A DNA stretch of 62,347 bases, counting the filler, from Deltaproteobacteria bacterium (GTDB lineage Bacteria; JAUYMQ01): NCBI GenBank assembly GCA_030698575.1. It is 9 parts of 9 records of this genome, joined end to end, with 100 filler letters (N's around TTAATTAATTAA, not from the genome) between each part and the next. Parts side by side here need not be neighbours in the genome. Positions count along the whole stretch, not along the records: positions 11,094 to 18,153 come from JAUYMQ010000561.1; 8 more parts are not named here. The stretch is one strand, 5' to 3'. Position numbers and translations under genes: made by a program. The notes under the pieces are model-generated. The model was not told where the DNA came from and searched no databases. It saw only the letters and a list, made by a program, of their open reading frames with translations. This document shows, piece by piece, positions 1 through 62,347 of the stretch (position 1 is the first letter of the stretch; each line of letters begins with the position of its first letter).

Positions 1-21
1 CCGGCGCGAAGGCGAACGCCG

Positions 22-55
22 GAAAGAAGAAGGCCGGGCAGGTGCCCGGCCTTCT
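22..55 (-). terminator. Intrinsic terminator after the DUF4398/OmpA operon
   Basis: Inverted repeat AGAAGGCCGGGCA-GG-TGCCCGGCCTTCT followed on the minus strand by TCTTT, just downstream of the 78..455 stop. Confidence 0.65.
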
Positions 56-77
56 CATGCTGGCGATGTGGCGCCGA

Positions 78-455
78 CTATTCCTGGAAGAGGGTTTCCG
101 GATCGAGCACCGGCTTGTAGTAGCGGGGGGAGGGGACGGCGAAGAACACCGTCTCGTACACACCTCCCCAGCCCCGGTCGCCTGCCTTCACGATGCCGTC
201 CGCGGTTCCCCAGAGGATGGCCGTGAAGGGGTCGCGTTGGTCGAAGTAATCGACCCACGCCATGGGCAGCTCCATCCAGAACGTGAGATCGTTCACGAGC
301 CCACGCCCAAGCTTCTTCATGATTTTCGAGCCGTCGCCGTCGTTCTCGTCGTAGTTCATGTCGGCCCTGGCTGAGGCGGGCGCCCCAATGAGCGCCGCGA
401 TCAGCGCCAGCACGACAAGGCACCTCGTCATGATTCTCATCGTCTCACCTCTCAT
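78..455 (-). CDS. Secreted TIGR04073-like (exosortase-associated) small protein
   Basis: GGAGG RBS; signal peptide ending ARA; KKLGRGLVN..W.ELP...G...G...R...GVYE..FF.VP pattern typical of the family. Confidence 0.7.
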   Translation of the reverse strand: MRGETMRIMTRCLVVLALIAALIGAPASARADMNYDENDGDGSKIMKKLGRGLVNDLTFWMELPMAWVDYFDQRDPFTAILWGTADGIVKAGDRGWGGVYETVFFAVPSPRYYKPVLDPETLFQE

Positions 456-546
456 GTCTCTGACCTCCAGTCTTCGCTCCTCGGATAGGTCGCCCGCCGT
501 GGCCGCGCGCGCGGCTGTCAGGCACCGCGGATCCCGCGGAGCAAGG

Positions 547-1548
547 TCAGAAGATGTGCCTCAGATCAAGGATGTCGGGATCGAGCGTCGACCAGTCCTC
601 CGGAAGCGGGATGAAGAAAGTACCCAGCTCGAAGGCTCCGGCCGCGGTGCGTCGGACTCCGTCGGCAACCCCGTGAGGAATGCCGTAGCCGGTGCCCGTG
701 AGCAGATCGCGGTCAGCAACTTCCTGGGAGAAGGTCTTGGGAAGATCGATCCATCCCACCGACAGGTTGTAGGCCCCCCGGCTGAACTTCTTGCCGATCA
801 CATCCAGGTAGTCGTCTTCCTGGTTGGGATCGAGATCCATCTGCGTCGGGAAGTCGTAACCGGCCGGTGCATCGAGCATCTCCGGCGAGTCGGCGTAGCC
901 GATGGGGTAGGTCCGCATGACCCTGAAGCCCACACGGCGGTTCTCGACTCGCCCCTCCCGCGAGTTGTTGCTGGCGACGGGGTCGAACTCGCCGTAGGGG
1001 GCCGTTACGACCCGGCTCGGGGCGATGCCGTGATCCATGAAGTACTGGGCCACGGCTTCGGCGCGCCGCTCGGACAGGTGGAAGTTGTAATGGGCCGTGC
1101 CCGGATTTGACGTGTGCCCGGATACCTGGACCGTCGTGTCGTCCTCCCACTCGAGGACGGCGATGGCCTCGTCGAGCTGAGGCGACTGCATGGCTTCGAC
1201 CAGGGCCGAATCGTTTTCGAAGAGCACGCTCCCGAACACGATTTCGGGGCGCTGGGCCGTGAGGATCGCCCAGACGCTCTTCACCGCCAGCCTGCCGGCC
1301 TCGAGGTGATCGTCGGTGTCGTCGTCCCACTCGTTGAACTCCGCCTGCGCCTCGCCGAGATGCATCGAGGCCTTGCCCAGGTCCTCCGGCGCGCGTTTGA
1401 GCGCCCCGGCGCCCTTGGCCCGCTCGACGGAGTCGCGCAGCTTGTCGATCTCGTGTTGCGTGTCTTGCCGCGTTGCGCAGCCGCCGAGAAACAGCGTGAC
1501 GGCCAGGAACGCGACACCTATGGGAACTCCCCTCAAGAATGGCTTCAT
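547..1548 (-). CDS. Lipoprotein: DUF4398-like helical domain + OmpA-like peptidoglycan-binding domain + C-terminal TIGR04073-like domain
   Basis: Lipobox LGGC; OmpA motifs VSGHTS..G..YN..LSERRAEAV and NRRV; tail GKKFSRGAYN..GWIDLPK...GAFELGTFFIP aligns by eye with 78..455. Confidence 0.8.
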   Translation of the reverse strand: MKPFLRGVPIGVAFLAVTLFLGGCATRQDTQHEIDKLRDSVERAKGAGALKRAPEDLGKASMHLGEAQAEFNEWDDDTDDHLEAGRLAVKSVWAILTAQRPEIVFGSVLFENDSALVEAMQSPQLDEAIAVLEWEDDTTVQVSGHTSNPGTAHYNFHLSERRAEAVAQYFMDHGIAPSRVVTAPYGEFDPVASNNSREGRVENRRVGFRVMRTYPIGYADSPEMLDAPAGYDFPTQMDLDPNQEDDYLDVIGKKFSRGAYNLSVGWIDLPKTFSQEVADRDLLTGTGYGIPHGVADGVRRTAAGAFELGTFFIPLPEDWSTLDPDILDLRHIF

Positions 1549-1626
1549 GAAAACCTCCTTGGACTGCGGCGGCGGCCGGTATTGCGACTGGCCGCGGCGC
1601 GCGCTTACGCTTCGCGAAGCCCCGCC

Positions 1627-1935
1627 CTAGTCGGTGAAGGACTGCATCGTGGTGGATTTATCCGCAAGCTTCTTGGCTTTTCGGGCGAAGCATGCCGCCT
1701 TGCCGTAATCCATCTCGTCGTACTCGGCACGGGCCGCCGTGAGGGCCGCCTGCGCCTTGTAGAACTGGTAGCGGCCGTAACGGGTCACACCCGACTCGGC
1801 CGCCGTAACTGCCGCCGACGCCTCGTCGATCGTGTCCTGGACCTCGTACATTCCCGCTCCCATGAGGGGAAGCGCGAGAATGAGAATCAAGGGCAGCTGA
1901 ATAAGCGCCGCCCACCCCCGCGTTGTTCGTATCAT
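1627..1935 (-). CDS. DUF4398-like secreted protein
   Basis: GGAGG RBS; signal peptide; YQFYKAQAALTAARAEYDEMDYGKAACFARKA helical pattern; directly upstream of an OmpA gene, the usual arrangement. Confidence 0.7.
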   Translation of the reverse strand: MIRTTRGWAALIQLPLILILALPLMGAGMYEVQDTIDEASAAVTAAESGVTRYGRYQFYKAQAALTAARAEYDEMDYGKAACFARKAKKLADKSTTMQSFTD

Positions 1936-2059
1936 TTATAGACCTCCTCGTTGCCCGCAGCGACCGGCGCGGATAGGGATTTGCCCGGACGCTGATACAC
2001 AGCTTGGTGGGAAGATAGGAAAACCCGGCCGTGTTACGCAAGAAAAAACTGGGCGATTC

Positions 2060-2075
2060 TGCAATAACAACGCCA
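2060..2075 (-). promoter_or_regulatory. Putative sigma54 (-24/-12) promoter
   Basis: Minus strand TGGCGTTGTTATTGCA, GG-N10-GC spacing, about 125 nt upstream of the 1935 start. Confidence 0.5.
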
Positions 2076-2237
2076 CCGACGAAATGGGAAAGCCGTTCTT
2101 TGTGGTGACGGAGGGGTGTGCTAGGATGACGCTGCCGCACAGTTTGCGGTTGCCTGCCGCCTCCCTGCATCCATTCCAAACCACGATCACCGCCGGCTCA
2201 CTCTCCCTGCCAGGCCGACCTCGAGGGAGAATTCAAT

Positions 2238-3050
2238 ATGTCCGGAATGTTTCAGTCCTCCATCGGGCGCGCTACCGTACCGCCCGCAACTTCCGATGTC
2301 CACGGAACGAGATCGCGCGTGAGCGATGTCATGAACGAAGTCACGGGCGATGTGATGGCCTCGCTGCTGTGCGAGGGGCCCGAGGCGCTCACCGACGAAG
2401 CGTTGTTCGAGATCCTGCTCGGCTCTCCGGAGGCGGCCGAAAGCGCGCGCGCGATCGTCCGCCGCTTCCCCGATCACGTTCGCCTCAGGCGGGCGACTTT
2501 TGAGGACCTGTGCGAGATCCCTGGCATCGATCCGCGGCGCGCGGCCGCGCTGCAGGCCGCGGTCGAGCTGGGGCGCCGCGTGAGCGCGCGTCCCTGGCGC
2601 CGGGGTGAGCGATTTCGATCGAGCCGCGATGTTTCCCGCGCCCTCGGGCCCCGCCTCCGTGATCTGCGGCGCGAGATCTTCCTCGTTCTCCTCCTCGACG
2701 GCCGCAACAGAAAGATCGGCGAGGTGCGCGTGAGCGAGGGGAGCCTCTCGGCGAGCATCGTCCACCCGCGGGAGGTCTTCCTTCCGGCCATCCGGGCCTC
2801 GGCCGCCTCCATTCTCGTCGTCCATAACCACCCGAGCGGCGATTCGAGGCCGAGCGCGGAGGATCGGGAGGTGACCTGGCGGCTGGGTCGGGCGGGGGAG
2901 CTACTCGGGATTCGGCTGCTGGATCACGTGATCCTGGGGGAGGCGTCCTATTACAGCTTCGCGGAGGAGGGAATGATGGCGGAGGGCGGCCCCCCGGGGG
3001 CCCTCCCGGGGGCCTCAGGTTACGGGGGAGGGCGGCCGAAAAGACGCTAG
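2238..3050 (+). CDS. radC: RadC family JAB-domain protein
   Basis: HhH region (EIPGID), VHPREVF, HNHPSGDSRPSAED, LLDHVILG; GAGGGAG RBS. Confidence 0.95.
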   Translation: MSGMFQSSIGRATVPPATSDVHGTRSRVSDVMNEVTGDVMASLLCEGPEALTDEALFEILLGSPEAAESARAIVRRFPDHVRLRRATFEDLCEIPGIDPRRAAALQAAVELGRRVSARPWRRGERFRSSRDVSRALGPRLRDLRREIFLVLLLDGRNRKIGEVRVSEGSLSASIVHPREVFLPAIRASAASILVVHNHPSGDSRPSAEDREVTWRLGRAGELLGIRLLDHVILGEASYYSFAEEGMMAEGGPPGALPGASGYGGGRPKRR

Positions 3051-3098
3051 GAGACCAGAGATCGGGCCCAGGGGACCGGGCCTCCAGAGGGAGAGCGG

Positions 3099-3449
3099 AT
3101 GGAGCCGAAACGCATCAAGGAACGTCGCCGGGAAGCGAGAAAAGATTTCGTCATCGGGGTGGCTTACCAGACGGTGGACGAGGTGTTCACGGATTTCAGC
3201 ACGAACATCAACGACGGCGGGATGTTCATCGAGACGCGCAAGCGGCACAAGCCGGGCGCCAGCGTGCGGCTGGAGTTCAGCCTTCCGGGTTCGGAGCGCC
3301 CCATCAATGTATGGGGTCGGATCGCCTGGGTCCGCCCGCCCGACCAGGCGGATCAGGAGCCACCTGGCGTCGGTATTCAGTTCGAGGATCTCTCTGCGGA
3401 GGCCAGGGATGAAATCAACCGCATCGTGAGGAAGCTCAGGGTGGCCTGA
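3099..3449 (+). CDS. PilZ-domain protein (TIGR02266-like, c-di-GMP receptor)
   Basis: ERRREAR (RxxxR), NINDGGMFIET, WGRIAWVR, GVGIQF. Confidence 0.9.
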   Translation: MEPKRIKERRREARKDFVIGVAYQTVDEVFTDFSTNINDGGMFIETRKRHKPGASVRLEFSLPGSERPINVWGRIAWVRPPDQADQEPPGVGIQFEDLSAEARDEINRIVRKLRVA

Positions 3450-3491
3450 GCCTTCGGACCTAATCTCGTCGTTAAATCCCGGAGCAGCGTT

Positions 3492-4244
3492 TTAGAAGGG
3501 GATGTCGTCGTCCTGCCCGCCCTGTGATCCCGAGGCCGCATCGGACACCTGAGAGCTTCCGTTGCTGTCCTGGCGTCCTTCCTCTGTCTTCGATCCAAGC
3601 ATCTGCATGTTGTTCATTACGCACTCGGTCGTCGACTGGGTGGTCCCTTCCTGATTGGTCCACTCGCGCGTCTGGATTCTCCCCTCGGCGTAGATGCGCT
3701 TGCCCGGGGTCAGATAGCGCGAACAGATCTCGGCGAGCTTTCCGAAGGCCACCAGCCGGTGCGTCTCGCTGCGCTCTTCGGGCTCCCCTTCGCGGTTCTG
3801 CCGCTGCGTGGTGGTCACGATATTGAAGTTCACGACCTCACGGCCGGAGGGGAGCGTGCGGAGCTCGGGAGCCTGATCGACCTTGCCGATCAGGATTGCC
3901 TTGCTCACCTCGTCGCCCTCGCCGAGGACCAGCACGTTCGTGGCGATCACCTCGGTGGTGAAGCGCTTGTTGCCTTCCTTGTCTTCCCACTGGCGGGTGC
4001 GCAGGCGCCCCTCGACGTTGACCTGCTTTCCCTTGAAGACGCTCTTCGCGCAGTAGTCCGCGAGGCGACCGAAGGCCGCGACGCGGTGCCACTCGGTGTG
4101 CTCCTCGCGCTCGCCGTCGCGGTTGTTCCAGTTTTCCGAGGTGGCCACGCTGAAATTCGCGACGGAGCTTCCCGAGGGAAGGAACCGCACCTCGGGATCG
4201 CGTCCCGCGTTGCCCACGAGGATGATCTTGTTGACGCTGGCCAT
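3492..4244 (-). CDS. ssb: Single-stranded DNA-binding protein with two tandem OB folds
   Basis: Two SSB repeats (NKIILVGNAGRDPE...EGRLRTRQW and SKAILIGKVDQAPE...EGRIQTREW); acidic tip DDDIPF. Confidence 0.93.
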   Translation of the reverse strand: MASVNKIILVGNAGRDPEVRFLPSGSSVANFSVATSENWNNRDGEREEHTEWHRVAAFGRLADYCAKSVFKGKQVNVEGRLRTRQWEDKEGNKRFTTEVIATNVLVLGEGDEVSKAILIGKVDQAPELRTLPSGREVVNFNIVTTTQRQNREGEPEERSETHRLVAFGKLAEICSRYLTPGKRIYAEGRIQTREWTNQEGTTQSTTECVMNNMQMLGSKTEEGRQDSNGSSQVSDAASGSQGGQDDDIPF

Positions 4245-4410
4245 GCCTTCCTCCTAATTCGGGGTCATCGGACCCGGCTTCTGTGCCAATGAGTGAGTTC
4301 CGCACGCGGCAGGGCGGGCGCGGGCCGCCGCCGAGCGCGCAGGGCGAAAGCTTCGGGGCGACGAAATATGTTGCTGGAGGGAGACGCTTGTGACAGGAAA
4401 GCCAAGGGGC

Positions 4411-4438
4411 ATCCTATCACCCGTCGCATCGAAGTCAA
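4411..4438 (-). promoter_or_regulatory. Putative sigma70 promoter for ssb
   Basis: TTGACT-N16-TAGGAT with TG extended -10 on the minus strand. Confidence 0.5.
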
Positions 4439-4492
4439 GGAAGAGCGCGCCCGATCCCGCGGTTTCTTCGGCGTGAGCGCCATCGCTTCTGT

Positions 4493-4521
4493 TTGACATG
4501 GGATTCTCCGAAAGCTAGGAT
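4493..4521 (+). promoter_or_regulatory. Putative sigma70 promoter for the uppP-ftsK-lolA-yajQ-apbE operon
   Basis: TTGACA-N17-TAGGAT. Confidence 0.65.
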
Positions 4522-4575
4522 AGCCGCCGGCTGGATGAAGACGGCGTCGTGCGCTGCAGGGCCGGGGGGTTGGGG

Positions 4576-5445
4576 TTGAGCATCGCCGATGCGGTCCTGC
4601 TCGGAGTGGTTCAAGGGCTCACGGAATTTCTGCCCGTCTCGAGTTCCGGCCATCTGGTTCTTTTCGAGCATGTCGTGCAGAGCTTCGATGCCGACGGCGC
4701 GCTGCTCTTCAACGTCACGCTACATCTCGGCACGCTGTTCTCTGTCCTTGTATACTACCGGCGTGACCTTGCCGGCATGGTCGGGCGCCTCTTCTCCCCC
4801 TCCGGCGTCCCGGTTTCCGGATCAGCCCCCCCCATAAGCCCTGACTGGCGCTTTCTCGGCCTCATCGTTCTGGCGATGCTGGTAACGGCGCTGTTTGGCT
4901 TCCCCCTGCGCGACTGGGCGGAGGCGCTCTTCGGCGAAAGCCGGGGTGGCGAGCAGCTCATGAGCGACTCGCAGCGGCTCCGTTTCGTAGGCATCGCGCT
5001 CATTGTCACGGGCGTGCTCCTGGCCCTGAGCGAGAGGCTGCAGTCAGGCAAGGCAGGTCGGGAGAACCTCGGCTGGCGGGACGCCCTGCTCATCGGGGCG
5101 GCCCAGGGCCTCGCCGTCATCCCGGGAATCTCGCGCTCCGGGGCCACTATCTCGGCGGCGCTGTTCCGCGGAGTGGATGCGGTGCAGGCGGTCAGGTTCT
5201 CGTTCCTCCTGTCGGTGCCGGCGATCGTCGCCGCTGAGTTCTACGCCCTTTACGCGAAAGGGGGCGAAACCGCGGCCCCCCTCGCGGCAGGGGACCTTGC
5301 CGCCTACGGTCTCGGCGCGCTGACCGCCTTCGCCGTAGGGCTCCTGGCGATCAAGGTGATCGTCGGCACGGCGCGGCGGGGCCGGCTCACTTATTTCGCA
5401 ATATACTGCTGGGCGGTGGGCGGAATGGTGGCCGTCCTCGCCTGA
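4576..5445 (+). CDS. uppP: Undecaprenyl-diphosphate phosphatase
   Basis: QGLTEFLPVSSSGHL, PGISRSGATI, FSFLLSVP; TTG start at 4576 chosen over 4549. Confidence 0.95.
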   Translation: MSIADAVLLGVVQGLTEFLPVSSSGHLVLFEHVVQSFDADGALLFNVTLHLGTLFSVLVYYRRDLAGMVGRLFSPSGVPVSGSAPPISPDWRFLGLIVLAMLVTALFGFPLRDWAEALFGESRGGEQLMSDSQRLRFVGIALIVTGVLLALSERLQSGKAGRENLGWRDALLIGAAQGLAVIPGISRSGATISAALFRGVDAVQAVRFSFLLSVPAIVAAEFYALYAKGGETAAPLAAGDLAAYGLGALTAFAVGLLAIKVIVGTARRGRLTYFAIYCWAVGGMVAVLA

Positions 5446-5478
5446 AAGAAGGGGCCGCAGTGCGGCCGGGGGGATCCC

Positions 5479-7692
5479 ATGGCGCGTTCGTCAACGCGTG
5501 AGTGGATCCGGCGCGAGGTCACGGGGCTCAGCCTCGTCGCGGGATCGGTCTACCTGACCATCAGCCTGCTTAGCTTCTCGCTGGATCAGGACGCCGGGAG
5601 CAACCTGGGCGGGCCGGTCGGGGAGTTTTTGGCGGACGTCCTCCGGCAGTCCGTCGGACTCGCCGCTTTCCTGATTCCATTCTATGGCCTGCTCGCGGGC
5701 TGGCGTCTGCTCCGGAACCAGCCGCTCGGCCCCGTGGCTTCCCGTCTTTCGGGGGGCGGGTTCCTCCTTCTTTTCGCCGCAATCTCCCTCGCCCTCATCC
5801 TGCCCGGCACCGATGCCTACCGCGCGGGCGGGTGGATGGGGGGCTGGATCGCCAATCGCCTCTTCCTCGAAGGGCTCGGGCGCCTCGGCGCTTACCTCTT
5901 CACCCTTGCCGGACTCGCCCTCTCGCTTGCCTTCGCCCTCGACGTGAGCGTGCTTTCCTTCGGGCGCGGCTTCATGACCGCGGGGCAGTGGGCGGCCGCC
6001 CGAGCCGACGCGGCCCGCGAAGCCTACCTCGCCCGCAGGCGTGTCCCGGCGCCCGCCCGTCCCGAGCCCGAAATCGTGACGCGCGGCGAGCAGGAGAGCG
6101 CAGCGGGCGACGAGCCGGCCAGGCCTTCGGCGCGCAAGAAGGCGGCTCCGATCATCGCGCCCAAACCCGTGCAGGAGAAGTTCGAGTTCGTCCGCGACGA
6201 CTCGGCGATCAAGGGTAACTACCGGCTGCCTCCGCTCGACTTTCTGAATCCGGCCATCGCGGTGAACGATTCAGTCGACCGCGAAGCGCTGCTGACGAAC
6301 TCGCGCATCCTCGAGAAGAAGCTCCGTGACTTCGGCGTAGAGGGAAACGTCGTCAAGGTGAACCCCGGGCCAGTCGTCAACATGTACGAGTACGAGCCCG
6401 CGGCCGGCGTCAAGATTTCCCGCATAGTGAACCTGTCGGATGATCTCTCGATGGCACTGCGGGCCGATTCCGTGCGCATCGTGGGCCCGCTGCCGGGGAA
6501 AGCGGTGGTGGGCATCGAGGTCTCGAACCGGCAGAAGGATGAAGTCAACCTGCGGGAGATGCTCACGACCTCCGAGTTCCAGCAGAGCGCCTACAAGCTC
6601 CCTCTCGCGCTGGGCAAGGACATCTACGGATCACCGGTGGTGGCCCCGCTCGAGGCGATGCCCCATCTCCTGGTCGCCGGCGCGACCGGAACGGGGAAGT
6701 CCGTCTTCCTGAACAACATTCTCATGAGCATTCTCTACCGTTCGACCCCCGAGGGTTGCCGCCTCCTGCTCATAGATCCGAAGCTCCTCGAGCTATCGGT
6801 CTACGAGGGGATTCCCCACCTGCTGACCCAGGTGGTGACGAATCCCAAGCGCGCCGCCGCGGCGCTTCACGGCGTCGTCCACAAGATGGAAGAGCGCTAT
6901 CGCATCATGGCGGCCAAGGGGGTGCGGAACATCGATCAGTACAACCGGAAAATGGAAAAGGAAACCAAGCACCCCGAGAAGGCGCCTGCTCAGCCGCAGA
7001 CCATCGACGGCGTGCCCGTGGAGTTCCCGCAGCGGCTTCCCTACATCGTCGTGATGATCGACGAGCTGGCCGACCTGATGGTGGTCGCGGGGCGTGACGT
7101 GGAGGAATCGCTGACGCGCCTGGCACAGATGGCGCGTGCCGCCAGCATCCACCTCATTCTCGCCACGCAGCGGCCGTCGGTCGACGTTTTGACCGGCGTC
7201 ATCAAGGCAAACTTCCCGACGCGCGTTTCCTTTCAGGTGTTCAGCCGCGTGGATTCGCGCACGATCCTCGATCACAACGGCGCCGAGGCACTCCTCGGGC
7301 AGGGCGACATGCTCTTTGTTCCGCCCAACACTTCCAAGCTCAGGCGGATCCACGGCGGTTTCGTGACGGAAGAGGAGATCAAGCGCGTCGTCGAGTTCTT
7401 GAAGGAGCAGGGCGCGCCGAGCTACGATGACACGATCATCCAGGAGAAGAAGGAAGCGCAGGTCGAGGGGGACGACGGGGAAGACGACGAGGTCTATGAC
7501 CAGGCCGTCGCGGTCGTGACGCAGCACAGGCAGGCGTCGATCTCCTTCATCCAGCGCAAGCTCAGGATAGGCTACAATCGCGCGGCACGGATCATGGAGC
7601 GCATGGAGCGCGAGGGGGTCGTGGGAGCGGCGGACGTGAACAATCGCCGGGAGATCCTCGTAAAGGATCTTTCGGTAGATGACTACGAATAG
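5479..7692 (+). CDS. ftsK: DNA translocase FtsK
   Basis: N-terminal TM region, Walker A GATGTGKS, IDELADLM, ATQRPSVDV, gamma domain QRKLRIGYNRAAR. Confidence 0.97.
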   Translation: MARSSTREWIRREVTGLSLVAGSVYLTISLLSFSLDQDAGSNLGGPVGEFLADVLRQSVGLAAFLIPFYGLLAGWRLLRNQPLGPVASRLSGGGFLLLFAAISLALILPGTDAYRAGGWMGGWIANRLFLEGLGRLGAYLFTLAGLALSLAFALDVSVLSFGRGFMTAGQWAAARADAAREAYLARRRVPAPARPEPEIVTRGEQESAAGDEPARPSARKKAAPIIAPKPVQEKFEFVRDDSAIKGNYRLPPLDFLNPAIAVNDSVDREALLTNSRILEKKLRDFGVEGNVVKVNPGPVVNMYEYEPAAGVKISRIVNLSDDLSMALRADSVRIVGPLPGKAVVGIEVSNRQKDEVNLREMLTTSEFQQSAYKLPLALGKDIYGSPVVAPLEAMPHLLVAGATGTGKSVFLNNILMSILYRSTPEGCRLLLIDPKLLELSVYEGIPHLLTQVVTNPKRAAAALHGVVHKMEERYRIMAAKGVRNIDQYNRKMEKETKHPEKAPAQPQTIDGVPVEFPQRLPYIVVMIDELADLMVVAGRDVEESLTRLAQMARAASIHLILATQRPSVDVLTGVIKANFPTRVSFQVFSRVDSRTILDHNGAEALLGQGDMLFVPPNTSKLRRIHGGFVTEEEIKRVVEFLKEQGAPSYDDTIIQEKKEAQVEGDDGEDDEVYDQAVAVVTQHRQASISFIQRKLRIGYNRAARIMERMEREGVVGAADVNNRREILVKDLSVDDYE

Positions 7693-7728
7693 TCGCGCCC
7701 ACGGGCCGTCGACGTTCACTTGAGCCAC

Positions 7729-8511
7729 ATGAAACCCAATCTTTCGAACTTCCGCGCGAGGCGCGACAAGCGCCACCCTGGCGGGGCGGCCACACTGCTC
7801 GCCGCGGCGCTCTTTCTCCTGCTCGGAGCCGCGGGCGCAACGGCCAACGGGGCGAGGGCCGAAACCGACGCCCCCGCGGTTCCCCGGGATGCGGCGGCGC
7901 CCGGCCGCCCGGCGGCTCTCGATGCGCTGGTCAAGGGGTTGCAGGCGCGCTACGAGCGCCTCGAGGATTTCAAGGCGCGTTTCGAGCAGCAGAGCCGTCT
8001 CGAAGCAGCCGGTTCGGCGCAGATTGCGCGGGGCGAGGTGTTCTTCCAGAAGCCGGGCAGGATGCGCTGGAACTACGAGACACCCGAGCCCCAACAGATT
8101 CTCATTAGTGAGGGGAAGCTCACGCAGTACGTGCCCGCTGACAAGCAGATCGTTGTTCAGGGGCTCGACACGAACCGCGTCGAGTACGCCTTCCTGACGG
8201 GGCTCGGGGAACTGGAGAATGAATTCAACATCCGGTGGGCCGAACCGCGGCGGCGGCCTGATGATCCACTCGAATACATAGAGCTCACGCCGCGCGACGC
8301 CGATGCCTCCTTCGCCAGGCTCGTTCTCGGGGTAGAGACGAGAGGGCACCGCATCCTGGCCACGGAGGTGAAGGACTTCCTTGGCAACGTCACGTCGCTC
8401 CGATTCGAGAAGCTTCAGGACAACGTGGGGCTGGGCGCCGACGTTTTCGCCATCAACAAACCTGCGGGGGTCGACGTCATCGACATGACCGATGGATGGA
8501 CGACTCCCTGA
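7729..8511 (+). CDS. lolA: Outer-membrane lipoprotein carrier LolA
   Basis: Signal peptide, ARFEQ, KPGRMRWNYETP; follows ftsK. Confidence 0.9.
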   Translation: MKPNLSNFRARRDKRHPGGAATLLAAALFLLLGAAGATANGARAETDAPAVPRDAAAPGRPAALDALVKGLQARYERLEDFKARFEQQSRLEAAGSAQIARGEVFFQKPGRMRWNYETPEPQQILISEGKLTQYVPADKQIVVQGLDTNRVEYAFLTGLGELENEFNIRWAEPRRRPDDPLEYIELTPRDADASFARLVLGVETRGHRILATEVKDFLGNVTSLRFEKLQDNVGLGADVFAINKPAGVDVIDMTDGWTTP

Positions 8512-8535
8512 GTAGAAAGAGAGCAGGCTTCGAAA

Positions 8536-9030
8536 ATGCCTTCCTTCGACATCGTCTGCCAGATTGACGCGCAGGAGCTCGACAACGCCATCAACCAGGC
8601 GCGCCGGGAGGTCCAGACACGCTTCGACTTCAAGGGCAGCCAGACGACCATCGAGATGGAGCCGAAGAGCCAGGAGATCGTTCTGAACTCCGAGAGCGAG
8701 GGGCGGGTGAAAGCGATCCTCGACATTCTTCAGTCCAAGCTGGTGCGCCGCGGGATCTCGCTCAAGGCCGCCCGGCCGGGACCCATCGAGCCCGCTGCGG
8801 GAGGGCGACACAAGCAGACCCTCACCCTGCAGCAGGGGATTCCCATCGAGAAGTGCCGGGAGATCGTCAAGCGCATCAAGGGGACCAAGAAGAAGGTGCA
8901 GGCTGCCATCCAGGCCGACCAGGTGCGCGTGAGCGGAAAGAGCCTCGACGATCTTCAGTCGATCATCGCCCTTTTCAAGGAGGACGATCTCGGCATCGAG
9001 ATGCAGTTCGTGAACATGAGATCGAACTGA
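8536..9030 (+). CDS. yajQ: YajQ family c-di-GMP-binding protein
   Basis: MPSFDIV, RFDFKGS, KVQAAIQADQVRVSGK..DDLQ. Confidence 0.95.
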   Translation: MPSFDIVCQIDAQELDNAINQARREVQTRFDFKGSQTTIEMEPKSQEIVLNSESEGRVKAILDILQSKLVRRGISLKAARPGPIEPAAGGRHKQTLTLQQGIPIEKCREIVKRIKGTKKKVQAAIQADQVRVSGKSLDDLQSIIALFKEDDLGIEMQFVNMRSN

Positions 9031-9040
9031 GCATCGGACG

Positions 9041-10096
9041 ATGAACCGGCTGTCCTTCCCCCCCCTCCTGCTCTGCGCGGTCGCACTCCTGGCTGCGGCT
9101 GTGACCGCCGCAGGCGAAGGCCGGGTCTTTGTGAGATCGCGGTATCTGATGGGAACGGCGGTGGAGATCAAGGCGCGTGGCGCGGACGCCGCCGAGACCC
9201 AGGGCGCCATCAACGCCGCCTTCGACGAAATTGCCCGGCTCGAAGCGCTCATGACCACCTGGAGCGCGGACAGCGACGTCAGCCGGGTGAACGCGATGGC
9301 GGGCCGGGCGCCCGTACGGGTGGCGCCGGAGGTGATCGAGGTCGTCGAGCACGCCCTCGGCGTCTCCCGGCTTACCGGCGGCGCTTTCGACATCACAATC
9401 GAGCCGCTCGTTCAGCTCTGGGGGATCGACGGCGATGGAAAGGCAAAGGTTCCTGCGAAGAAGGAGATTGACGCGGCGCTGGGGCGCGTCGGCTACCGCC
9501 ACGTGCACGTGGACCGGGGCGAGGGGACGATCTTCCTCGACGAGGCCGGTGTCCGGATCGGGCTCGGAGGGGTGGCCAAGGGCTACGCGGCGGAGCGCGC
9601 GCGGGGCGTTTTGAAGGCGCGGGGTGTGCGCTCGGCGATCGTCAATGCCGGCGGGGACATGGCGATGCTGGGAAAAGACGGCGACCGGCCCTGGCGCGTG
9701 GACATCAGGGACCCGCGCGAGCCCGGCGGCACGATGGGATGGCTGCAGCTCGAGAACCGGACCGTGCATACGTCAGGCGATTACGAGCGGTTCAGGGTCA
9801 TCAAGGGCAAGCGGTACCATCACATCCTGAGCCCGCTCACGGGCTATCCCGCCCGGCGCTCGCAGGCGGTCACGATCGTGAGCCGCGACGGCGCGCTTGG
9901 CGACGCGCTTTCCACCGGCGTTCTCGTGCTGGGACCGGAGGAAGGAATCAAGTTGATCGAATCGCTCGACGGTGTGGCGGTGCTCGTCGTGGACAACGGG
10001 GGAAAGCTTCATATGTCTGGCGCGATGCGCAAACGATTTCACCCGGCGCCCCTGCCCGAGCGAAGGCGGGAGAGTGTTGCGCCGTCACTTTCTTGA
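9041..10096 (+). CDS. apbE: FAD:protein FMN transferase
   Basis: LMGT, GAFDITI.PL..LWG, GGVAKGYA, NAGGD, TSGDYER, HHILSPLTGYP. Confidence 0.95.
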   Translation: MNRLSFPPLLLCAVALLAAAVTAAGEGRVFVRSRYLMGTAVEIKARGADAAETQGAINAAFDEIARLEALMTTWSADSDVSRVNAMAGRAPVRVAPEVIEVVEHALGVSRLTGGAFDITIEPLVQLWGIDGDGKAKVPAKKEIDAALGRVGYRHVHVDRGEGTIFLDEAGVRIGLGGVAKGYAAERARGVLKARGVRSAIVNAGGDMAMLGKDGDRPWRVDIRDPREPGGTMGWLQLENRTVHTSGDYERFRVIKGKRYHHILSPLTGYPARRSQAVTIVSRDGALGDALSTGVLVLGPEEGIKLIESLDGVAVLVVDNGGKLHMSGAMRKRFHPAPLPERRRESVAPSLS

Positions 10097-10557
10097 CGAC
10101 AGTGTCGCGCAATGTACAGGATTCAACGGGTCCGGACGTCCAGGGAGACCTCATGAAAGGACGGCTTGTGCGAGGTGGTGCACAAATTGTGGTCGCTATC
10201 CGTCCTGAAGTCGGGATTCCGGGGAATTCGGCGGCGCTCGGGAGTCGTGCAAACGACGCTGTCGCACGCGGGGCTACACCTCATATTGACAGGCAAGGGG
10301 CCTGTGTTAGAGTTGAGACAAAGCGCCTCTGGTGCGTAGAAAAGGTTATAAATTGGGAAAAGATTTGCCTTTAGAGCCCGCTCGTCCGATAGAAAGGCCG
10401 AGCGGGTCGGCGTCAGTGGGGCAGGTGCCAAAAGTTGGCTCAACGGGGGGCGAATCTACCCCGGTCAACGAATACTCCTGCGCCTCAGCCTTCTTCCGTG
10501 GTAGCGGACGCCTCAAAGCAGCGGACGTATTCGGCCATGTGCCGGATGGCTCCGCGC

Positions 10558-10574
10558 TTGGCACAACGCTTGCA
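10558..10574 (+). promoter_or_regulatory. Putative sigma54 promoter with no adjacent gene
   Basis: TTGGCACAACGCTTGCA, near-perfect -24/-12 consensus. Confidence 0.55.
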
Positions 10575-10590
10575 CACTCAAGTCCCTGAG

Positions 10591-10992
10591 TCAGGACCTC
10601 GATGAGTTAACAAGTTCCGCGAGGGGGACCCGTTCGAAGCCCCACGCGTCGCCCGGCAGTCGGAGGGCGCTCATCGAGCGAGCACGAAGGGCACGAGAGG
10701 AAACTCCAGGGCGGCCGGCAGGCTCCGACGAGTAGTCATCCGGACAGGGCGCAGTGCAGGGACGGTCGCCGGGGCACAGTCGGTTGAAGAGGCTAGAGGG
10801 GATATCGAGCACGGAGACTTCGTTCACGCACCCGGAGGGGTAGCGCCGCAGCAAGACATAGCCTCCGGTCCAAACGAGGAGTCCAAACCTGGTGGGTGAC
10901 CACCAGTCCTCGGAGGAGAGCCAAAAGTCATGGGCACGCGTCTTGAAAAGCTCCTCAGTGAATTCGAAACCCTGAAGCGCCGGTACGAGATT
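10591..10992 (-). CDS. Hypothetical protein, 5'-truncated at the contig end
   Basis: Frame stays open from the contig edge (NLVPALQGFEFTEELFKTRAHDFWLSSEDWWSPTRFG...) to the stop at 10591; no recognised motif. Confidence 0.3.
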   Translation of the reverse strand, partial: NLVPALQGFEFTEELFKTRAHDFWLSSEDWWSPTRFGLLVWTGGYVLLRRYPSGCVNEVSVLDIPSSLFNRLCPGDRPCTAPCPDDYSSEPAGRPGVSSRALRARSMSALRLPGDAWGFERVPLAELVNSSRS

Positions 10993-10993
10993 A

Positions 10994-11093
10994 NNNNNNN
11001 NNNNNNNNNNNNNNNNNNNNNNNNNNNNNNNNNNNNNTTAATTAATTAANNNNNNNNNNNNNNNNNNNNNNNNNNNNNNNNNNNNNNNNNNNN
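10994..11093. other. Artificial contig spacer
   Basis: N44-TTAATTAATTAA-N44. The same spacer occurs at 18154, 22656, 27537, 35517, 41017, 44202 and 58837 (100 bp each). Confidence 0.99.
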
Positions 11094-14000
11094 ATCATCG
11101 TAGTCGTAGTCGAACCCGCCCAGACCCCCGATAGTGGCCGTATCCAGCCGGTCGAGCCGGTCGTAGGCGTAGGTCTTGCTCTTCCCGGCATCGAGCGTGT
11201 CGGTGATGGTGGTGATATTCCCCGTCTCATCGAACGTGTAATCGAGCGAGAGCACCGGGGAACCTGTCGGGGGCGCCACCGAGAGAAGATCGAGCTGCCC
11301 GCCCCCGTCGTAGCTCCGCGTCTCGGCGAGGCCGTTCCCGTAGGTGAGCCCCGTCAGGGGGCCCAATGGATCGTAGGTGAGCCCCGACGCCAGGCTCGTG
11401 TTCGTCCCCTGGTAGTTCATCGCGACATCGGTGACGCGGTCGTTCAGGTCATAGGCGTAGCTCGCGACCCGTCCCGAGGGGTACGTCATGGTCAGCAGAT
11501 TGCCGTTCTCGTCCCAGGTGTAGGCGAGAGAGAGCGTCACGCCGTCCTGCACGCGGGTCTCCCCGGCGAGATTACCCCGCGCGTCGTAGGAGAAGTAGGT
11601 CGTCCCCGAGGCGTCCGAGATCTGCACGAGCCGCCCCTTGCCGTAGGTCAGCGGCAGCGGGCCGTCGGAGCGCGCGTCGTAGGTGTAGGTGACGTTCTGC
11701 GTGGGGTCGGAAGGGAAGGTGAGTTGCGTCAGCCGGCTCGCGGCGTCGTAGGTGTACTGCGTCTCGACGTCCGAGGCGGGGTTCTCGGCGAGATCGGTCT
11801 CGATCTTCTTCAGCACGTTGCCCGCCGCGTCGTACTCGAAGCGAGTCACTTGCGTGTCGGGCGAGATGACCTTGAGCAGCCTCCCCAGGTCGTCGTAGGC
11901 GTAGCCGGTCGTGTTTCCCCGGGCGTCGGTCACCGAGATCAGGTTGTCGTTCCGGTCGTAGGCGTACTGGGTGTTGATCTCGACAAGACTGGGCTGGGTC
12001 TCGGTCGCCTGGAACACCTCCGTCAGGCGCGAGAGGGCGTCGTAGGCGAAGCGGCTCTGGCGCTGGAGGGTCACAGCCCCGTCGAAGACCTGCACCTTCG
12101 TGCGGTTGTTGTCGGTGTCGTATTCAAACGAGGTGTTCGCGCCCGCAATGACGGGGTGCTGGGCCTGTTCTAGGCGGTTCAGCGCGTCGTAGACGAAGTC
12201 CCGCATGCGCGAGAGGCCGCCCGCCGCGTCGAAGACCTCGGTCTTGAGAAGGTTCCCCTCGTCGTCGTACGTATAGTGCACGCGCTCGCCCGGGGGCAGC
12301 GCCGGCGGGGCGGGCGGCGTGGTGGAAGTGCGCGTGATGTCCGTGAGCCTTCCCGCATCGTCGTAGGCGTAATCGATGAAGTTCCCCCGGGGGAGTTTCA
12401 CGTAGTCCACCCGCCCCAGGCCGTCGTAGACGTACTCGGTCTTCTTCCCCGGAAACCCGGGCACCGTCACGCTCGTCACCCGCCCGAAGGCGTCGTAGCT
12501 GAGGTCGGTGGCGACCCCGTTCGGGTCGATGATGCGGCCGGGGATGAGAAAGTAGTCGTTGTAGTTCGCGAGCGGCAATTGCGTCGTGCCGACCACCGGC
12601 TGAATGACGGCGGTCGCGCGCCCCGCCGTGAGGGGATCGTTGTGCTCGACGGTCGTGCGATCCCCGGTGCCCGGAAGCGGACCGTCCACGGTCTCGAGCT
12701 GGTTCTGGGCGTTGTAGCCGAATTTCGTCAGCGTCACGAAGTGGACGAGCGCCCCTAAAGCGTCCCGCGTCCAGCCGATCTCAATCTGACGGAGGAGGAG
12801 ACTCTCGATCTCGTTCGGATCGTTGAAGTCCGCAGGCGTCAGGGTCGGGTCGCCGAGGACCGTGGCGTCGTTCTTATAGTTGGGTCCGCCTGGCGGCTCG
12901 TAGTCGAAGATCGTGTAGGCCACCCCGCTTAAATTCACGACGCTCGGGCGCTCGATCGAAAGGGGCGTCCGGAGCACGGGATGGTAGGTCACGGGCGTCG
13001 TCCGTGCGAGGGCGGTTCCGGGCGCCTCGACAACGGTTTGGGGATTGCCCCGGGTGTCGAAGTTCGAGAAATCGGTCTCGCGCCCCTCGCGGCTCACCAG
13101 GGCCGTGACCCGCCCGTTCGCGTCCTTCTCCGTGCTCTCTGTGCTTCCGACCCCGCAGGTGCCACAGGCGTCTCCGGTCACCGTGAAGGTTTCCTCGCCC
13201 GTCATCCCATCGTGGGTGAGGTCGTAGGTGACCGTGCCCGCCGGGGTCCGGGTGTTCGTCACGGTGGCCGTGGTTCCGGCGTAGCCCACCGTGACCTTTC
13301 CGGCCCCGTTTGCGCGGCTCGACAGAATAGCGCGGTCGACTGTGTCGTAAGAGAAGACCGCAAAGACCTCGCCGTCTGGGTCGACGATGCGCGTCAAGTT
13401 GTGGAGGTCGCCACCGTTCGAGGTGTTGTGCGGGGGCCCCTCGCTTTCGTAAATGAATTGCCAGGACTTCGAGTCGGGCTGCGTGATCGACGCGAGGTTC
13501 CCGTCGTCGTCATAGTCCAGCGTCCAGGGCGATCCGGCCTCCTGCACGCGGATGGCTTGAAGCTTTCCCGCCTTCTTGCCCGCTTCGCCGGATGCAAAGG
13601 GGAAGTAGTCGAAACGAACGCGCTGGTTGACGAATTTGATTCGCGAAACCCTGGACGGATGATTCAGGTCGTAGGAAAAAGATATCGGGAATGCTTCTCC
13701 GGCCTTTCTCTCGCGAAGCGTCAGGCGGCCATTCGCGTCAAAGGTGTAGGTCCAGCCATCCTCGCCCACGAGCGTCCACGTCGTGCTCTGCTTGGTGAGG
13801 AGGCCAAAATTGGCCTCTTCACCGGCCCAGGTCGCGCCACTATCCGTTGAGGTGAAAAACCGCCGCGAGCCATCTTTCCACTGAACCGCCACCTTCCAGA
13901 CGCCCCCGGCGTTCAGGAAGGTCTGGAGGTTCATCGCCCAGGGGTGGCTCCACCCCAGACCCATCCCCACATCCACATCCGAGCGCGAGCGGTAGGTCAG

Positions 14001-14987
14001 GGGAACCGAAACGTCTACGTCGAATTGCCGGGCTGACAGCGTCGGAATGGTTTCAACGTTTTTCCCGAGGATGACGTTAATCGGGTTTCCAGCGCTCGCC
14101 GCGCAGTCTTCGATGCCGCAGCCCAGATCCGCAATGCCGGACGCGTTGCCCGCTTCCCCCGAGCACTCCACTTTCGAGCAGGCATCTCCCCCCTCCACGC
14201 CGTCGGTGTCGGTCTGGGAGGCGTTGGCGACGGTGGGGCAGTTGTCCGTACAGTTGGCCACGCCGTCGCCGTCCGCGTCGGCGTCGTCGGCGAGGCCGTT
14301 GCAGTCGTTGTCCACACCGTCGCAGGCTTCCGTGTTCCCGGGGAATCGCAAGGGGTCGCGATCATCGCAATCCCCTGCACAGGCGGTCACGCCGTCCTTG
14401 TCCAGGTCGCTCTTGAGCCCCACCGTCGGATCGCCGTCGTCGCAGTCCAGGCACACCGGGACCCCGTCCAGGTCCGCGTCGTCCGTGCAGCAACCCGTGT
14501 CGATGACCTTCAGATTGCCCACGTACCCGTCGCCCAACACATTGGCAGACACCGCGTCGATGGCCTGCTGGCAGGTTGAATCGAAACTCGTCCCGTCGGG
14601 CAGCGCACCGCCGCAGTTCTCATAGTTGTTTCGATTGGCCGAATAGCCCCCCGTCTGCGTCGACAACAGGTTGCCCGCGCAGTCGTAGTTCTTCACGTCC
14701 GCCCGGGCGTCGCAAGAGTAACTTCTCGCGTAGGGGGCCTCACAGAAGTTGCAGGTGTCCGCGTTCGTGGAGCAGCAGCCGTAACAGAGTTGATAGCAGG
14801 GATTGGGGTTCCAGCAGCCCCCCACCCGTAGGGACTCGTAGGGCTCGGTGACGACCTTGAAGGCGACTTGCCCACGAGCCGGAGTGGGAGCTAGGCCAGC
14901 TATCAGGAGAGCCGTTGACGCGATCGCGATGCGGAGGAGCTTTCGAGTGCTCATCGAACACCTGACCAGCATGCGGAGGCGCCTCAT
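11094..14987 (-). CDS. Secreted RHS/YD-repeat protein with Cys-rich N-terminus, MopE-like and thrombospondin type 3 motifs and DUF6531-like domain; 3'-truncated
   Basis: Signal peptide ..TPARG; DCDDRDPLRFPGNTEACDGVDNDCNG; DGDGVANCTDNCPTVAN; GNPINVILG...GLGWSH; many YDxxGR repeats; start may be 14954. Confidence 0.9.
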
Positions 14988-15140
14988 ACGGCGCTTCTCA
15001 GCACGCGGGGGGTCAGTCAGGGAGATTTCCCTGGGCCGCGAGCTTCACGGGGGAGTTCGAGCGGGGCCGGGGGGCCCGGTCATCCGGGTCAAAGGAGATA
15101 AAACCATGACCCCCGATGCCAACACCCTTGCGATGTCCCA

Positions 15141-15169
15141 GCTGTACGGGGGCGAACCGACAAAGTCAA
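15141..15169 (-). promoter_or_regulatory. Possible sigma70 promoter for the RHS gene
   Basis: TTGACT-N17-TACAGC on the minus strand. Confidence 0.35.
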
Positions 15170-15277
15170 GGAGCGGCCACGGAAAGGGGGCGAAACTGGA
15201 TCGAGGGACAGGCGCTAGCTGCTCGACTTTTCCGGGGCAGGTGGTACGAGGCAGACCCGACATGTCCGGTCGGTTAA

Positions 15278-15547
15278 TCACCGTGGACGGTGTACGCAGG
15301 AGCAGGGAGGTTCGTAGCCCAGAAACGCGATGATTCTCATCCAGTAACGCAGCGGTGGCTCTGTCCGCCCCCGCTCCCAGTTGGCGGCCGTCAGCGGATG
15401 AACGCCCAGTTGGCGGCCGACCTCCATCTGGAGCAACCCGAGCTCCAGCCTCCGCTTCCTCAGGTGGTCCCCCCAGGTCCGGAGTTCCCTCGGGTAAGCC
15501 AAATCTGCTGGTTTTTCGGCCCTAAACCGCAGGTAGCAGAAAGGCAA
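15278..15547 (-). CDS. XRE-family HTH protein
   Basis: GDHLRKRRLELGLLQMEVGRQLGV...NWERGRTEP; starts immediately at the comM junction. Confidence 0.85.
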   Translation of the reverse strand: MPFCYLRFRAEKPADLAYPRELRTWGDHLRKRRLELGLLQMEVGRQLGVHPLTAANWERGRTEPPLRYWMRIIAFLGYEPPCSCVHRPR

Positions 15548-15565
15548 CGCAGGGGTGCCCCTGCG
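15548..15565. mobile_element. Putative att junction of a comM-integrating element
   Basis: CGCAGGGG-TG-CCCCTGCG perfect inverted repeat exactly where comM homology begins. Confidence 0.7.
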
Positions 15566-16032
15566 GCTACCTGGGTGATCCGCGCCACACTTGTGCGTGT
15601 AGCGCCGAAGAGATCCGGCGTTATCGTTCGCGTATCTCGGGACCCTTACTGGATCGAATCGATCTGCATGTCGAGATGAGTGCCGTGCCGTGGAAGGAGT
15701 TGACGGCGGATCGCGCGGGAGAATCGTCCGCGAACGTGCGGGCGCGCGTGGAGGCGGCGCGCGACACGCAGCGCGCGCGGTTTGCCGGGCGGACGTTCGC
15801 CTTCAACGCCGCCATGACGACGCGCGAGGTGAAGCGCCACTGCCACCCGCAGCCCGACGCGATGGTGTTGCTCGAGCGGGCGCTGGAGCGGCTCGGGTTG
15901 TCGGCGCGCGCTTACATTCGCATTTTGAAGGTGGCGCGGACGATCGCGGATCTGGAAGGATCGAAGGGCATTCGGACGCCGCACGTGGCCGAGGCCATCC
16001 AGTACCGGTCGCTGGACCGGGCGATCCCGTAG
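15556..16032 (+). pseudogene. comM: 3' fragment of ComM (YifB family Mg-chelatase-like ATPase)
   Basis: CPCGYLGDPRHTCAC...RYRSRISGPLLDRIDLHVE...LSARAYIRILKVARTIADL...HVAEAIQYR; upstream reads TAGSRKATQG with in-frame TAA at 15523 instead of AAMNP. Confidence 0.92.
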
Positions 16033-16122
16033 CCCTCTCCTCAGGGGCCATAAGTCAACAAGTTAAGTCCACCCCATCTAACTCAACCCTGTGTGCACAA
16101 AAGTGGGTGAAGGCCATCTCGT

Positions 16123-18153
<2,031 letters not shown>

Positions 18154-18253
18154 NNNNNNNNNNNNNNNNNNNNNNNNNNNNNNNNNNNNNNNNNNNNTTA
18201 ATTAATTAANNNNNNNNNNNNNNNNNNNNNNNNNNNNNNNNNNNNNNNNNNNN

Positions 18254-18296
18254 ATGTCATTGCGAGGAGGGCCGGAGGCCCGACGAAGCAATCTCC
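18254..18296 (+). repeat. Palindromic REP/RPE-like repeat (GTCATTGCGAG...CGAAGCAATC family)
   Basis: ATGTCATTGCGAGG-hairpin-CGAAGCAATCTC; a second copy lies at 27039-27122. Confidence 0.7.
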
Positions 18297-18718
18297 CCGC
18301 CGTCGGCCCACCAGCCGGGACGGCTGAGCACGATCAGAATGATCGTCGGGATATAGACGAGCGGGATGTCTTCAATAAGGTGATGGCTGTCGAGGCGCCC
18401 CGCCCACACGTCGTAGAGATGGATGATCGAGTGCAGCACGTACCAGCAGCCGATGCCGATCACCACGCCGCGATGGCGCTGCGCGTTTCGCGCGGTCGCG
18501 AAGAACACCGCCGCCATCGTCACGAAGGCCGCGCCCAGGTCACGCACGAAGTGAAGGTTGAGAGGCCCCGTGTCGGGCACCCCCGCCGGCAGATCGTGAT
18601 ACCAGCCCTCCGGCCAGAAGAGCATCCAGAGGCCGTTGGCCAGGTTGCCGAGGCCCAGGATCCAGAATGCGGCCGGCATCCACGACGCTCCGGCGCCACC
18701 ACTTGCTTGCCTGCTCAT
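18257..18718 (-). CDS. Conserved small membrane protein
   Basis: About 4 hydrophobic helices; NGLWML.WP..WY...GP.N.HFVRDLG motif; start overlaps the MocR stop. Confidence 0.75.
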   Translation of the reverse strand: MSRQASGGAGASWMPAAFWILGLGNLANGLWMLFWPEGWYHDLPAGVPDTGPLNLHFVRDLGAAFVTMAAVFFATARNAQRHRGVVIGIGCWYVLHSIIHLYDVWAGRLDSHHLIEDIPLVYIPTIILIVLSRPGWWADGGEIASSGLRPSSQ

Positions 18719-20244
18719 CGCTCGGACCTCCTGCGGGGACGCGCGCGCTGTCGGTGCAGGATCTCTCCCAGCCGCGCCACGCCCGCGCCTATCGCTTCCG
18801 GTGTCATATTGGTGAAAGAAAGGGCGAGGTTCTCCCGCCCCTGCCCGTCGAAGTGAAATACCTCGCCGGGCGTGTACTCGATCCCCGCCGCAAACGCCGC
18901 CTCGAAGAGCCCGTCCGGGTCGGTTCCGGCCGGAAGCGTCACCCAGACGAGGTGGCCGCCGGGCGGGCGGCTCCAGCGCGCGCCGTCGGGCATCGACGCT
19001 TCGAGAGCGGCAAGCATCGCGGCCAGCCGCTCGCTGTAAAGTTTTCGCATGCGGCGGACGTGCCGGTCGAGCGCGCCGGAGTCGAGAAGCTCCGCGAGGG
19101 CGGCCTGGGGCACGACGGAGGGCTGTGCGTCGGCCACCCAGCGCGAGAGCACCAGCTTGTTCAGAAGCGCGGGCGCGGCGACCAGATAGCCGAGACGAAG
19201 CGACGGGAAGATGATCTTCGAGAAGGTTCCCACATAGATGACGCGCCCCGCCGGATCCTGCCCCTTCAGCGCCGTGATTGGCGGCCCCTCGTAGCGCAGT
19301 TCACTGTCGTAGTCGTCCTCCACGATCGGCACTTCGTGCTCGTCGGAAAGCGCCAGAAGCTCCTGCCTTCGCCGCTCGCTCATCGTCACCGACGTGGGGC
19401 AGTGCGCCGAAGGTGTCACGCAGACGAGCTTCACCCGCCGGCCCCGCAGCACCCGCTCGAGGCGGTCCGTGCGAAGCCCGTCCTCATCGACCGGCACGCC
19501 GACGAGATTCGCCCCCGCGGCGCCGAAGGCCAGCGTTGCGCCGAAGTAGCCCGGCTGCTCGACGACGACCGTGTCGCCGGGATCAAGGAGGACGCGCGCG
19601 AGCAAGTCGATGGCCTGCTGTGATCCATTGACCACCAGCACGTCGTCGGCGCCGCACGCGATGCCGCGCGTCACCAGGTGCTGCGCGATAGCGCGACGGA
19701 GCGGCGCGTAACCGCGGGGCTCGTGGAGGTTGGCCAGCTCGGGCAGGCGGTATGAAACGATGCGGTCGAAGGCGCGGCGAAGATCCTTTTCAGGGAGCGC
19801 GTCGGCGGCGACCTGGCCGCCTCGGAAGGAATACTCGACCGGGTGGGTGCGCGCCGCGTCGCCGAGGCGGCGGAAGCCCGGCGGGAGTGAGAGATCGCGC
19901 ACGCGATGCGCGAAGAGCCCCTCCCACACGAACTCGTCCGTCTCAGGGCCGCTCGCGGCCGGTCTGTCGGGCAGCCCGCGCGGCGGGCGGCGGGCCACGA
20001 AGGTCCCCTGCCCCACGTGCGCCGTGAGATAGCCCTCGCCCACCAGATCCTGATAGGCGCGGCTCACGGTGTTTCGATGAAGGCCGAGCGCCGCGGAAAG
20101 CTCTCGCGTGGCGGGAAGCTTCACGCCCGGGCCGAGGCGCCCGCGATCGATCAGGGCACGAAGTGCATCGCCGAGCTGGCGGTAGACGGGGAGCGCGGAG
20201 GCGCGGTCGGGGACGAAGGCAAGCTCTATCATCCCCTCGAGCAT
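18715..20244 (-). CDS. MocR/GabR family PLP-dependent GntR regulator
   Basis: wHTH KLPATRELSAALGLHRNTV; NGSQQA, EDDYDSE, GTFSK..FPSLRLGY. Confidence 0.95.
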   Translation of the reverse strand: MLEGMIELAFVPDRASALPVYRQLGDALRALIDRGRLGPGVKLPATRELSAALGLHRNTVSRAYQDLVGEGYLTAHVGQGTFVARRPPRGLPDRPAASGPETDEFVWEGLFAHRVRDLSLPPGFRRLGDAARTHPVEYSFRGGQVAADALPEKDLRRAFDRIVSYRLPELANLHEPRGYAPLRRAIAQHLVTRGIACGADDVLVVNGSQQAIDLLARVLLDPGDTVVVEQPGYFGATLAFGAAGANLVGVPVDEDGLRTDRLERVLRGRRVKLVCVTPSAHCPTSVTMSERRRQELLALSDEHEVPIVEDDYDSELRYEGPPITALKGQDPAGRVIYVGTFSKIIFPSLRLGYLVAAPALLNKLVLSRWVADAQPSVVPQAALAELLDSGALDRHVRRMRKLYSERLAAMLAALEASMPDGARWSRPPGGHLVWVTLPAGTDPDGLFEAAFAAGIEYTPGEVFHFDGQGRENLALSFTNMTPEAIGAGVARLGEILHRQRARPRRRSER

Positions 20245-20250
20245 ACGCTA

Positions 20251-20300
20251 GGCCAATCGGCCTTCAAAGTGCCAATTTTACTCTTTTAAGAGGTGCCAAT
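20251..20300 (-). promoter_or_regulatory. Candidate MocR autoregulatory repeats
   Basis: GCCAAT three times (GTGCCAAT at 20269 and 20293) around an AT-rich spacer directly upstream of the MocR start. Confidence 0.5.
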
Positions 20301-20916
20301 ATGGCGAGGCCGGCCAGCCCGACGCCCAGAAGGGCCATCGAGCCCGGCTCGGGGATGGCCGTCTGGGTGGCGCGAATCTCGTAGGTGCCGCTGAAGTCGA
20401 AGGCAATCGGGGTCAGACCGAGCAGGAAGACCTGCGTGACCACGAGATGGACGCTCACAGAGGGGTCCGTGAGCGTCCCTGGCAAGGGCGGGAGCGGGGG
20501 CAGGATCGTTAACGTAGAAAGGGTGGAGGAGAAAAATCGAGCGTGTCCCCGACCACAACGCTCAGCCCGAAGATCGTTGTCGTGAAACTCGATGTGCCGA
20601 CCTCGAAATCAATGAGCGACATGTCCGCGGGAGCGTTGAAAGACCCTGACCAGACGTATGTGAACGGATTGATGACCAGGCTGAAGGCGCCGGGGCTGAT
20701 GGATGCGTAGTCGAGCCCCGGGACATCCTCGTCACCGGGCTCGAGGGTGAAGGTGGCCGTCGCGGTCGGAAGGTTGCCCGTGAAAATCGGCGCCAGGCGT
20801 GCGCGGCCTGAAATGGCGCCGCGCTCGATGACGACGCTCGTCGCCCAAGCGGCGTCCGCCGGCGCAAACGCCAGCGCGGCGCAGAAGAAAAGCATGGTCG
20901 CCGTGAAACCGCGCAT
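20264..20916 (-). pseudogene. PEP-CTERM protein, frameshifted
   Basis: Signal-peptide ORF 20509..20916 and the IPEPGSMALLGVGLAGL tail are in different frames; adding one base to the A5 run at 20532-20536 joins them. Confidence 0.75.
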
Positions 20917-21124
20917 GGGTGCCTGATCGCCCGGATCCCCGGGCGCGAAGGGCGTGGCGTTGAAGCGCTTGCTGAAGGGCCGTTGGAGTTAGTGGCAGAA
21001 CGGGGTGGCCGGTGTCCGAAGATTTTCAGAAATGAATGTAGCGATCCGCCGGATGGTGTATCAGGATGCCCGTTTGCAGAGAGTCCCGGAAAGGATGTGA
21101 CCTATTGCCTGGGGGAAGGCCGGT

Positions 21125-22582
21125 ATGAGCCGGGCGGGATGGATGCTCAAGGCGCTGCTGATCTGGGTCGCGGGCGCGGTGGCCGTGATTCTGGTCGGCG
21201 CGGTCTGGTATCTCGACCAGAAGCCCGATCTCAAGGTGTGGCACACGGCATGGCTCGACGCCGAATTCACGACTTCGACGCCCGCCCGGACCTTCGACGA
21301 CTACCTGGCCCTCGAAGACCGCCTCTTCAAGCAGCTCGACGAACTTGTTTACAATCGGATCGACCCCGAAGATCGCCTCCCCTTTAATCGCTACTTTCGC
21401 GGCAGCAAGACCGACTCGGGGAGTTGGAGCCCCGACTGGAATCGCAGCTACGTCCTTTCCACTGAGCGGCCTGCAGCAGGCGTGCTGCTGATCCACGGGA
21501 TGTCCGACTCCCCGTATGTCCTACGCGCCCTGGCCGAGCGTCTCAACGCCGGGGGCGCCGCGGTCGTCGGGCTGCGCGTTCCGGGCCACGGCACCGCGCC
21601 CTCGGGGCTCGTGCGGGTCCGCTACGAGGACATGGCGGCCGCCGTGAAACTCGCCGTAGAGCGCCTTCGTGATGAGGTAGGAGAGCGTCCGATCACCATC
21701 GTCGGGTTCTCCAACGGCGGCGCGCTCGCCGTGCACTACGCGCTCGCCGCTCTCGAAGACCCATCCCTCCCCGCAATCGAGCGGGTATTCCTGATGTCGC
21801 CCGAGATCGGGGTCACACCCATGGCCGTGCTCGCAATCTGGCAGGAACGGATCGGGCGGCTCCTGGGGCTCGACAAGCTCAACTGGAACACCATCCTGCC
21901 GGAGTACGACCCGTACAAGTACGGCTCCTTCGCCGTGAATGCCGGCAACCAGGCCTACCGCCTGACGATCGAGAACCGCAACCGGCTCGAACGCTTGGGC
22001 GCGGCCGGAAAACTGGACGGGTTTCCTCCGGTGCTGGCGTTCCAGTCGGCAGTCGACGCCACGATCGTGGCCCCCGATCTGGTGAAGGAGTTGTTCGATC
22101 AGCTTCCGGATCGCGGGCACGAGCTGGTGCTGTTCGACATCAACCGCACGATCGAGATCGAGGCGCTGCTCAAGGAGGACCCCCGGGCCTGGATCGAATC
22201 GATCACCGAGACGCCGGACAAGCGCTACACGTTCAGCCTGGTCACCAACGAGAACGACAAGAGCGAGCACATGGTCGTTCGATCGCAGAAACCGGGGCAA
22301 AGCGGGTCCGCCACGACCGATATCGAGCTGACCTGGCCCCGATCGATCTACTCTCTAACGCATCTTGCTTTGCCCATTCCTGCCAACGATCCGCTCTACG
22401 GCGGCGAGGATCAGGGCAAGAGTCCGGGGATCCGGCTCGGTAGCCTGGCGCTGCGTGGGGAGCGGGGTGTGCTGGTGATCCCGGCCGACGACATGCTGCG
22501 CCTCCGGTGGAATCCCTTCTTCCCCTACGTCGAGCAGCGGATACTGGCGCTCGTCCTCCCTGGGCAAGTGGGCACTAGATAG
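21125..22582 (+). CDS. Alpha/beta hydrolase with N-terminal membrane anchor
   Basis: LIHGMSDSPY, PGHGT, nucleophile elbow GFSNG. Confidence 0.85.
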   Translation: MSRAGWMLKALLIWVAGAVAVILVGAVWYLDQKPDLKVWHTAWLDAEFTTSTPARTFDDYLALEDRLFKQLDELVYNRIDPEDRLPFNRYFRGSKTDSGSWSPDWNRSYVLSTERPAAGVLLIHGMSDSPYVLRALAERLNAGGAAVVGLRVPGHGTAPSGLVRVRYEDMAAAVKLAVERLRDEVGERPITIVGFSNGGALAVHYALAALEDPSLPAIERVFLMSPEIGVTPMAVLAIWQERIGRLLGLDKLNWNTILPEYDPYKYGSFAVNAGNQAYRLTIENRNRLERLGAAGKLDGFPPVLAFQSAVDATIVAPDLVKELFDQLPDRGHELVLFDINRTIEIEALLKEDPRAWIESITETPDKRYTFSLVTNENDKSEHMVVRSQKPGQSGSATTDIELTWPRSIYSLTHLALPIPANDPLYGGEDQGKSPGIRLGSLALRGERGVLVIPADDMLRLRWNPFFPYVEQRILALVLPGQVGTR

Positions 22583-22755
22583 TGCCTTGATTCATCTTTC
22601 TTTGGCCTGTAGATTCCGTGCGCATCCTCAGTGCCACCCCCCGCCCTAGTTGAATNNNNNNNNNNNNNNNNNNNNNNNNNNNNNNNNNNNNNNNNNNNNT
22701 TAATTAATTAANNNNNNNNNNNNNNNNNNNNNNNNNNNNNNNNNNNNNNNNNNNN

Positions 22756-22897
22756 GTGCCTCGTAGGAGGCCGAGATCACGGTGCCGCGGCTGTGGATGT
22801 GGCTCACGATGAGAGGGCGACGGCCGAGCGTGGGGTCTTTCACACGCGCCACGGAGGCATAGAAGTCGTCGACGTTGACATGGAGGACGTGGCGCAT
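22756..22897 (-). CDS. Y-family DNA polymerase (DinB/ImuB-like), N-terminal fragment
   Basis: HVNVDDFYASVA..DP.L.RRPLIV...RGTVISASYEA; cut by the contig end. Confidence 0.85.
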
Positions 22898-23015
22898 GGG
22901 GACTGTCCTTAGATTCCGGGTGAGAAGGGACAGTCCCTCCCCCGCACGGTCGCTTGGTTCTTCGGCTCAATGCCGGGGGGACAGTCCCTTCTCAGCGCCG
23001 GGGGCCAGTCCCTTC
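22898..23015. repeat. Cluster of GGGAC(A/T)GTCCC palindromes
   Basis: Copies near 22898, 22927, 22978 and a degenerate one near 23001; TGAGAAGGGACAGTCCC and GGGACAGTCCCTTCTCA form a 17-bp inverted pair. Confidence 0.7.
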
Positions 23016-23360
23016 GCGGCGGAGGCCGATCACGACACCCAGGATGCGGAGGTCGGAGAGAGGCACCTGGATGGGAACGTCGCCGGGCGCAGCGCCCTCC
23101 CCCGCTTCGAAGCGGACGACCGTGGCGCCGGACCGGTGGCGGTAAAGCGCCTCGCGCCCGCCGATCTCCGCCAGCACCACCTCCCCCGCCTCGATCTTCC
23201 AGCGCGCCTCGATGATCACCGCGTCGCCCGGCGCGTAGCTCCCCGGGGGCAGCCCCTTCTGCTTGAGCCGGCGGCGGGAGAGCCGGTGCAGCATGCCCGT
23301 CTCCCGGAAAGCCGGCGCCCATCCCAGCGTGTTCACCATCATCGTCTTCACCAGAGCCAT
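22992..23360 (-). CDS. LexA/UmuD-like S24 C-terminal domain protein, apparently non-catalytic, no HTH
   Basis: GAGGAG RBS; PGDAVIIE...GEVVLAEIGG...PI.V...LRILGVVIGLRR matches the LexA CTD pattern; GDSM Ser and VKR Lys motifs not seen. Confidence 0.65.
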   Translation of the reverse strand: MALVKTMMVNTLGWAPAFRETGMLHRLSRRRLKQKGLPPGSYAPGDAVIIEARWKIEAGEVVLAEIGGREALYRHRSGATVVRFEAGEGAAPGDVPIQVPLSDLRILGVVIGLRREGTGPRR

Positions 23361-23449
23361 TTCAGATCTCCTCAGGGGATGTTCACTTTTTCCGAACCGC
23401 TGATCGCCAACCTGAAAGACGGTCAAAAAAAGGTGGACGCCCCCATTTC

Positions 23450-23758
23450 TCAACAGGCCGGGCACTGCCGCCCGAGGGGCAATCCCTCCGGGCTGTCAAA
23501 AGAAGATGCGGCGGCGGGCGTACGGGTGGTCCGTGCCACCCGCTGGGCCGCGCGCAACGCCTCCGCCCTCGCCAGCAGCGCGCTGATCCGATCACGGGTG
23601 CGTGTGTAGTCCTCCATCAAGGCGTCATGGATCGCATCGTCGACGAGGCCTGACGCTCGCGCCGCCGAAAGGCGGCTCTTCTGATCGCACCAGGTGGCGA
23701 AGGCCGCAGCGAGGAACTGAAGCGAGGCGCCGGAGATGGTCATTTCATTTCCTTTCAT
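23450..23758 (-). CDS. Hypothetical protein
   Basis: 102-aa ORF with purine-rich RBS; co-oriented upstream of the S24/DinB genes. Confidence 0.5.
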   Translation of the reverse strand: MKGNEMTISGASLQFLAAAFATWCDQKSRLSAARASGLVDDAIHDALMEDYTRTRDRISALLARAEALRAAQRVARTTRTPAAASSFDSPEGLPLGRQCPAC

Positions 23759-23815
23759 TTCATCTTCCCTTCTGTGCGTTTCGCGTTAGGCGAAAGAAAA
23801 GCGAAAGCCGTTTTC

Positions 23816-23850
23816 AAAAAAAGGGAGGAGATGCGCGCGCATCTCCTCCC
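23816..23850 (-). terminator. Intrinsic terminator
   Basis: Perfect palindrome GGGAGGAGATGCGC/GCGCATCTCCTCCC followed by T7 on the minus strand, right after the 23857 stop. Confidence 0.85.
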
Positions 23851-23856
23851 CGCTTC

Positions 23857-24246
23857 TCAACCCCAGAAGCAACCCCAGGGATCCTTCGTGATCTCGTCCA
23901 TGCATCGCTCGAAGCTGGCGACGAAGGGGTGCTCCTCGGCGTCGTGATAGGTCCACCAGCGGCCGCTGCCGCGCCGCCAGAACACTCCGAACTTGCTCGG
24001 GCTCGCCGCGCGGATCTGCGCGACGGGCATCTCGAGATTCTTGGCGTTCGCGCTGCTGCGGTAATGGTGAAAGATGGTGTACCCCTCCGCCGTCCGTATC
24101 ACGTGAACCTCGCCGCGGGTCACGCGCGTCTGCAGAATCCGGCGGATGTCATCGACTCGGATCTCGCTGGTTTCCGAATTTTCGGCGTACGAAGCCATTT
24201 GGGGGTCTCCAAAACCAAACTGAGAAGAATTGAGCGAGTGCTGCAC
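23857..24246 (-). CDS. DUF3024-like protein
   Basis: PVAQIR...FWRR..GRW..Y...EI.KDPWGCFWG C-terminus; start uncertain (maybe 24198). Confidence 0.75.
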   Translation of the reverse strand: MQHSLNSSQFGFGDPQMASYAENSETSEIRVDDIRRILQTRVTRGEVHVIRTAEGYTIFHHYRSSANAKNLEMPVAQIRAASPSKFGVFWRRGSGRWWTYHDAEEHPFVASFERCMDEITKDPWGCFWG

Positions 24247-24393
24247 GAGAAAAGCTTACTGCGACAGGCGTTCATCCAATGCATCGCCAGCATAAGTCCA
24301 TGGCCTTGAAATTGCTAGGATTTTTTTCGGCCATTTTAGCCCCTGACAAGCTGCTTTCAAGAGATGAGCTAAACCCTTGAAGAACAAGGATTT

Positions 24394-26844
24394 CTAAAAT
24401 CCGGGCCCGGCGGAGGCCTGTTCCGCCGCCCCACCCGCCGCCTTGGCCAACCGGCGCGCCACCAGGCCGGCCACGGCTTCCTGAACGGCATTCACCTCGC
24501 GCGCGGGCAGCCCCCAGAGAGAAAGAACGAGTGCATCGAGGGCGTTACGGTCTCGCGCGCCACGCTCGTCGAAGATCGATCGCGACGGCCGCAAGGCCAG
24601 CGCACGCACCAGGCGCGACAGCGGTTCCGCCTGCACGCGAATCAGATCCAAGCGCGGCACCGGAACGGCCTTCACGAGGTACACGTTCGTGTCGACCACG
24701 GCCTGCGCACCGGTGAGGTCCCGGCCCTCCAGTTCGACGCAAAGGCGCGTGATCGTTGCGTTCAGGACCGCGTGAAGCGCGTCGGGCGGAACGCCTGCGC
24801 GCGGCGTGATGCCGAAGAGGTTGTTGTCGAAGGCAACGCCGCCCGCGCGGGCGACGGGCATGCGCGCGCCGATGCGCCGGGGAATCAGGAAATCGCCCCG
24901 GGGCGGCGCGAGCGCGTACCAGGGTGCGCGTGACGCCACCGAGGCGAGGCGGTGGACACCGTGGCGCTCGCCGGCGCGAAGGTAATCGGCGACGCGCGCG
25001 CCGGCGAGTTCCGCTCCCGGCGGAATGACGAGGACGCGCCGGCGAAGCGTGTCGCGCGCGACCGCGAGCCCTGAAACTTCCTTGAGCGTCGTTACGATGG
25101 GGCGGAGGTATGCGGTTTCGATCACATGGCTGCGGCCGTCGAGGCGAGAGCGAACGCGCCGCAAGCCGTTCGCGCCCTTGCCGTCATCTCCGTCGGCGGG
25201 CCCCTCGTCTTCGAGATGGAAGAAGGCGTTACAGCCGGTCTTCAAGCCGAAGACAACCTCGGCTATCTCTCCCAGTGCGACCGTGCGCCCGGCCGACGCC
25301 GCCCGCGCGCGGAAGATGACCGCCGGACCGCGTAACCAGAGCCCGCCCCAGCGCGGCACGGGGTCCCGCGGCGCCGCGGGCAGGAGCGCATCCCGGGCAG
25401 CCAGGCGCAGCCGAAGCGCGGGCGTCTCGACCTCGCGTCGCCCGTCGAGAGCGCGGAAGAGCGGCCCCTCGGCCGCCCGGGCAAAGGGGACGCGGAGGGT
25501 CGCGAAGCGCACCGGCGCCCCGTCACCGGGCGCCGCCTTCGTGGACGATCCGTTCCCGGGCGCGCGCCGCCGGGCCAGGGTGACGACGGTGTTGACGCTG
25601 GCCCCCCGGAAGGAGCGGTGGTCGCTCTCGATGAGAGAGAGATCGGCCTGCTCGAGGAGAATCGTCCGGAGCGCGGCGCCATAGTCGAGATCGAGCCAGG
25701 CATGGCTCGTGAGCAGCGCGAGCGTTCCCCCCGGGCGCAGGAGCCGGAGCCCTTCGAGGAAGAAGTAGACGTAGAGGTCCGCCCGCTGCGAGAGGCCGAG
25801 CGCCCTGGCCCGCCGGCGGAGGGCCGCCGGTAGTTCGTGGCTCCTGATCAGCTCCTGCCGGACGTAGGGCGGATTGCCGATGACGACGTCGAAGCTCCCC
25901 TCGCCCGTTGCGCCGGGCCCCGTGGATCCCCGCACCGCTCCCGCCTCGAAAAGGCGAGGGAATTCATGCAACCAGCGAAGCGCGAGCGCATCGCCCGCGG
26001 CGAGATTCGGCGTCGCGCCGGGCGCGGCGAGCGCGAGACGCCCGCGAGTCACCTCGACGGCACCCGGATCCACGTCGACGCCGAAGAGGTTTTCCGTCAC
26101 CGCTTGCGCCGCGATCGCCCCGGGGGCGCCCATCCCGAGCGCCGTTCCGAGACGGACCAGCTCTTCGAGGCAGCCAACAAGGAAGGCCCCCGCGCCGCAG
26201 CCCGGATCGAGAAGGCGCAGCGCTCGAAGCCGCGCGGCGGCCCCGCGGCGCTCGGCCAGTGACAGGCGCGCGGCTAACGCCGCAATCTTCTCCGGGTGCG
26301 CACCCAGAAGCGCGGCGGCCTTTGCGCGCGGAAGCGCCGGCAATGCGGGGTGCGGGCCGGCGAGGTGCTCGAGAAGCGCCCGGCGCGCCATGAAGCGCAC
26401 CTCGCCCAAGGCGGTGTAAACGCACCCGAGACCGCCCGCGAACGCCTCGTGAAAGCGCGCCATGGCTTCGGGGCCGAGCCGGCGCGCCGCCGGATCGGCT
26501 GACGCATCGTGGCGCACGAAGATCCAGCCGCCGAGCCACACCCGCACGTGCCGGTCGTCTTCCGCCGGGACCGCGCGCGCGCGCCTGTTCCTGCGCGCAC
26601 TCCCCGGAGAGGCGCCGAAGCGCGCGGCCAGCGACGCCGCAAAACGCTCCGCGACATCTTTTCCGTTCTTTCCATTCTGGTGCCCGCTCGCCTGGAGCGC
26701 GGCCCGGGCCTCGGCCAGAAAGGCTGTCCAGGCCGCTTCACCTGCCTCGGCCGAAGAACGATGACCGGGTCGTATGGGTGCCGGGGGCGCCGGGGCGCGA
26801 CGCGCTTCTCGGGTCGGTTCGAATGTGGGCGGCAGTCCAGACAC
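24394..26844 (-). CDS. N6-adenine DNA methyltransferase (Eco57I/TaqI-like, gamma class)
   Basis: LDPGCGAGAFL, FGVDVD, FDVVIGNPPYVRQE, ADLYVYF, GLKTGCNAFF target-recognition region. Confidence 0.88.
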   Translation of the reverse strand: MSGLPPTFEPTREARRAPAPPAPIRPGHRSSAEAGEAAWTAFLAEARAALQASGHQNGKNGKDVAERFAASLAARFGASPGSARRNRRARAVPAEDDRHVRVWLGGWIFVRHDASADPAARRLGPEAMARFHEAFAGGLGCVYTALGEVRFMARRALLEHLAGPHPALPALPRAKAAALLGAHPEKIAALAARLSLAERRGAAARLRALRLLDPGCGAGAFLVGCLEELVRLGTALGMGAPGAIAAQAVTENLFGVDVDPGAVEVTRGRLALAAPGATPNLAAGDALALRWLHEFPRLFEAGAVRGSTGPGATGEGSFDVVIGNPPYVRQELIRSHELPAALRRRARALGLSQRADLYVYFFLEGLRLLRPGGTLALLTSHAWLDLDYGAALRTILLEQADLSLIESDHRSFRGASVNTVVTLARRRAPGNGSSTKAAPGDGAPVRFATLRVPFARAAEGPLFRALDGRREVETPALRLRLAARDALLPAAPRDPVPRWGGLWLRGPAVIFRARAASAGRTVALGEIAEVVFGLKTGCNAFFHLEDEGPADGDDGKGANGLRRVRSRLDGRSHVIETAYLRPIVTTLKEVSGLAVARDTLRRRVLVIPPGAELAGARVADYLRAGERHGVHRLASVASRAPWYALAPPRGDFLIPRRIGARMPVARAGGVAFDNNLFGITPRAGVPPDALHAVLNATITRLCVELEGRDLTGAQAVVDTNVYLVKAVPVPRLDLIRVQAEPLSRLVRALALRPSRSIFDERGARDRNALDALVLSLWGLPAREVNAVQEAVAGLVARRLAKAAGGAAEQASAGPGF

Positions 26845-27038
26845 GGCAGGGAGCCCCTCTGGAGATTCTCGGTCAGGAATATCCGGTCAGGAGAACCCGA
26901 ACGGATGAAGCCGGTCAAGCAAATCTGGCGGGGGGGAAGCGCCGGGCCCGGCGGCGGCTAGTCCGAGGGGCCTGACACCTCGTCTATCACCGGCCTGTGA
27001 CACGCGACGTCCCCGAGGAGAGGGTGGCGAGGACGAAG

Positions 27039-27122
27039 GGGATTGCTTCGGCGCCCTTCGTTAGGGATTCGCTCGGCCCGCGCTTCGCGCGGGACCTCGG
27101 GCGGGGCGCCTCGCAATGACAT
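27039..27122 (-). repeat. Second palindromic REP/RPE-like repeat
   Basis: Reverse complement ATGTCATTGCGAGG...CGAAGCAATCCC with longer nested hairpins. Confidence 0.7.
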
Positions 27123-27161
27123 GCGGGGGAGCGGCGCGCGGGTCAGTCCCGTCCGAAACGC

Positions 27162-27536
27162 CTACACCGACGCGGTGCAGTGCGCGCAGCGGGTCGCCTT
27201 GATCGGAATCGACGACAGGCAGAAGGTGCAGTCCTTCGTCGTCGGCGCCGCTTCCGGCGCCTCCTTCTGGCGTTTCAGGCGGTTCATCTGCTTGATCACG
27301 AGGAAGAGCACGAAGGCCACGATCACGAAGTCGAGGACGCCGTTGATGAAGGCCCCGTAGTTGATCGTGGGCGCGCCGGCTTCTTGGGCCGCCGCAAGCG
27401 TCGGGTAGGCCGTATCCTACAGATTGATGAAGAGCTTCGAAAAATCGGCGTTGCCGAGCACCAGCCCGATGGGCGGCATCAGGACGTCGCTCACGAGCGA
27501 GCTGTTGATCTTTCCGAAGCTCGCGCCGAGGATGAT
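27162..27536 (-). pseudogene. mscL: Large-conductance mechanosensitive channel with C-terminal CxxC..CxxC; 5'-truncated; in-frame TAG
   Basis: [23 protein letters not shown]...[30 protein letters not shown]...[21 protein letters not shown]; stop at 27417-27419. Confidence 0.9.
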
Positions 27537-27636
27537 NNNNNNNNNNNNNNNNNNNNNNNNNNNNNNNNNNNNNNNNNNNNTTAATTAATTAANNNNNNNN
27601 NNNNNNNNNNNNNNNNNNNNNNNNNNNNNNNNNNNN

Positions 27637-28061
27637 GCGCGAACGCCGGCGTCGACCAGTCGAACGCCCCCGGCCCCGGGCAGGCCGTTCTTCTCCCCGC
27701 CGATCCCGATGCCTCCGCCGCCCGCCTCCTCCGCGAGCTGCAGTCGTTCACCGGTCGAAACGTCGGAGTCGTGATCACCGACACGTTCGGGCGGCCCTGG
27801 CGAGAGGGGCTCGTCGACGTGGCGATCGGGGTCGCCGGACTGAGGCCCCTCGTGGATCTCCGGGGGCTGGCGGACTGGTCGGAAAGAAAACTGGAGGTCA
27901 CGGTGATGGCGCTGGCCGATCAGGTGGCCGCTGCGGCCGGCCTGGTAATGGGCAAGGTGGGGGGAATCCCAGCCGCCCTTCTGCGGGGGGCCGGGACATG
28001 GCTTGGAGAGGGACGGGCAGCCGAACTCGTCCGGCCGGCCGAACGCGATCTGTTTCGCTGA
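27637..28061 (+). CDS. cofE: Coenzyme F420-0:L-glutamate ligase, 5'-truncated
   Basis: ANAGVDQSN...LLPADPDASA...ITDTFGRPWREG..DVAIG...ADQVAAAAGLVMGK...RPAERDLFR. Confidence 0.92.
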
Positions 28062-28107
28062 GCGGGAAGCGCTTCCGGAACCGGCAGGGTTCCGGCCCCG
28101 GAAACAG

Positions 28108-28134
28108 AAATGCCCCGCCACGGCGGGGCATTTT
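28108..28134. terminator. Bidirectional terminator
   Basis: AAATGCCCCGCC-AC-GGCGGGGCATTTT between convergent genes. Confidence 0.75.
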
Positions 28135-28152
28135 GATTCTCGATCCCTCCCG

Positions 28153-28680
28153 CTAGCGGCTGGCCGCCCGCCGGGCCCCGTTGCGCGAAACTCGCGCAGC
28201 GGCCTCATCCCGGCGGCTCCGCTGCAGATCCCGAACCCGCACCTTGAGGTCCTGGGCCATCTCCCCCAGGGGCAGAAGCAGGTACTGGCCACTATTTTTC
28301 AGAACGTTGACCACTTCCCGGTCATTTCGGCAGAGGTAGAAGTTCTTCCCGTCGGTCAGCAAGCTGATCCGCCCCGAGCCGTTCAGGGCCGTATGGAAGG
28401 GCTTCTCGATCCCCATTTCGTCCCGGAGGACCCGGAGGGTCTTCCGGATCCGCTGGAAGCTCATCCCCTTCTGCTTGAGGGCGGCGACCGCCTGGAGGAC
28501 CATCACGTCGAGGGGACTGTAGAGCCGGCGGTTACCGCTGCGGGGGGAGCGACCGGCGGGACGGCTCAGGCTGGGTGGAAAGACGCCCTGCTCGTCCCAG
28601 TACTGCAGGTTCCGGTTCGTGAGCCCCGTGAGGACCTGCACCTCCCGGCTGGTGAACCCTTCTTTCTTCGACAGGAACAT
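28153..28680 (-). CDS. MerR-family HTH regulator
   Basis: FTSREVQVLTGLTNRNLQYWDEQG...RRLYS..D...LKQKGMSFQRIRK. Confidence 0.9.
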   Translation of the reverse strand: MFLSKKEGFTSREVQVLTGLTNRNLQYWDEQGVFPPSLSRPAGRSPRSGNRRLYSPLDVMVLQAVAALKQKGMSFQRIRKTLRVLRDEMGIEKPFHTALNGSGRISLLTDGKNFYLCRNDREVVNVLKNSGQYLLLPLGEMAQDLKVRVRDLQRSRRDEAAARVSRNGARRAASR

Positions 28681-29043
28681 GTTGCAATCCGAGTGGTGAA
28701 AAGACTGTCCGAAAATTCCCGGCCAGGGACCAATCCCGCGGCACGTGGTCTCTCTCCCGGGGTGGCGGCCGATCGGGCGGGGTGCCCGGACGCCTCCTTA
28801 TAATAGACAGGCTGAGCGGCCGCTGGCAACGGCCCCACCGGGCCGCCGGACGGCTGAAGGCACCCTTAAAAACCTATATATTTCATATACTTACAATTTT
28901 ACGGAGAAAAGGCGACGGGGTGCTGGCAGGGAACGACCGGGCCGGCTGCGGCTCGGCGGCTACACTGAATTACGTAATCCGCAAAGATCGCGCAATCGGG
29001 AAGTCGCAGTGTGCACGCCGGCGTGGACACGAAGCGCCTCACC

Positions 29044-29089
29044 AAAATTACGTGGGGCCCGAGATTGCTCTCGAGCCCCACGTAATTTT
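29044..29089. terminator. Long hairpin / terminator after the basic peptide gene
   Basis: AAAATTACGTGGGG...CCCCACGTAATTTT 14-bp inverted repeat. Confidence 0.7.
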
Positions 29090-29121
29090 CCGCGCGATTG
29101 TCTCTTTCAGACAGAGACCAC

Positions 29122-29235
29122 TTACTTCTTCTTCTTCGCGGTCTTCTTCTTGGCTACCTTCTTCGCAGCCTTTCGCTTCGCTGGCTTCTTCTTGGCCGTC
29201 TTCTTCGCGGCCTTCTTCTTTCGCTTTGCTGCCAT
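29122..29235 (-). CDS. 37-aa Lys/Ala-rich histone H1-like peptide (below the ORF-track cutoff)
   Basis: MAAKRKKKAAKKTAKKKPAKRKAAKKVAKKKTAKKKK; GGAGGT RBS; own promoter and terminator. Confidence 0.85.
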   Translation of the reverse strand: MAAKRKKKAAKKTAKKKPAKRKAAKKVAKKKTAKKKK

Positions 29236-29271
29236 GTAGTTACCTCCTATAGGAGTTTAGTGTTGAACATT

Positions 29272-29320
29272 TTTATATTTTTTGTTTTCGGCCTGTCAAG
29301 ATATTTTTTTAGCTATTTTT
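29272..29320 (-). promoter_or_regulatory. Sigma70 promoter with A-rich UP element
   Basis: TTGACA-N16-TATAAA preceded by A tracts. Confidence 0.55.
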
Positions 29321-29498
29321 GATCTTCGGTCCCCTGAAACTCGATATCTCCCCCCTTCCGGATGCGGGACACGTGCTCGCGTCACCGGATCGGACACCCG
29401 TCATGACCCGCGCGCGTGTCCGCGAAACCGTTCCGCGGCAGTCACTCAAGTCGCGCGTGCCACGTCAACTTTTCCTTTAACGTCGGGAAGATTCCAGG

Positions 29499-30095
29499 TT
29501 AAACGTCGAGACGCTGACGGATGCGGCGCCACAGCGTGTCCTTCCCCAAACCGGTTGTGGAGGAGAAGGTCAGAGGCGGATCCGGGAGCGGCGCAACCCT
29601 CTCGGCGAGAACGCGCTCGATTTCTTTGCACTGGGCCATGAGGCGACCCCGGGGAAGCTTGTCCGCCTTCGTGAGGACGACGATCGGGGGGATCGACAGG
29701 CGTTCGAGGTAAGCGAGGAGTTCGATGTCTCCGTCTGCGGGCAACCGCCTCACGTCCAGGATCACCACCGCGCCCCGAAGCGTTGCGCGCCCTGTAAGAT
29801 AGCTCTCCACCAGCGGCCCCCACTCCGCTCTCAGCGCGATGGGCGCGCGGGCGTATCCGTAGCCGGGCAGATCGACGAAGAAGAACCGGTTGTTGATGAG
29901 GTAGAACTGGACCGCCTGCGTTCGCCCGGGCGTGGTGCTGGTGCGCGCCAGCCGCTTGCGGTTCAGCAGGACATTGATGAGGGAGGATTTTCCCACGTTG
30001 GATCGCCCCATGAAGGCGATTTCTGGAAGTCGCGGTTCTGGAACAGCGGCGGCCTGGTGGGCGGCGGCGTGGAATTCCGCGGACGTGACCTTCAT
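29499..30095 (-). CDS. engB: Ribosome biogenesis GTPase YihA/YsxC
   Basis: GRSNVGKSSLIN, TPGRTQ, DLPGYGYA, TKADK. Confidence 0.96.
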   Translation of the reverse strand: MKVTSAEFHAAAHQAAAVPEPRLPEIAFMGRSNVGKSSLINVLLNRKRLARTSTTPGRTQAVQFYLINNRFFFVDLPGYGYARAPIALRAEWGPLVESYLTGRATLRGAVVILDVRRLPADGDIELLAYLERLSIPPIVVLTKADKLPRGRLMAQCKEIERVLAERVAPLPDPPLTFSSTTGLGKDTLWRRIRQRLDV

Positions 30096-31249
30096 CGCGC
30101 CGGCCCGCGCGCATTCTCGCGCAGATAGCCCTCGAGGCGGGAGAGCGCCTCCCGGATGCGTTCCTCGGATGCCGCGTAGCTGAAGCGGAGGAACCCCTCG
30201 CCCCCGGGCCCGAAATCGACCCCGGGCGTCACTCCTACTCTGGCGCGCTCGAGGAGATCGAAGGCCAGCCGTTTCGAGTCGCCATCCACATGCCTGGCGT
30301 CGGCAAATACGTAGAATGCGCCCTTCGGCGACACCGGAATCCGGAACCCGAGATCACGAAGCCCCTCGATGAGAAAGGGCCGCCGGCGCGCGTAGGTTTT
30401 CCGCATGGCTTCCAGATCGGGGGCTGCCTTCGTCAGGGCCGTCACGCCGGCCCACTGAACGAATGAGTTAGGGGAGATGAAGAAGTTCTGCTGGAGCTTC
30501 TGCACGGCGCGCACGCTTCCAGGGGGCACGATGACGTAGCCGAGCCGCCATCCGGTCATCGCGTAGCGCTTGGAGAAGCCGTTCAGGATGTAGGCCCCCT
30601 GCGAGAACGCCAGTGCCGAGAGGGCCTCTCCCTCGTAGACCAGACCGTGGTAGACCTCGTCGGACAGGAGCGGTGGGCCAAGGGCCGCGAGGGCGGCGAG
30701 GCGCTCGCCGTCCAGCACGGCACCGGTCGGATTGGCCGGTGAATTAATCAGGATTCCGCGTGTCCGCGGAGTCACCCTGGCCGCCACCTCGGCGGGATCC
30801 AGCAGGAAGCCCTCCTCCGCCGATACGGGGATCGTTACCGGATTCGCGCCAAAGAAACGGATGAAATTCGGATAGCAGGCGTAGTGGGGATCGGAAAGGA
30901 TGACTTCGTCGCCCGCTTCGAGGAGCGTCGCAAAAAGCAGGAGCATTGCGGGGGAGGACCCCGAGGTGATGATCACCCGGCCGGGATCCACCGCCTGCCC
31001 CGTTCTGGAGCGCGTCTCCTCTGCCACCGCCTCCCGGAGCGCCGGGATCCCGAGGCTGTCCGTGTAGTGAGTCTTCCCCTCGCGAAGGGCCCGGATCGCC
31101 GCCTCGACCACGCACGCGGGCGTCTCGAAATCCGGCTCCCCCACCTCGAGATGCACCACGTCCTCGCCCGCGGCCTCCATCTGATGCGCGCGCTCCATGA
31201 TGTCCATGGCGATGAAGGGCTTCATCGACTCGACCTTGCGCGAGATCAT
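30092..31249 (-). CDS. PLP-dependent aminotransferase class I/II
   Basis: LEVGEPDF, NSPANPTG, SDEVY, NGFSKRYAMTGWRLGY; start taken at MISRK. Confidence 0.93.
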   Translation of the reverse strand: MISRKVESMKPFIAMDIMERAHQMEAAGEDVVHLEVGEPDFETPACVVEAAIRALREGKTHYTDSLGIPALREAVAEETRSRTGQAVDPGRVIITSGSSPAMLLLFATLLEAGDEVILSDPHYACYPNFIRFFGANPVTIPVSAEEGFLLDPAEVAARVTPRTRGILINSPANPTGAVLDGERLAALAALGPPLLSDEVYHGLVYEGEALSALAFSQGAYILNGFSKRYAMTGWRLGYVIVPPGSVRAVQKLQQNFFISPNSFVQWAGVTALTKAAPDLEAMRKTYARRRPFLIEGLRDLGFRIPVSPKGAFYVFADARHVDGDSKRLAFDLLERARVGVTPGVDFGPGGEGFLRFSYAASEERIREALSRLEGYLRENARGPAR

Positions 31250-31506
31250 CGGGTTCTCCGCTGTGGGACCTATCGTTCGCCGGCGCGCCACGCGAACGCG
31301 GACCGTACGGCCACGCGTACTCATTATAGGCCGCCACGGTGGCTGTCAACGGCGGCAAGGCCGTGACACGGCGTCGTGGGGGAACCGGCGCTGATGAGTT
31401 AACCGTCGACGCGTACGCCGCGATGTTCTACCCTTGCGTAGTCGAATCTTGCGCAGGCGCGGCGCAAGTGACCTCGAGGCGATCCTCCCCGTTTACCCCG
31501 GTAGCG

Positions 31507-33132
31507 ATGTCCGACACCCCGCTATTCCTGCAGCACCGGCGCTGGAGCGTGTTCCTGCTCGTGTCCCTGTGCGGGGTCCTCTATCTCTACGGGCTCGGCA
31601 CGCGGGACTTCGAAACTACCGACGAGGCACGCCGGGCGCTCGTCGTGCGCGGCATGGTGGATAGGGGAAACTACGCCGTCCCGGAGATCTCGGGCCACCC
31701 TTACCTCCAGAAGCCGCCGCTTTACTACTGGCTGGCCGCCATTGTCCAGAAAGCCTCCGGGAGCACGGACGAGTGGGTCTACCGGCTTCCATCGGCCCTG
31801 GCGGCCACGGGGAGCGTCGTCCTGCTTTTCCTGATAGCCGATCGACTTCTCTCGCGCCGCGCCGCCCTGGTGTCGTCAGCAATGCTCGCCACCTGCGCGC
31901 TGTTCATCGTCTACGGCGCTCGCGCCGGTATCGACATGACGCTGTGCTTCCTGGTCACGCTCTCGATGCTCTGCCTGTTGCAGGCCCGCGAGGCGGACTG
32001 GCGGGGAACAATGGCCTGGGGTTTCTGGGGGGCAACCGGGCTCGCCTTCCTCGCGAAAGGGCCCATCGGGTTGTTCTTCCCGCTGGCAGCCGCAACGGCG
32101 CTCGCAGCGGGGCCCGGGTTCGTCGCCGAGATACGGAAGATGCGCCCGCTCCTTGGCCTGCTCGTCGCGCTGGCCCTCGTTCTGCCCTGGGCCGCTCTGA
32201 TCCTCGATCAAATCGGGGCCGAGGCCATGATCAGTCTCATGCGCGAGGAGGTTTTCGGCGGCTTCCGGGGAGGGCCGTCCAGGCATCCGCAGCCCCTCCT
32301 CTTCTATCTTTACGAGACCCCCGTCCTGTTCCTCCCCTGGGCCTTTCTCCTGCCGGCCGGGGTACTGGCGCTTCGCGAAAAAAAATCTGACGGGGAGCGA
32401 AAGGCGCTCCTCCTGGCGGCCGCGTGGCTGCTCCCCGCGCTGATCGTCTTCTCCCTCAGCCATCAGAAACGCGAATACTATCTCCTCCCCTCCTTCGGCG
32501 CCCTCGCACTCTGGATCGGCTGGACGGCGGATCGCTTCCTGCTCAGCCCTGCAACCGGTGATGAACGGGGTGTTGCGAGACGGCTCACGCGCCTCGGCTT
32601 CCTGGCGCTTACGGCGGTCGCCGCCGCGGGCGCTCTTGCGGGGGGCGCCTATCTGCGCTCCAGACATCCGGATCTGTCCGACGCGGTGGGCATAGCCCTC
32701 GCCGCCGTCGCGCTGTGGGCCCTTTTCGCGCTTATATCGCTTCGGCGCGGGCGTCCCGGGCGCGCGATTGCCGCCGTTGTCATCTGCGCCGTCCTCTACG
32801 TCGGCACGGCGCGGGGAGCCCTTGCCGGCTGGCTCAATGAGAAATACTCGCCACGGCACGCCGCATTGCAGATCGCGCGGGAGGTGCCCCCGGAAGCCGA
32901 ACTGCTGAGCCTCTTCCGGTCGGAGCTGTTCATCGAGGCCTATGTCGGCAGGCCCGTGCTGCGGATCGACAATGACCGGGAGCTCCGCCGGCGGCTGGCC
33001 GCGGGCAAGAACGTCTACGTCCTCATCAACAGCGCCCTGTATCCCGCGCGAAGGCATCTCTTCCGCCAGGTCGTAATCCCCTCCATTGTGTTGCCCGGCA
33101 AGAGCAACGTAATCATGCTCGCCTCGAACTAG
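31507..33132 (+). CDS. ArnT/PMT-family (GT-C) glycosyltransferase
   Basis: TDEARR, QKPPLYYW, RLPSA, AKGPIG, KREYYLLP; multi-TM. Confidence 0.9.
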   Translation: MSDTPLFLQHRRWSVFLLVSLCGVLYLYGLGTRDFETTDEARRALVVRGMVDRGNYAVPEISGHPYLQKPPLYYWLAAIVQKASGSTDEWVYRLPSALAATGSVVLLFLIADRLLSRRAALVSSAMLATCALFIVYGARAGIDMTLCFLVTLSMLCLLQAREADWRGTMAWGFWGATGLAFLAKGPIGLFFPLAAATALAAGPGFVAEIRKMRPLLGLLVALALVLPWAALILDQIGAEAMISLMREEVFGGFRGGPSRHPQPLLFYLYETPVLFLPWAFLLPAGVLALREKKSDGERKALLLAAAWLLPALIVFSLSHQKREYYLLPSFGALALWIGWTADRFLLSPATGDERGVARRLTRLGFLALTAVAAAGALAGGAYLRSRHPDLSDAVGIALAAVALWALFALISLRRGRPGRAIAAVVICAVLYVGTARGALAGWLNEKYSPRHAALQIAREVPPEAELLSLFRSELFIEAYVGRPVLRIDNDRELRRRLAAGKNVYVLINSALYPARRHLFRQVVIPSIVLPGKSNVIMLASN

Positions 33133-33148
33133 TCAGGGAGACTTTGCC

Positions 33149-34531
33149 ATGCACATGTCCCGCTTCGCCCCAATTCTCGCACTTGCGGCGGCACTTCTGG
33201 CCGCGCCACCGGTTGCCGCCCGCGGGGGACCGCCGCGCTACCAGGACATGGTGCGCGAGGAAATGCTTCCCAACGGCCTGCGCGTTCTCCTGCTGGAGGA
33301 TCACCGGGCGCCGATCGTGTCGTTCCAGGTGTGGTACCGGGTGGGAAGCCGGGACGAGAAGCTCGGGAAGACGGGACTGGCCCATCTGCTCGAGCACATG
33401 ATGTTCAAGGGCACGCCGCGATTCGGCCCGAAGACCTTCAGCCAGACCATCGGCCGGAGCGGCGGCGACGACAACGCCTTCACGTCCCGCGACGCGACGG
33501 TCTATTTCGAGAACATCGCGTCCGAGAACATCGAGGTCGCCGTCGAGCTCGAGGCCGATCGTATGGCCCATCTCCTCCTCGATTCCAAGGCGTTTCTCTC
33601 CGAGCGCGACGTCGTGACGGAAGAGCGGCGCCTTCGGACGGAGGACGACCCGGGTAGCGAGCTGGCCGAGCAGCTCAACGCCGCGGCCTTCACGGCTCAC
33701 CCGTACATGAACCCTGTCATCGGGTGGATGGGGGACGTTCGCCGGCTCGATCCCGAGGATGCCCGCGCCTTCTACAAGAAGTACTACCGCCCCTCCAACG
33801 CGACGGTCATCGCCGTGGGCGATTTTGATTCGAAGAAGATGATCTCGCTCCTGAAAAAACACTTCGGCCCACTCCCCCAACTCCCCGCACCGGAGCGACC
33901 GGAGTACTCGGAGCCCGAGCAGCAAGGCGCGCGCCGCGTCGTGCTCCGCCGGACCGCGCAGCTCCCCATTGTCTACCTGAGCTACCACGCCCCCCGCCTG
34001 GGTGATCCGGACTTCGCGGCCCTCGACGTGCTCGACGGGATTCTCTCGGGCGGGCGGAGCGCCAGGCTGCTTCAGGCAATGGTTTTCGAGAGCGGCCTCG
34101 CCACCGCGGCCTCCTCGAGCTACGACGGGCTCAGCATCGATCCGAGCAACTTCCTCCTCTACGCACAGGTCTTTCCCGGAAAGACGATCCCGGACGTGGA
34201 GCGGGCGCTGCGCGCGGAAATGGCGAAGATTCTCGACAGCGAAATATCAGCATCCGAGATCGGGAAAGCCCGGACGCAGATCGAAGCGAGCTGGTTCCGC
34301 GCCCAGGACTCGATGTTCTATCGCGGGATGCTGCTGGGAGAATTCGAGACGACGGGCAGCTGGCGCGATATTGACGACTACATCCCCGCCGTCCGCAAGG
34401 TGAAGGCCAGCGACATCCGCCGGGCCGCCGGGCGCGTGTTCACGGAGAACAACGAGACAGCCGCATACCTCGAGCCGACCGCGCCCGTGTCGGGCGGGAC
34501 GGCAGAGCCGCATTCAGGAGGTGCCCGATGA
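33149..34531 (+). CDS. M16 zinc peptidase, catalytic subunit
   Basis: Signal peptide; HLLEHMMFKG (HXXEH), NAFTS. Confidence 0.95.
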   Translation: MHMSRFAPILALAAALLAAPPVAARGGPPRYQDMVREEMLPNGLRVLLLEDHRAPIVSFQVWYRVGSRDEKLGKTGLAHLLEHMMFKGTPRFGPKTFSQTIGRSGGDDNAFTSRDATVYFENIASENIEVAVELEADRMAHLLLDSKAFLSERDVVTEERRLRTEDDPGSELAEQLNAAAFTAHPYMNPVIGWMGDVRRLDPEDARAFYKKYYRPSNATVIAVGDFDSKKMISLLKKHFGPLPQLPAPERPEYSEPEQQGARRVVLRRTAQLPIVYLSYHAPRLGDPDFAALDVLDGILSGGRSARLLQAMVFESGLATAASSSYDGLSIDPSNFLLYAQVFPGKTIPDVERALRAEMAKILDSEISASEIGKARTQIEASWFRAQDSMFYRGMLLGEFETTGSWRDIDDYIPAVRKVKASDIRRAAGRVFTENNETAAYLEPTAPVSGGTAEPHSGGAR

Positions 34532-35516
34532 ACGTACGCCGCATGCTTGCCCTGCTCCTGCTCGCGATCTGGGCCCTCCTTCAACCCGAGCGGGCTGTGG
34601 CCATCCCCGTGGAAACCTTCGAGGTGCCGCCTGGCGTTACGCTGATCGTCTCGAGGCAAACTCAAATTCCCGTCGTCTTCATCGTGATGGTCCTCCCGGG
34701 CGGAACGCTCGCTGAACCGGCCGGCAAGGCCGGGCTCGCAGCGGTCACCGCCGAGTTGCTTCAGCGCGGCACAAAGGCCCACCCGGGCAAGTCGCTCGCC
34801 GGGGCCTTCGACGCCATCGGCGCCGAGTGGAGCATTGACGCTTCGAGCGACATGGTCACAGTTTCGCTCTCCGCCCTTACGGATCATCTCGACGAAGCGC
34901 TCGATCTGCTGGGCGAGGTGCTAGCGACGCCCGCTTTCGAGGCGGCGGATTTCGAGAAGGTCCGCGCGGAGGCGATTGCCTCCCTGAAGGCCTCGGCCGA
35001 GGACCCCGGCTACCTCGCGGGCCGTGCGCTGCTTGCCATGCTCTACGATGGGCACCCCTACGGCGCCCCGGTCTCGGGGACGGAGGGCACGCTCGCATCG
35101 CTCACGCTGGAGGATTGCAAGAAATACTGGCGGCGCGTAGCAGGCCCCGCAGGCGTGGTCATCACAGCCGCCGGCGACGCGGACGGCAAGGATCTGGCGG
35201 GCCGGCTTCGCCACAGCCTCGACGCCTGGCTCTCCGCAGGCGGATCGGTATTCAAAGAAGTACCCCCCCTCCCGCCCCGGAGCGGCGATCCCGGAGTGAA
35301 GAAGATTAACGGTCCCTTCACGCAATCCACCATTCTCCTGGGCGAGCGGGGAATCACGCGAAACGACCCCGCCTACTATGCGCTCCAGGTCTTCAACTAC
35401 ACGCTGGGAGGGGGCGGATTCTCCTCCCGGCTTCTCAACGAGATCCGGGACAACCGCGGCCTCGCCTACTCGGTCAGCAGCAGCTTTGACACCCGCCTGC
35501 TGCCCGGCCCTTTCGA
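34528..35516 (+). CDS. M16 peptidase partner subunit, 3'-truncated
   Basis: No HXXEH; LGGGGFSSRL..EIRDNRGLAYSV. Confidence 0.9.
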
Positions 35517-35616
35517 NNNNNNNNNNNNNNNNNNNNNNNNNNNNNNNNNNNNNNNNNNNNTTAATTAATTAANNNNNNNNNNNNNNNNNNNNNNNNNNNN
35601 NNNNNNNNNNNNNNNN

Positions 35617-38600
35617 AGGGGCTGTAGGTGTAGGTGTCGCTCGTGGAAGGCCCCGTGGCCGCCGTCAGGCGGTCGAGACCGTCGTAGGTAAAGCTCCGGG
35701 AGGCGCTCGGGTCCAGCGCGTCGGTCACCGATGCGATGTTGCCGCTCGGGTCATAGCCGTAGGCGAGATCCTGCGCCTGGCCGCCGTTGGACTGAATGCC
35801 CGAGAGGCGGCCGTTGGGGTGGAAGGAGAAGTCCAGCGTGTCGCCGTTGCCGAGTGCGGCGTGCAAGAGCCCCCCGAACACGTCGTACTGGAGATCGGTC
35901 GCGTACCGATCCTGCCCCTCGACCTTCTTCAAGAAGCCGTCGAGGTAAGTGCGCGTGACCACCTCGCCCGTGGGGAGCGTCAGCGTGGTGATGGCCCCGA
36001 GGGCGTTGTAGGTGGCCTCTTCGGCGAAGGGGTGCCCGAAAAGCGTCTGCCCTACCTGGGTGATGCGGCCGAGGGGGTCGTACTGGAAGGTGCGCTGCCC
36101 CACGGCATCATCGATGGCCGAGAGGCGCCCCTGGGCGTTCGGGCCCTGATCGTAGGTGTAGGTGGCCCGGGTCTGCGAAGCGCCGCCGCCGAGATCGAGC
36201 CGCTTCGCGCTCAGGCGCGAGAGCGCGTCGAAATCGAACAGCAACTGGTTGCCCCGCGGGTCGGTGCGCGCCGTCATGCGCCCCACGGCGTCGTAGGCAT
36301 ACAGCCAGGTTCCCGCGTCGGGATCGACGAGACGCCGGCGGCGGCCCAGGGTGTCGTAGGTCAGCGACGTGGCGTGTCCCTCGGGGTCGGTGATGCCGGC
36401 GAGCCGGTCGGTGAGATCATAGACGTAGCGCGTCGTCTGGGGGGTGGCGCCGTCGAAGTCCCGCATGGCCTGCGTGTTGCCGCGGGCATCGACGAGGACT
36501 TCCTGGGCCTTGCCGGCCGGGTCGGTGCGGCGGCGGCTTTGATCCACCGCCCCGTCGCCGTCGAGATCTCCCACGAGGTAGGTAAACGCCGTCGTTCGGA
36601 GCACGCCCTGTTCATCGGGAGACGTCGTGGTGAGCGGTAGGCCGAGGGCATCGTACGTAAAAGCCGTCCCGGACTTGCTCTCGTCGAGCGGCACCAGCGA
36701 GGGTGCGGGATCGGTCGCCTTAAAGGGGAAGCCCGCTTTCGACACCCGCCCCAGCGAGTCGCGGAACGTATCTTCCAGGATCCAGTCGCTCGCATCACTC
36801 GGCCGCGCGGTGCGCACGGCGCGCCCGAAGCCGTCGAGGTAGGCAAAGAGCTGGACCGTGTGCGTAGGCGCGCTCGCGGTGCCCGACTCCAGAATTTGCG
36901 TCAAGATGACCGCCGGAAAAACGCCGAGGTCGTAGCTGCGCTTCACCTGCGCCAGCCCCCCGCCAGCCGTGGCCTCCGTCGGTCGGCCCAGGGCGTCGTG
37001 CGTGAAGTCCGTCACGTTGCCGTCGGGTTCCGTGCGCCGCTTGAGCAGCCCGAGTCCCGGCGGCGCGCCGGGCGGGTCGTACTCGAAAAGCGCCGTCAGC
37101 GCCTCAGGCGTGCCAGCGGCCTCGACCACCTGCGTGGCATACGCGCCCGCGGGGCCGTAGGTGATCTGCCTCTTGATCTCGAGACCGCCCTCATCCGCGG
37201 TGATTTGGGAAACGTTGCCGTGGGCGTCGTAGGAAAAACCGGTCCGGACATAGGACTCCGCCGAGGTCAGGGGATCCTTGAGCCAGCGGCGGAGCGCGGT
37301 GATGTCACCCGTGGTGAGCGTCCCGAAAGTTGGGGCGCCGTCGTAGAGAACTTCCGTCTCCGCGATACGGTCTGCGAAGAGGCCGCTCGCCGGGGTGACG
37401 TAGACGTGCGAGGGGAGGCCGAAGCGGTTTGTCGTGGGATCAGCCGGGGTTGCGTATTCAAGAAAGGTGAAGCGCTCGCCGCCCGCCTGCGTCACGTCCC
37501 CCAGGAATTTCTCGGCCGTGGCATTGCCGCGGCTGTCGTACTCCGTGAGCGTCCGCGTGCTCATCGCCTGGGCGGGCGCGGCGGGGTCGAAGACCGTGGC
37601 GTCTTTCTGAACGGGCAGCGCCAGCCGCGCGGATGCCGCCCCCGGCGCCCCGGCGAAGCGCGCCTTCCAATCCGAGAAAGCGGCGAGCGTCGGATCGGAA
37701 GGGCTGAGCGAGCCCGTCGTCCCGTCAGCAAAGACCACGGTGGGCGCCGCGTCGGCCGCGCTCATGAAGGCGTAGGCCGCCTCCTCCTGCCGGAGCGGCG
37801 TGAGCCCCCCGCCCGGCGCTGGGCCCATCACGACCATGGACTTCTCGAGCCCCGCCAGCCCGTCCGCTTGGTGGAAGTGCCGCTCGACGACGGAGCCGTC
37901 GGCTTGTGTGACGGAAACCATCTCGAACCCGCGGAACTCCCGCCGTGCGCCGTCGAAAATGCCGCCCGCGTAACCGAAGGTGGTCGTGGCCATCGATCCC
38001 GCCTGCCCCAGGCCGTCGTCGGTGGTGATCGCGCTCACGACCCAGACGGGCGTGGGGAGGTCCGGCTGGCCGTCGCCGCCCGTGTTGTCGAATAGGGTCG
38101 AGGGGACGTAGTCGAGCGAGGTGGTCGCCCCCAGGGGTGACACGATGCGGTTCAGCAGATCGGGCTTCGTTCCCTGGTTGAGATAAGTTTTCTTCAATCC
38201 CGCAGCCGCGGCAATGAGGATGTCGGGGAGCCCGTCGCCGTTCACGTCGGAAAGGCGCACGCCGAGATCCTTCGAGTTCTTGTCCACGAAGACCGCGTCC
38301 GCAGGGACGTTCCACGCGGCGTCCGGCACCCACGGGCTGCCGCCGTTCGTGGTTTGGTGGTTAATCCAGACGTTCAAGATGAGTGTACCGTTCTCGTCGC
38401 GCGCCTGCACGAGGTCGAGCGCCCCGTCGCCGTTTACATCGGCGATGCGCACCCCTTGGTCGTGGGTGATGGGAATGCCTTGGTTGAGTTTTTCAAAATC
38501 GATCAGCGGCGGCACGTCCCAGGCATCGTCTCGGACGAAATCCGTTCCGTCGTTCAGGTATGCGTTCACGGCCGTTGAGCCCGTGACGTTTGAGTCGAAG

Positions 38601-40483
38601 TTGGTCACGAGGTCGGTGAGCCCGTCGCCGTTCAGGTCGAAGAGGCGCTTTCCAAGGCGCAGGTGTGCGCACAGACTCACCCCGTTTCCGCCCAGGCAGA
38701 ATTGATCCTGGACGAAGATGGAATCGAGCCGGCAGGCCGGCGTGTTAGCGGTGCAGATCGTGTAGCGGTCGTTCTGCAACGTATCGAAACCCGCCCCGTT
38801 GTTACGCTGATAGCCGCGATTCGTGAACTCGCTGGCGATGAAGATGAAGAATTTCGCCATGAGGAGATCCACGCGCCCGTCCCCGTTGAGATCCACTGGC
38901 TGAGTCGGCCCCTCGGGGTTGCTCCCCGATCCACCGTCGCGTAGTACGAAATGGTTCGCCAGGTCGATATTGTTGCTCCAGGAAGGCGTTGAAACCCAGG
39001 TCGAACCGTTGTTCAGATAGGCGGCCCGATCGGTCCCCTGATAGCCCGCCGTACCGTCGCGCTCCCGTATCTGGAGTAGATCGAGGAGGCCGTCTCGGTC
39101 GAGGTCGAGGAAGGCAAAGCCCTGGTCCTTTCCCTTGTCGTCGACGAGATCCACCGGGATCGTCCAGGCGGGGCTGGCGGCGGCGTCGAAGCCGGTGCCG
39201 TTGTTCAGATAGACCTGCCGCCCCACGTTCTTCTTGGAACGAACCACGTCCACGAGGCCATCGCCGTTCACGTCGGCCAGCCGAACACCGGTGTCCTTCT
39301 TGTCGGTCTCGACGAACTGAAGCAACCCGGGCAGATTCCAGCCGGCGGCCCCCTGATCGCTCCATCCTCTCGTGCCTCCGTTGCCCGTGTTGTCGGTGTA
39401 AGTGAAGACCGTGGGGGGTAGCGCCGTCACGCCGTCGCTTCCAATCTCCCGCACTGAGGCGAGAAGCGAGCGCCCCGAGTCGGTGCTTTGCGTGTACGCG
39501 AAGTCATACCGGCGCGCGAGGACCCCGTTCACCTTGACGTCGATCCGGGCCAGGCGCCGGTCGAGAAGCGTTTTGAATCCGGCGAGGTAGCTCTCCGGCT
39601 TGTCGGGCCGGTCCTCCGTCACGAACTCGATGGTCCTGAGATCGCCGACGGGTACGCCGCCTCGGTATGCGTAGGCGATGGCGGATAGGAGGGCCAGGTT
39701 GGTCCCGGAGGGCTGGGTGTAGGTGTAGCGGATTTCGTTCCCGTGGGCGTCAGTCACGCTGTCGAGGTGCCAGGCGAAGGGAAAACCGTTCGTCGGATGG
39801 ACCACCCGCGCATCGGCGTTGAAGCCGTAACGCGAAACGGTCCCCTGCTTGTCGCGCACGACCCAGTAGTCGCCGCCCGAGGTTATGTGCTCGATGCGCA
39901 GGAAACTTTCGCGGCGCGTGTGATACGTGGCCGGCGACTGGTTGTCGAGAAGGAGGTCTTCCCCGTCGAGCTGGAAGGTGTCGGAGGCGCCGTAACCCGG
40001 AACCCCCTCACGGAGAGACCGCTGGATCGTCCCCGCGCCGTATCCCCATCCCACGCCGATCCAGCCGTTGCCCTGCTGGCTGCTATAGCCGATGGCCACC
40101 GGCGGCTGGACGCCCCCGGCCCCCTGGGGCGCCGCGATCGGCAATCGGGCCGTCGCCGCCCCCGTGAATGGGTCGCTCGAGGCAACCGACGACGACGCCA
40201 CGCCCGGCGCCCCCGTACCTCCGCGCGCCTGGATGACCGTCGAGCCGTCCGTCGGGTCGACGGCCGCCTGGGAAGGCGTCGGCGGGAACGCCACGAGAAG
40301 AGACAGGGCGAGGCACAAAACACGCCGAAGGAGGGTCGCGTGGGACCACCTCCTTTGTGGAGCGTCCTTGATCTCCGACAACCAGACTGTCAGGAAATCC
40401 AGACAGCCCGCGATACGAGCCGTTGCGATGCGCCGGGCAGTAAACGAGAAAAGCGTATTGAATCGCCTGAGTACGGGAGACAC
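35617..40483 (-). CDS. SpvB + FG-GAP/VCBS + TcdB-midN + RHS-repeat protein; 3'-truncated
   Basis: TGAATARLPI..P.G.GGVQP..AIGYSSQQGNGWIGVGW; DVNGDGL repeats; REFRGF; YD repeats; signal-peptide-like LCLALSLLVAFPPTPSQA; start uncertain. Confidence 0.9.
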
Positions 40484-40540
40484 GCCGGCCGCTCCAGTGG
40501 TGGTGCGGGCACAGGCAATGCACCCGCATCATGAAAGAGG

Positions 40541-40557
40541 AGCAAGAGGCGTGCCAG
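40541..40557 (-). promoter_or_regulatory. Sigma54 promoter of the SpvB/RHS gene
   Basis: CTGGCACGCCTCTTGCT, full match to TGGCACG-N4-TTGCW. Confidence 0.75.
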
Positions 40558-40594
40558 TTCCTGGATGTCGATGGATTCGGGTTTGGGAATCCAG

Positions 40595-41014
40595 CTAGCG
40601 GCCGGCGGCGCGGGAGCGCAGGGGCGGGTCGTCGCGGACGGCAAAGGCCTTCCGGGCCAGGAGATTCATGACGTCGTCCCCCTCGCTATTGTCCTTGATG
40701 AACTGCCGCAGGAGGCGCAGCGCGGCGGGGGCGGCGTCGGCGGCGAGGTGATCGAGAATTTCGGCCATCTGCTTGTCGTTGAAACGGAGATAGATTACCA
40801 GCGGATCGCGCCGGTCGATGCAGACTTCCTCGAGATCATCGTACTCGAGACCGTCGGCGACCTCCTCGACGGCCTCCACGAAGCGGGCCAGCAGGCGGCC
40901 GTCGAACCCGTCGGGAAAGTCGGCCTTCAGCTGTCGTTCGAGATCATCGCGCTGCCCGCGCTCCAGCCCGCCGGCAGCCTGTATTTCACCTTCGACTTCC
41001 TGCCGGGCGACCTC
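40595..41014 (-). CDS. Hypothetical protein, 5'-truncated
   Basis: Frame open to the contig edge (EVARQEVEGEIQAAGG...); host-like codon use. Confidence 0.55.
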   Translation of the reverse strand, partial: EVARQEVEGEIQAAGGLERGQRDDLERQLKADFPDGFDGRLLARFVEAVEEVADGLEYDDLEEVCIDRRDPLVIYLRFNDKQMAEILDHLAADAAPAALRLLRQFIKDNSEGDDVMNLLARKAFAVRDDPPLRSRAAGR

Positions 41015-41116
41015 GGNNNNNNNNNNNNNNNNNNNNNNNNNNNNNNNNNNNNNNNNNNNNTTAATTAATTAANNNNNNNNNNNNNNNNNNNNNNNNNNNN
41101 NNNNNNNNNNNNNNNN

Positions 41117-41840
41117 TGCTCTGGTAGCTCAGCCGCACGGGCCCCTCGAAGCCCAGGCGCTCGACCACGAGGCGCACGGATTCCTCGACCTCGCGTTGAT
41201 AGGGATCACCCCGATCGACGATCCGCTGCGGCAGGCCGTGGGCCGAGAAGAGCAGGGTGGCGCTGCGCCGGTCCTGCTCCTCGAGCTTCTCGAGCTCTCC
41301 GGCGATTGTCTGCGCGACGACGTCGATGAACCCCGGATGCGCGTGGTAGCTCCGAACAACGTGGACCGGAAGATCGCTTGCCCCGGCCTCGGCCGCGGCG
41401 CGACGGAAGTCCTGGATCGACGACTCCGTCGTGGTGGTGGAGTAGTGCGGGTAGAGGGGGAGCAGGACGAAGCGCTCGGCGCCCGCTTCGAGCGCCGTCC
41501 GGATCGCGTCGTCCGTACGGGGTCGCCAGTAGCGCATGGCCGGAAGGACGACGAACGCCCCTTCGCCCGCCAGCGCGCCGGCGAGCGCGCGCGCCTGCCG
41601 ATCCGTTTCCTCGTTCAGGGGCGAGCGCCCGCCGATAGCCTGGTAGCAGGCGCGCGAGGCACGCGCCCGTAGCGCGGCGATGAGCCAGCCCAGCGCAGGG
41701 CGCAGCGGGGCGAGTGGGGACGGCAGATCCAGGATGGAGGGATCTGAGAAGATGTTCTGCAGAAAGGGGCGAACGTCGTCGAGAGAGCCGGGGCCCCCGT
41801 AGTTGAACATCAGCACCGCCGTGCGCGCCTCTGCTGTCAT
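41117..41840 (-). CDS. hemH: Ferrochelatase, 3'-truncated
   Basis: NYGGP..LDDV.PFL..IFSD, IGGRSPL, AMRYW.P, LPLYPHYS.TT, FSAHGLP, GDPY, YQS. Confidence 0.95.
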
Positions 41841-41847
41841 GGCTCCC

Positions 41848-43305
41848 TTACACCGTCCTCGAGAATCCGGCCTGCGTCGCGGGTTTCAGGTGGGCGTCGA
41901 AGGCCATCGCGATGTTCCGGACCAGAAGGCGCCCCAGCGGGAGAACGGTAACACGGTCGTCGCCAAGGGCCACGAGGCCGTCGGCGGCCATCGGCTCGAG
42001 GGCGCGGATCCCGTCGGCGAAGTCGCGGTCGAAGTCGATGCCGAATTTTCCCTCGATCTCGGATTTCACCACCACGAAGTGGCACATGAGCCGGCGAATC
42101 ACCTCGCGCCGCAGAACGTCGTCGTCGGTCAGGAGAATCCCCCGCTCCGTCGGTATCTCGCCCCGCGCCACGCGGGGCTCATAGCCCTCCAGCGTCTTGT
42201 GGTTCTGGGCGTAGCAGCGGCCGACCTGGCTGATCGCCGAGACGCCGAAGGCGAGCATGTCGCAGCCGAGCCGGGTCGAGTACCCCTGGAAGTTGCGGGT
42301 GAGCGTGCGCTCGCTCATGGCCACGGTCAGCTCGTCGTCCGGCCGCGCGAAGTGATCCATGCCGATATACACGTAGCCGGCTTCCGTGAACCCCTCGATG
42401 GCCAGCTCGAGGATGTCGAGCTTCGTGTCCGGCGAGGGGAGCGTGGCCGGATCGATGGCCCGATGGTGGCGGAACATCTGCGGGAGATAGGCGAAGTTGA
42501 AGAGCGCGATGCGATCGGGGCCCAGCCGGGCGATCTCGTCGACGGTGCGCGCGAAGCTCTCCTTCGTCTGGTGGGGGAGCCCGTAGATCAGATCCATGTT
42601 GATGCTCTGGAACCCGCGCTCGCGGCACTCCTCCAGCACCGCGGCGGTCTGATCCTTCGTCTGGATCCGGTGCACCGCGGCCTGCACCTGCTTGTCAAGA
42701 TCCTGGACCCCCATGCTGGCCCGGTTGAAACCGCATCGTTGGAGCACTTCGAGATGGTCCGGGTCGATCTCGCGGGGGTTCAGCTCGATGCCCATCTCGA
42801 TGTCGTCGGCGAAGTCGAGGTTCGCCCGGAGGTAGTCGACAAGACGGGCGAGGATGGGGGCGGGTGTGTGCGTGGGCGTTCCGCCGCCCCAGTGGAGCTG
42901 GACGACCTTGCGTCCTCGCGAGAGCAGGGCGCTCACACGCTCGATTTCACGGCCGACGAGATCGACGTACCAGGCGTCCCGGTCCCGCTTGTGCGTCCAG
43001 ATCACGTTGCAGGCGCAGAAGGTGCAGGGCGTGCCGCAGAAGGGGAGGTGGACGTAGATCGAGAGCGGACGGTCGGGCGCCTCCCGGTCCGAAGCCAGGA
43101 CGGCGGCCTCGTAGTCGCCTGCGGTGAAGCCTTCGTGAAAGAGATTGGCGGTCGGGTAGGACGTATAGCGCGGCCCGGGCCGATCGTAGCGACGAAGAAT
43201 CTCCCGGTTGAAGGCGGGCTTCTCCCACGAGAGGGCGTCTCTCACTTCTCCCGCCGGGGTACCCGCCGCCCCTTCACGGCTCGCATCGGTTGGTGCGTCA
43301 GCCAT
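41848..43305 (-). CDS. hemN: Oxygen-independent coproporphyrinogen III oxidase
   Basis: GPRYTSYPTA, HLPFCGTPCTFCAC (radical SAM), GGGTPT, IGMDHFA, RNFQGYST. Confidence 0.96.
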   Translation of the reverse strand: MADAPTDASREGAAGTPAGEVRDALSWEKPAFNREILRRYDRPGPRYTSYPTANLFHEGFTAGDYEAAVLASDREAPDRPLSIYVHLPFCGTPCTFCACNVIWTHKRDRDAWYVDLVGREIERVSALLSRGRKVVQLHWGGGTPTHTPAPILARLVDYLRANLDFADDIEMGIELNPREIDPDHLEVLQRCGFNRASMGVQDLDKQVQAAVHRIQTKDQTAAVLEECRERGFQSINMDLIYGLPHQTKESFARTVDEIARLGPDRIALFNFAYLPQMFRHHRAIDPATLPSPDTKLDILELAIEGFTEAGYVYIGMDHFARPDDELTVAMSERTLTRNFQGYSTRLGCDMLAFGVSAISQVGRCYAQNHKTLEGYEPRVARGEIPTERGILLTDDDVLRREVIRRLMCHFVVVKSEIEGKFGIDFDRDFADGIRALEPMAADGLVALGDDRVTVLPLGRLLVRNIAMAFDAHLKPATQAGFSRTV

Positions 43306-43637
43306 CAGCCTCTTCTCCTGTCATCGTCTTCTCCGGGGGGGGCCACTGCCACGGTGCCCCCGTGATCCTCCCGTAAAGTTAGCAGGAAGCATGCCGGAGC
43401 GGCGCCCCCGCCGGGGCCATAGGATTTCTCCCCGCGGGGCAACGAATATTGCTTGTCGGAAAGGATCCCGCGTCGCGGGGAGGTCCAGGAGGATCGCAAT
43501 ATTTGCGCGGCCATCGGGGTGCGCGGTCGCCGGGGAGATCGTTCGAAGGAGCCTACTCGCCGGTCCCCGGGAACGCCAACGTAAAGAGGCACAGGCCCTG
43601 GGGGCCTGCGCCTCACGGACTGCCCTGTACCCGCCGC

Positions 43638-44201
43638 TTACTTGATGTGGCAGGTGAGGCAGACTGCGCTGCCCGTATTGTTCACCCTCAGGAACGGGCG
43701 GAGTTCTTTCGCCTCGGCCGCGGTGTCGCTCAGATGCGGCTCGTGGCAGGACGCACACTGAACCTTATCCGATTCGAACGTGCGAATCCCGTTGGGAAAC
43801 TCCCGCGCGCTCCCCGGTGTTCCCGGAGGCTGGTTGAACGCCGGATCCTGGCCGGCCGTCGGGTAGACCATCGAGATCGGATGGTCGTTCGAAAGATCCG
43901 TGCCGATGAGGCCCGCCGGATTCCCGAAAGCATTTGCCACCACGACCATGGTGGTCGGCTTGTCAAGGACGAAGCCGAATATCTCGAACGAGTAGTTCAG
44001 GCTGAAGGACGGATTGTTCAGGAAGGTGGCATTTTCGCTGCCGCTGACCGTGTAGCCTGCCACACCGCCCGGGCCCGGCGCGTTCACCAGGCTGTCGAAG
44101 GCGACGGTTCCGTCGTGGCAGCTCAGGCAGCCGACGGATCCGCCGTCCGGTTGCCCGGGCGTGGTGTCCATCGTCGAGCTGGTATACACGACGTAGGACG
44201 T
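43638..44201 (-). CDS. Multiheme c-type cytochrome (OmcE-like), 5'-truncated
   Basis: CLSCHDG, GTDLSNDHP, CASCHEPH, PFLR, CLTCHIK. Confidence 0.88.
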   Translation of the reverse strand, partial: TSYVVYTSSTMDTTPGQPDGGSVGCLSCHDGTVAFDSLVNAPGPGGVAGYTVSGSENATFLNNPSFSLNYSFEIFGFVLDKPTTMVVVANAFGNPAGLIGTDLSNDHPISMVYPTAGQDPAFNQPPGTPGSAREFPNGIRTFESDKVQCASCHEPHLSDTAAEAKELRPFLRVNNTGSAVCLTCHIK

Positions 44202-44301
44202 NNNNNNNNNNNNNNNNNNNNNNNNNNNNNNNNNNNNNNNNNNNNTTAATTAATTAANNNNNNNNNNNNNNNNNNNNNNNNNNNNNNNNNNNNNNNNNNN
44301 N

Positions 44302-44841
44302 CGGATAGGGAAGGTACTTGCGCGCGAACTCGAGGGGGAAGTTGTGCCCCAGCGGCTCGTTGAAGATTGCAACGCCGCCTGGCTTCAACACACGGTAGAG
44401 CGCGTCACGCGACCCCGGCAGATCAACATGGTGGAGCACGCCGAACCCGACCGCGATGTCGAAGAAATTGTCGGGGTAGCGCATATTCTCGAACGTCATT
44501 TCCTCCGGATGAACTCTGTCGCCCACGCCGTTCACATCGGCCACGCGGATGGCGTGAGCAATCATCTCTTTCGTAATGTCGAAGGACCAGACCTCGGCGC
44601 CGGCTCGCGCGAAAAGCACGCTCACCCAGCCGGTCCCGCAGCCGCACTCGAGAAGGCGCTTCCCCTTGATGTCGCCGAGGATGTCGACCAGTCCGGGGCC
44701 CTCGGCGAACTTGCCGGAACCGAAGTAGGACCGGTAGTCGCCGCGCACCTTGAGCTTCTCGTCCGGGACCTGCTTTCGCCGGACGTAGTCGCCCCAGAAG
44801 GCTCGCTCCTTGTCATGCCGTGTGTCGCCTTCCGTTGCCAT
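44302..44841 (-). CDS. Class I SAM-dependent methyltransferase, 3'-truncated
   Basis: LLECGCGTG, GVLHH, RVLKPGG. Confidence 0.9.
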
Positions 44842-44892
44842 GCCGCCTCCTGCCCCCTGTTCTGCTGCCGCTACGCCGCCCTGGCCCGCGCC

Positions 44893-46416
44893 TCAGCCGG
44901 ACCGCCCGCCGCGCCCGCGTGTTGCGCGCGCCAGAATCTCGGAGATCCGCGCCGCCCCCTCGAGCAGCGGTATGACCTCCACCTTACCGCCATAACGCGC
45001 CACGAGATCGTGCCCCACGACCTCCTCGGGCGCGTAGGTCGCCCCTTTCACCAAAACATCGGGCCGGATTCGCTGGATGATCTTCCGCGGCGTTTCTTCA
45101 CCGAAGACGACGACATAGTTCACGCTGTCCAGTGCCGCGAGCACCTGGGCTCGCTCCGTGGCGGGAAGCAGCGGGCGCCCCTTTCCCTTGATACGCCGGA
45201 TCGACGCGTCGTCGTTGATGCCCAGCACCAGCAGATCGCCGAACCGCCGGGCCTGGTCCAGCAGATGGATGTGCCCCGCGTGGAGCAGGTCGAAACATCC
45301 GTTTGTGAAAACCACCCGGAGCCCCGCGCGCCTGGCCGCGGCAACGCGATCCGCCAGGACCTCGAGCGATACGAGCTTCCCGGCTCCCGGGCCGCGCCGC
45401 TCCACCGCCTGACTCAACTCATCCGCCGTGATCGTGGCTGCTCCCACGCGGCCCACGACGATCCCCGACGCAACGTTCGCGAGCCGGGCGGCGGCTTCCA
45501 TCGGTGCGCCGGCCGCGTGGGCCAGCGCCAACGTCGAGAGAAAGGTGTCACCTGCGCCGGTCACGTCAAAGACTTCCGCTTTCTCGGCCGGAACGTGCGT
45601 CATCGTCGCCGGTGGCCTGAAGACGAAGGCGCCCTCCCCGCCCCGCGTGATCACAACCCCCCGGCAGGCGGCCAGAGCGACGATACGCTCGGCGGCGCGC
45701 CTGAGGCCTCCCTCCACCGTCACGTCCGCGCCGGTGGCCCGCTCGGCCTCTGCCTGGTTCGGAACGATCGCCGTCGCCCCGCGGTACTTCGCGAAGCTCG
45801 ATCCCTTGGGGCCGACCATCACGGGAACCCCTGCCCTTGCCGCGCCGTCCAGCGCCGCCCGCAGCACCTTCTCGGTGAGCACACCCTTGGCGTAGTCGCT
45901 GATGACAACGACGTCCGAGCGCCCGGCCCGCGAGGCCACGCGCGCCGCGATACCGGCTTCCGATTTGCCCGAAAGCGGGGCGGCGTCTTCGTGATCAATC
46001 CGGATCAGCTGCTGCCGCTGCGCGACAATCCGCGTCTTCTGCGTCGTCGGGCGCTTCGCCTCGAGCAGGACGCCCGGAACGCTCACCCCCAGGCGCCGGA
46101 GATCAGCCCGTGCCCGCTCGCCCGCCTCGTCACGCCCCAGGACGCCTATGCATTCCACGCGCGCTCCGAGGCGCGCCAGGTTGTGCGCCACGTTCGCCGC
46201 GCCGCCGAGAACCCAGCTCTCTTCGGCCTTCGTCAGAACCGGCACGGGCGCTTCGGGCGATACGCGGTTGATATCCCCGCGCAGGTAGTGATCCACCATG
46301 AGATCGCCGACGACGAGGGCCCTGAGGCCGTTCATCCGCGCCAGGAGGGAGGCGAGATCGCCCATGTCCCCGGCGCCGCCCTTCCTCGCCCGCTTGCTGG
46401 TTCGCTTTCCGGCCAT
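44893..46416 (-). CDS. hldE: Bifunctional heptose 7-phosphate kinase / heptose 1-phosphate adenylyltransferase
   Basis: RVSPEAPVPV, GGAANVA, DVTGAGDT, TNGCFDLLHAGH, DVLVKG. Confidence 0.95.
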   Translation of the reverse strand: MAGKRTSKRARKGGAGDMGDLASLLARMNGLRALVVGDLMVDHYLRGDINRVSPEAPVPVLTKAEESWVLGGAANVAHNLARLGARVECIGVLGRDEAGERARADLRRLGVSVPGVLLEAKRPTTQKTRIVAQRQQLIRIDHEDAAPLSGKSEAGIAARVASRAGRSDVVVISDYAKGVLTEKVLRAALDGAARAGVPVMVGPKGSSFAKYRGATAIVPNQAEAERATGADVTVEGGLRRAAERIVALAACRGVVITRGGEGAFVFRPPATMTHVPAEKAEVFDVTGAGDTFLSTLALAHAAGAPMEAAARLANVASGIVVGRVGAATITADELSQAVERRGPGAGKLVSLEVLADRVAAARRAGLRVVFTNGCFDLLHAGHIHLLDQARRFGDLLVLGINDDASIRRIKGKGRPLLPATERAQVLAALDSVNYVVVFGEETPRKIIQRIRPDVLVKGATYAPEEVVGHDLVARYGGKVEVIPLLEGAARISEILARATRGRGGRSG

Positions 46417-46424
46417 GACCCCTC

Positions 46425-47528
46425 CTACGCGAAGCAGGATCGGACCGCTTCCGCGACGTAGGCCCGCGCATCTTCCGGGAGTTCAGGATAGATGGGCAGC
46501 GAAACGGTCTCCCGCGCCGCGCGCTCGGACTCCGGGAAATCCCCCTCACGGTGCCCGAGCGAGGCGAAACACTTCTGCAGGTGCAACGGCAGGGGATAAT
46601 AAAGCGCGTGGCCGATCCCCTTCGCCGAGAGCTGCTTCACCAGGCCGTCCCGGTCGGGCACGCGAATCGTGTACTGATTGTAGACATGCAGATTTCCCTC
46701 ACGCGCCACCGGCCGTCCGATTTCCGTGACGTCGGCGAAGGCGCCGTCGTAGAAGGCTGCGTGCGCCGCCCTTCCCGCACTCCATCGGTCGAGATGGGGG
46801 AGCTTCGCGAGGAGGACCGCGGCCTGAAGCGTGTCGAGCCGGCTGTTCACCCCGACGAGCGAGTGGAAGTACTTCGGCTGGCTGCCGTGGACGCGAAGAA
46901 TGCGCATCCGCTCGGCCAGCGCCGGATCGTTGCAGACCGCCATGCCGCCGTCGCCAAAGCAGCCCAGATTCTTGGACGGGAAGAAGCTGAAGCAACCGAT
47001 GTCCCCGAGACTCCCCGCCCGTCTGCCTTGCTGTTCAGCACCGATGGCCTGTGCGGCGTCCTCGACGATTGCGATGCCGCGCCGCTTCGCCAGATCCGTG
47101 ATTGGCCCCATGTCCGCGCACTGGCCGAACAGATGCACCGGAATGATAGCCTTCGTTCGCGCGGTGATGGCGCTCTCGAGCCGATCGGGATCGAGATTGT
47201 AGGTATCAGGCTGGATGTCGACGAACACCGGCTTGGCGCCGACGTTCCAGATGGCGCCGGCGGTGGCGAAGAAGGTGTAGGGAACCGTGACGACCTCGTC
47301 GCCCGGCCCCACTTCAAGGGCGCGCAGGGCCAGATAGAGCGCGTCGGTGCCCGAAGCGCATCCCACGCCCGCGGCCGTCCCGGAATAGTCGGCGATCGCT
47401 TTTTCGAGCCGGCCCACCTGGCCGCCCAGGATGAAATTCTGCGCATCGAGGACTTCCTCCATAGAGGCGCGGACGTCGTCCTTGATTGTCTCGTACTGCG
47501 CTTTGAGATCGAGAAGAGATACCTTCAC
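46425..47528 (-). CDS. DegT/DnrJ/EryC1 aminotransferase (WbpE-like)
   Basis: SGTDAL, EDAAQAIGA, SFFPSKNLGCFGDGG, NSRLDTLQAA. Confidence 0.95.
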   Translation of the reverse strand: MKVSLLDLKAQYETIKDDVRASMEEVLDAQNFILGGQVGRLEKAIADYSGTAAGVGCASGTDALYLALRALEVGPGDEVVTVPYTFFATAGAIWNVGAKPVFVDIQPDTYNLDPDRLESAITARTKAIIPVHLFGQCADMGPITDLAKRRGIAIVEDAAQAIGAEQQGRRAGSLGDIGCFSFFPSKNLGCFGDGGMAVCNDPALAERMRILRVHGSQPKYFHSLVGVNSRLDTLQAAVLLAKLPHLDRWSAGRAAHAAFYDGAFADVTEIGRPVAREGNLHVYNQYTIRVPDRDGLVKQLSAKGIGHALYYPLPLHLQKCFASLGHREGDFPESERAARETVSLPIYPELPEDARAYVAEAVRSCFA

Positions 47529-47532
47529 GCCG

Positions 47533-48168
47533 TCATCCCTCCGCTACTTGCTTGCGCACGGGCCCGCCCGTGCAGTGAATGGCACCGGAGCGCATCTCGT
47601 AGACGCGCCCGCACTCCGCACACCGTGCTTCCCGCTCGGCGTCGCTGGCTTTCAGCGGCAGCTTCAGGCCGCACTCGCAGGCGTAGCCGTGAAGCCGCGC
47701 CGGATTGCCCACGACGACGGCGTAGTCCGGCACGTCCTTGGTGACCACCGCCCCTGCCCCCACGAAGGAGTAACGCCCCAGCGTAGAGCCGCAGATGATG
47801 GTGGCGTTCGCGCCTATGGTCGCACCCTTTCGGACCAGCGTCCGGTGATAGTCCTCGGGGCGGTTGCGCGGCGTGCCCGAACGCGGCGTAACGATATTCG
47901 TGAAGACCATGCTCGGGCCGCAGAAGACCTCGTCTTCAAGGATCACGCCGGTGTAGATCGAAACGTTGTTCTGGATCTTCACGTCGTCGCCGATCACCAC
48001 CCCCGGCGAGATCACCACGTTCTGGCCAAGGTTGCATCGCCGCCCGATCTTCGAGCCCTTCATGACATGGGAGAAGTGCCAGATTTTCGTCCCCTCGCCG
48101 ATCTCGGCGCCCTCGTCCACGCAGGCGGAGTCGTGCGCGAACCAGCGACCTTCGCCCGTCCCGCTCAT
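47533..48168 (-). CDS. Hexapeptide N-acetyltransferase (WbpD-like)
   Basis: [35 protein letters not shown]; real gene is only the C-terminal part of the 528-aa ORF. Confidence 0.93.
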
Positions 48169-49226
48169 GAGGTGGCCTTTCCGCGCAGCGCGGCGCCCCG
48201 CGGCTCGGTGAGGGTCATCGGCCGCCCGCCCTCCGCCAGCGAATGGTGCGCGGCCTCGAGCACCCTGACGACGCGCAGCCCCTCCTGGCCGCTCGTGCGG
48301 GGGGTCCGTCCCGTCTCGATACACTCGACGAAGTGCGCGCACTCGCGGCGCAGCGGCTCCGTCATGTCGAGGTGGGGGATGAAGATGTCGCCCTGCCTGA
48401 GCGTGATCGCTTCGTTGTAGGACGCGTAACCCCCGACCTCGGCCCCCTTGTCGTAGATCTTGATCTTCTCTGAAGCCTCCATGTCGTCGAACACGACCAT
48501 CTTTTTCGACCCCACGATCGTCATCTTTCGCATCTTGTGGGGGTCGAGCCAGCTCACGTGGATCTGGGCCATCCGCCCGTCGGGAAAATGCAGGTTCACG
48601 AAGACCACGTCCTGGACGCCGGGGCGAAGGTAGGACTCGCCTCGCGCGCTGACCGTTTCGGGATCGTCCCGGAACAGGTGGAGGATCACCGACACGTCGT
48701 GGGGGGCGAGGCTCCACCAGGCATTCTCGTCCTTGCGGACCACGCCGAGGTTGAGGCGCTGGGTGTACATATAATGAATGTCGCCCAGCTCGCCCGACTC
48801 CACGAGCATCTCGAGCTTGTCCACGGCGGGGTGATAGAGCAGAAGGTGACCCACCATGAGCTTCAGATCCCGCTCGGCGGCCAGCTTCACGAGCGCGGCG
48901 GCGTCCGCCGACTCCATTGTCAGCGGCTTCTCCACGTAAACGTGCTTGCCCGCCTCGAGCGCAGCCTTCGCGATGCGGAAGTGGGTGGGCGCGTCGGTGG
49001 CGATGGCGACGCCATTCACCTCGTCGCTTGCCAGAACCTCTTCGAGTTTCGTCGTGACGCGGGTCTCGGGGTGCTGGGCCGCGATGCGACCGAGGGTCGC
49101 CTCGTTCAGATCGCAGCACCAGGAGAGCCTGGCGCCCTTCAGCCCCGCGAAGTTCCGGACGAGGTTCTTCCCCCAGCCTCCCGCACCGATGACGGCGATC
49201 TGTATCTCGCCCAACCTGACCTCCAT
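48165..49226 (-). CDS. Gfo/Idh/MocA oxidoreductase (WbpB-like)
   Basis: [21 protein letters not shown]. Confidence 0.92.
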
Positions 49227-49242
49227 GGCCGGATGGCGCCTG

Positions 49243-50148
49243 TCAGGCGCCGTCCTGCACTGCAGCGCCGCGCGCAGGGGCGTCACGCCTGCACGCCACG
49301 CGCTCGCGTACGTCGTCGAGAATCGCGTAGGGGATGCGCCCGCCGCCGCGCGTCCGTCCCAGTCGCACGTTCGTCTTCCGGTCGCCGTGAAAATCCGAGC
49401 CCCCCGTCGGAACGAGGGACAGCCGCCGCGCTATGCGCACGCAGGCGGCCGTCGCAGCTTCGTCGTGCGCGCTCGTGAAGCATTCGAGCCCCTCGAGCCC
49501 CGCGTCGACCAGGCTCGCGAGGAACGCTTCCAGCTCGTCGTGATCGCGCGTCCGAACGAAGGCCGGATGCGCCACCGATGCGAGCCCGCCCGCATCGCGG
49601 ATGAGTGTCACGGCCTCCTCCGCGCTCACTGCCTCCCGCGGCGCGTAGCCGGGGCCGCCTTCCTTCAGGTATCGCGCGAAAGCCTCCTCGATCGAACCGA
49701 CGTAGCCGCGGGCCACCATCGCGCTGGCGATGTGAGGACGGCCCAGGCTCCCTTCTCCGGAGATGCGGCGCACTTCATCGAGATCCAGCGGCATGCCGAG
49801 CGACTCGAGCTTCTCCAGCACCCGCGCAGCACGCGATTGGCGGGCATCCCGCTGACGGGCCAGGACGAGTTGCAGGGGGGACTCCGGCGCCTCACCGCCG
49901 CTCACGTCCAGCCCCAGCACGTGAACTTCGCCGTGCTTCGAGCGGGCGCTGATCTCCACACCCGCGATGATCTCCACGCCCTCCTCCCGACCAGCCTCCC
50001 GCGCCTCGGCTAGCCCGTCGAGAACGTCGTGATCCGTGAGGGCGATGGCCGCCAGGCCCGCCTTGCGCGCCTCCGCGACCAACCTCCGGGGATCGAGCGT
50101 CCCGTCGGAGAAAGTCGAGTGCGTATGAAGATCGACGAAACGGCTCAT
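49243..50148 (-). CDS. PHP-domain phosphoesterase
   Basis: DLHTHSTFSDG, ALTDHD, AHP, GGSDFHG. Confidence 0.92.
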   Translation of the reverse strand: MSRFVDLHTHSTFSDGTLDPRRLVAEARKAGLAAIALTDHDVLDGLAEAREAGREEGVEIIAGVEISARSKHGEVHVLGLDVSGGEAPESPLQLVLARQRDARQSRAARVLEKLESLGMPLDLDEVRRISGEGSLGRPHIASAMVARGYVGSIEEAFARYLKEGGPGYAPREAVSAEEAVTLIRDAGGLASVAHPAFVRTRDHDELEAFLASLVDAGLEGLECFTSAHDEAATAACVRIARRLSLVPTGGSDFHGDRKTNVRLGRTRGGGRIPYAILDDVRERVACRRDAPARGAAVQDGA

Positions 50149-50206
50149 TGATACGCTTCCCTGTGGGCGTCCGGGAAAGTCCCCGCCGGCGAGCGGCGCC
50201 GCGGTC

Positions 50207-50848
50207 TCACTCGTCGGAGCCTCTCGCTCCGCCTTCGCGCTCGAGATAGCCCAGTCGCTCGAGCCGCTTCTTGATCTCGGACTCTTCTCCGGCGCTGTAG
50301 GCTCCGCCGCCAATGGAGGGCGCGGGGAGGTGGCCCAGGCGTTCGAGTGTGGCGAGCACCCTCTCTGCCGACTTGTCGGCGCTTTCCTGATCGGTCTCCA
50401 CCACCAGTTCCGCCGAGAGCGGCTCCTCGTAGGGATCCGAAACTCCGGTGAACTCCTTGATCTCCCCCTTGATGGCTTTCTCGTAGAGCCCTTTCACGTC
50501 GCGCTCGATGCAGACGTCGAGGGGGCATTTCACGAACACCTCCACGAAGTTTCCGATCATCTCCCGCGCTTCATCCCGGATCCCCCGGTAAGGAGAGATC
50601 GCCGCCACCAGCACCGCCACGCCGTTGCGTGAAAGAAGATGCGACACGAAGGCTATGCGGCGGATGTTGGTGTCGCGATCCTCCCGCGAGAAACCGAGGC
50701 CCTTCGACAGATGCGTCCTGACCACGTCGCCGTCGAGAACCTCCACCTTGAGCCCGCGCTCCCGAAGGGTCTTCTCGACGACCTTCGAGACCGTTGTCTT
50801 TCCGGCGCCCGAGAGGCCGGTGAACCACAGTGTGAATCCCTGACTCAT
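50207..50848 (-). CDS. cysC: Adenylyl-sulfate kinase
   Basis: [36 protein letters not shown]; extra tail [12 protein letters not shown]. Confidence 0.95.
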
Positions 50849-50930
50849 TTGCTTTCCTTCGCAGATTCCGGACCTCTCGGCCCTGGTTGAGGCGCGGAGC
50901 ACGGCGCCCGCCTGTCCCGGCGCGGCGGCG

Positions 50931-51107
50931 CTAGAACAGAGCGTAGATGAAGGGCGCGACGACGCTCTTCTCGGTAACGACGATCAGCACGCTCAAGGCC
51001 ACCATCATGAACAGGATGGGCCCGAGCCACCATTTCTTGCGTTCACGCATGAAAGCCCAGAGCTCGCCGAATATCGAGAGCCGCTTGAAACCATCCTTGA
51101 AACTCAT
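50931..51107 (-). CDS. DUF5989 / SxtK-like small membrane protein
   Basis: [31 protein letters not shown]...[15 protein letters not shown]; absent from the ORF track. Confidence 0.88.
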
Positions 51108-51145
51108 TCTCGCTCCTTGTTGGCGGCCCGACCCCGGATGGGCGG

Positions 51146-52885
51146 TCAGTCCAGTTCGAACTGTGTGCGCCAGTCGACGTCCTCTCGAAGCGGCTCCATC
51201 TCCTTCTTGTCGAGAAGGAACCGATCGAGCACAAGATGATCCATGTTCGTTCGCATGAAGCAGAGGTAGGCGTCCGCCGGCGTGCAGACGATAGGCTCGC
51301 CGCGCACGTTGAAGGAGGTATTGATGATCACCGGGCAGCCCGTGAGATCGTCGAACGCCTTGATCAGATCGTAGTACAGCGGGTTCTGCTCCCGTGCGAC
51401 CGTCTGAATCCGCGCAGAGCCATCCAGGTGGGTCACTGAAGGAATCTCGCGCTTGTCGGGCCTCACCTGGGCGACGATCAACATGTAGGGGCTCTCGGAA
51501 TCCAGTTCGAAGTAGTCGGCGCAGCGCTCGCGCAGGACAGAGGGAGCAAAAGGCCGGAAACTCTCCCGGAACTTGATCTTGTGGTTAACGACGTCCTTGT
51601 TGTCGGGGTTGCGCGCGTCGGCGAGGATGCTGCGGTTTCCGAGCGCCCTCGGACCGAATTCCATTCTTCCATGGAACCAGCCGACGACGTTTTGATCCGC
51701 GATGAGCCGGGCCGTCCGCTTCACGAGCTCTTCGCGATCCAGCTCGTGGTGCTTGATGCCGTTGTCGACCAGATAGCTGCGGATCTCGTCCGTCGAGTAC
51801 CCGGGCCCCCAGTAGGCATGGGGCATGACCCACTTTCTCTCGTGATCGAGGATGTGGTGGTAAATGAAGCTCGCCACGCCCAGCGCGCCCCCGGCATCGC
51901 CGGCGGCCGGCTGTACGAAGAGCCGCTTGAAGGGCCCCTCGCGCAGCAGCCTCCCGTTCGCCACGCAGTTCAGGGCCACGCCTCCCGCCATGCAGAGGTT
52001 CTCCTGTCCGGTCACTTCGTGAAGATGACGGGCCATGCGGAGCACAACCTCCTCGGTAACCTTCTGGACGCTCGCCGCGAGATCCCAGTGCCGCTGCTCG
52101 AGCCGCGTCTCGGGCTCCCGGGGCGGGCCGCCGAAGAGCTTGTCGAACCGGCGGTTGGTCATCCTGAGGCCGTAGTCGTAGGCGAAATACTTCATGTTCA
52201 GCTTGAAGCTTCCGTCCTCCCGCAGGGTCAGCAGCTCGTCCATGATGAGATCGTAGTAGACCGGCTTTCCGTAGGGGGCGGCGCCCATGACCTTGTACTC
52301 GGCCGAGTTGACCTTGAAGCCAAGGTAATAGGTGAAAGCGCTGTAGAGAAGGCCCAGGGAGTGCGGGAACCGGATCTCCTTGAAGAGCTCGAGCTTGTTC
52401 CCCTTGCCCAGGCCGTAGCTGGCTGTCGCCCACTCCCCCACACCGTCGACGGTGAGCACCGCGGCCTCCTCGAAAGGACTCACCATGAAGGCGCTCGCCG
52501 CGTGCGACTGGTGGTGCTGGATGAAGAGCACTTCCCCCTCGAATTCCAGATCGCGCTTTATGTTGTGCCGTGTCCAGAGCTTCTCGCCGAGCCAGAGAGG
52601 AATGGCCTTCGAGAATGATCGGAAGGAGCGGGGGAAGGTCGAGAGGTAGGTGGTCACGATGCGCTCGAACTTCACCAGCGGCTTGTCGTAGAAGCCCACG
52701 TAGTCGAGATCGCCCACCCCGATGCCCGCCTCGCGGAGCACGAAGTTCACCGCGTGCTCGGGAAAATCAGAATCGTGTTTCTTTCGGGTGAACCGCTCCT
52801 CTGATGCGGCGGCCACGATTTCGCCGTCCCGCAGGAGGCAGGCCGCGCTGTCGTGGTAGAAAGCGGAGATGCCCAGGATGTGCAC
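51146..52885 (-). CDS. Carbamoyltransferase (NodU/CmcH family)
   Basis: ILGISAFYHDSAA, EERFTRKKH, HH.SHAASAF, GPRALGNRSI, RESFRPFAP, NTSFNVRGEP. Confidence 0.96.
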   Translation of the reverse strand: MHILGISAFYHDSAACLLRDGEIVAAASEERFTRKKHDSDFPEHAVNFVLREAGIGVGDLDYVGFYDKPLVKFERIVTTYLSTFPRSFRSFSKAIPLWLGEKLWTRHNIKRDLEFEGEVLFIQHHQSHAASAFMVSPFEEAAVLTVDGVGEWATASYGLGKGNKLELFKEIRFPHSLGLLYSAFTYYLGFKVNSAEYKVMGAAPYGKPVYYDLIMDELLTLREDGSFKLNMKYFAYDYGLRMTNRRFDKLFGGPPREPETRLEQRHWDLAASVQKVTEEVVLRMARHLHEVTGQENLCMAGGVALNCVANGRLLREGPFKRLFVQPAAGDAGGALGVASFIYHHILDHERKWVMPHAYWGPGYSTDEIRSYLVDNGIKHHELDREELVKRTARLIADQNVVGWFHGRMEFGPRALGNRSILADARNPDNKDVVNHKIKFRESFRPFAPSVLRERCADYFELDSESPYMLIVAQVRPDKREIPSVTHLDGSARIQTVAREQNPLYYDLIKAFDDLTGCPVIINTSFNVRGEPIVCTPADAYLCFMRTNMDHLVLDRFLLDKKEMEPLREDVDWRTQFELD

Positions 52886-52909
52886 TTCTCCCTCCAGTGG
52901 TTCCCTGCC

Positions 52910-53236
52910 CTAGAACTGCTTCCGGCTGTCCTCCAAACTCCTGGAGGGCCCCTCGGGTTCCTTCCAGAAGCTCGGATCCTCACCGATGCGCTTTTCCATG
53001 AGATCGGCGCGCACCACTCTCGAAAGCAAATTGATCGGGGCGATGACCAGGAAGTAGATGACGGTCAGCAGGATCGCCCCGTTGACTTTCGCGAGCAGCG
53101 CCGCGAACTTGAGCCAGCCGGCCTTGATCGCCCTCCCCGCGCGGGCCAGAACGCCCGCCGGCGGAGCCTCCGGCTGCCGCCGCGATCTCTTCGCGACCCC
53201 CTGAATCTTCGCTGCTCCCGCTTCCATCCGATTCAT
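52910..53236 (-). CDS. SxtJ-like membrane protein
   Basis: GW.KFA..L.KVN..ILL..IYFLVIAPI...D......SFW; flanks the carbamoyltransferase together with DUF5989. Confidence 0.8.
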   Translation of the reverse strand: MNRMEAGAAKIQGVAKRSRRQPEAPPAGVLARAGRAIKAGWLKFAALLAKVNGAILLTVIYFLVIAPINLLSRVVRADLMEKRIGEDPSFWKEPEGPSRSLEDSRKQF

Positions 53237-53273
53237 CCTTAGGTGCTTGGCCTGGTGCCGGCCTGGTGCCGGC

Positions 53274-55166
53274 TCAGTGCTGGTAGTGCCACAGGCGGTA
53301 GTACTCCCGCCGCTGCGGACCGAACTTCAGGGCCATGCCCATGCCCAGCCCCGCGAAGATCCAGAAAGGAATCTGCACCGAGGTGGATCGGAACGCGTCA
53401 AAGAAGAAAAGGTTCACCAGAATGCCGACCGTTCCGCAAAGGATGGCCCAGAGAAACTCCCGGATCAGTGGTTCCCGGACGGTGACGCTCCCGCGATAAA
53501 GGGTGCGGAGGACGCCCACCAGAACGGAAATCATGAGGAAAAGCGCGATGATACCATACTCCAGGAGGATTGTTAGATACATGTTGTTCATGCCCCCGGG
53601 CGGCAGAAGCTTGTCCCTCGACTCCACCGTTTCGGGGACCTCGACCACGCGCCAGGAGGCTTCGCCGCTCCCGAGGAGAAGATCGCCCGCGTGCTCCCGA
53701 AGCACCGTGGCCTGAAGTGTGACCTGCTCCTGCGCGCGGCTGATCGGCATCTCGAAATCCCAGGGCGGGTTGCCCGTGACAAGGGCGTGGCCCAGAAGAA
53801 CGAGCAGCAGCGCCACTGCGAGAACCTGGGTCGCCCGCTCCCGCCGCTGACGCCAGCCGTACAGGAAGAGCGTGACGCCAAGCACCAGCATGCCGCGCTT
53901 CGAGAAGCAGCTGGCCGCGAAAGCGATGCTTGCAGCGAAAGCCGCCAGGCCAGCGGCCTTCCAGACCAGGCTCTTGAAGCCCCGGGTCGCCGCCAGCATC
54001 ACCGGGAGGCAGAGGAGAAAATAGCTCAGCAGGACGTTCCGGTTGTTGAGGAAGTCCGTCACGAGCTTCGCGTCGAGCGTGGCTCGCAGCGTTTCAGAGC
54101 GCACCTCGCCGCGGAGCAGGATAAACCCCACCACGCCGGCGACCCCGCTGAAGAAAGCAATGACGGCGATGCCCTTCATGTAGCTCGTCATCTCGTCGGC
54201 GCGGTCGTTCACGCTGTTTGCGACGAAGTAATAGAGCCCGAAACCGGTGCAGGCGAACTTCAACAGTGTTACGAGTTCGCTCCCGGATGCGCTCTGGAGA
54301 AAGACGGCGCCGGAAGCCACCACGAGGTAACCCAGGATCACGCGGTCGACGGGCGTCTTCAGGAAGACCAGGTCTCCGCGCAGGTAGCGGGCGACGAAGA
54401 CGACCCCCATGCCCAGTATGACGAGGTTGAGCAGGCTGAAGGGGCGCCCCATGATATCGAGTTCGAGCTGCGAGGACACCGCTTGCGGCAGGAACAGGGC
54501 GAAGACGACGAGCAGAAGGAAGAGTGAGAGCGCCGTCATCTGCCTCGACAGCAGCCGCGTGAAGGTGAGAAGGATGATCCACAGATCGAACAGCACGGAG
54601 CGGCTCTGCATGTAGATCCGCTCGAACCGGAGCTTGTTCTTCGGCGAGAGGTAGTAGCTGTGGCGGAGCTGGGCGAGGCCCGTGATCCCCGGCGTGATCC
54701 TGAACCTTTCGGCGTAGCCGGGGATCGAAGCTTTGGCGTCCTCGACGAAAATCGGCCGGACCGGCCGCGGGCCGACAAGATTCATGTCGCCCTTGAGGAC
54801 GTTGATGAGCTGAGGGAACTCGTCGATCTTCCGCTTCCTGAGCTTGAGGCCAATCGGCGTGACATGCTCCCCGCCGTCGCGCAGAAGCCTCGCCCCGATC
54901 ATGCTCTCGGCGCCCTGCTCCAGCGTGCGGAACTTGTAGATGGTGAAGATCTTTTCGTTCCGCCCCACCCGCTTGCCGCGGTAGAACACGGGGCCGGGGC
55001 TCCCGAGCCTGATGAGCACAGCGACGGCGACGAAAAGCGGCGAGAGGACGACCAGGCCCAGGGCTGCCGCGGCGAGATTGTAGACGCGCGTGATCAGCTC
55101 GTAGAAGCGGCCCCGGGGGAGCTCACCCGCCGTCATATCGATAACTTTGTCGTGCCCCGTGCTCAC
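53274..55166 (-). CDS. Phosphoglycosyl (sugar) transferase fused to an O-antigen ligase/Wzy-like membrane domain
   Basis: YKFRT, IDEFPQLINVLKGDMNLVGPRP, PGITGLAQ; then about 10 TM helices with SKRG and NNMYLTILLEYG. Confidence 0.82.
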   Translation of the reverse strand: MSTGHDKVIDMTAGELPRGRFYELITRVYNLAAAALGLVVLSPLFVAVAVLIRLGSPGPVFYRGKRVGRNEKIFTIYKFRTLEQGAESMIGARLLRDGGEHVTPIGLKLRKRKIDEFPQLINVLKGDMNLVGPRPVRPIFVEDAKASIPGYAERFRITPGITGLAQLRHSYYLSPKNKLRFERIYMQSRSVLFDLWIILLTFTRLLSRQMTALSLFLLLVVFALFLPQAVSSQLELDIMGRPFSLLNLVILGMGVVFVARYLRGDLVFLKTPVDRVILGYLVVASGAVFLQSASGSELVTLLKFACTGFGLYYFVANSVNDRADEMTSYMKGIAVIAFFSGVAGVVGFILLRGEVRSETLRATLDAKLVTDFLNNRNVLLSYFLLCLPVMLAATRGFKSLVWKAAGLAAFAASIAFAASCFSKRGMLVLGVTLFLYGWRQRRERATQVLAVALLLVLLGHALVTGNPPWDFEMPISRAQEQVTLQATVLREHAGDLLLGSGEASWRVVEVPETVESRDKLLPPGGMNNMYLTILLEYGIIALFLMISVLVGVLRTLYRGSVTVREPLIREFLWAILCGTVGILVNLFFFDAFRSTSVQIPFWIFAGLGMGMALKFGPQRREYYRLWHYQH

Positions 55167-55187
55167 AGCCTGTGCGCCTCTTTTTGA

Positions 55188-57065
55188 TCAGGTCCGGTAG
55201 TGCCGATCGTGCCAGAGTGAGAAGTTCAGCAGGGCCCAGAGCTGCCGGCTGTGGTCCGCCCGCCGGGCGGTGTGTTCATCCCAGAGGCGGGCGACCGCTT
55301 CCGGTCTGAACACCCCTTGTGACCGGAGGCGCGCCTGCGAACAGGTGTCCTGAAAAGTCTCGCGAAGCTCGCCCCTTAGCCAGGCGGCCATCGGTACGTT
55401 GAACCCCGCCTTCTTTCTGTTGAGGATCTCCGGCGGCAGCATCCCGCCGAGCGCCTTCTTCAAGATGGCCTTCTTTCGCAGGCCTTTCAGCTTGTACCGG
55501 GACGGCAGCCGGGCCGCCCACTCCACAATCCGGTGATCCAGCAGCGGCGGCCGCACCTCGAGCGAGTTCGCCATGCTCATCCGGTCGACTTTCACCAGAA
55601 TGTCGTCCGGCAGGTAGATGGCCGTGTCGATCCGCATGAGCCTGGCCAGTTCGTCGGCCGCTCCCGGCTTTCCATGGGCGTCCTGGAAGAGCTTCAGGGG
55701 GTCCGCGCCTCGCGGAACGCCATCCGCCAGCAGGGCGTCGCGCTGCTCCCGGTCGAAGATGACCTTCCAGCCGTAGTGCGCCTCCACGGGCGGTCTCCGG
55801 GCCCAGGCCACGAATCGTTTCGCCTTGTAGTCGAAGCTCACCTTGGAGTCGCTCACCGGAAGATGCCCGACGGCCGGTGAAAGGATTCCGTCGGTGAGGA
55901 ATCCCGGGAGGCGCCGGTAGAGCGCCGCCCAGCGGTAGGCCGCGTAGGTCTCGTAGCCGCCGAAAAGCTCGTCTCCGCCGTCGCCGCCCAGGGCGACCGT
56001 CACCGAACGCCGTGCGAGATTCGACACGTACCAGACCGGAATGGCGGAGCTGTCCGCAAAAGGCTCGTCGAAGATGTCCGTCAGCTTCGGGAGGATTTCC
56101 GTCGGGCGGAGGCGAACTTCGGTCTCCTCGTGCTGCGTTCCGAAACGATCGGCGACGATCCGCGCGTAATGCAGCTCGTCGTAGCTTTTTTCCGTGAACC
56201 CCACCGAGAAGGATTTCACAGGACCGGCCGCGGCGCCGGCCATCATGGCGGTGATGGCGCTCGAATCGATTCCTCCCGAGAGGAAGACTCCGAGGGGAAC
56301 GTCGCTGATGAGCTGCATCCGGACTGCGTCCTGCAGAAGCGCCCTCAGCTCTTCCGCCAGCGCGTCCTCCGAAGCGCCGGTCGGCGCGGGGTCGAGCGGA
56401 AGCTCCCACCAGGCTTCGACCTTCACGGCCCCGGACTCCGCGCGCAGCAGATGACCGGGCGGGAGCTTGTACAACCCCTGGAAAATCGTTCTCGGGGCGG
56501 GGATGTAGTTGAACGCGAGATACTGGGCGAGGCCTTCCTCGTCGATGGCGCGCGGGATCCCCGCCGCCAGAATTGCCTTGATCTCGGATGCGAAGAGGAG
56601 CCGGGCATCATCGGAGTAGTAGTAGAGAGGCTTGATTCCCAGGCGGTCGCGGACCAGGAGAAGCTTGCGCTTCCGCTCATCCCAGAGCGCGATGGCGAAC
56701 ATGCCGTTCAGCCGGTGGACGAAGTCTTCCCCCAGCTTCTCGTAGAGGTGGGCAATCACCTCCGTGTCGCTTCGGGTCAGGAACCTGTGCCCGTCACTCT
56801 CCAGCTCCCTCCTGAGTTCCTGGAAATTGTATATCTCGCCGTTGCAGACGACTTGGACGGTGCCGTCCTCGTTCTGGATCGGCTGCCGGCCCGTCGAGAG
56901 ATCGATGATGGAGAGCCGCCGCATCGCCAGCCCGACAGGAGCCTTCAGGTACACGCCGTCCTCGTCCGGGCCGCGATGGAAGAGCGTCTGGTTCATCCTC
57001 TCCAGTTCGCCTGCGGGTACCGGGCGATTCGCGTCAAAGTTCATCTGGCCACAAATGCCGCACAT
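55188..57065 (-). CDS. asnB: Asparagine synthase-like glutamine amidotransferase
   Basis: MCGICG, HRGPD, RRLSIID, LSGGIDSS, DEPFADSS, KVDRMSMANSLEVR. Confidence 0.95.
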   Translation of the reverse strand: MCGICGQMNFDANRPVPAGELERMNQTLFHRGPDEDGVYLKAPVGLAMRRLSIIDLSTGRQPIQNEDGTVQVVCNGEIYNFQELRRELESDGHRFLTRSDTEVIAHLYEKLGEDFVHRLNGMFAIALWDERKRKLLLVRDRLGIKPLYYYSDDARLLFASEIKAILAAGIPRAIDEEGLAQYLAFNYIPAPRTIFQGLYKLPPGHLLRAESGAVKVEAWWELPLDPAPTGASEDALAEELRALLQDAVRMQLISDVPLGVFLSGGIDSSAITAMMAGAAAGPVKSFSVGFTEKSYDELHYARIVADRFGTQHEETEVRLRPTEILPKLTDIFDEPFADSSAIPVWYVSNLARRSVTVALGGDGGDELFGGYETYAAYRWAALYRRLPGFLTDGILSPAVGHLPVSDSKVSFDYKAKRFVAWARRPPVEAHYGWKVIFDREQRDALLADGVPRGADPLKLFQDAHGKPGAADELARLMRIDTAIYLPDDILVKVDRMSMANSLEVRPPLLDHRIVEWAARLPSRYKLKGLRKKAILKKALGGMLPPEILNRKKAGFNVPMAAWLRGELRETFQDTCSQARLRSQGVFRPEAVARLWDEHTARRADHSRQLWALLNFSLWHDRHYRT

Positions 57066-57195
57066 TCCCGGTTCCGTTCTCTCTGCGTGACGCGCCGGGT
57101 CCGCGCCCGGGTCCCGGCACCCCGCTCTGCAAAAAACCGGCTGAGAGATTCAGCCGGCGGCTCCCCTCGACGGACGCATCCGGCGCGAGCGGCAG

Positions 57196-57846
57196 CTAGG
57201 CGCTGAAGGCCCAGCCCACCAGGGCCAGGATGGCGCTCACCATCGCAACCTGCGCAAGGCGCCGGGCCTTGTGGAGGCTCCGGCACTGCTCCCGCACGAC
57301 GAAATGCATGCCCACCACAGCGCAGGGCGTCGCCAGCGCGCCCACGGCCGCGTCGTCACCCAGGGCGGCAAAGCCGACTCCGGCGGCCACGAGAATGCCC
57401 ACGGTCAGCGCCGCGCCCCAATCGAATGCGTCGCCGAGATGGGGCCCGCGCCGCTCGAGGACGAGCATGAAGCCCCAGCCGGCCAGTCCGATTACCAGCC
57501 CCCACTTCACCGCGAGGGCCGCCCATAGCGCAATCTCCCCGGCTTCCCCGGCCGCGGTCAGCGCCTGCACCGCGAGGTAGACGGAGATGGAGATCGCGAA
57601 GAAGATGAGCCATGCGCAGCGGCTGAGCCGCTTCGCGCGGCTTCCCCGCTGATAGAGCGCCGCCACACCGCCCACGGCGATGACCGCGAGAACGGCGAAG
57701 ATCTCCCGGCCGCCGCGGCTCGCGAGCAGTGGTGAGGCCGCGAGCATCGCGACGAGGCTCGCGTCGATCAGGCGTGACGACAGCCGCTCCCCGGCCGGCC
57801 CGGGCTGCTCGCCGGCGGATCCGGCGCCCTGCCCCTTCATGCTCAA
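57196..57846 (-). CDS. Hypothetical membrane protein
   Basis: Several hydrophobic helices; start overlaps the upstream kinase stop. Confidence 0.65.
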   Translation of the reverse strand: MSMKGQGAGSAGEQPGPAGERLSSRLIDASLVAMLAASPLLASRGGREIFAVLAVIAVGGVAALYQRGSRAKRLSRCAWLIFFAISISVYLAVQALTAAGEAGEIALWAALAVKWGLVIGLAGWGFMLVLERRGPHLGDAFDWGAALTVGILVAAGVGFAALGDDAAVGALATPCAVVGMHFVVREQCRSLHKARRLAQVAMVSAILALVGWAFSA

Positions 57847-58811
57847 TCCTCGCCGCCGTAGTCACCGGCTTCGAGATCTTCGGCCGAGTTCAGGACCATT
57901 CCCACGAGGCGCTCGCGCTCAAAAGTTTCCAGCGCCCGCGTGACCTGCTCGCGAGGCGTGGAACCCGCCTTCACGACGAAAATGATTCCGTCCACCAGGT
58001 TTCCGACGATCTCCGCATCGGCCACGTGCAGCGCCGGGGGCGTGTCGACGATCACGTGATCGAAGCGCTCTCGAACCTGCTGCAGGGTGTCGCGCATCTG
58101 CTGGGTGGCCAGAAGCTCCGCAGGATTCGTGGGCGGTGCACCGGCAGGCAGGACCGTCAAATTTTCTTTGGGCATCTCGTAAAGCGCCTTTTCGAGGGAA
58201 ACCTCCCCGCGGAGGACCTCGGACAGTCCGGCATCGACCGGGATCTCCAGAGTCGAGTGCACCCGGGGGGTCCGCAGATCGCAGTCGACCAGAAGCACGC
58301 GGCGGTTCACAGACATCGCCATCACAAGGGAGAGGTTGATGGCGGTCATGGTCTTCCCCTCGTCGGGCAGCGCGCTCATCACAGCCAGCGTGCGGCATTC
58401 GCCCTTCTCGTTGAGAAGCTCGATCCGCGTCCGGATCGCCCGGTACTGCTCGGCAGCGGGTGAATAGGGATCGAACTGGATGATCCGGCGCTTCACGTCC
58501 GCGAATTCGTCATTGGTCTCCATGCGGCCGCGGGTCCGCACCAACCGCCACATGGTCCGGAAAGCGTCCGCCACGCTTCCGCGAGCGTTGGAGAATGCCT
58601 TTCTTCGCAGCGGTGGAATGCGTGACGGAGCCGGTCGCACCGCGGGCGGGGCCTCCGGTGTCGCCTCAGCCGGCGGGGCCTCCGCTGGCGGACTGACAAC
58701 CGCCTCTGGCGCCGTTCCCTGAGCAGGGACGGAGGACGCGGCCGGGCTACCGCCCCTCGCGGCCTTCCGCTCTTCCTCTGCTCGCTTCAGGGCGTCAAAA
58801 ACTTTTCCCAT
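57843..58811 (-). CDS. CpsD/CapB (Wzc-type) tyrosine autokinase
   Basis: MGKVFDALKRA, AEQYRAIRT, SALPDEGKT, LVDCDLR.P, VDTPP. Confidence 0.92.
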   Translation of the reverse strand: MGKVFDALKRAEEERKAARGGSPAASSVPAQGTAPEAVVSPPAEAPPAEATPEAPPAVRPAPSRIPPLRRKAFSNARGSVADAFRTMWRLVRTRGRMETNDEFADVKRRIIQFDPYSPAAEQYRAIRTRIELLNEKGECRTLAVMSALPDEGKTMTAINLSLVMAMSVNRRVLLVDCDLRTPRVHSTLEIPVDAGLSEVLRGEVSLEKALYEMPKENLTVLPAGAPPTNPAELLATQQMRDTLQQVRERFDHVIVDTPPALHVADAEIVGNLVDGIIFVVKAGSTPREQVTRALETFERERLVGMVLNSAEDLEAGDYGGED

Positions 58812-58936
58812 TCCATCGGCCTCCGCAGCCGGACGCNNNNNNNNNNNNNNNNNNNNNNNNNNNNNNNNNNNNNNNNNNNNTTAATTAATTAANNNNNNNN
58901 NNNNNNNNNNNNNNNNNNNNNNNNNNNNNNNNNNNN

Positions 58937-59427
58937 CCGGTCTTCTCGGCGGCCAGCAGAGACTCGTAGCGCAGGTGCTCTCCCAGGGGCGATGCGTCGC
59001 CCTCCCCGGCCACAATGAAATGCTCCACGGTCTTCAACTGTGCCGACACGCGGGCGAGGAGCGGCACGAGGGAATCATCCACGATGATGGCCTTGTCCTC
59101 CGCGTGATTGGCGACATAAACGAGCTGCTCGGGGAAGAGGCGAATGTTGAGCGTGTGGAGCACGGCGCCCATGCAGGGAATGGCGAAGTAGGCCTCGAGG
59201 TGCTGCTGGTTGTTCCAGCAGAAAGTGGCGACGCGGTCGCCGGGGCCGATTCCAAGCCTCCGGAGGGCCGCCGCAAGACGCCCGATCCGGCCAGCCACCT
59301 GATCATATCGCGCGCGCCTCGTGCCGCCGTCCTCGAGGGTCGAGACCCGGCTCGCGGAGTGCACACGCGTTCCATGATCGAAGATCATGTTGATGGTAAG
59401 CGGATGGTCCGTCATCGTGCTCAGCAT
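58937..59427 (-). CDS. Long-chain fatty-acid-CoA ligase, 3'-truncated
   Basis: GDRVATFCWN...HLEAYFAIPCMGAVLHTLNIRL. Confidence 0.9.
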
Positions 59428-59537
59428 CGCGCCAGCCTCCATGGTCAAGCTCTGTGAAAGCTCTTGGAGGGCACCATCCTATACCGATTGACGAACTCTG
59501 GGGCAAACGAGGAGGGTGATTCGTCGGGAGAAATGCT

Positions 59538-60866
59538 TCAGGAGGCGGCGCTTGAATCGTCCTCGCCCTCGGCGGGCGGGGCCTGCGGTTCTTCGGCCGC
59601 GGCTTCGGGAGCGTCGCTCGATGCCTCGGGCCTCTCCGGCACCGGACGCGCCAGCTCCAGCGCCGTATCGTCGGGCATGTCGCCGTAGCTCGTGTACTCG
59701 ACCTCCATCTCGTCGTCCTCACCGATGCCCAGGCGAATCTGGAGGTCGAGGTCGGCAGGACTCGTTGCCGCGGCCATGGCGGCTTCGCGTGTGATGGTGT
59801 TCTTGCGGAGCAGCCGAATGAGCGACTGGTCAAAGGTCTGCATCCCGTAGTTCTTCCCCTTTCCGATGTACTCAGGGATCTCGAAGGTCTTGTCGGGATT
59901 GCGAATGCAGTCCTGGATCGCCCGCGTCGCGATCATCACCTCGACGGCGGGAATGAGCCCGGAACCATCGATGTTCGAAAGCAGTCGCTGCGAGATGGTG
60001 GACCGAAGGCTCTCCGAGAGCCGGTAGCGGATCATCTGCTGCTCGGAAACGGGGAACACCGACATGAGCCGGTGAATCGTTTTGGCCGCATCGGTCGTGT
60101 GGGCCGTGCTCAGGACCAGATGCCCGGTCTCCGCGGCCTTGAGAGCGATGTCGATGGTCTCGGTATCGCGCATTTCACCGATCATGATGACATCGGGATC
60201 CTGCCGGAGCGCCGCCCTGAGGGCGCTTGCGAAGGAGCCGGTGTCGGTCCCCACTTCCCGCTGGATCACCGATGACTTCTCGTTCAGGAAGAGGAATTCG
60301 ATCGGGTCCTCGATGGTGATCACGTGCACCGTGCGCGTCTTGTTGATGTAGTTCAGAATCGCGGCGAGCGTGGTCGACTTTCCACAGCCCGTGGCCCCCG
60401 TGACGAGAATGAGTCCCCGCGACTCCTCCGCGATGGCGACCATCGCATCCGGAAGGTTGAGTTCGGAGAAATCCGGTATGCGTATGGGAATGACGCGGAT
60501 GACAAGCGCGATGCTTCCGCGCTGCCGGAACGCGTTGACGCGGAATCGACCCGCCCCCGGGACGGAGAAAGAGAAGTCGACCTCCTGCAGGCTTTTAACG
60601 TCTACGTCCGCAAGATGGGCGGGGCGGAGCGTCTCGAAGAGCGATGCGGTTTCGTCGGGGGTCAGCCGGGGGCGGTTCAGCCCATGAAGCTTGCCGTTCA
60701 CCCGCATGAGAATGCGTTCGCCGGCCTTGAAATGGACGTCGGATGCGCCCTGCTTCACGGAAGCACGGAGAATCTGCTCCAGGCGGGCCCGGTCGAGCTG
60801 TTCGGTTGTTTCGGAATGGTCCACGGGGAACTTATCGTCCAGGTGCCCGTCTTCTTTAGCGTTCAA
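59538..60866 (-). CDS. pilT: PilT/PilU type IV pilus retraction ATPase
   Basis: GASDVH, RFRVNAF.QRG, GATGCGKSTT, TIEDPIE, ALRQDPD, GEMRD, TGHLV.ST.H, GMQTFDQ; start approximate. Confidence 0.92.
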   Translation of the reverse strand: MNAKEDGHLDDKFPVDHSETTEQLDRARLEQILRASVKQGASDVHFKAGERILMRVNGKLHGLNRPRLTPDETASLFETLRPAHLADVDVKSLQEVDFSFSVPGAGRFRVNAFRQRGSIALVIRVIPIRIPDFSELNLPDAMVAIAEESRGLILVTGATGCGKSTTLAAILNYINKTRTVHVITIEDPIEFLFLNEKSSVIQREVGTDTGSFASALRAALRQDPDVIMIGEMRDTETIDIALKAAETGHLVLSTAHTTDAAKTIHRLMSVFPVSEQQMIRYRLSESLRSTISQRLLSNIDGSGLIPAVEVMIATRAIQDCIRNPDKTFEIPEYIGKGKNYGMQTFDQSLIRLLRKNTITREAAMAAATSPADLDLQIRLGIGEDDEMEVEYTSYGDMPDDTALELARPVPERPEASSDAPEAAAEEPQAPPAEGEDDSSAAS

Positions 60867-60898
60867 GCCTGGAGATAAGTGTCCGTTTTGGCGGGGAT

Positions 60899-61657
60899 TC
60901 AGGTGGCCTCGGTCTGGGCCTCCGGCTCCTCCTCGGCCCGGCGGCGGCCGAGCAGCCGGGCCCCTACGAGGCCCACCTCGAAGAGCAGGTACATCGGCAG
61001 GGCGAGCATGGTCTGGGTGAAAACGTCGGGTGAGGGGGTGACAACGGCCGCGACCACGAAGGAGACCAGGATCGCGTACTTGCGCTGGCGGGCGAGGCGG
61101 CGCGGATCGACGATGCCGAACCGCGCGAGCAGGATAATGGCCAGCGGCGTCTCGAAGACCACCCCGAAGGCCACGAACATCCAGAAGGCGAAGCTCAGGT
61201 AGGAGGCCTGGGAAATGTAAGCCGGGATCTCTTCGGGCGCGAAGTTCACGAAGAAGGTGAGGGTCGCCGGGAAGATGTAGACGTAGCCGAAGGTCGCCCC
61301 GGCAAAGAACAGGAGCGTTAGCGCGACGGTGAAGGCGGCAATGTAGCGGCGCTCGGTCGCGTAGAGCCCGGGCGCCACGAACCGCCAGATCTGGTAGAGG
61401 ATCACCGGCAGCGAGGCCACGAGGCCGGCGATGAGCGCCACGCGCATGCGGTTTGCGAAGGCCTCGGTGAGCGCGAGGTTGACGATCTGCGATCCGTGGG
61501 GAAGGGCCAGGTTCAGCGGCGCCTGGAGGAAGTCCTGCACGGGCTTCGAAACGAACCACCCCGGGACGAGGCTGAGCCCGAGCGCGCTCATGCAGATGAT
61601 GAGTCGACGGCGTAATTCGCCGAGATGCTCGGTGAAGGGCTGCGCACTGCTTATCAC
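60899..61657 (-). CDS. tatC: Twin-arginine translocase TatC
   Basis: EHLGELRRRL, YQIWRFVAPGLY..E, FETP, TPSPD..TQ..LALPM.LLFE. Confidence 0.96.
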   Translation of the reverse strand: MISSAQPFTEHLGELRRRLIICMSALGLSLVPGWFVSKPVQDFLQAPLNLALPHGSQIVNLALTEAFANRMRVALIAGLVASLPVILYQIWRFVAPGLYATERRYIAAFTVALTLLFFAGATFGYVYIFPATLTFFVNFAPEEIPAYISQASYLSFAFWMFVAFGVVFETPLAIILLARFGIVDPRRLARQRKYAILVSFVVAAVVTPSPDVFTQTMLALPMYLLFEVGLVGARLLGRRRAEEEPEAQTEAT

Positions 61658-61685
61658 GGTGCTTCCACCGCCCCGTTTCGTCCGG

Positions 61686-61988
61686 CTAGGGCTTCGGGGC
61701 CTCGGCTTTGTCGCCGGGCGTACCGGCTTCGGCCTGCTCGGCAGCCCCGGCGGGGGGAGGCGGCTCGGGCTTCATGACGTTGGGCTGTGACAGGTTGGGC
61801 TGCGCCGGCTTCTTGATTTCATCCCGGAGGTCTTTCTCGATGCCGTCCTTCAGATCATCCGCCGCCTTCCGGAACTCGCGCAGACCCTTCCCCAGCGACT
61901 TGGCCATCTCGGGGAGTTTCTTCGGTCCGAGGATGATCAGCGCCACGACGAGGATCAAAATGATCTCGGGCATGCCCAGATTGAACAT
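61686..61988 (-). CDS. Twin-arginine translocase TatA/TatB subunit
   Basis: MFNLGMPEIILILVVALIILGPKKLPE...LGKGLREFRK. Confidence 0.92.
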   Translation of the reverse strand: MFNLGMPEIILILVVALIILGPKKLPEMAKSLGKGLREFRKAADDLKDGIEKDLRDEIKKPAQPNLSQPNVMKPEPPPPAGAAEQAEAGTPGDKAEAPKP

Positions 61989-62008
61989 GGTCGAATTCTA
62001 GCGGTGGG

Positions 62009-62347
62009 TTAGAGCGCACGCAAGCAGCCGGGGCTGGCCTTGGGGTTCGTGGGGGTGGCGTCGCAGGCGTCGCCCAGGTTGTCCGCGTCGGTGTCGGTCT
62101 GGGTGGGGTTTGCCACATCGGGGCAGTTGTCGGAGAGGTTTAATACCCCGTCCGCGTCGTTATTCACCTTCGCCACGCGCCGGGGGCCCACGTAGACGTA
62201 GCTCGTGGTAATCAGCCCCGCCCCGTCGGCCTCCGCCGTCCCCACCCCCTCGACGCCGTAGAAGAAGAGCGTCTGCGCTCCGCCCACGGTCTTGCGCACC
62301 CGGTTGCCCTCGGCGTCGTACTCATAGCTTCCCAGGAGCGCGCCCCA
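62009..62347 (-). CDS. End of an RHS/YD-repeat protein finishing in a thrombospondin type 3 repeat (extends past the window)
   Basis: YEYDAEGNRVRK....T.FFY...YVY...RVA followed by DADGVLNLSDNCPDVANPTQTDTDADNLGDACD. Confidence 0.75.
   Translation of the reverse strand, partial: WGALLGSYEYDAEGNRVRKTVGGAQTLFFYGVEGVGTAEADGAGLITTSYVYVGPRRVAKVNNDADGVLNLSDNCPDVANPTQTDTDADNLGDACDATPTNPKASPGCLRAL

Follow-up and report, generated by a model that had tools for sequence, protein, structure and literature searches.

Serine integrases are prized for genome engineering as simple and one-directional enzymes, and comM is their commonest natural target. Islands that lack a recombinase but are bounded by att sites are also known to accrete at a single target, as in CIMEs and in the SCC composites at rlmH (Ccr serine recombinases), and whatever mobility they have presumably comes from an enzyme encoded at another locus. 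Targeting of comM itself by large serine recombinases (LSRs) has already been published: elements inserted in comM/yifB, i.e. homologues of magnesium chelatase and ATP-dependent protease, were catalogued by Durrant et al. 2022 (PMC10083194), and the magnesium chelatase gene is where an LSR inserts the sr1WO prophages of Wolbachia phage WO (PMC9203015). In fuselloviruses of the SSV type the att site lies within the integrase gene, which is interrupted by integration (PMC5861418), and the integration-dependent immunity of the cluster G, N and P mycobacteriophages is associated with an attP inside a coding gene (reviewed in PMC9262239). What is said of these four papers, here and below, refers to the extracts of them at hand.

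The window analysed here is a stretch of 62,347 nucleotides consisting of nine contigs, joined by 100-N spacers, from a MAG of 653 contigs that is 91.6% complete. A junction, a comM 3' end, an XRE-type frame and an RHS gene all lie on a single contig of about 7 kb (C563, 11094-18153) within it (Table 1); position 11094 is base 1 of this contig, that is, a contig boundary without biological meaning as a start. Based on comparisons of related loci, we propose that 15536-15575 is very probably the attR of a widespread comM-targeting LSR family, with the XRE frame being the tail of a split recombinase gene.

Table 1. Features of the junction contig, named according to the proposed reading (positions along the window)
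Feature	Position	Strand	Remarks
RHS/YD-repeat protein gene, cargo side	11094..14987	-	RHS_repeat, DUF6531, MopE motif
Spacer, tail to RHS gene	14988..15277	.	290 bp, no family match
Probable detached HTH (XRE) tail of split serine-recombinase gene	15278..15547	-	HTH_3 match, homologue alignment, in-frame LSR-HTH fusions
Predicted attR P arm (element half-site)	15536..15555	.	minus strand codes for the XRE tail's initial residues ..TPALPFC
Predicted crossover dinucleotide TG	15556..15557	.	bases 1 and 2 of the codon for the leading Cys in CPCG
Predicted attR B' arm (comM half-site)	15558..15575	+	codes ..PCGYLG of comM; opening 8 bases reverse-complementary to 15548-15555
comM 3' copy, 158 codons + stop	15556..16032	+	Pfam matches; without own start

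The initial annotation had described an abrupt start of comM homology at the TGC codon at 15556, with the join falling inside a perfect inverted repeat and an XRE frame running from the adjacent base; all three are confirmed. The repeat has the form CGCAGGGG-TG-CCCCTGCG, with CGCAGGGG at 15548-15555, TG at 15556-15557 and CCCCTGCG at 15558-15565. Only 7 such perfect 8+2+8 inverted repeats occur in the whole window, or about one per 9 kb, and a chance landing of one exactly on the homology break is therefore unlikely. From the junction, the codons TGC CCC TGC GGC (CPCG) open a comM frame of 158 aa that stops at 16030-16032 and matches positions 159-206 of the 207 positions of Pfam Mg_chelatase (PF01078, E 1.6e-14), as well as the whole of Mg_chelatase_C (PF13335, E 7.6e-35). 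Upstream, the same reading frame meets a stop 10 codons from the junction. The encoded protein is 82% identical to the full-length comM of the family member G002. In its composition profile the contig does not change clearly where the join lies. In run X1, a Logan contig built independently of the MAG spans 14676-15696 and differs from the window at 0 positions, so that the join did not arise in the MAG assembly alone; the depth of the Logan contigs for this stretch is low, about 5x. Run X1 is probably the source sample, and hence represents the same reads as the MAG. Runs X2, X3 and X6 reach just short portions of the stretch or its right-hand side, and their gaps are given no weight.

On the other side of the junction a minus-strand TTG at 15547-15545, 1 base from the repeat and 9 bases from the crossover, opens a frame of 89 aa (15547 to 15278) with a match to HTH_3 (PF01381, E 4.9e-09). 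The residues LPFCY, with which it begins, line up with the predicted starts of homologues (MPFCH). It has a single HTH, as against a length of about 145 aa for most homologues, and no trace of a second HTH, frameshifted versions included, was detected downstream of it; a tail thus shortened, with no second-HTH remnant, suggests decay. With its beginning a single base off the crossover region, the frame seems to have no room on the element DNA for a promoter or ribosome site. Beyond the spacer, the RHS gene (14987 to 11094) retains its N-terminus, with its C-terminal end being cut off by the contig start, and is matched by RHS_repeat in six stretches (E 4e-68), besides DUF6531 and the MopE motif (Pfam). 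RHS genes lie likewise on the island side of the XRE frame at loci L049 and L078, in keeping with the earlier view of the RHS gene as cargo-side DNA. A domain search of the contig found no recombinase, and none was seen among 95 island-side frames situated within 6 kb of the tail at 21 related loci (95 of the 178 picked frames were scanned), their cargo being heterogeneous.

Related loci were assembled by means of the XRE peptide motif alone, giving 55 with an XRE homologue. The XRE start abuts an opposite-strand copy of the comM 3' end, beginning at the same residue, in 31 of these 55 loci, distributed over many phyla, a count that may carry a slight bias towards comM-adjacent copies because the first sequence used for confirming the loci held 12 residues antisense to comM. 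Junction DNA of related loci aligns base for base with that of the window, and the motif AAAGGCAACGCA of the P arm is kept among the 43 junctions listed. Moreover, an orthologous LSR directly adjoins the comM 5' half in 6 of the 10 genomes examined (G041, G042, G046, G047, G048 and G050). Complete members of the family are ICE-like elements of 36-39 kb, in which the LSR at the left end reads out into comM and the XRE frame at the right end reads inwards. In G041 and G042 the left end comprises the comM 5' half (Mg_chelatase 1-158) followed by a protein with Resolvase and Recombinase domains, the interior beyond the LSR encodes TrwB-like ATPases, a primase, a relaxase-like protein and defence genes, and the right end is formed by the XRE frame and the comM 3' part (Mg_chelatase positions 154-205). 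The dinucleotide TG is the only sequence common to attL and attR of these two elements, their element arms being mutually inverted repeats, and in G041 the frames of attL and attR are in phase. The Mg_chelatase match of their 5' half ends at 158 and that of the 3' half in the window starts at 159, with ..NP|CPCG.. in frame; judging from these sequences, the target halves appear to abut without loss or duplication, as in conservative cut-and-rejoin.

The unrecombined form of the proposed site is probably represented in the window's own MAG, on contig C105. This contig encodes an LSR 61% identical to that of G041, whose frame runs without a stop through a TG-centred palindrome into HTH domains, giving a protein of 739 aa. 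Its attP has perfect 17-bp arms around a 10-bp centre, with TG exactly at the dyad, and the last 13 bases of AAAGGCAACGCA plus TG (15 bases, 15543-15557) are identical to its P arm and core. The tail sequence of C105 differs from that of the window, so that C105 is not the other half of the window's island. In-frame LSR-HTH fusions were found at 2 of the 55 loci (L074, 797 aa; L080, 589 aa), and in an exhaustive search of a library of 1.84 billion proteins 13 of the 150 best representatives had the tail on an LSR. Long proteins bearing the C105 tail had not come up in a word-indexed search. The phage collection searched contained no close relative of the C105 protein, its 1227 matching records all being below 60% identity and at best 25-29% among the matches listed, and the phage and plasmid collections together yielded only distant LSRs, with less than 30% identity among the matches listed. 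These comparisons support part of what had been claimed at the outset: a serine-integrase att junction with a TG crossover in comM agrees with the 31 loci, the LSRs of the six genomes and the palindromic attP; the left arm's assignment as element DNA agrees with the 15 bases shared with C105; and the search for comM fragments next to XRE homologues, proposed as a check, gave the expected outcome. The 'XRE gene' as an independent cargo gene is replaced, in view of the fused frames on C105, L074, L080 and the 13 representatives, by a detached C-terminal tail of the recombinase gene.

Accordingly worded as a mechanism, the LSR would recombine a palindromic attP with an attB inside comM, with the cut placed at the TG that begins the codon for the first Cys in CPCG. 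The attP would lie inside the recombinase gene itself, with the unrecombined LSR frame continuing in phase into one to three XRE HTH domains; because of this placement, integration would cut off the HTH tail, truncating the LSR and leaving the tail as a separate frame that lacks a promoter and a leader. How the enzyme acts presumably depends on whether the HTH tail is tethered to it. The full-length form might, for instance, integrate, with the split form being locked or in need of a helper. Our literature search returned no paper on a split LSR-HTH gene. A tyrosine-integrase model with a gene-restoring 3' end had also been entertained and was dropped as the primary mechanism, as LSRs abut the comM 5' halves.

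Two other explanations would remove the junction or the split gene altogether. The low depth of about 5x, the mixture of at least two comM 3' alleles in the MAG and the capacity of palindromes to confuse assemblers could speak for a chimeric join at a short palindrome, made without any biological recombination. Yet the Logan contig crosses the join without a difference, the same join geometry recurs in the 31 loci from unrelated assemblies and phyla, and arms of 8 bp are far below the word length of any assembler; we consider such an artefact extremely improbable. Alternatively, the XRE frame could be an ordinary stand-alone regulator at the element end, with the LSR-XRE frames being inconsequential fusions or junctions of tandem elements. 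Gene callers indeed predict separate proteins of about 145 aa for most homologues, a TTG start (in some cases an upstream ATG or GTG) is available, and XRE regulators at prophage ends are called regulators by the phage WO authors in the extract at hand (PMC9203015). However, the apparent lack of space for a promoter or ribosome site, the frame across attP that is open and in phase in three unrelated sequences (C105, L074 and L080), the phasing of the G041 attL and attR frames and the tails on LSRs among the database representatives all argue against this reading, to which we accord a small likelihood.

The state of the copy in the window is a separate matter, which depends on the other comM pieces of the MAG. 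The only comM 5' contig of the MAG (C282) carries a comM that runs uninterrupted through the CPCG site, and its overlap with the comM copy of C563 is only 73% identical in DNA; the MAG contains at least two comM 3' alleles, and identities of all comM 3' alleles to G002 range from 76 to 83% in DNA, a span in which the native allele is not distinguishable. A further contig (C627) bears an internal comM piece whose left break is not at TG. The assembly holds no comM 5' piece ending at the crossover site, and neither an attL nor a second P' arm. The initial annotation had looked to a comM 5' part ending in ...AAMNP beside an LSR, and had envisaged inactivation of comM with restoration by excision; the former is absent from the MAG, and for the window copy the latter finds no support, given the uninterrupted C282 and the missing attL. 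It is conceivable, but on balance doubtful, that the contig is the right end of a complete and active LSR element that inactivates comM, its left end unassembled or unbinned and its excision restoring the gene. This state is the one found in 6 of the 10 genomes, the MAG is fragmented and incomplete, and the 73% identity together with a REP-like motif on C563 unlike the MAG consensus means that the contig may come from a related strain whose other junction is missing. Against it stand the reduction of the tail to one HTH, the missing attL and P' arm, the lack of recombinases among the 95 island-side frames of the 21 loci, and the recombinase-less stacks known from G043, G044, G048 and G049. We therefore lean towards the window copy being a recombinase-less island or remnant with RHS cargo, located downstream of a comM that is continuous across the site. 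The right boundary of such an island is present, and the left one would lie beyond the contig, which ends within the RHS gene. The arrangement so proposed is found in other genomes, and recombinase-less islands are, to judge from their sequences, common among the relatives.

Each such island has a spare comM 3' end of about 480 bp, with copies differing by 11-30% in DNA. LSR chemistry of the standard kind duplicates at most 2 bp and does not explain where these spare ends come from, and we know of no serine recombinase that generates spare target-gene 3' ends. As a tentative extension, which we hold to be possible rather than probable, comM might be a gene-capture platform of a self-splitting LSR, with the tail as a directionality switch. 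Only the unrecombined site, exemplified by C105, would give rise to the full-length LSR-HTH protein, which would insert the autonomous element, but also insert, stack and perhaps swap recombinase-less cargo islands. Each island would bring a P arm within its detached HTH tail, together with a spare 3' end of comM, and as the island brings this end with it, comM would be rebuilt each time. The attachment or loss of the HTH tail would stand in for a separate directionality factor, and the RHS island in the window, which shares 15 bases of P arm and TG with C105, would be a helper-dependent cassette.

Should activity depend on the tail, the location of the att site within the integrase gene would amount to a new form of direction control, in which the free and the inserted forms encode different enzymes, with and without a DNA-binding tail. 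For annotation, hundreds of small metagenomic 'XRE regulators' beside comM fragments would turn out to be gene tails, and comM fragments would flag islands with toxins (RHS in the present case) and defence systems. As attP, attR and uninterrupted comM sites appear together in one sample, the idea is directly testable.

With respect to the systems introduced above, the recombinase-less islands piling up at one target are akin to CIMEs and SCC composites, from which the spare comM 3' end of about 480 bp sets them apart. The comM/yifB-targeting LSR elements of Durrant et al. share the target family, here a Mg-chelatase-like ComM/YifB gene (PF01078, PF13335; full-length orthologue in G002), as well as the Resolvase and Recombinase domains, a palindromic attP, a 2-bp core and precise intragenic insertion; in contrast, the extract of that catalogue (PMC10083194) makes no mention of a recombinase gene containing its att site, of an HTH tail or of recombinase-less islands with spare comM 3' ends. 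The phage WO sr1WO element belongs to a tailed phage, whereas the comM family studied here consists of ICE-like elements and cargo islands. As in the cluster G, N and P mycobacteriophages, the integrated and free forms would encode different versions of a protein, with no separate directionality factor evident, but in those phages it is a repressor that is split, the integrase is a tyrosine recombinase, integration takes place in a tRNA gene and an ssrA-like degradation tag provides the switch. The likeness to the SSV-type integrases lies in the att site inside the integrase gene, as seen in the single frames of C105, L074 and L080 and in the 13 fused representatives of 150. The SSV-type enzymes are archaeal tyrosine recombinases, whereas the enzyme here is a serine recombinase (Resolvase, Recombinase), making the comM family an analogous system rather than a member of that group; moreover, the SSV-type systems partition the catalytic gene itself, whereas here the catalytic body would stay whole, with only an accessory DNA-binding tail being lost.

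The junction in contig C563 has the anatomy described in the initial annotation: a perfect inverted repeat around TG, one of only seven repeats of the same form in the window, with a comM frame beginning at its core and an XRE-type frame on the other strand. Its reading as an integration junction of a large serine recombinase (LSR), with a 2-bp core and comM as target, is likewise upheld. The comM frame covers positions 159-206 of the 207 of Pfam Mg_chelatase and all of Mg_chelatase_C, and the same reading frame meets a stop 10 codons upstream of the join. The initial residues of the XRE frame align with the N-termini predicted for 13 homologues. A Logan contig from X1, the sequencing run of the likely source sample, matches the region with zero differences, so that a second assembler yields the same join. 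In the repeat, the inner part of the element half-site (P arm) lies opposite the comM half-site (B' arm); the same eight positions, read by eye, match at 5-6 of 8 in other loci, and the perfection of this copy is thus partly a family habit, with a shared ..CGCAG.. beside the core, and partly luck.

The 62,347 bases of the window are nine contigs (C562-C570) of a 4.13 Mb metagenome-assembled genome (MAG) in 653 contigs and not a single molecule. The whole finding lies inside C563, and the start originally assigned to it, 11094, is base 1 of that contig. The RHS frame lacks a C-terminal end because it reaches the contig edge, while a pump gene to the right of the comM copy runs off the other edge. 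Spacers also occur as five further blocks; frames across them are artefacts of joining, and adjacent contigs are not necessarily genomic neighbours.

Features of the junction contig and of related loci (window positions unless a contig or locus is named)
Feature	Position	Strand	Remark
Contig C563	11094-18153		
100-N spacers	10994-11093; 18154-18253		
Frame across spacer	11046..14987		artefact
X1 Logan contig	14676-15696		identical
P arm (13 bases) plus TG core	15543-15557		GGCAACGCAGGGGTG
XRE frame	start 15547	-	TTG start, 89 aa, HTH_3
Repeat, left arm	15548-15555		CGCAGGGG
Core	15556-15557		TG
Repeat, right arm	15558-15565		CCCCTGCG
comM 3' copy	15556-16032	+	from TGC; stop 16030-16032; 158 codons
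Intergenic repeat, C563 copy	16052-16080		
AcrB-type pump gene	16123-18135	-	
Internal comM piece	C627:1563-1865		..RCSAEE.. to ..LLERA
Intergenic repeat, another copy	C627:1885		
XRE tail facing P' arm	L076:~1740-1790		
Anti-phage cargo (G041, G042)	L091:81-1427; L093:3960-9116		

Database relatives of the XRE frame number 40 (42-67% identity), most of them about 145 aa long with a second HTH. A scan with an XRE peptide motif over one genome per prokaryote species recovered 55 loci, in Planctomycetota-type, Gemmatimonadota, Chloroflexota, Verrucomicrobiota, Acidobacteriota, Nitrospinota, Bacteroidota, Actinomycetota, CPR and other MAGs. The XRE start adjoins an opposite-strand comM 3' copy with the same first residue in 31 of these loci; a caveat is that the confirming query included 12 residues from the comM antisense, although only the XRE motif had served to pick candidates. 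Aligned base by base, the junctions run from a conserved element arm (..AAAGGCAACGCA..) through four variable bases and TG to the comM codons CCNTGYGG. A few of the 24 loci not counted as adjacent have, by eye, a decayed comM-like or palindromic flank. In L076, and also in L058 and L067, the XRE tail faces a second, inverted P' arm in an attP-like palindrome with no upstream recombinase gene; these are decayed elements or internal junctions of recombinase-less arrays.

All comM pieces were located in ten genomes with XRE loci, and the regions were scanned with Pfam and queried with the G041 LSR. An orthologous LSR directly adjoins the comM 5' half in six of the ten (G041, G042, G046, G047, G048 and G050), where these halves end near Mg_chelatase position 158-184. 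The LSRs share 54-78% identity with that of G041 across the Resolvase and Recombinase domains; their genes are convergent with comM and their 3' ends cross the junction. Both element ends share a contig in G041 and G042, giving elements of about 36.5 and 39 kb that encode TrwB/VirD4-like ATPases, a primase, a relaxase-like protein, restriction-modification, a SAVED-domain protein and further cargo, and whose far end is the XRE-comM 3' junction. The attL (..ATGAACCCA-TG-ACGTTGTGTTGCC..) and attR (..GGCAACGCAACAG-TG-CCCCTGCGGC..) of G041 have only TG in common; the comM halves join in frame as N-P/C-P-C-G, and the two element arms are mutual inverted repeats, the form expected of a serine-integrase attP. 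The anti-phage cargo of both elements (a SAVED-domain protein, a type I restriction-modification set, a large methylase and a PemK-like toxin) indicates that defence genes are spread by them. A full-length comM is present in two further genomes (G043, G044), with an XRE-comM 3' junction 9-28 kb downstream and no LSR of the G041 family between, and only comM 3' copies were found in G045 and G049.

Originally taken as cargo, the XRE frame is, as read from sequence, the recombinase's own tail. The window's MAG has four LSRs, one of which, on C105, is 61% identical to the comM-adjacent LSR of G041; those on C121, C606 and C7 show only 24-26% identity to the comM-targeting family. The C105 frame continues past the stop of the others, via ..TKWQRNFTPALPFC.., into the XRE HTH domains as a single 739-aa open frame in which two to three HTH stretches follow the Resolvase and Recombinase domains. 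The DNA encoding the TKWQRNFTPALPFC residues is a palindrome with 17-bp perfect arms around GGGG-TG-AAGT and TG at the dyad, and is a real unrecombined attP inside the LSR gene. Its P arm and core are identical to the window over 15 bases, which include four positions that vary elsewhere; GGGG occupies these in none of 43 other aligned junctions. Single LSR-HTH frames also occur in two of the 55 loci, L074 (Kerfeldbacteria MAG, 797 aa) and L080 (Saccharibacteria MAG, 589 aa). Searched exhaustively, a library of 1.84 billion representatives yielded 646 relatives at E<=1e-30; among the best 150 of these, 13 carry, beyond the LSR body, a region that matches the window XRE, and many of the rest end at the attP-encoded position. 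These fusions, together with the in-phase attL and attR frames of G041, imply that integration cuts the recombinase gene in two. The catalytic body remains at attL, where the comM antisense supplies a few foreign codons and a stop, and the HTH tail remains at attR; it starts 9 bases from the crossover and has no upstream element DNA for a promoter.

The window's own copy is probably a decayed example, and inactivation of comM in this organism is no more than a possibility. Within the assembly the P-arm motif is confined to C105, with both arms, and C563, with a single arm, and attL is therefore absent; the only comM 5' contig, C282, reads continuously through the site (..AAMNPCPCGYLGDP..) for 36 more codons to its end. 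C563 could be the right end of a complete element with its left end absent from the bin, though this is the less likely reading. We moderately favour an island or remnant that lacks a recombinase, carries RHS cargo and lies downstream of an uninterrupted comM, because the tail is short, attL is lacking, C282 reads through and stacks of such units are common. The tail has one HTH only and is shorter than most homologues, with no remnant of a second HTH found after it; four XRE-comM 3' units are present on G049:C182 and the same number in G048, and two other loci (L049/L097 and L078) also have RHS genes on the tail's island side. Stacked comM 3' copies share 70-89% DNA identity, a range that includes C563 and C627 (81%). 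C282 and C563 are 73% identical in DNA where their comM sequences overlap, and the last 72 bases of C282 are 97% identical to the internal comM piece on C627. One X1 contig runs rightwards from 15556, preceded by 13 bases reading A-M-N-P, a hint from one contig with a short side that an uninterrupted site with a window-like right side may be present in the sample. The C627 piece lies between a His-rich frame and a REP-like motif; because its left break falls away from the TG site, it reflects a different rearrangement. An intergenic repeat of ~30 bases (..AACAAGTCAATAAGTCAAGCCTGACCCCGGTT..) recurs at 13 or more further sites across the MAG (for example C25, C244, C289 and C499), and the C563 copy, downstream of the comM stop, diverges clearly, a hint that the C563 right flank may come from a related but different genome.

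The islands bear a spare comM 3' end of ~480 bp that diverges mostly at silent sites. To our knowledge, a serine recombinase duplicates nothing. Possibly, islands with an attR-type site (P arm, TG, comM arm and 3' end) recombine with the comM site, and every such event would restore comM while displacing the 3' end already there; homologous recombination among the 3' copies is another possible source. As the same MAG holds an unrecombined enzyme gene with a matching arm, the mechanism can be tested.

A serine recombinase with attP in its own gene, splitting off an HTH tail, was not found in searches of full-text papers, subscription-only papers lying outside these. LSR targeting of the comM gene family is already published (Durrant et al. 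2022, PMC10083194). Phage WO sr1WO enters the Wolbachia magnesium chelatase gene by means of an LSR, and XRE regulators lie at its far end (PMC9203015). The SSV-type integrases of archaea have the att site within the integrase gene, but are tyrosine enzymes (PMC5861418). In mycobacteriophage integration-dependent immunity attP lies within the repressor gene, whereas in the comM LSR family it lies within the recombinase gene (PMC9262239).
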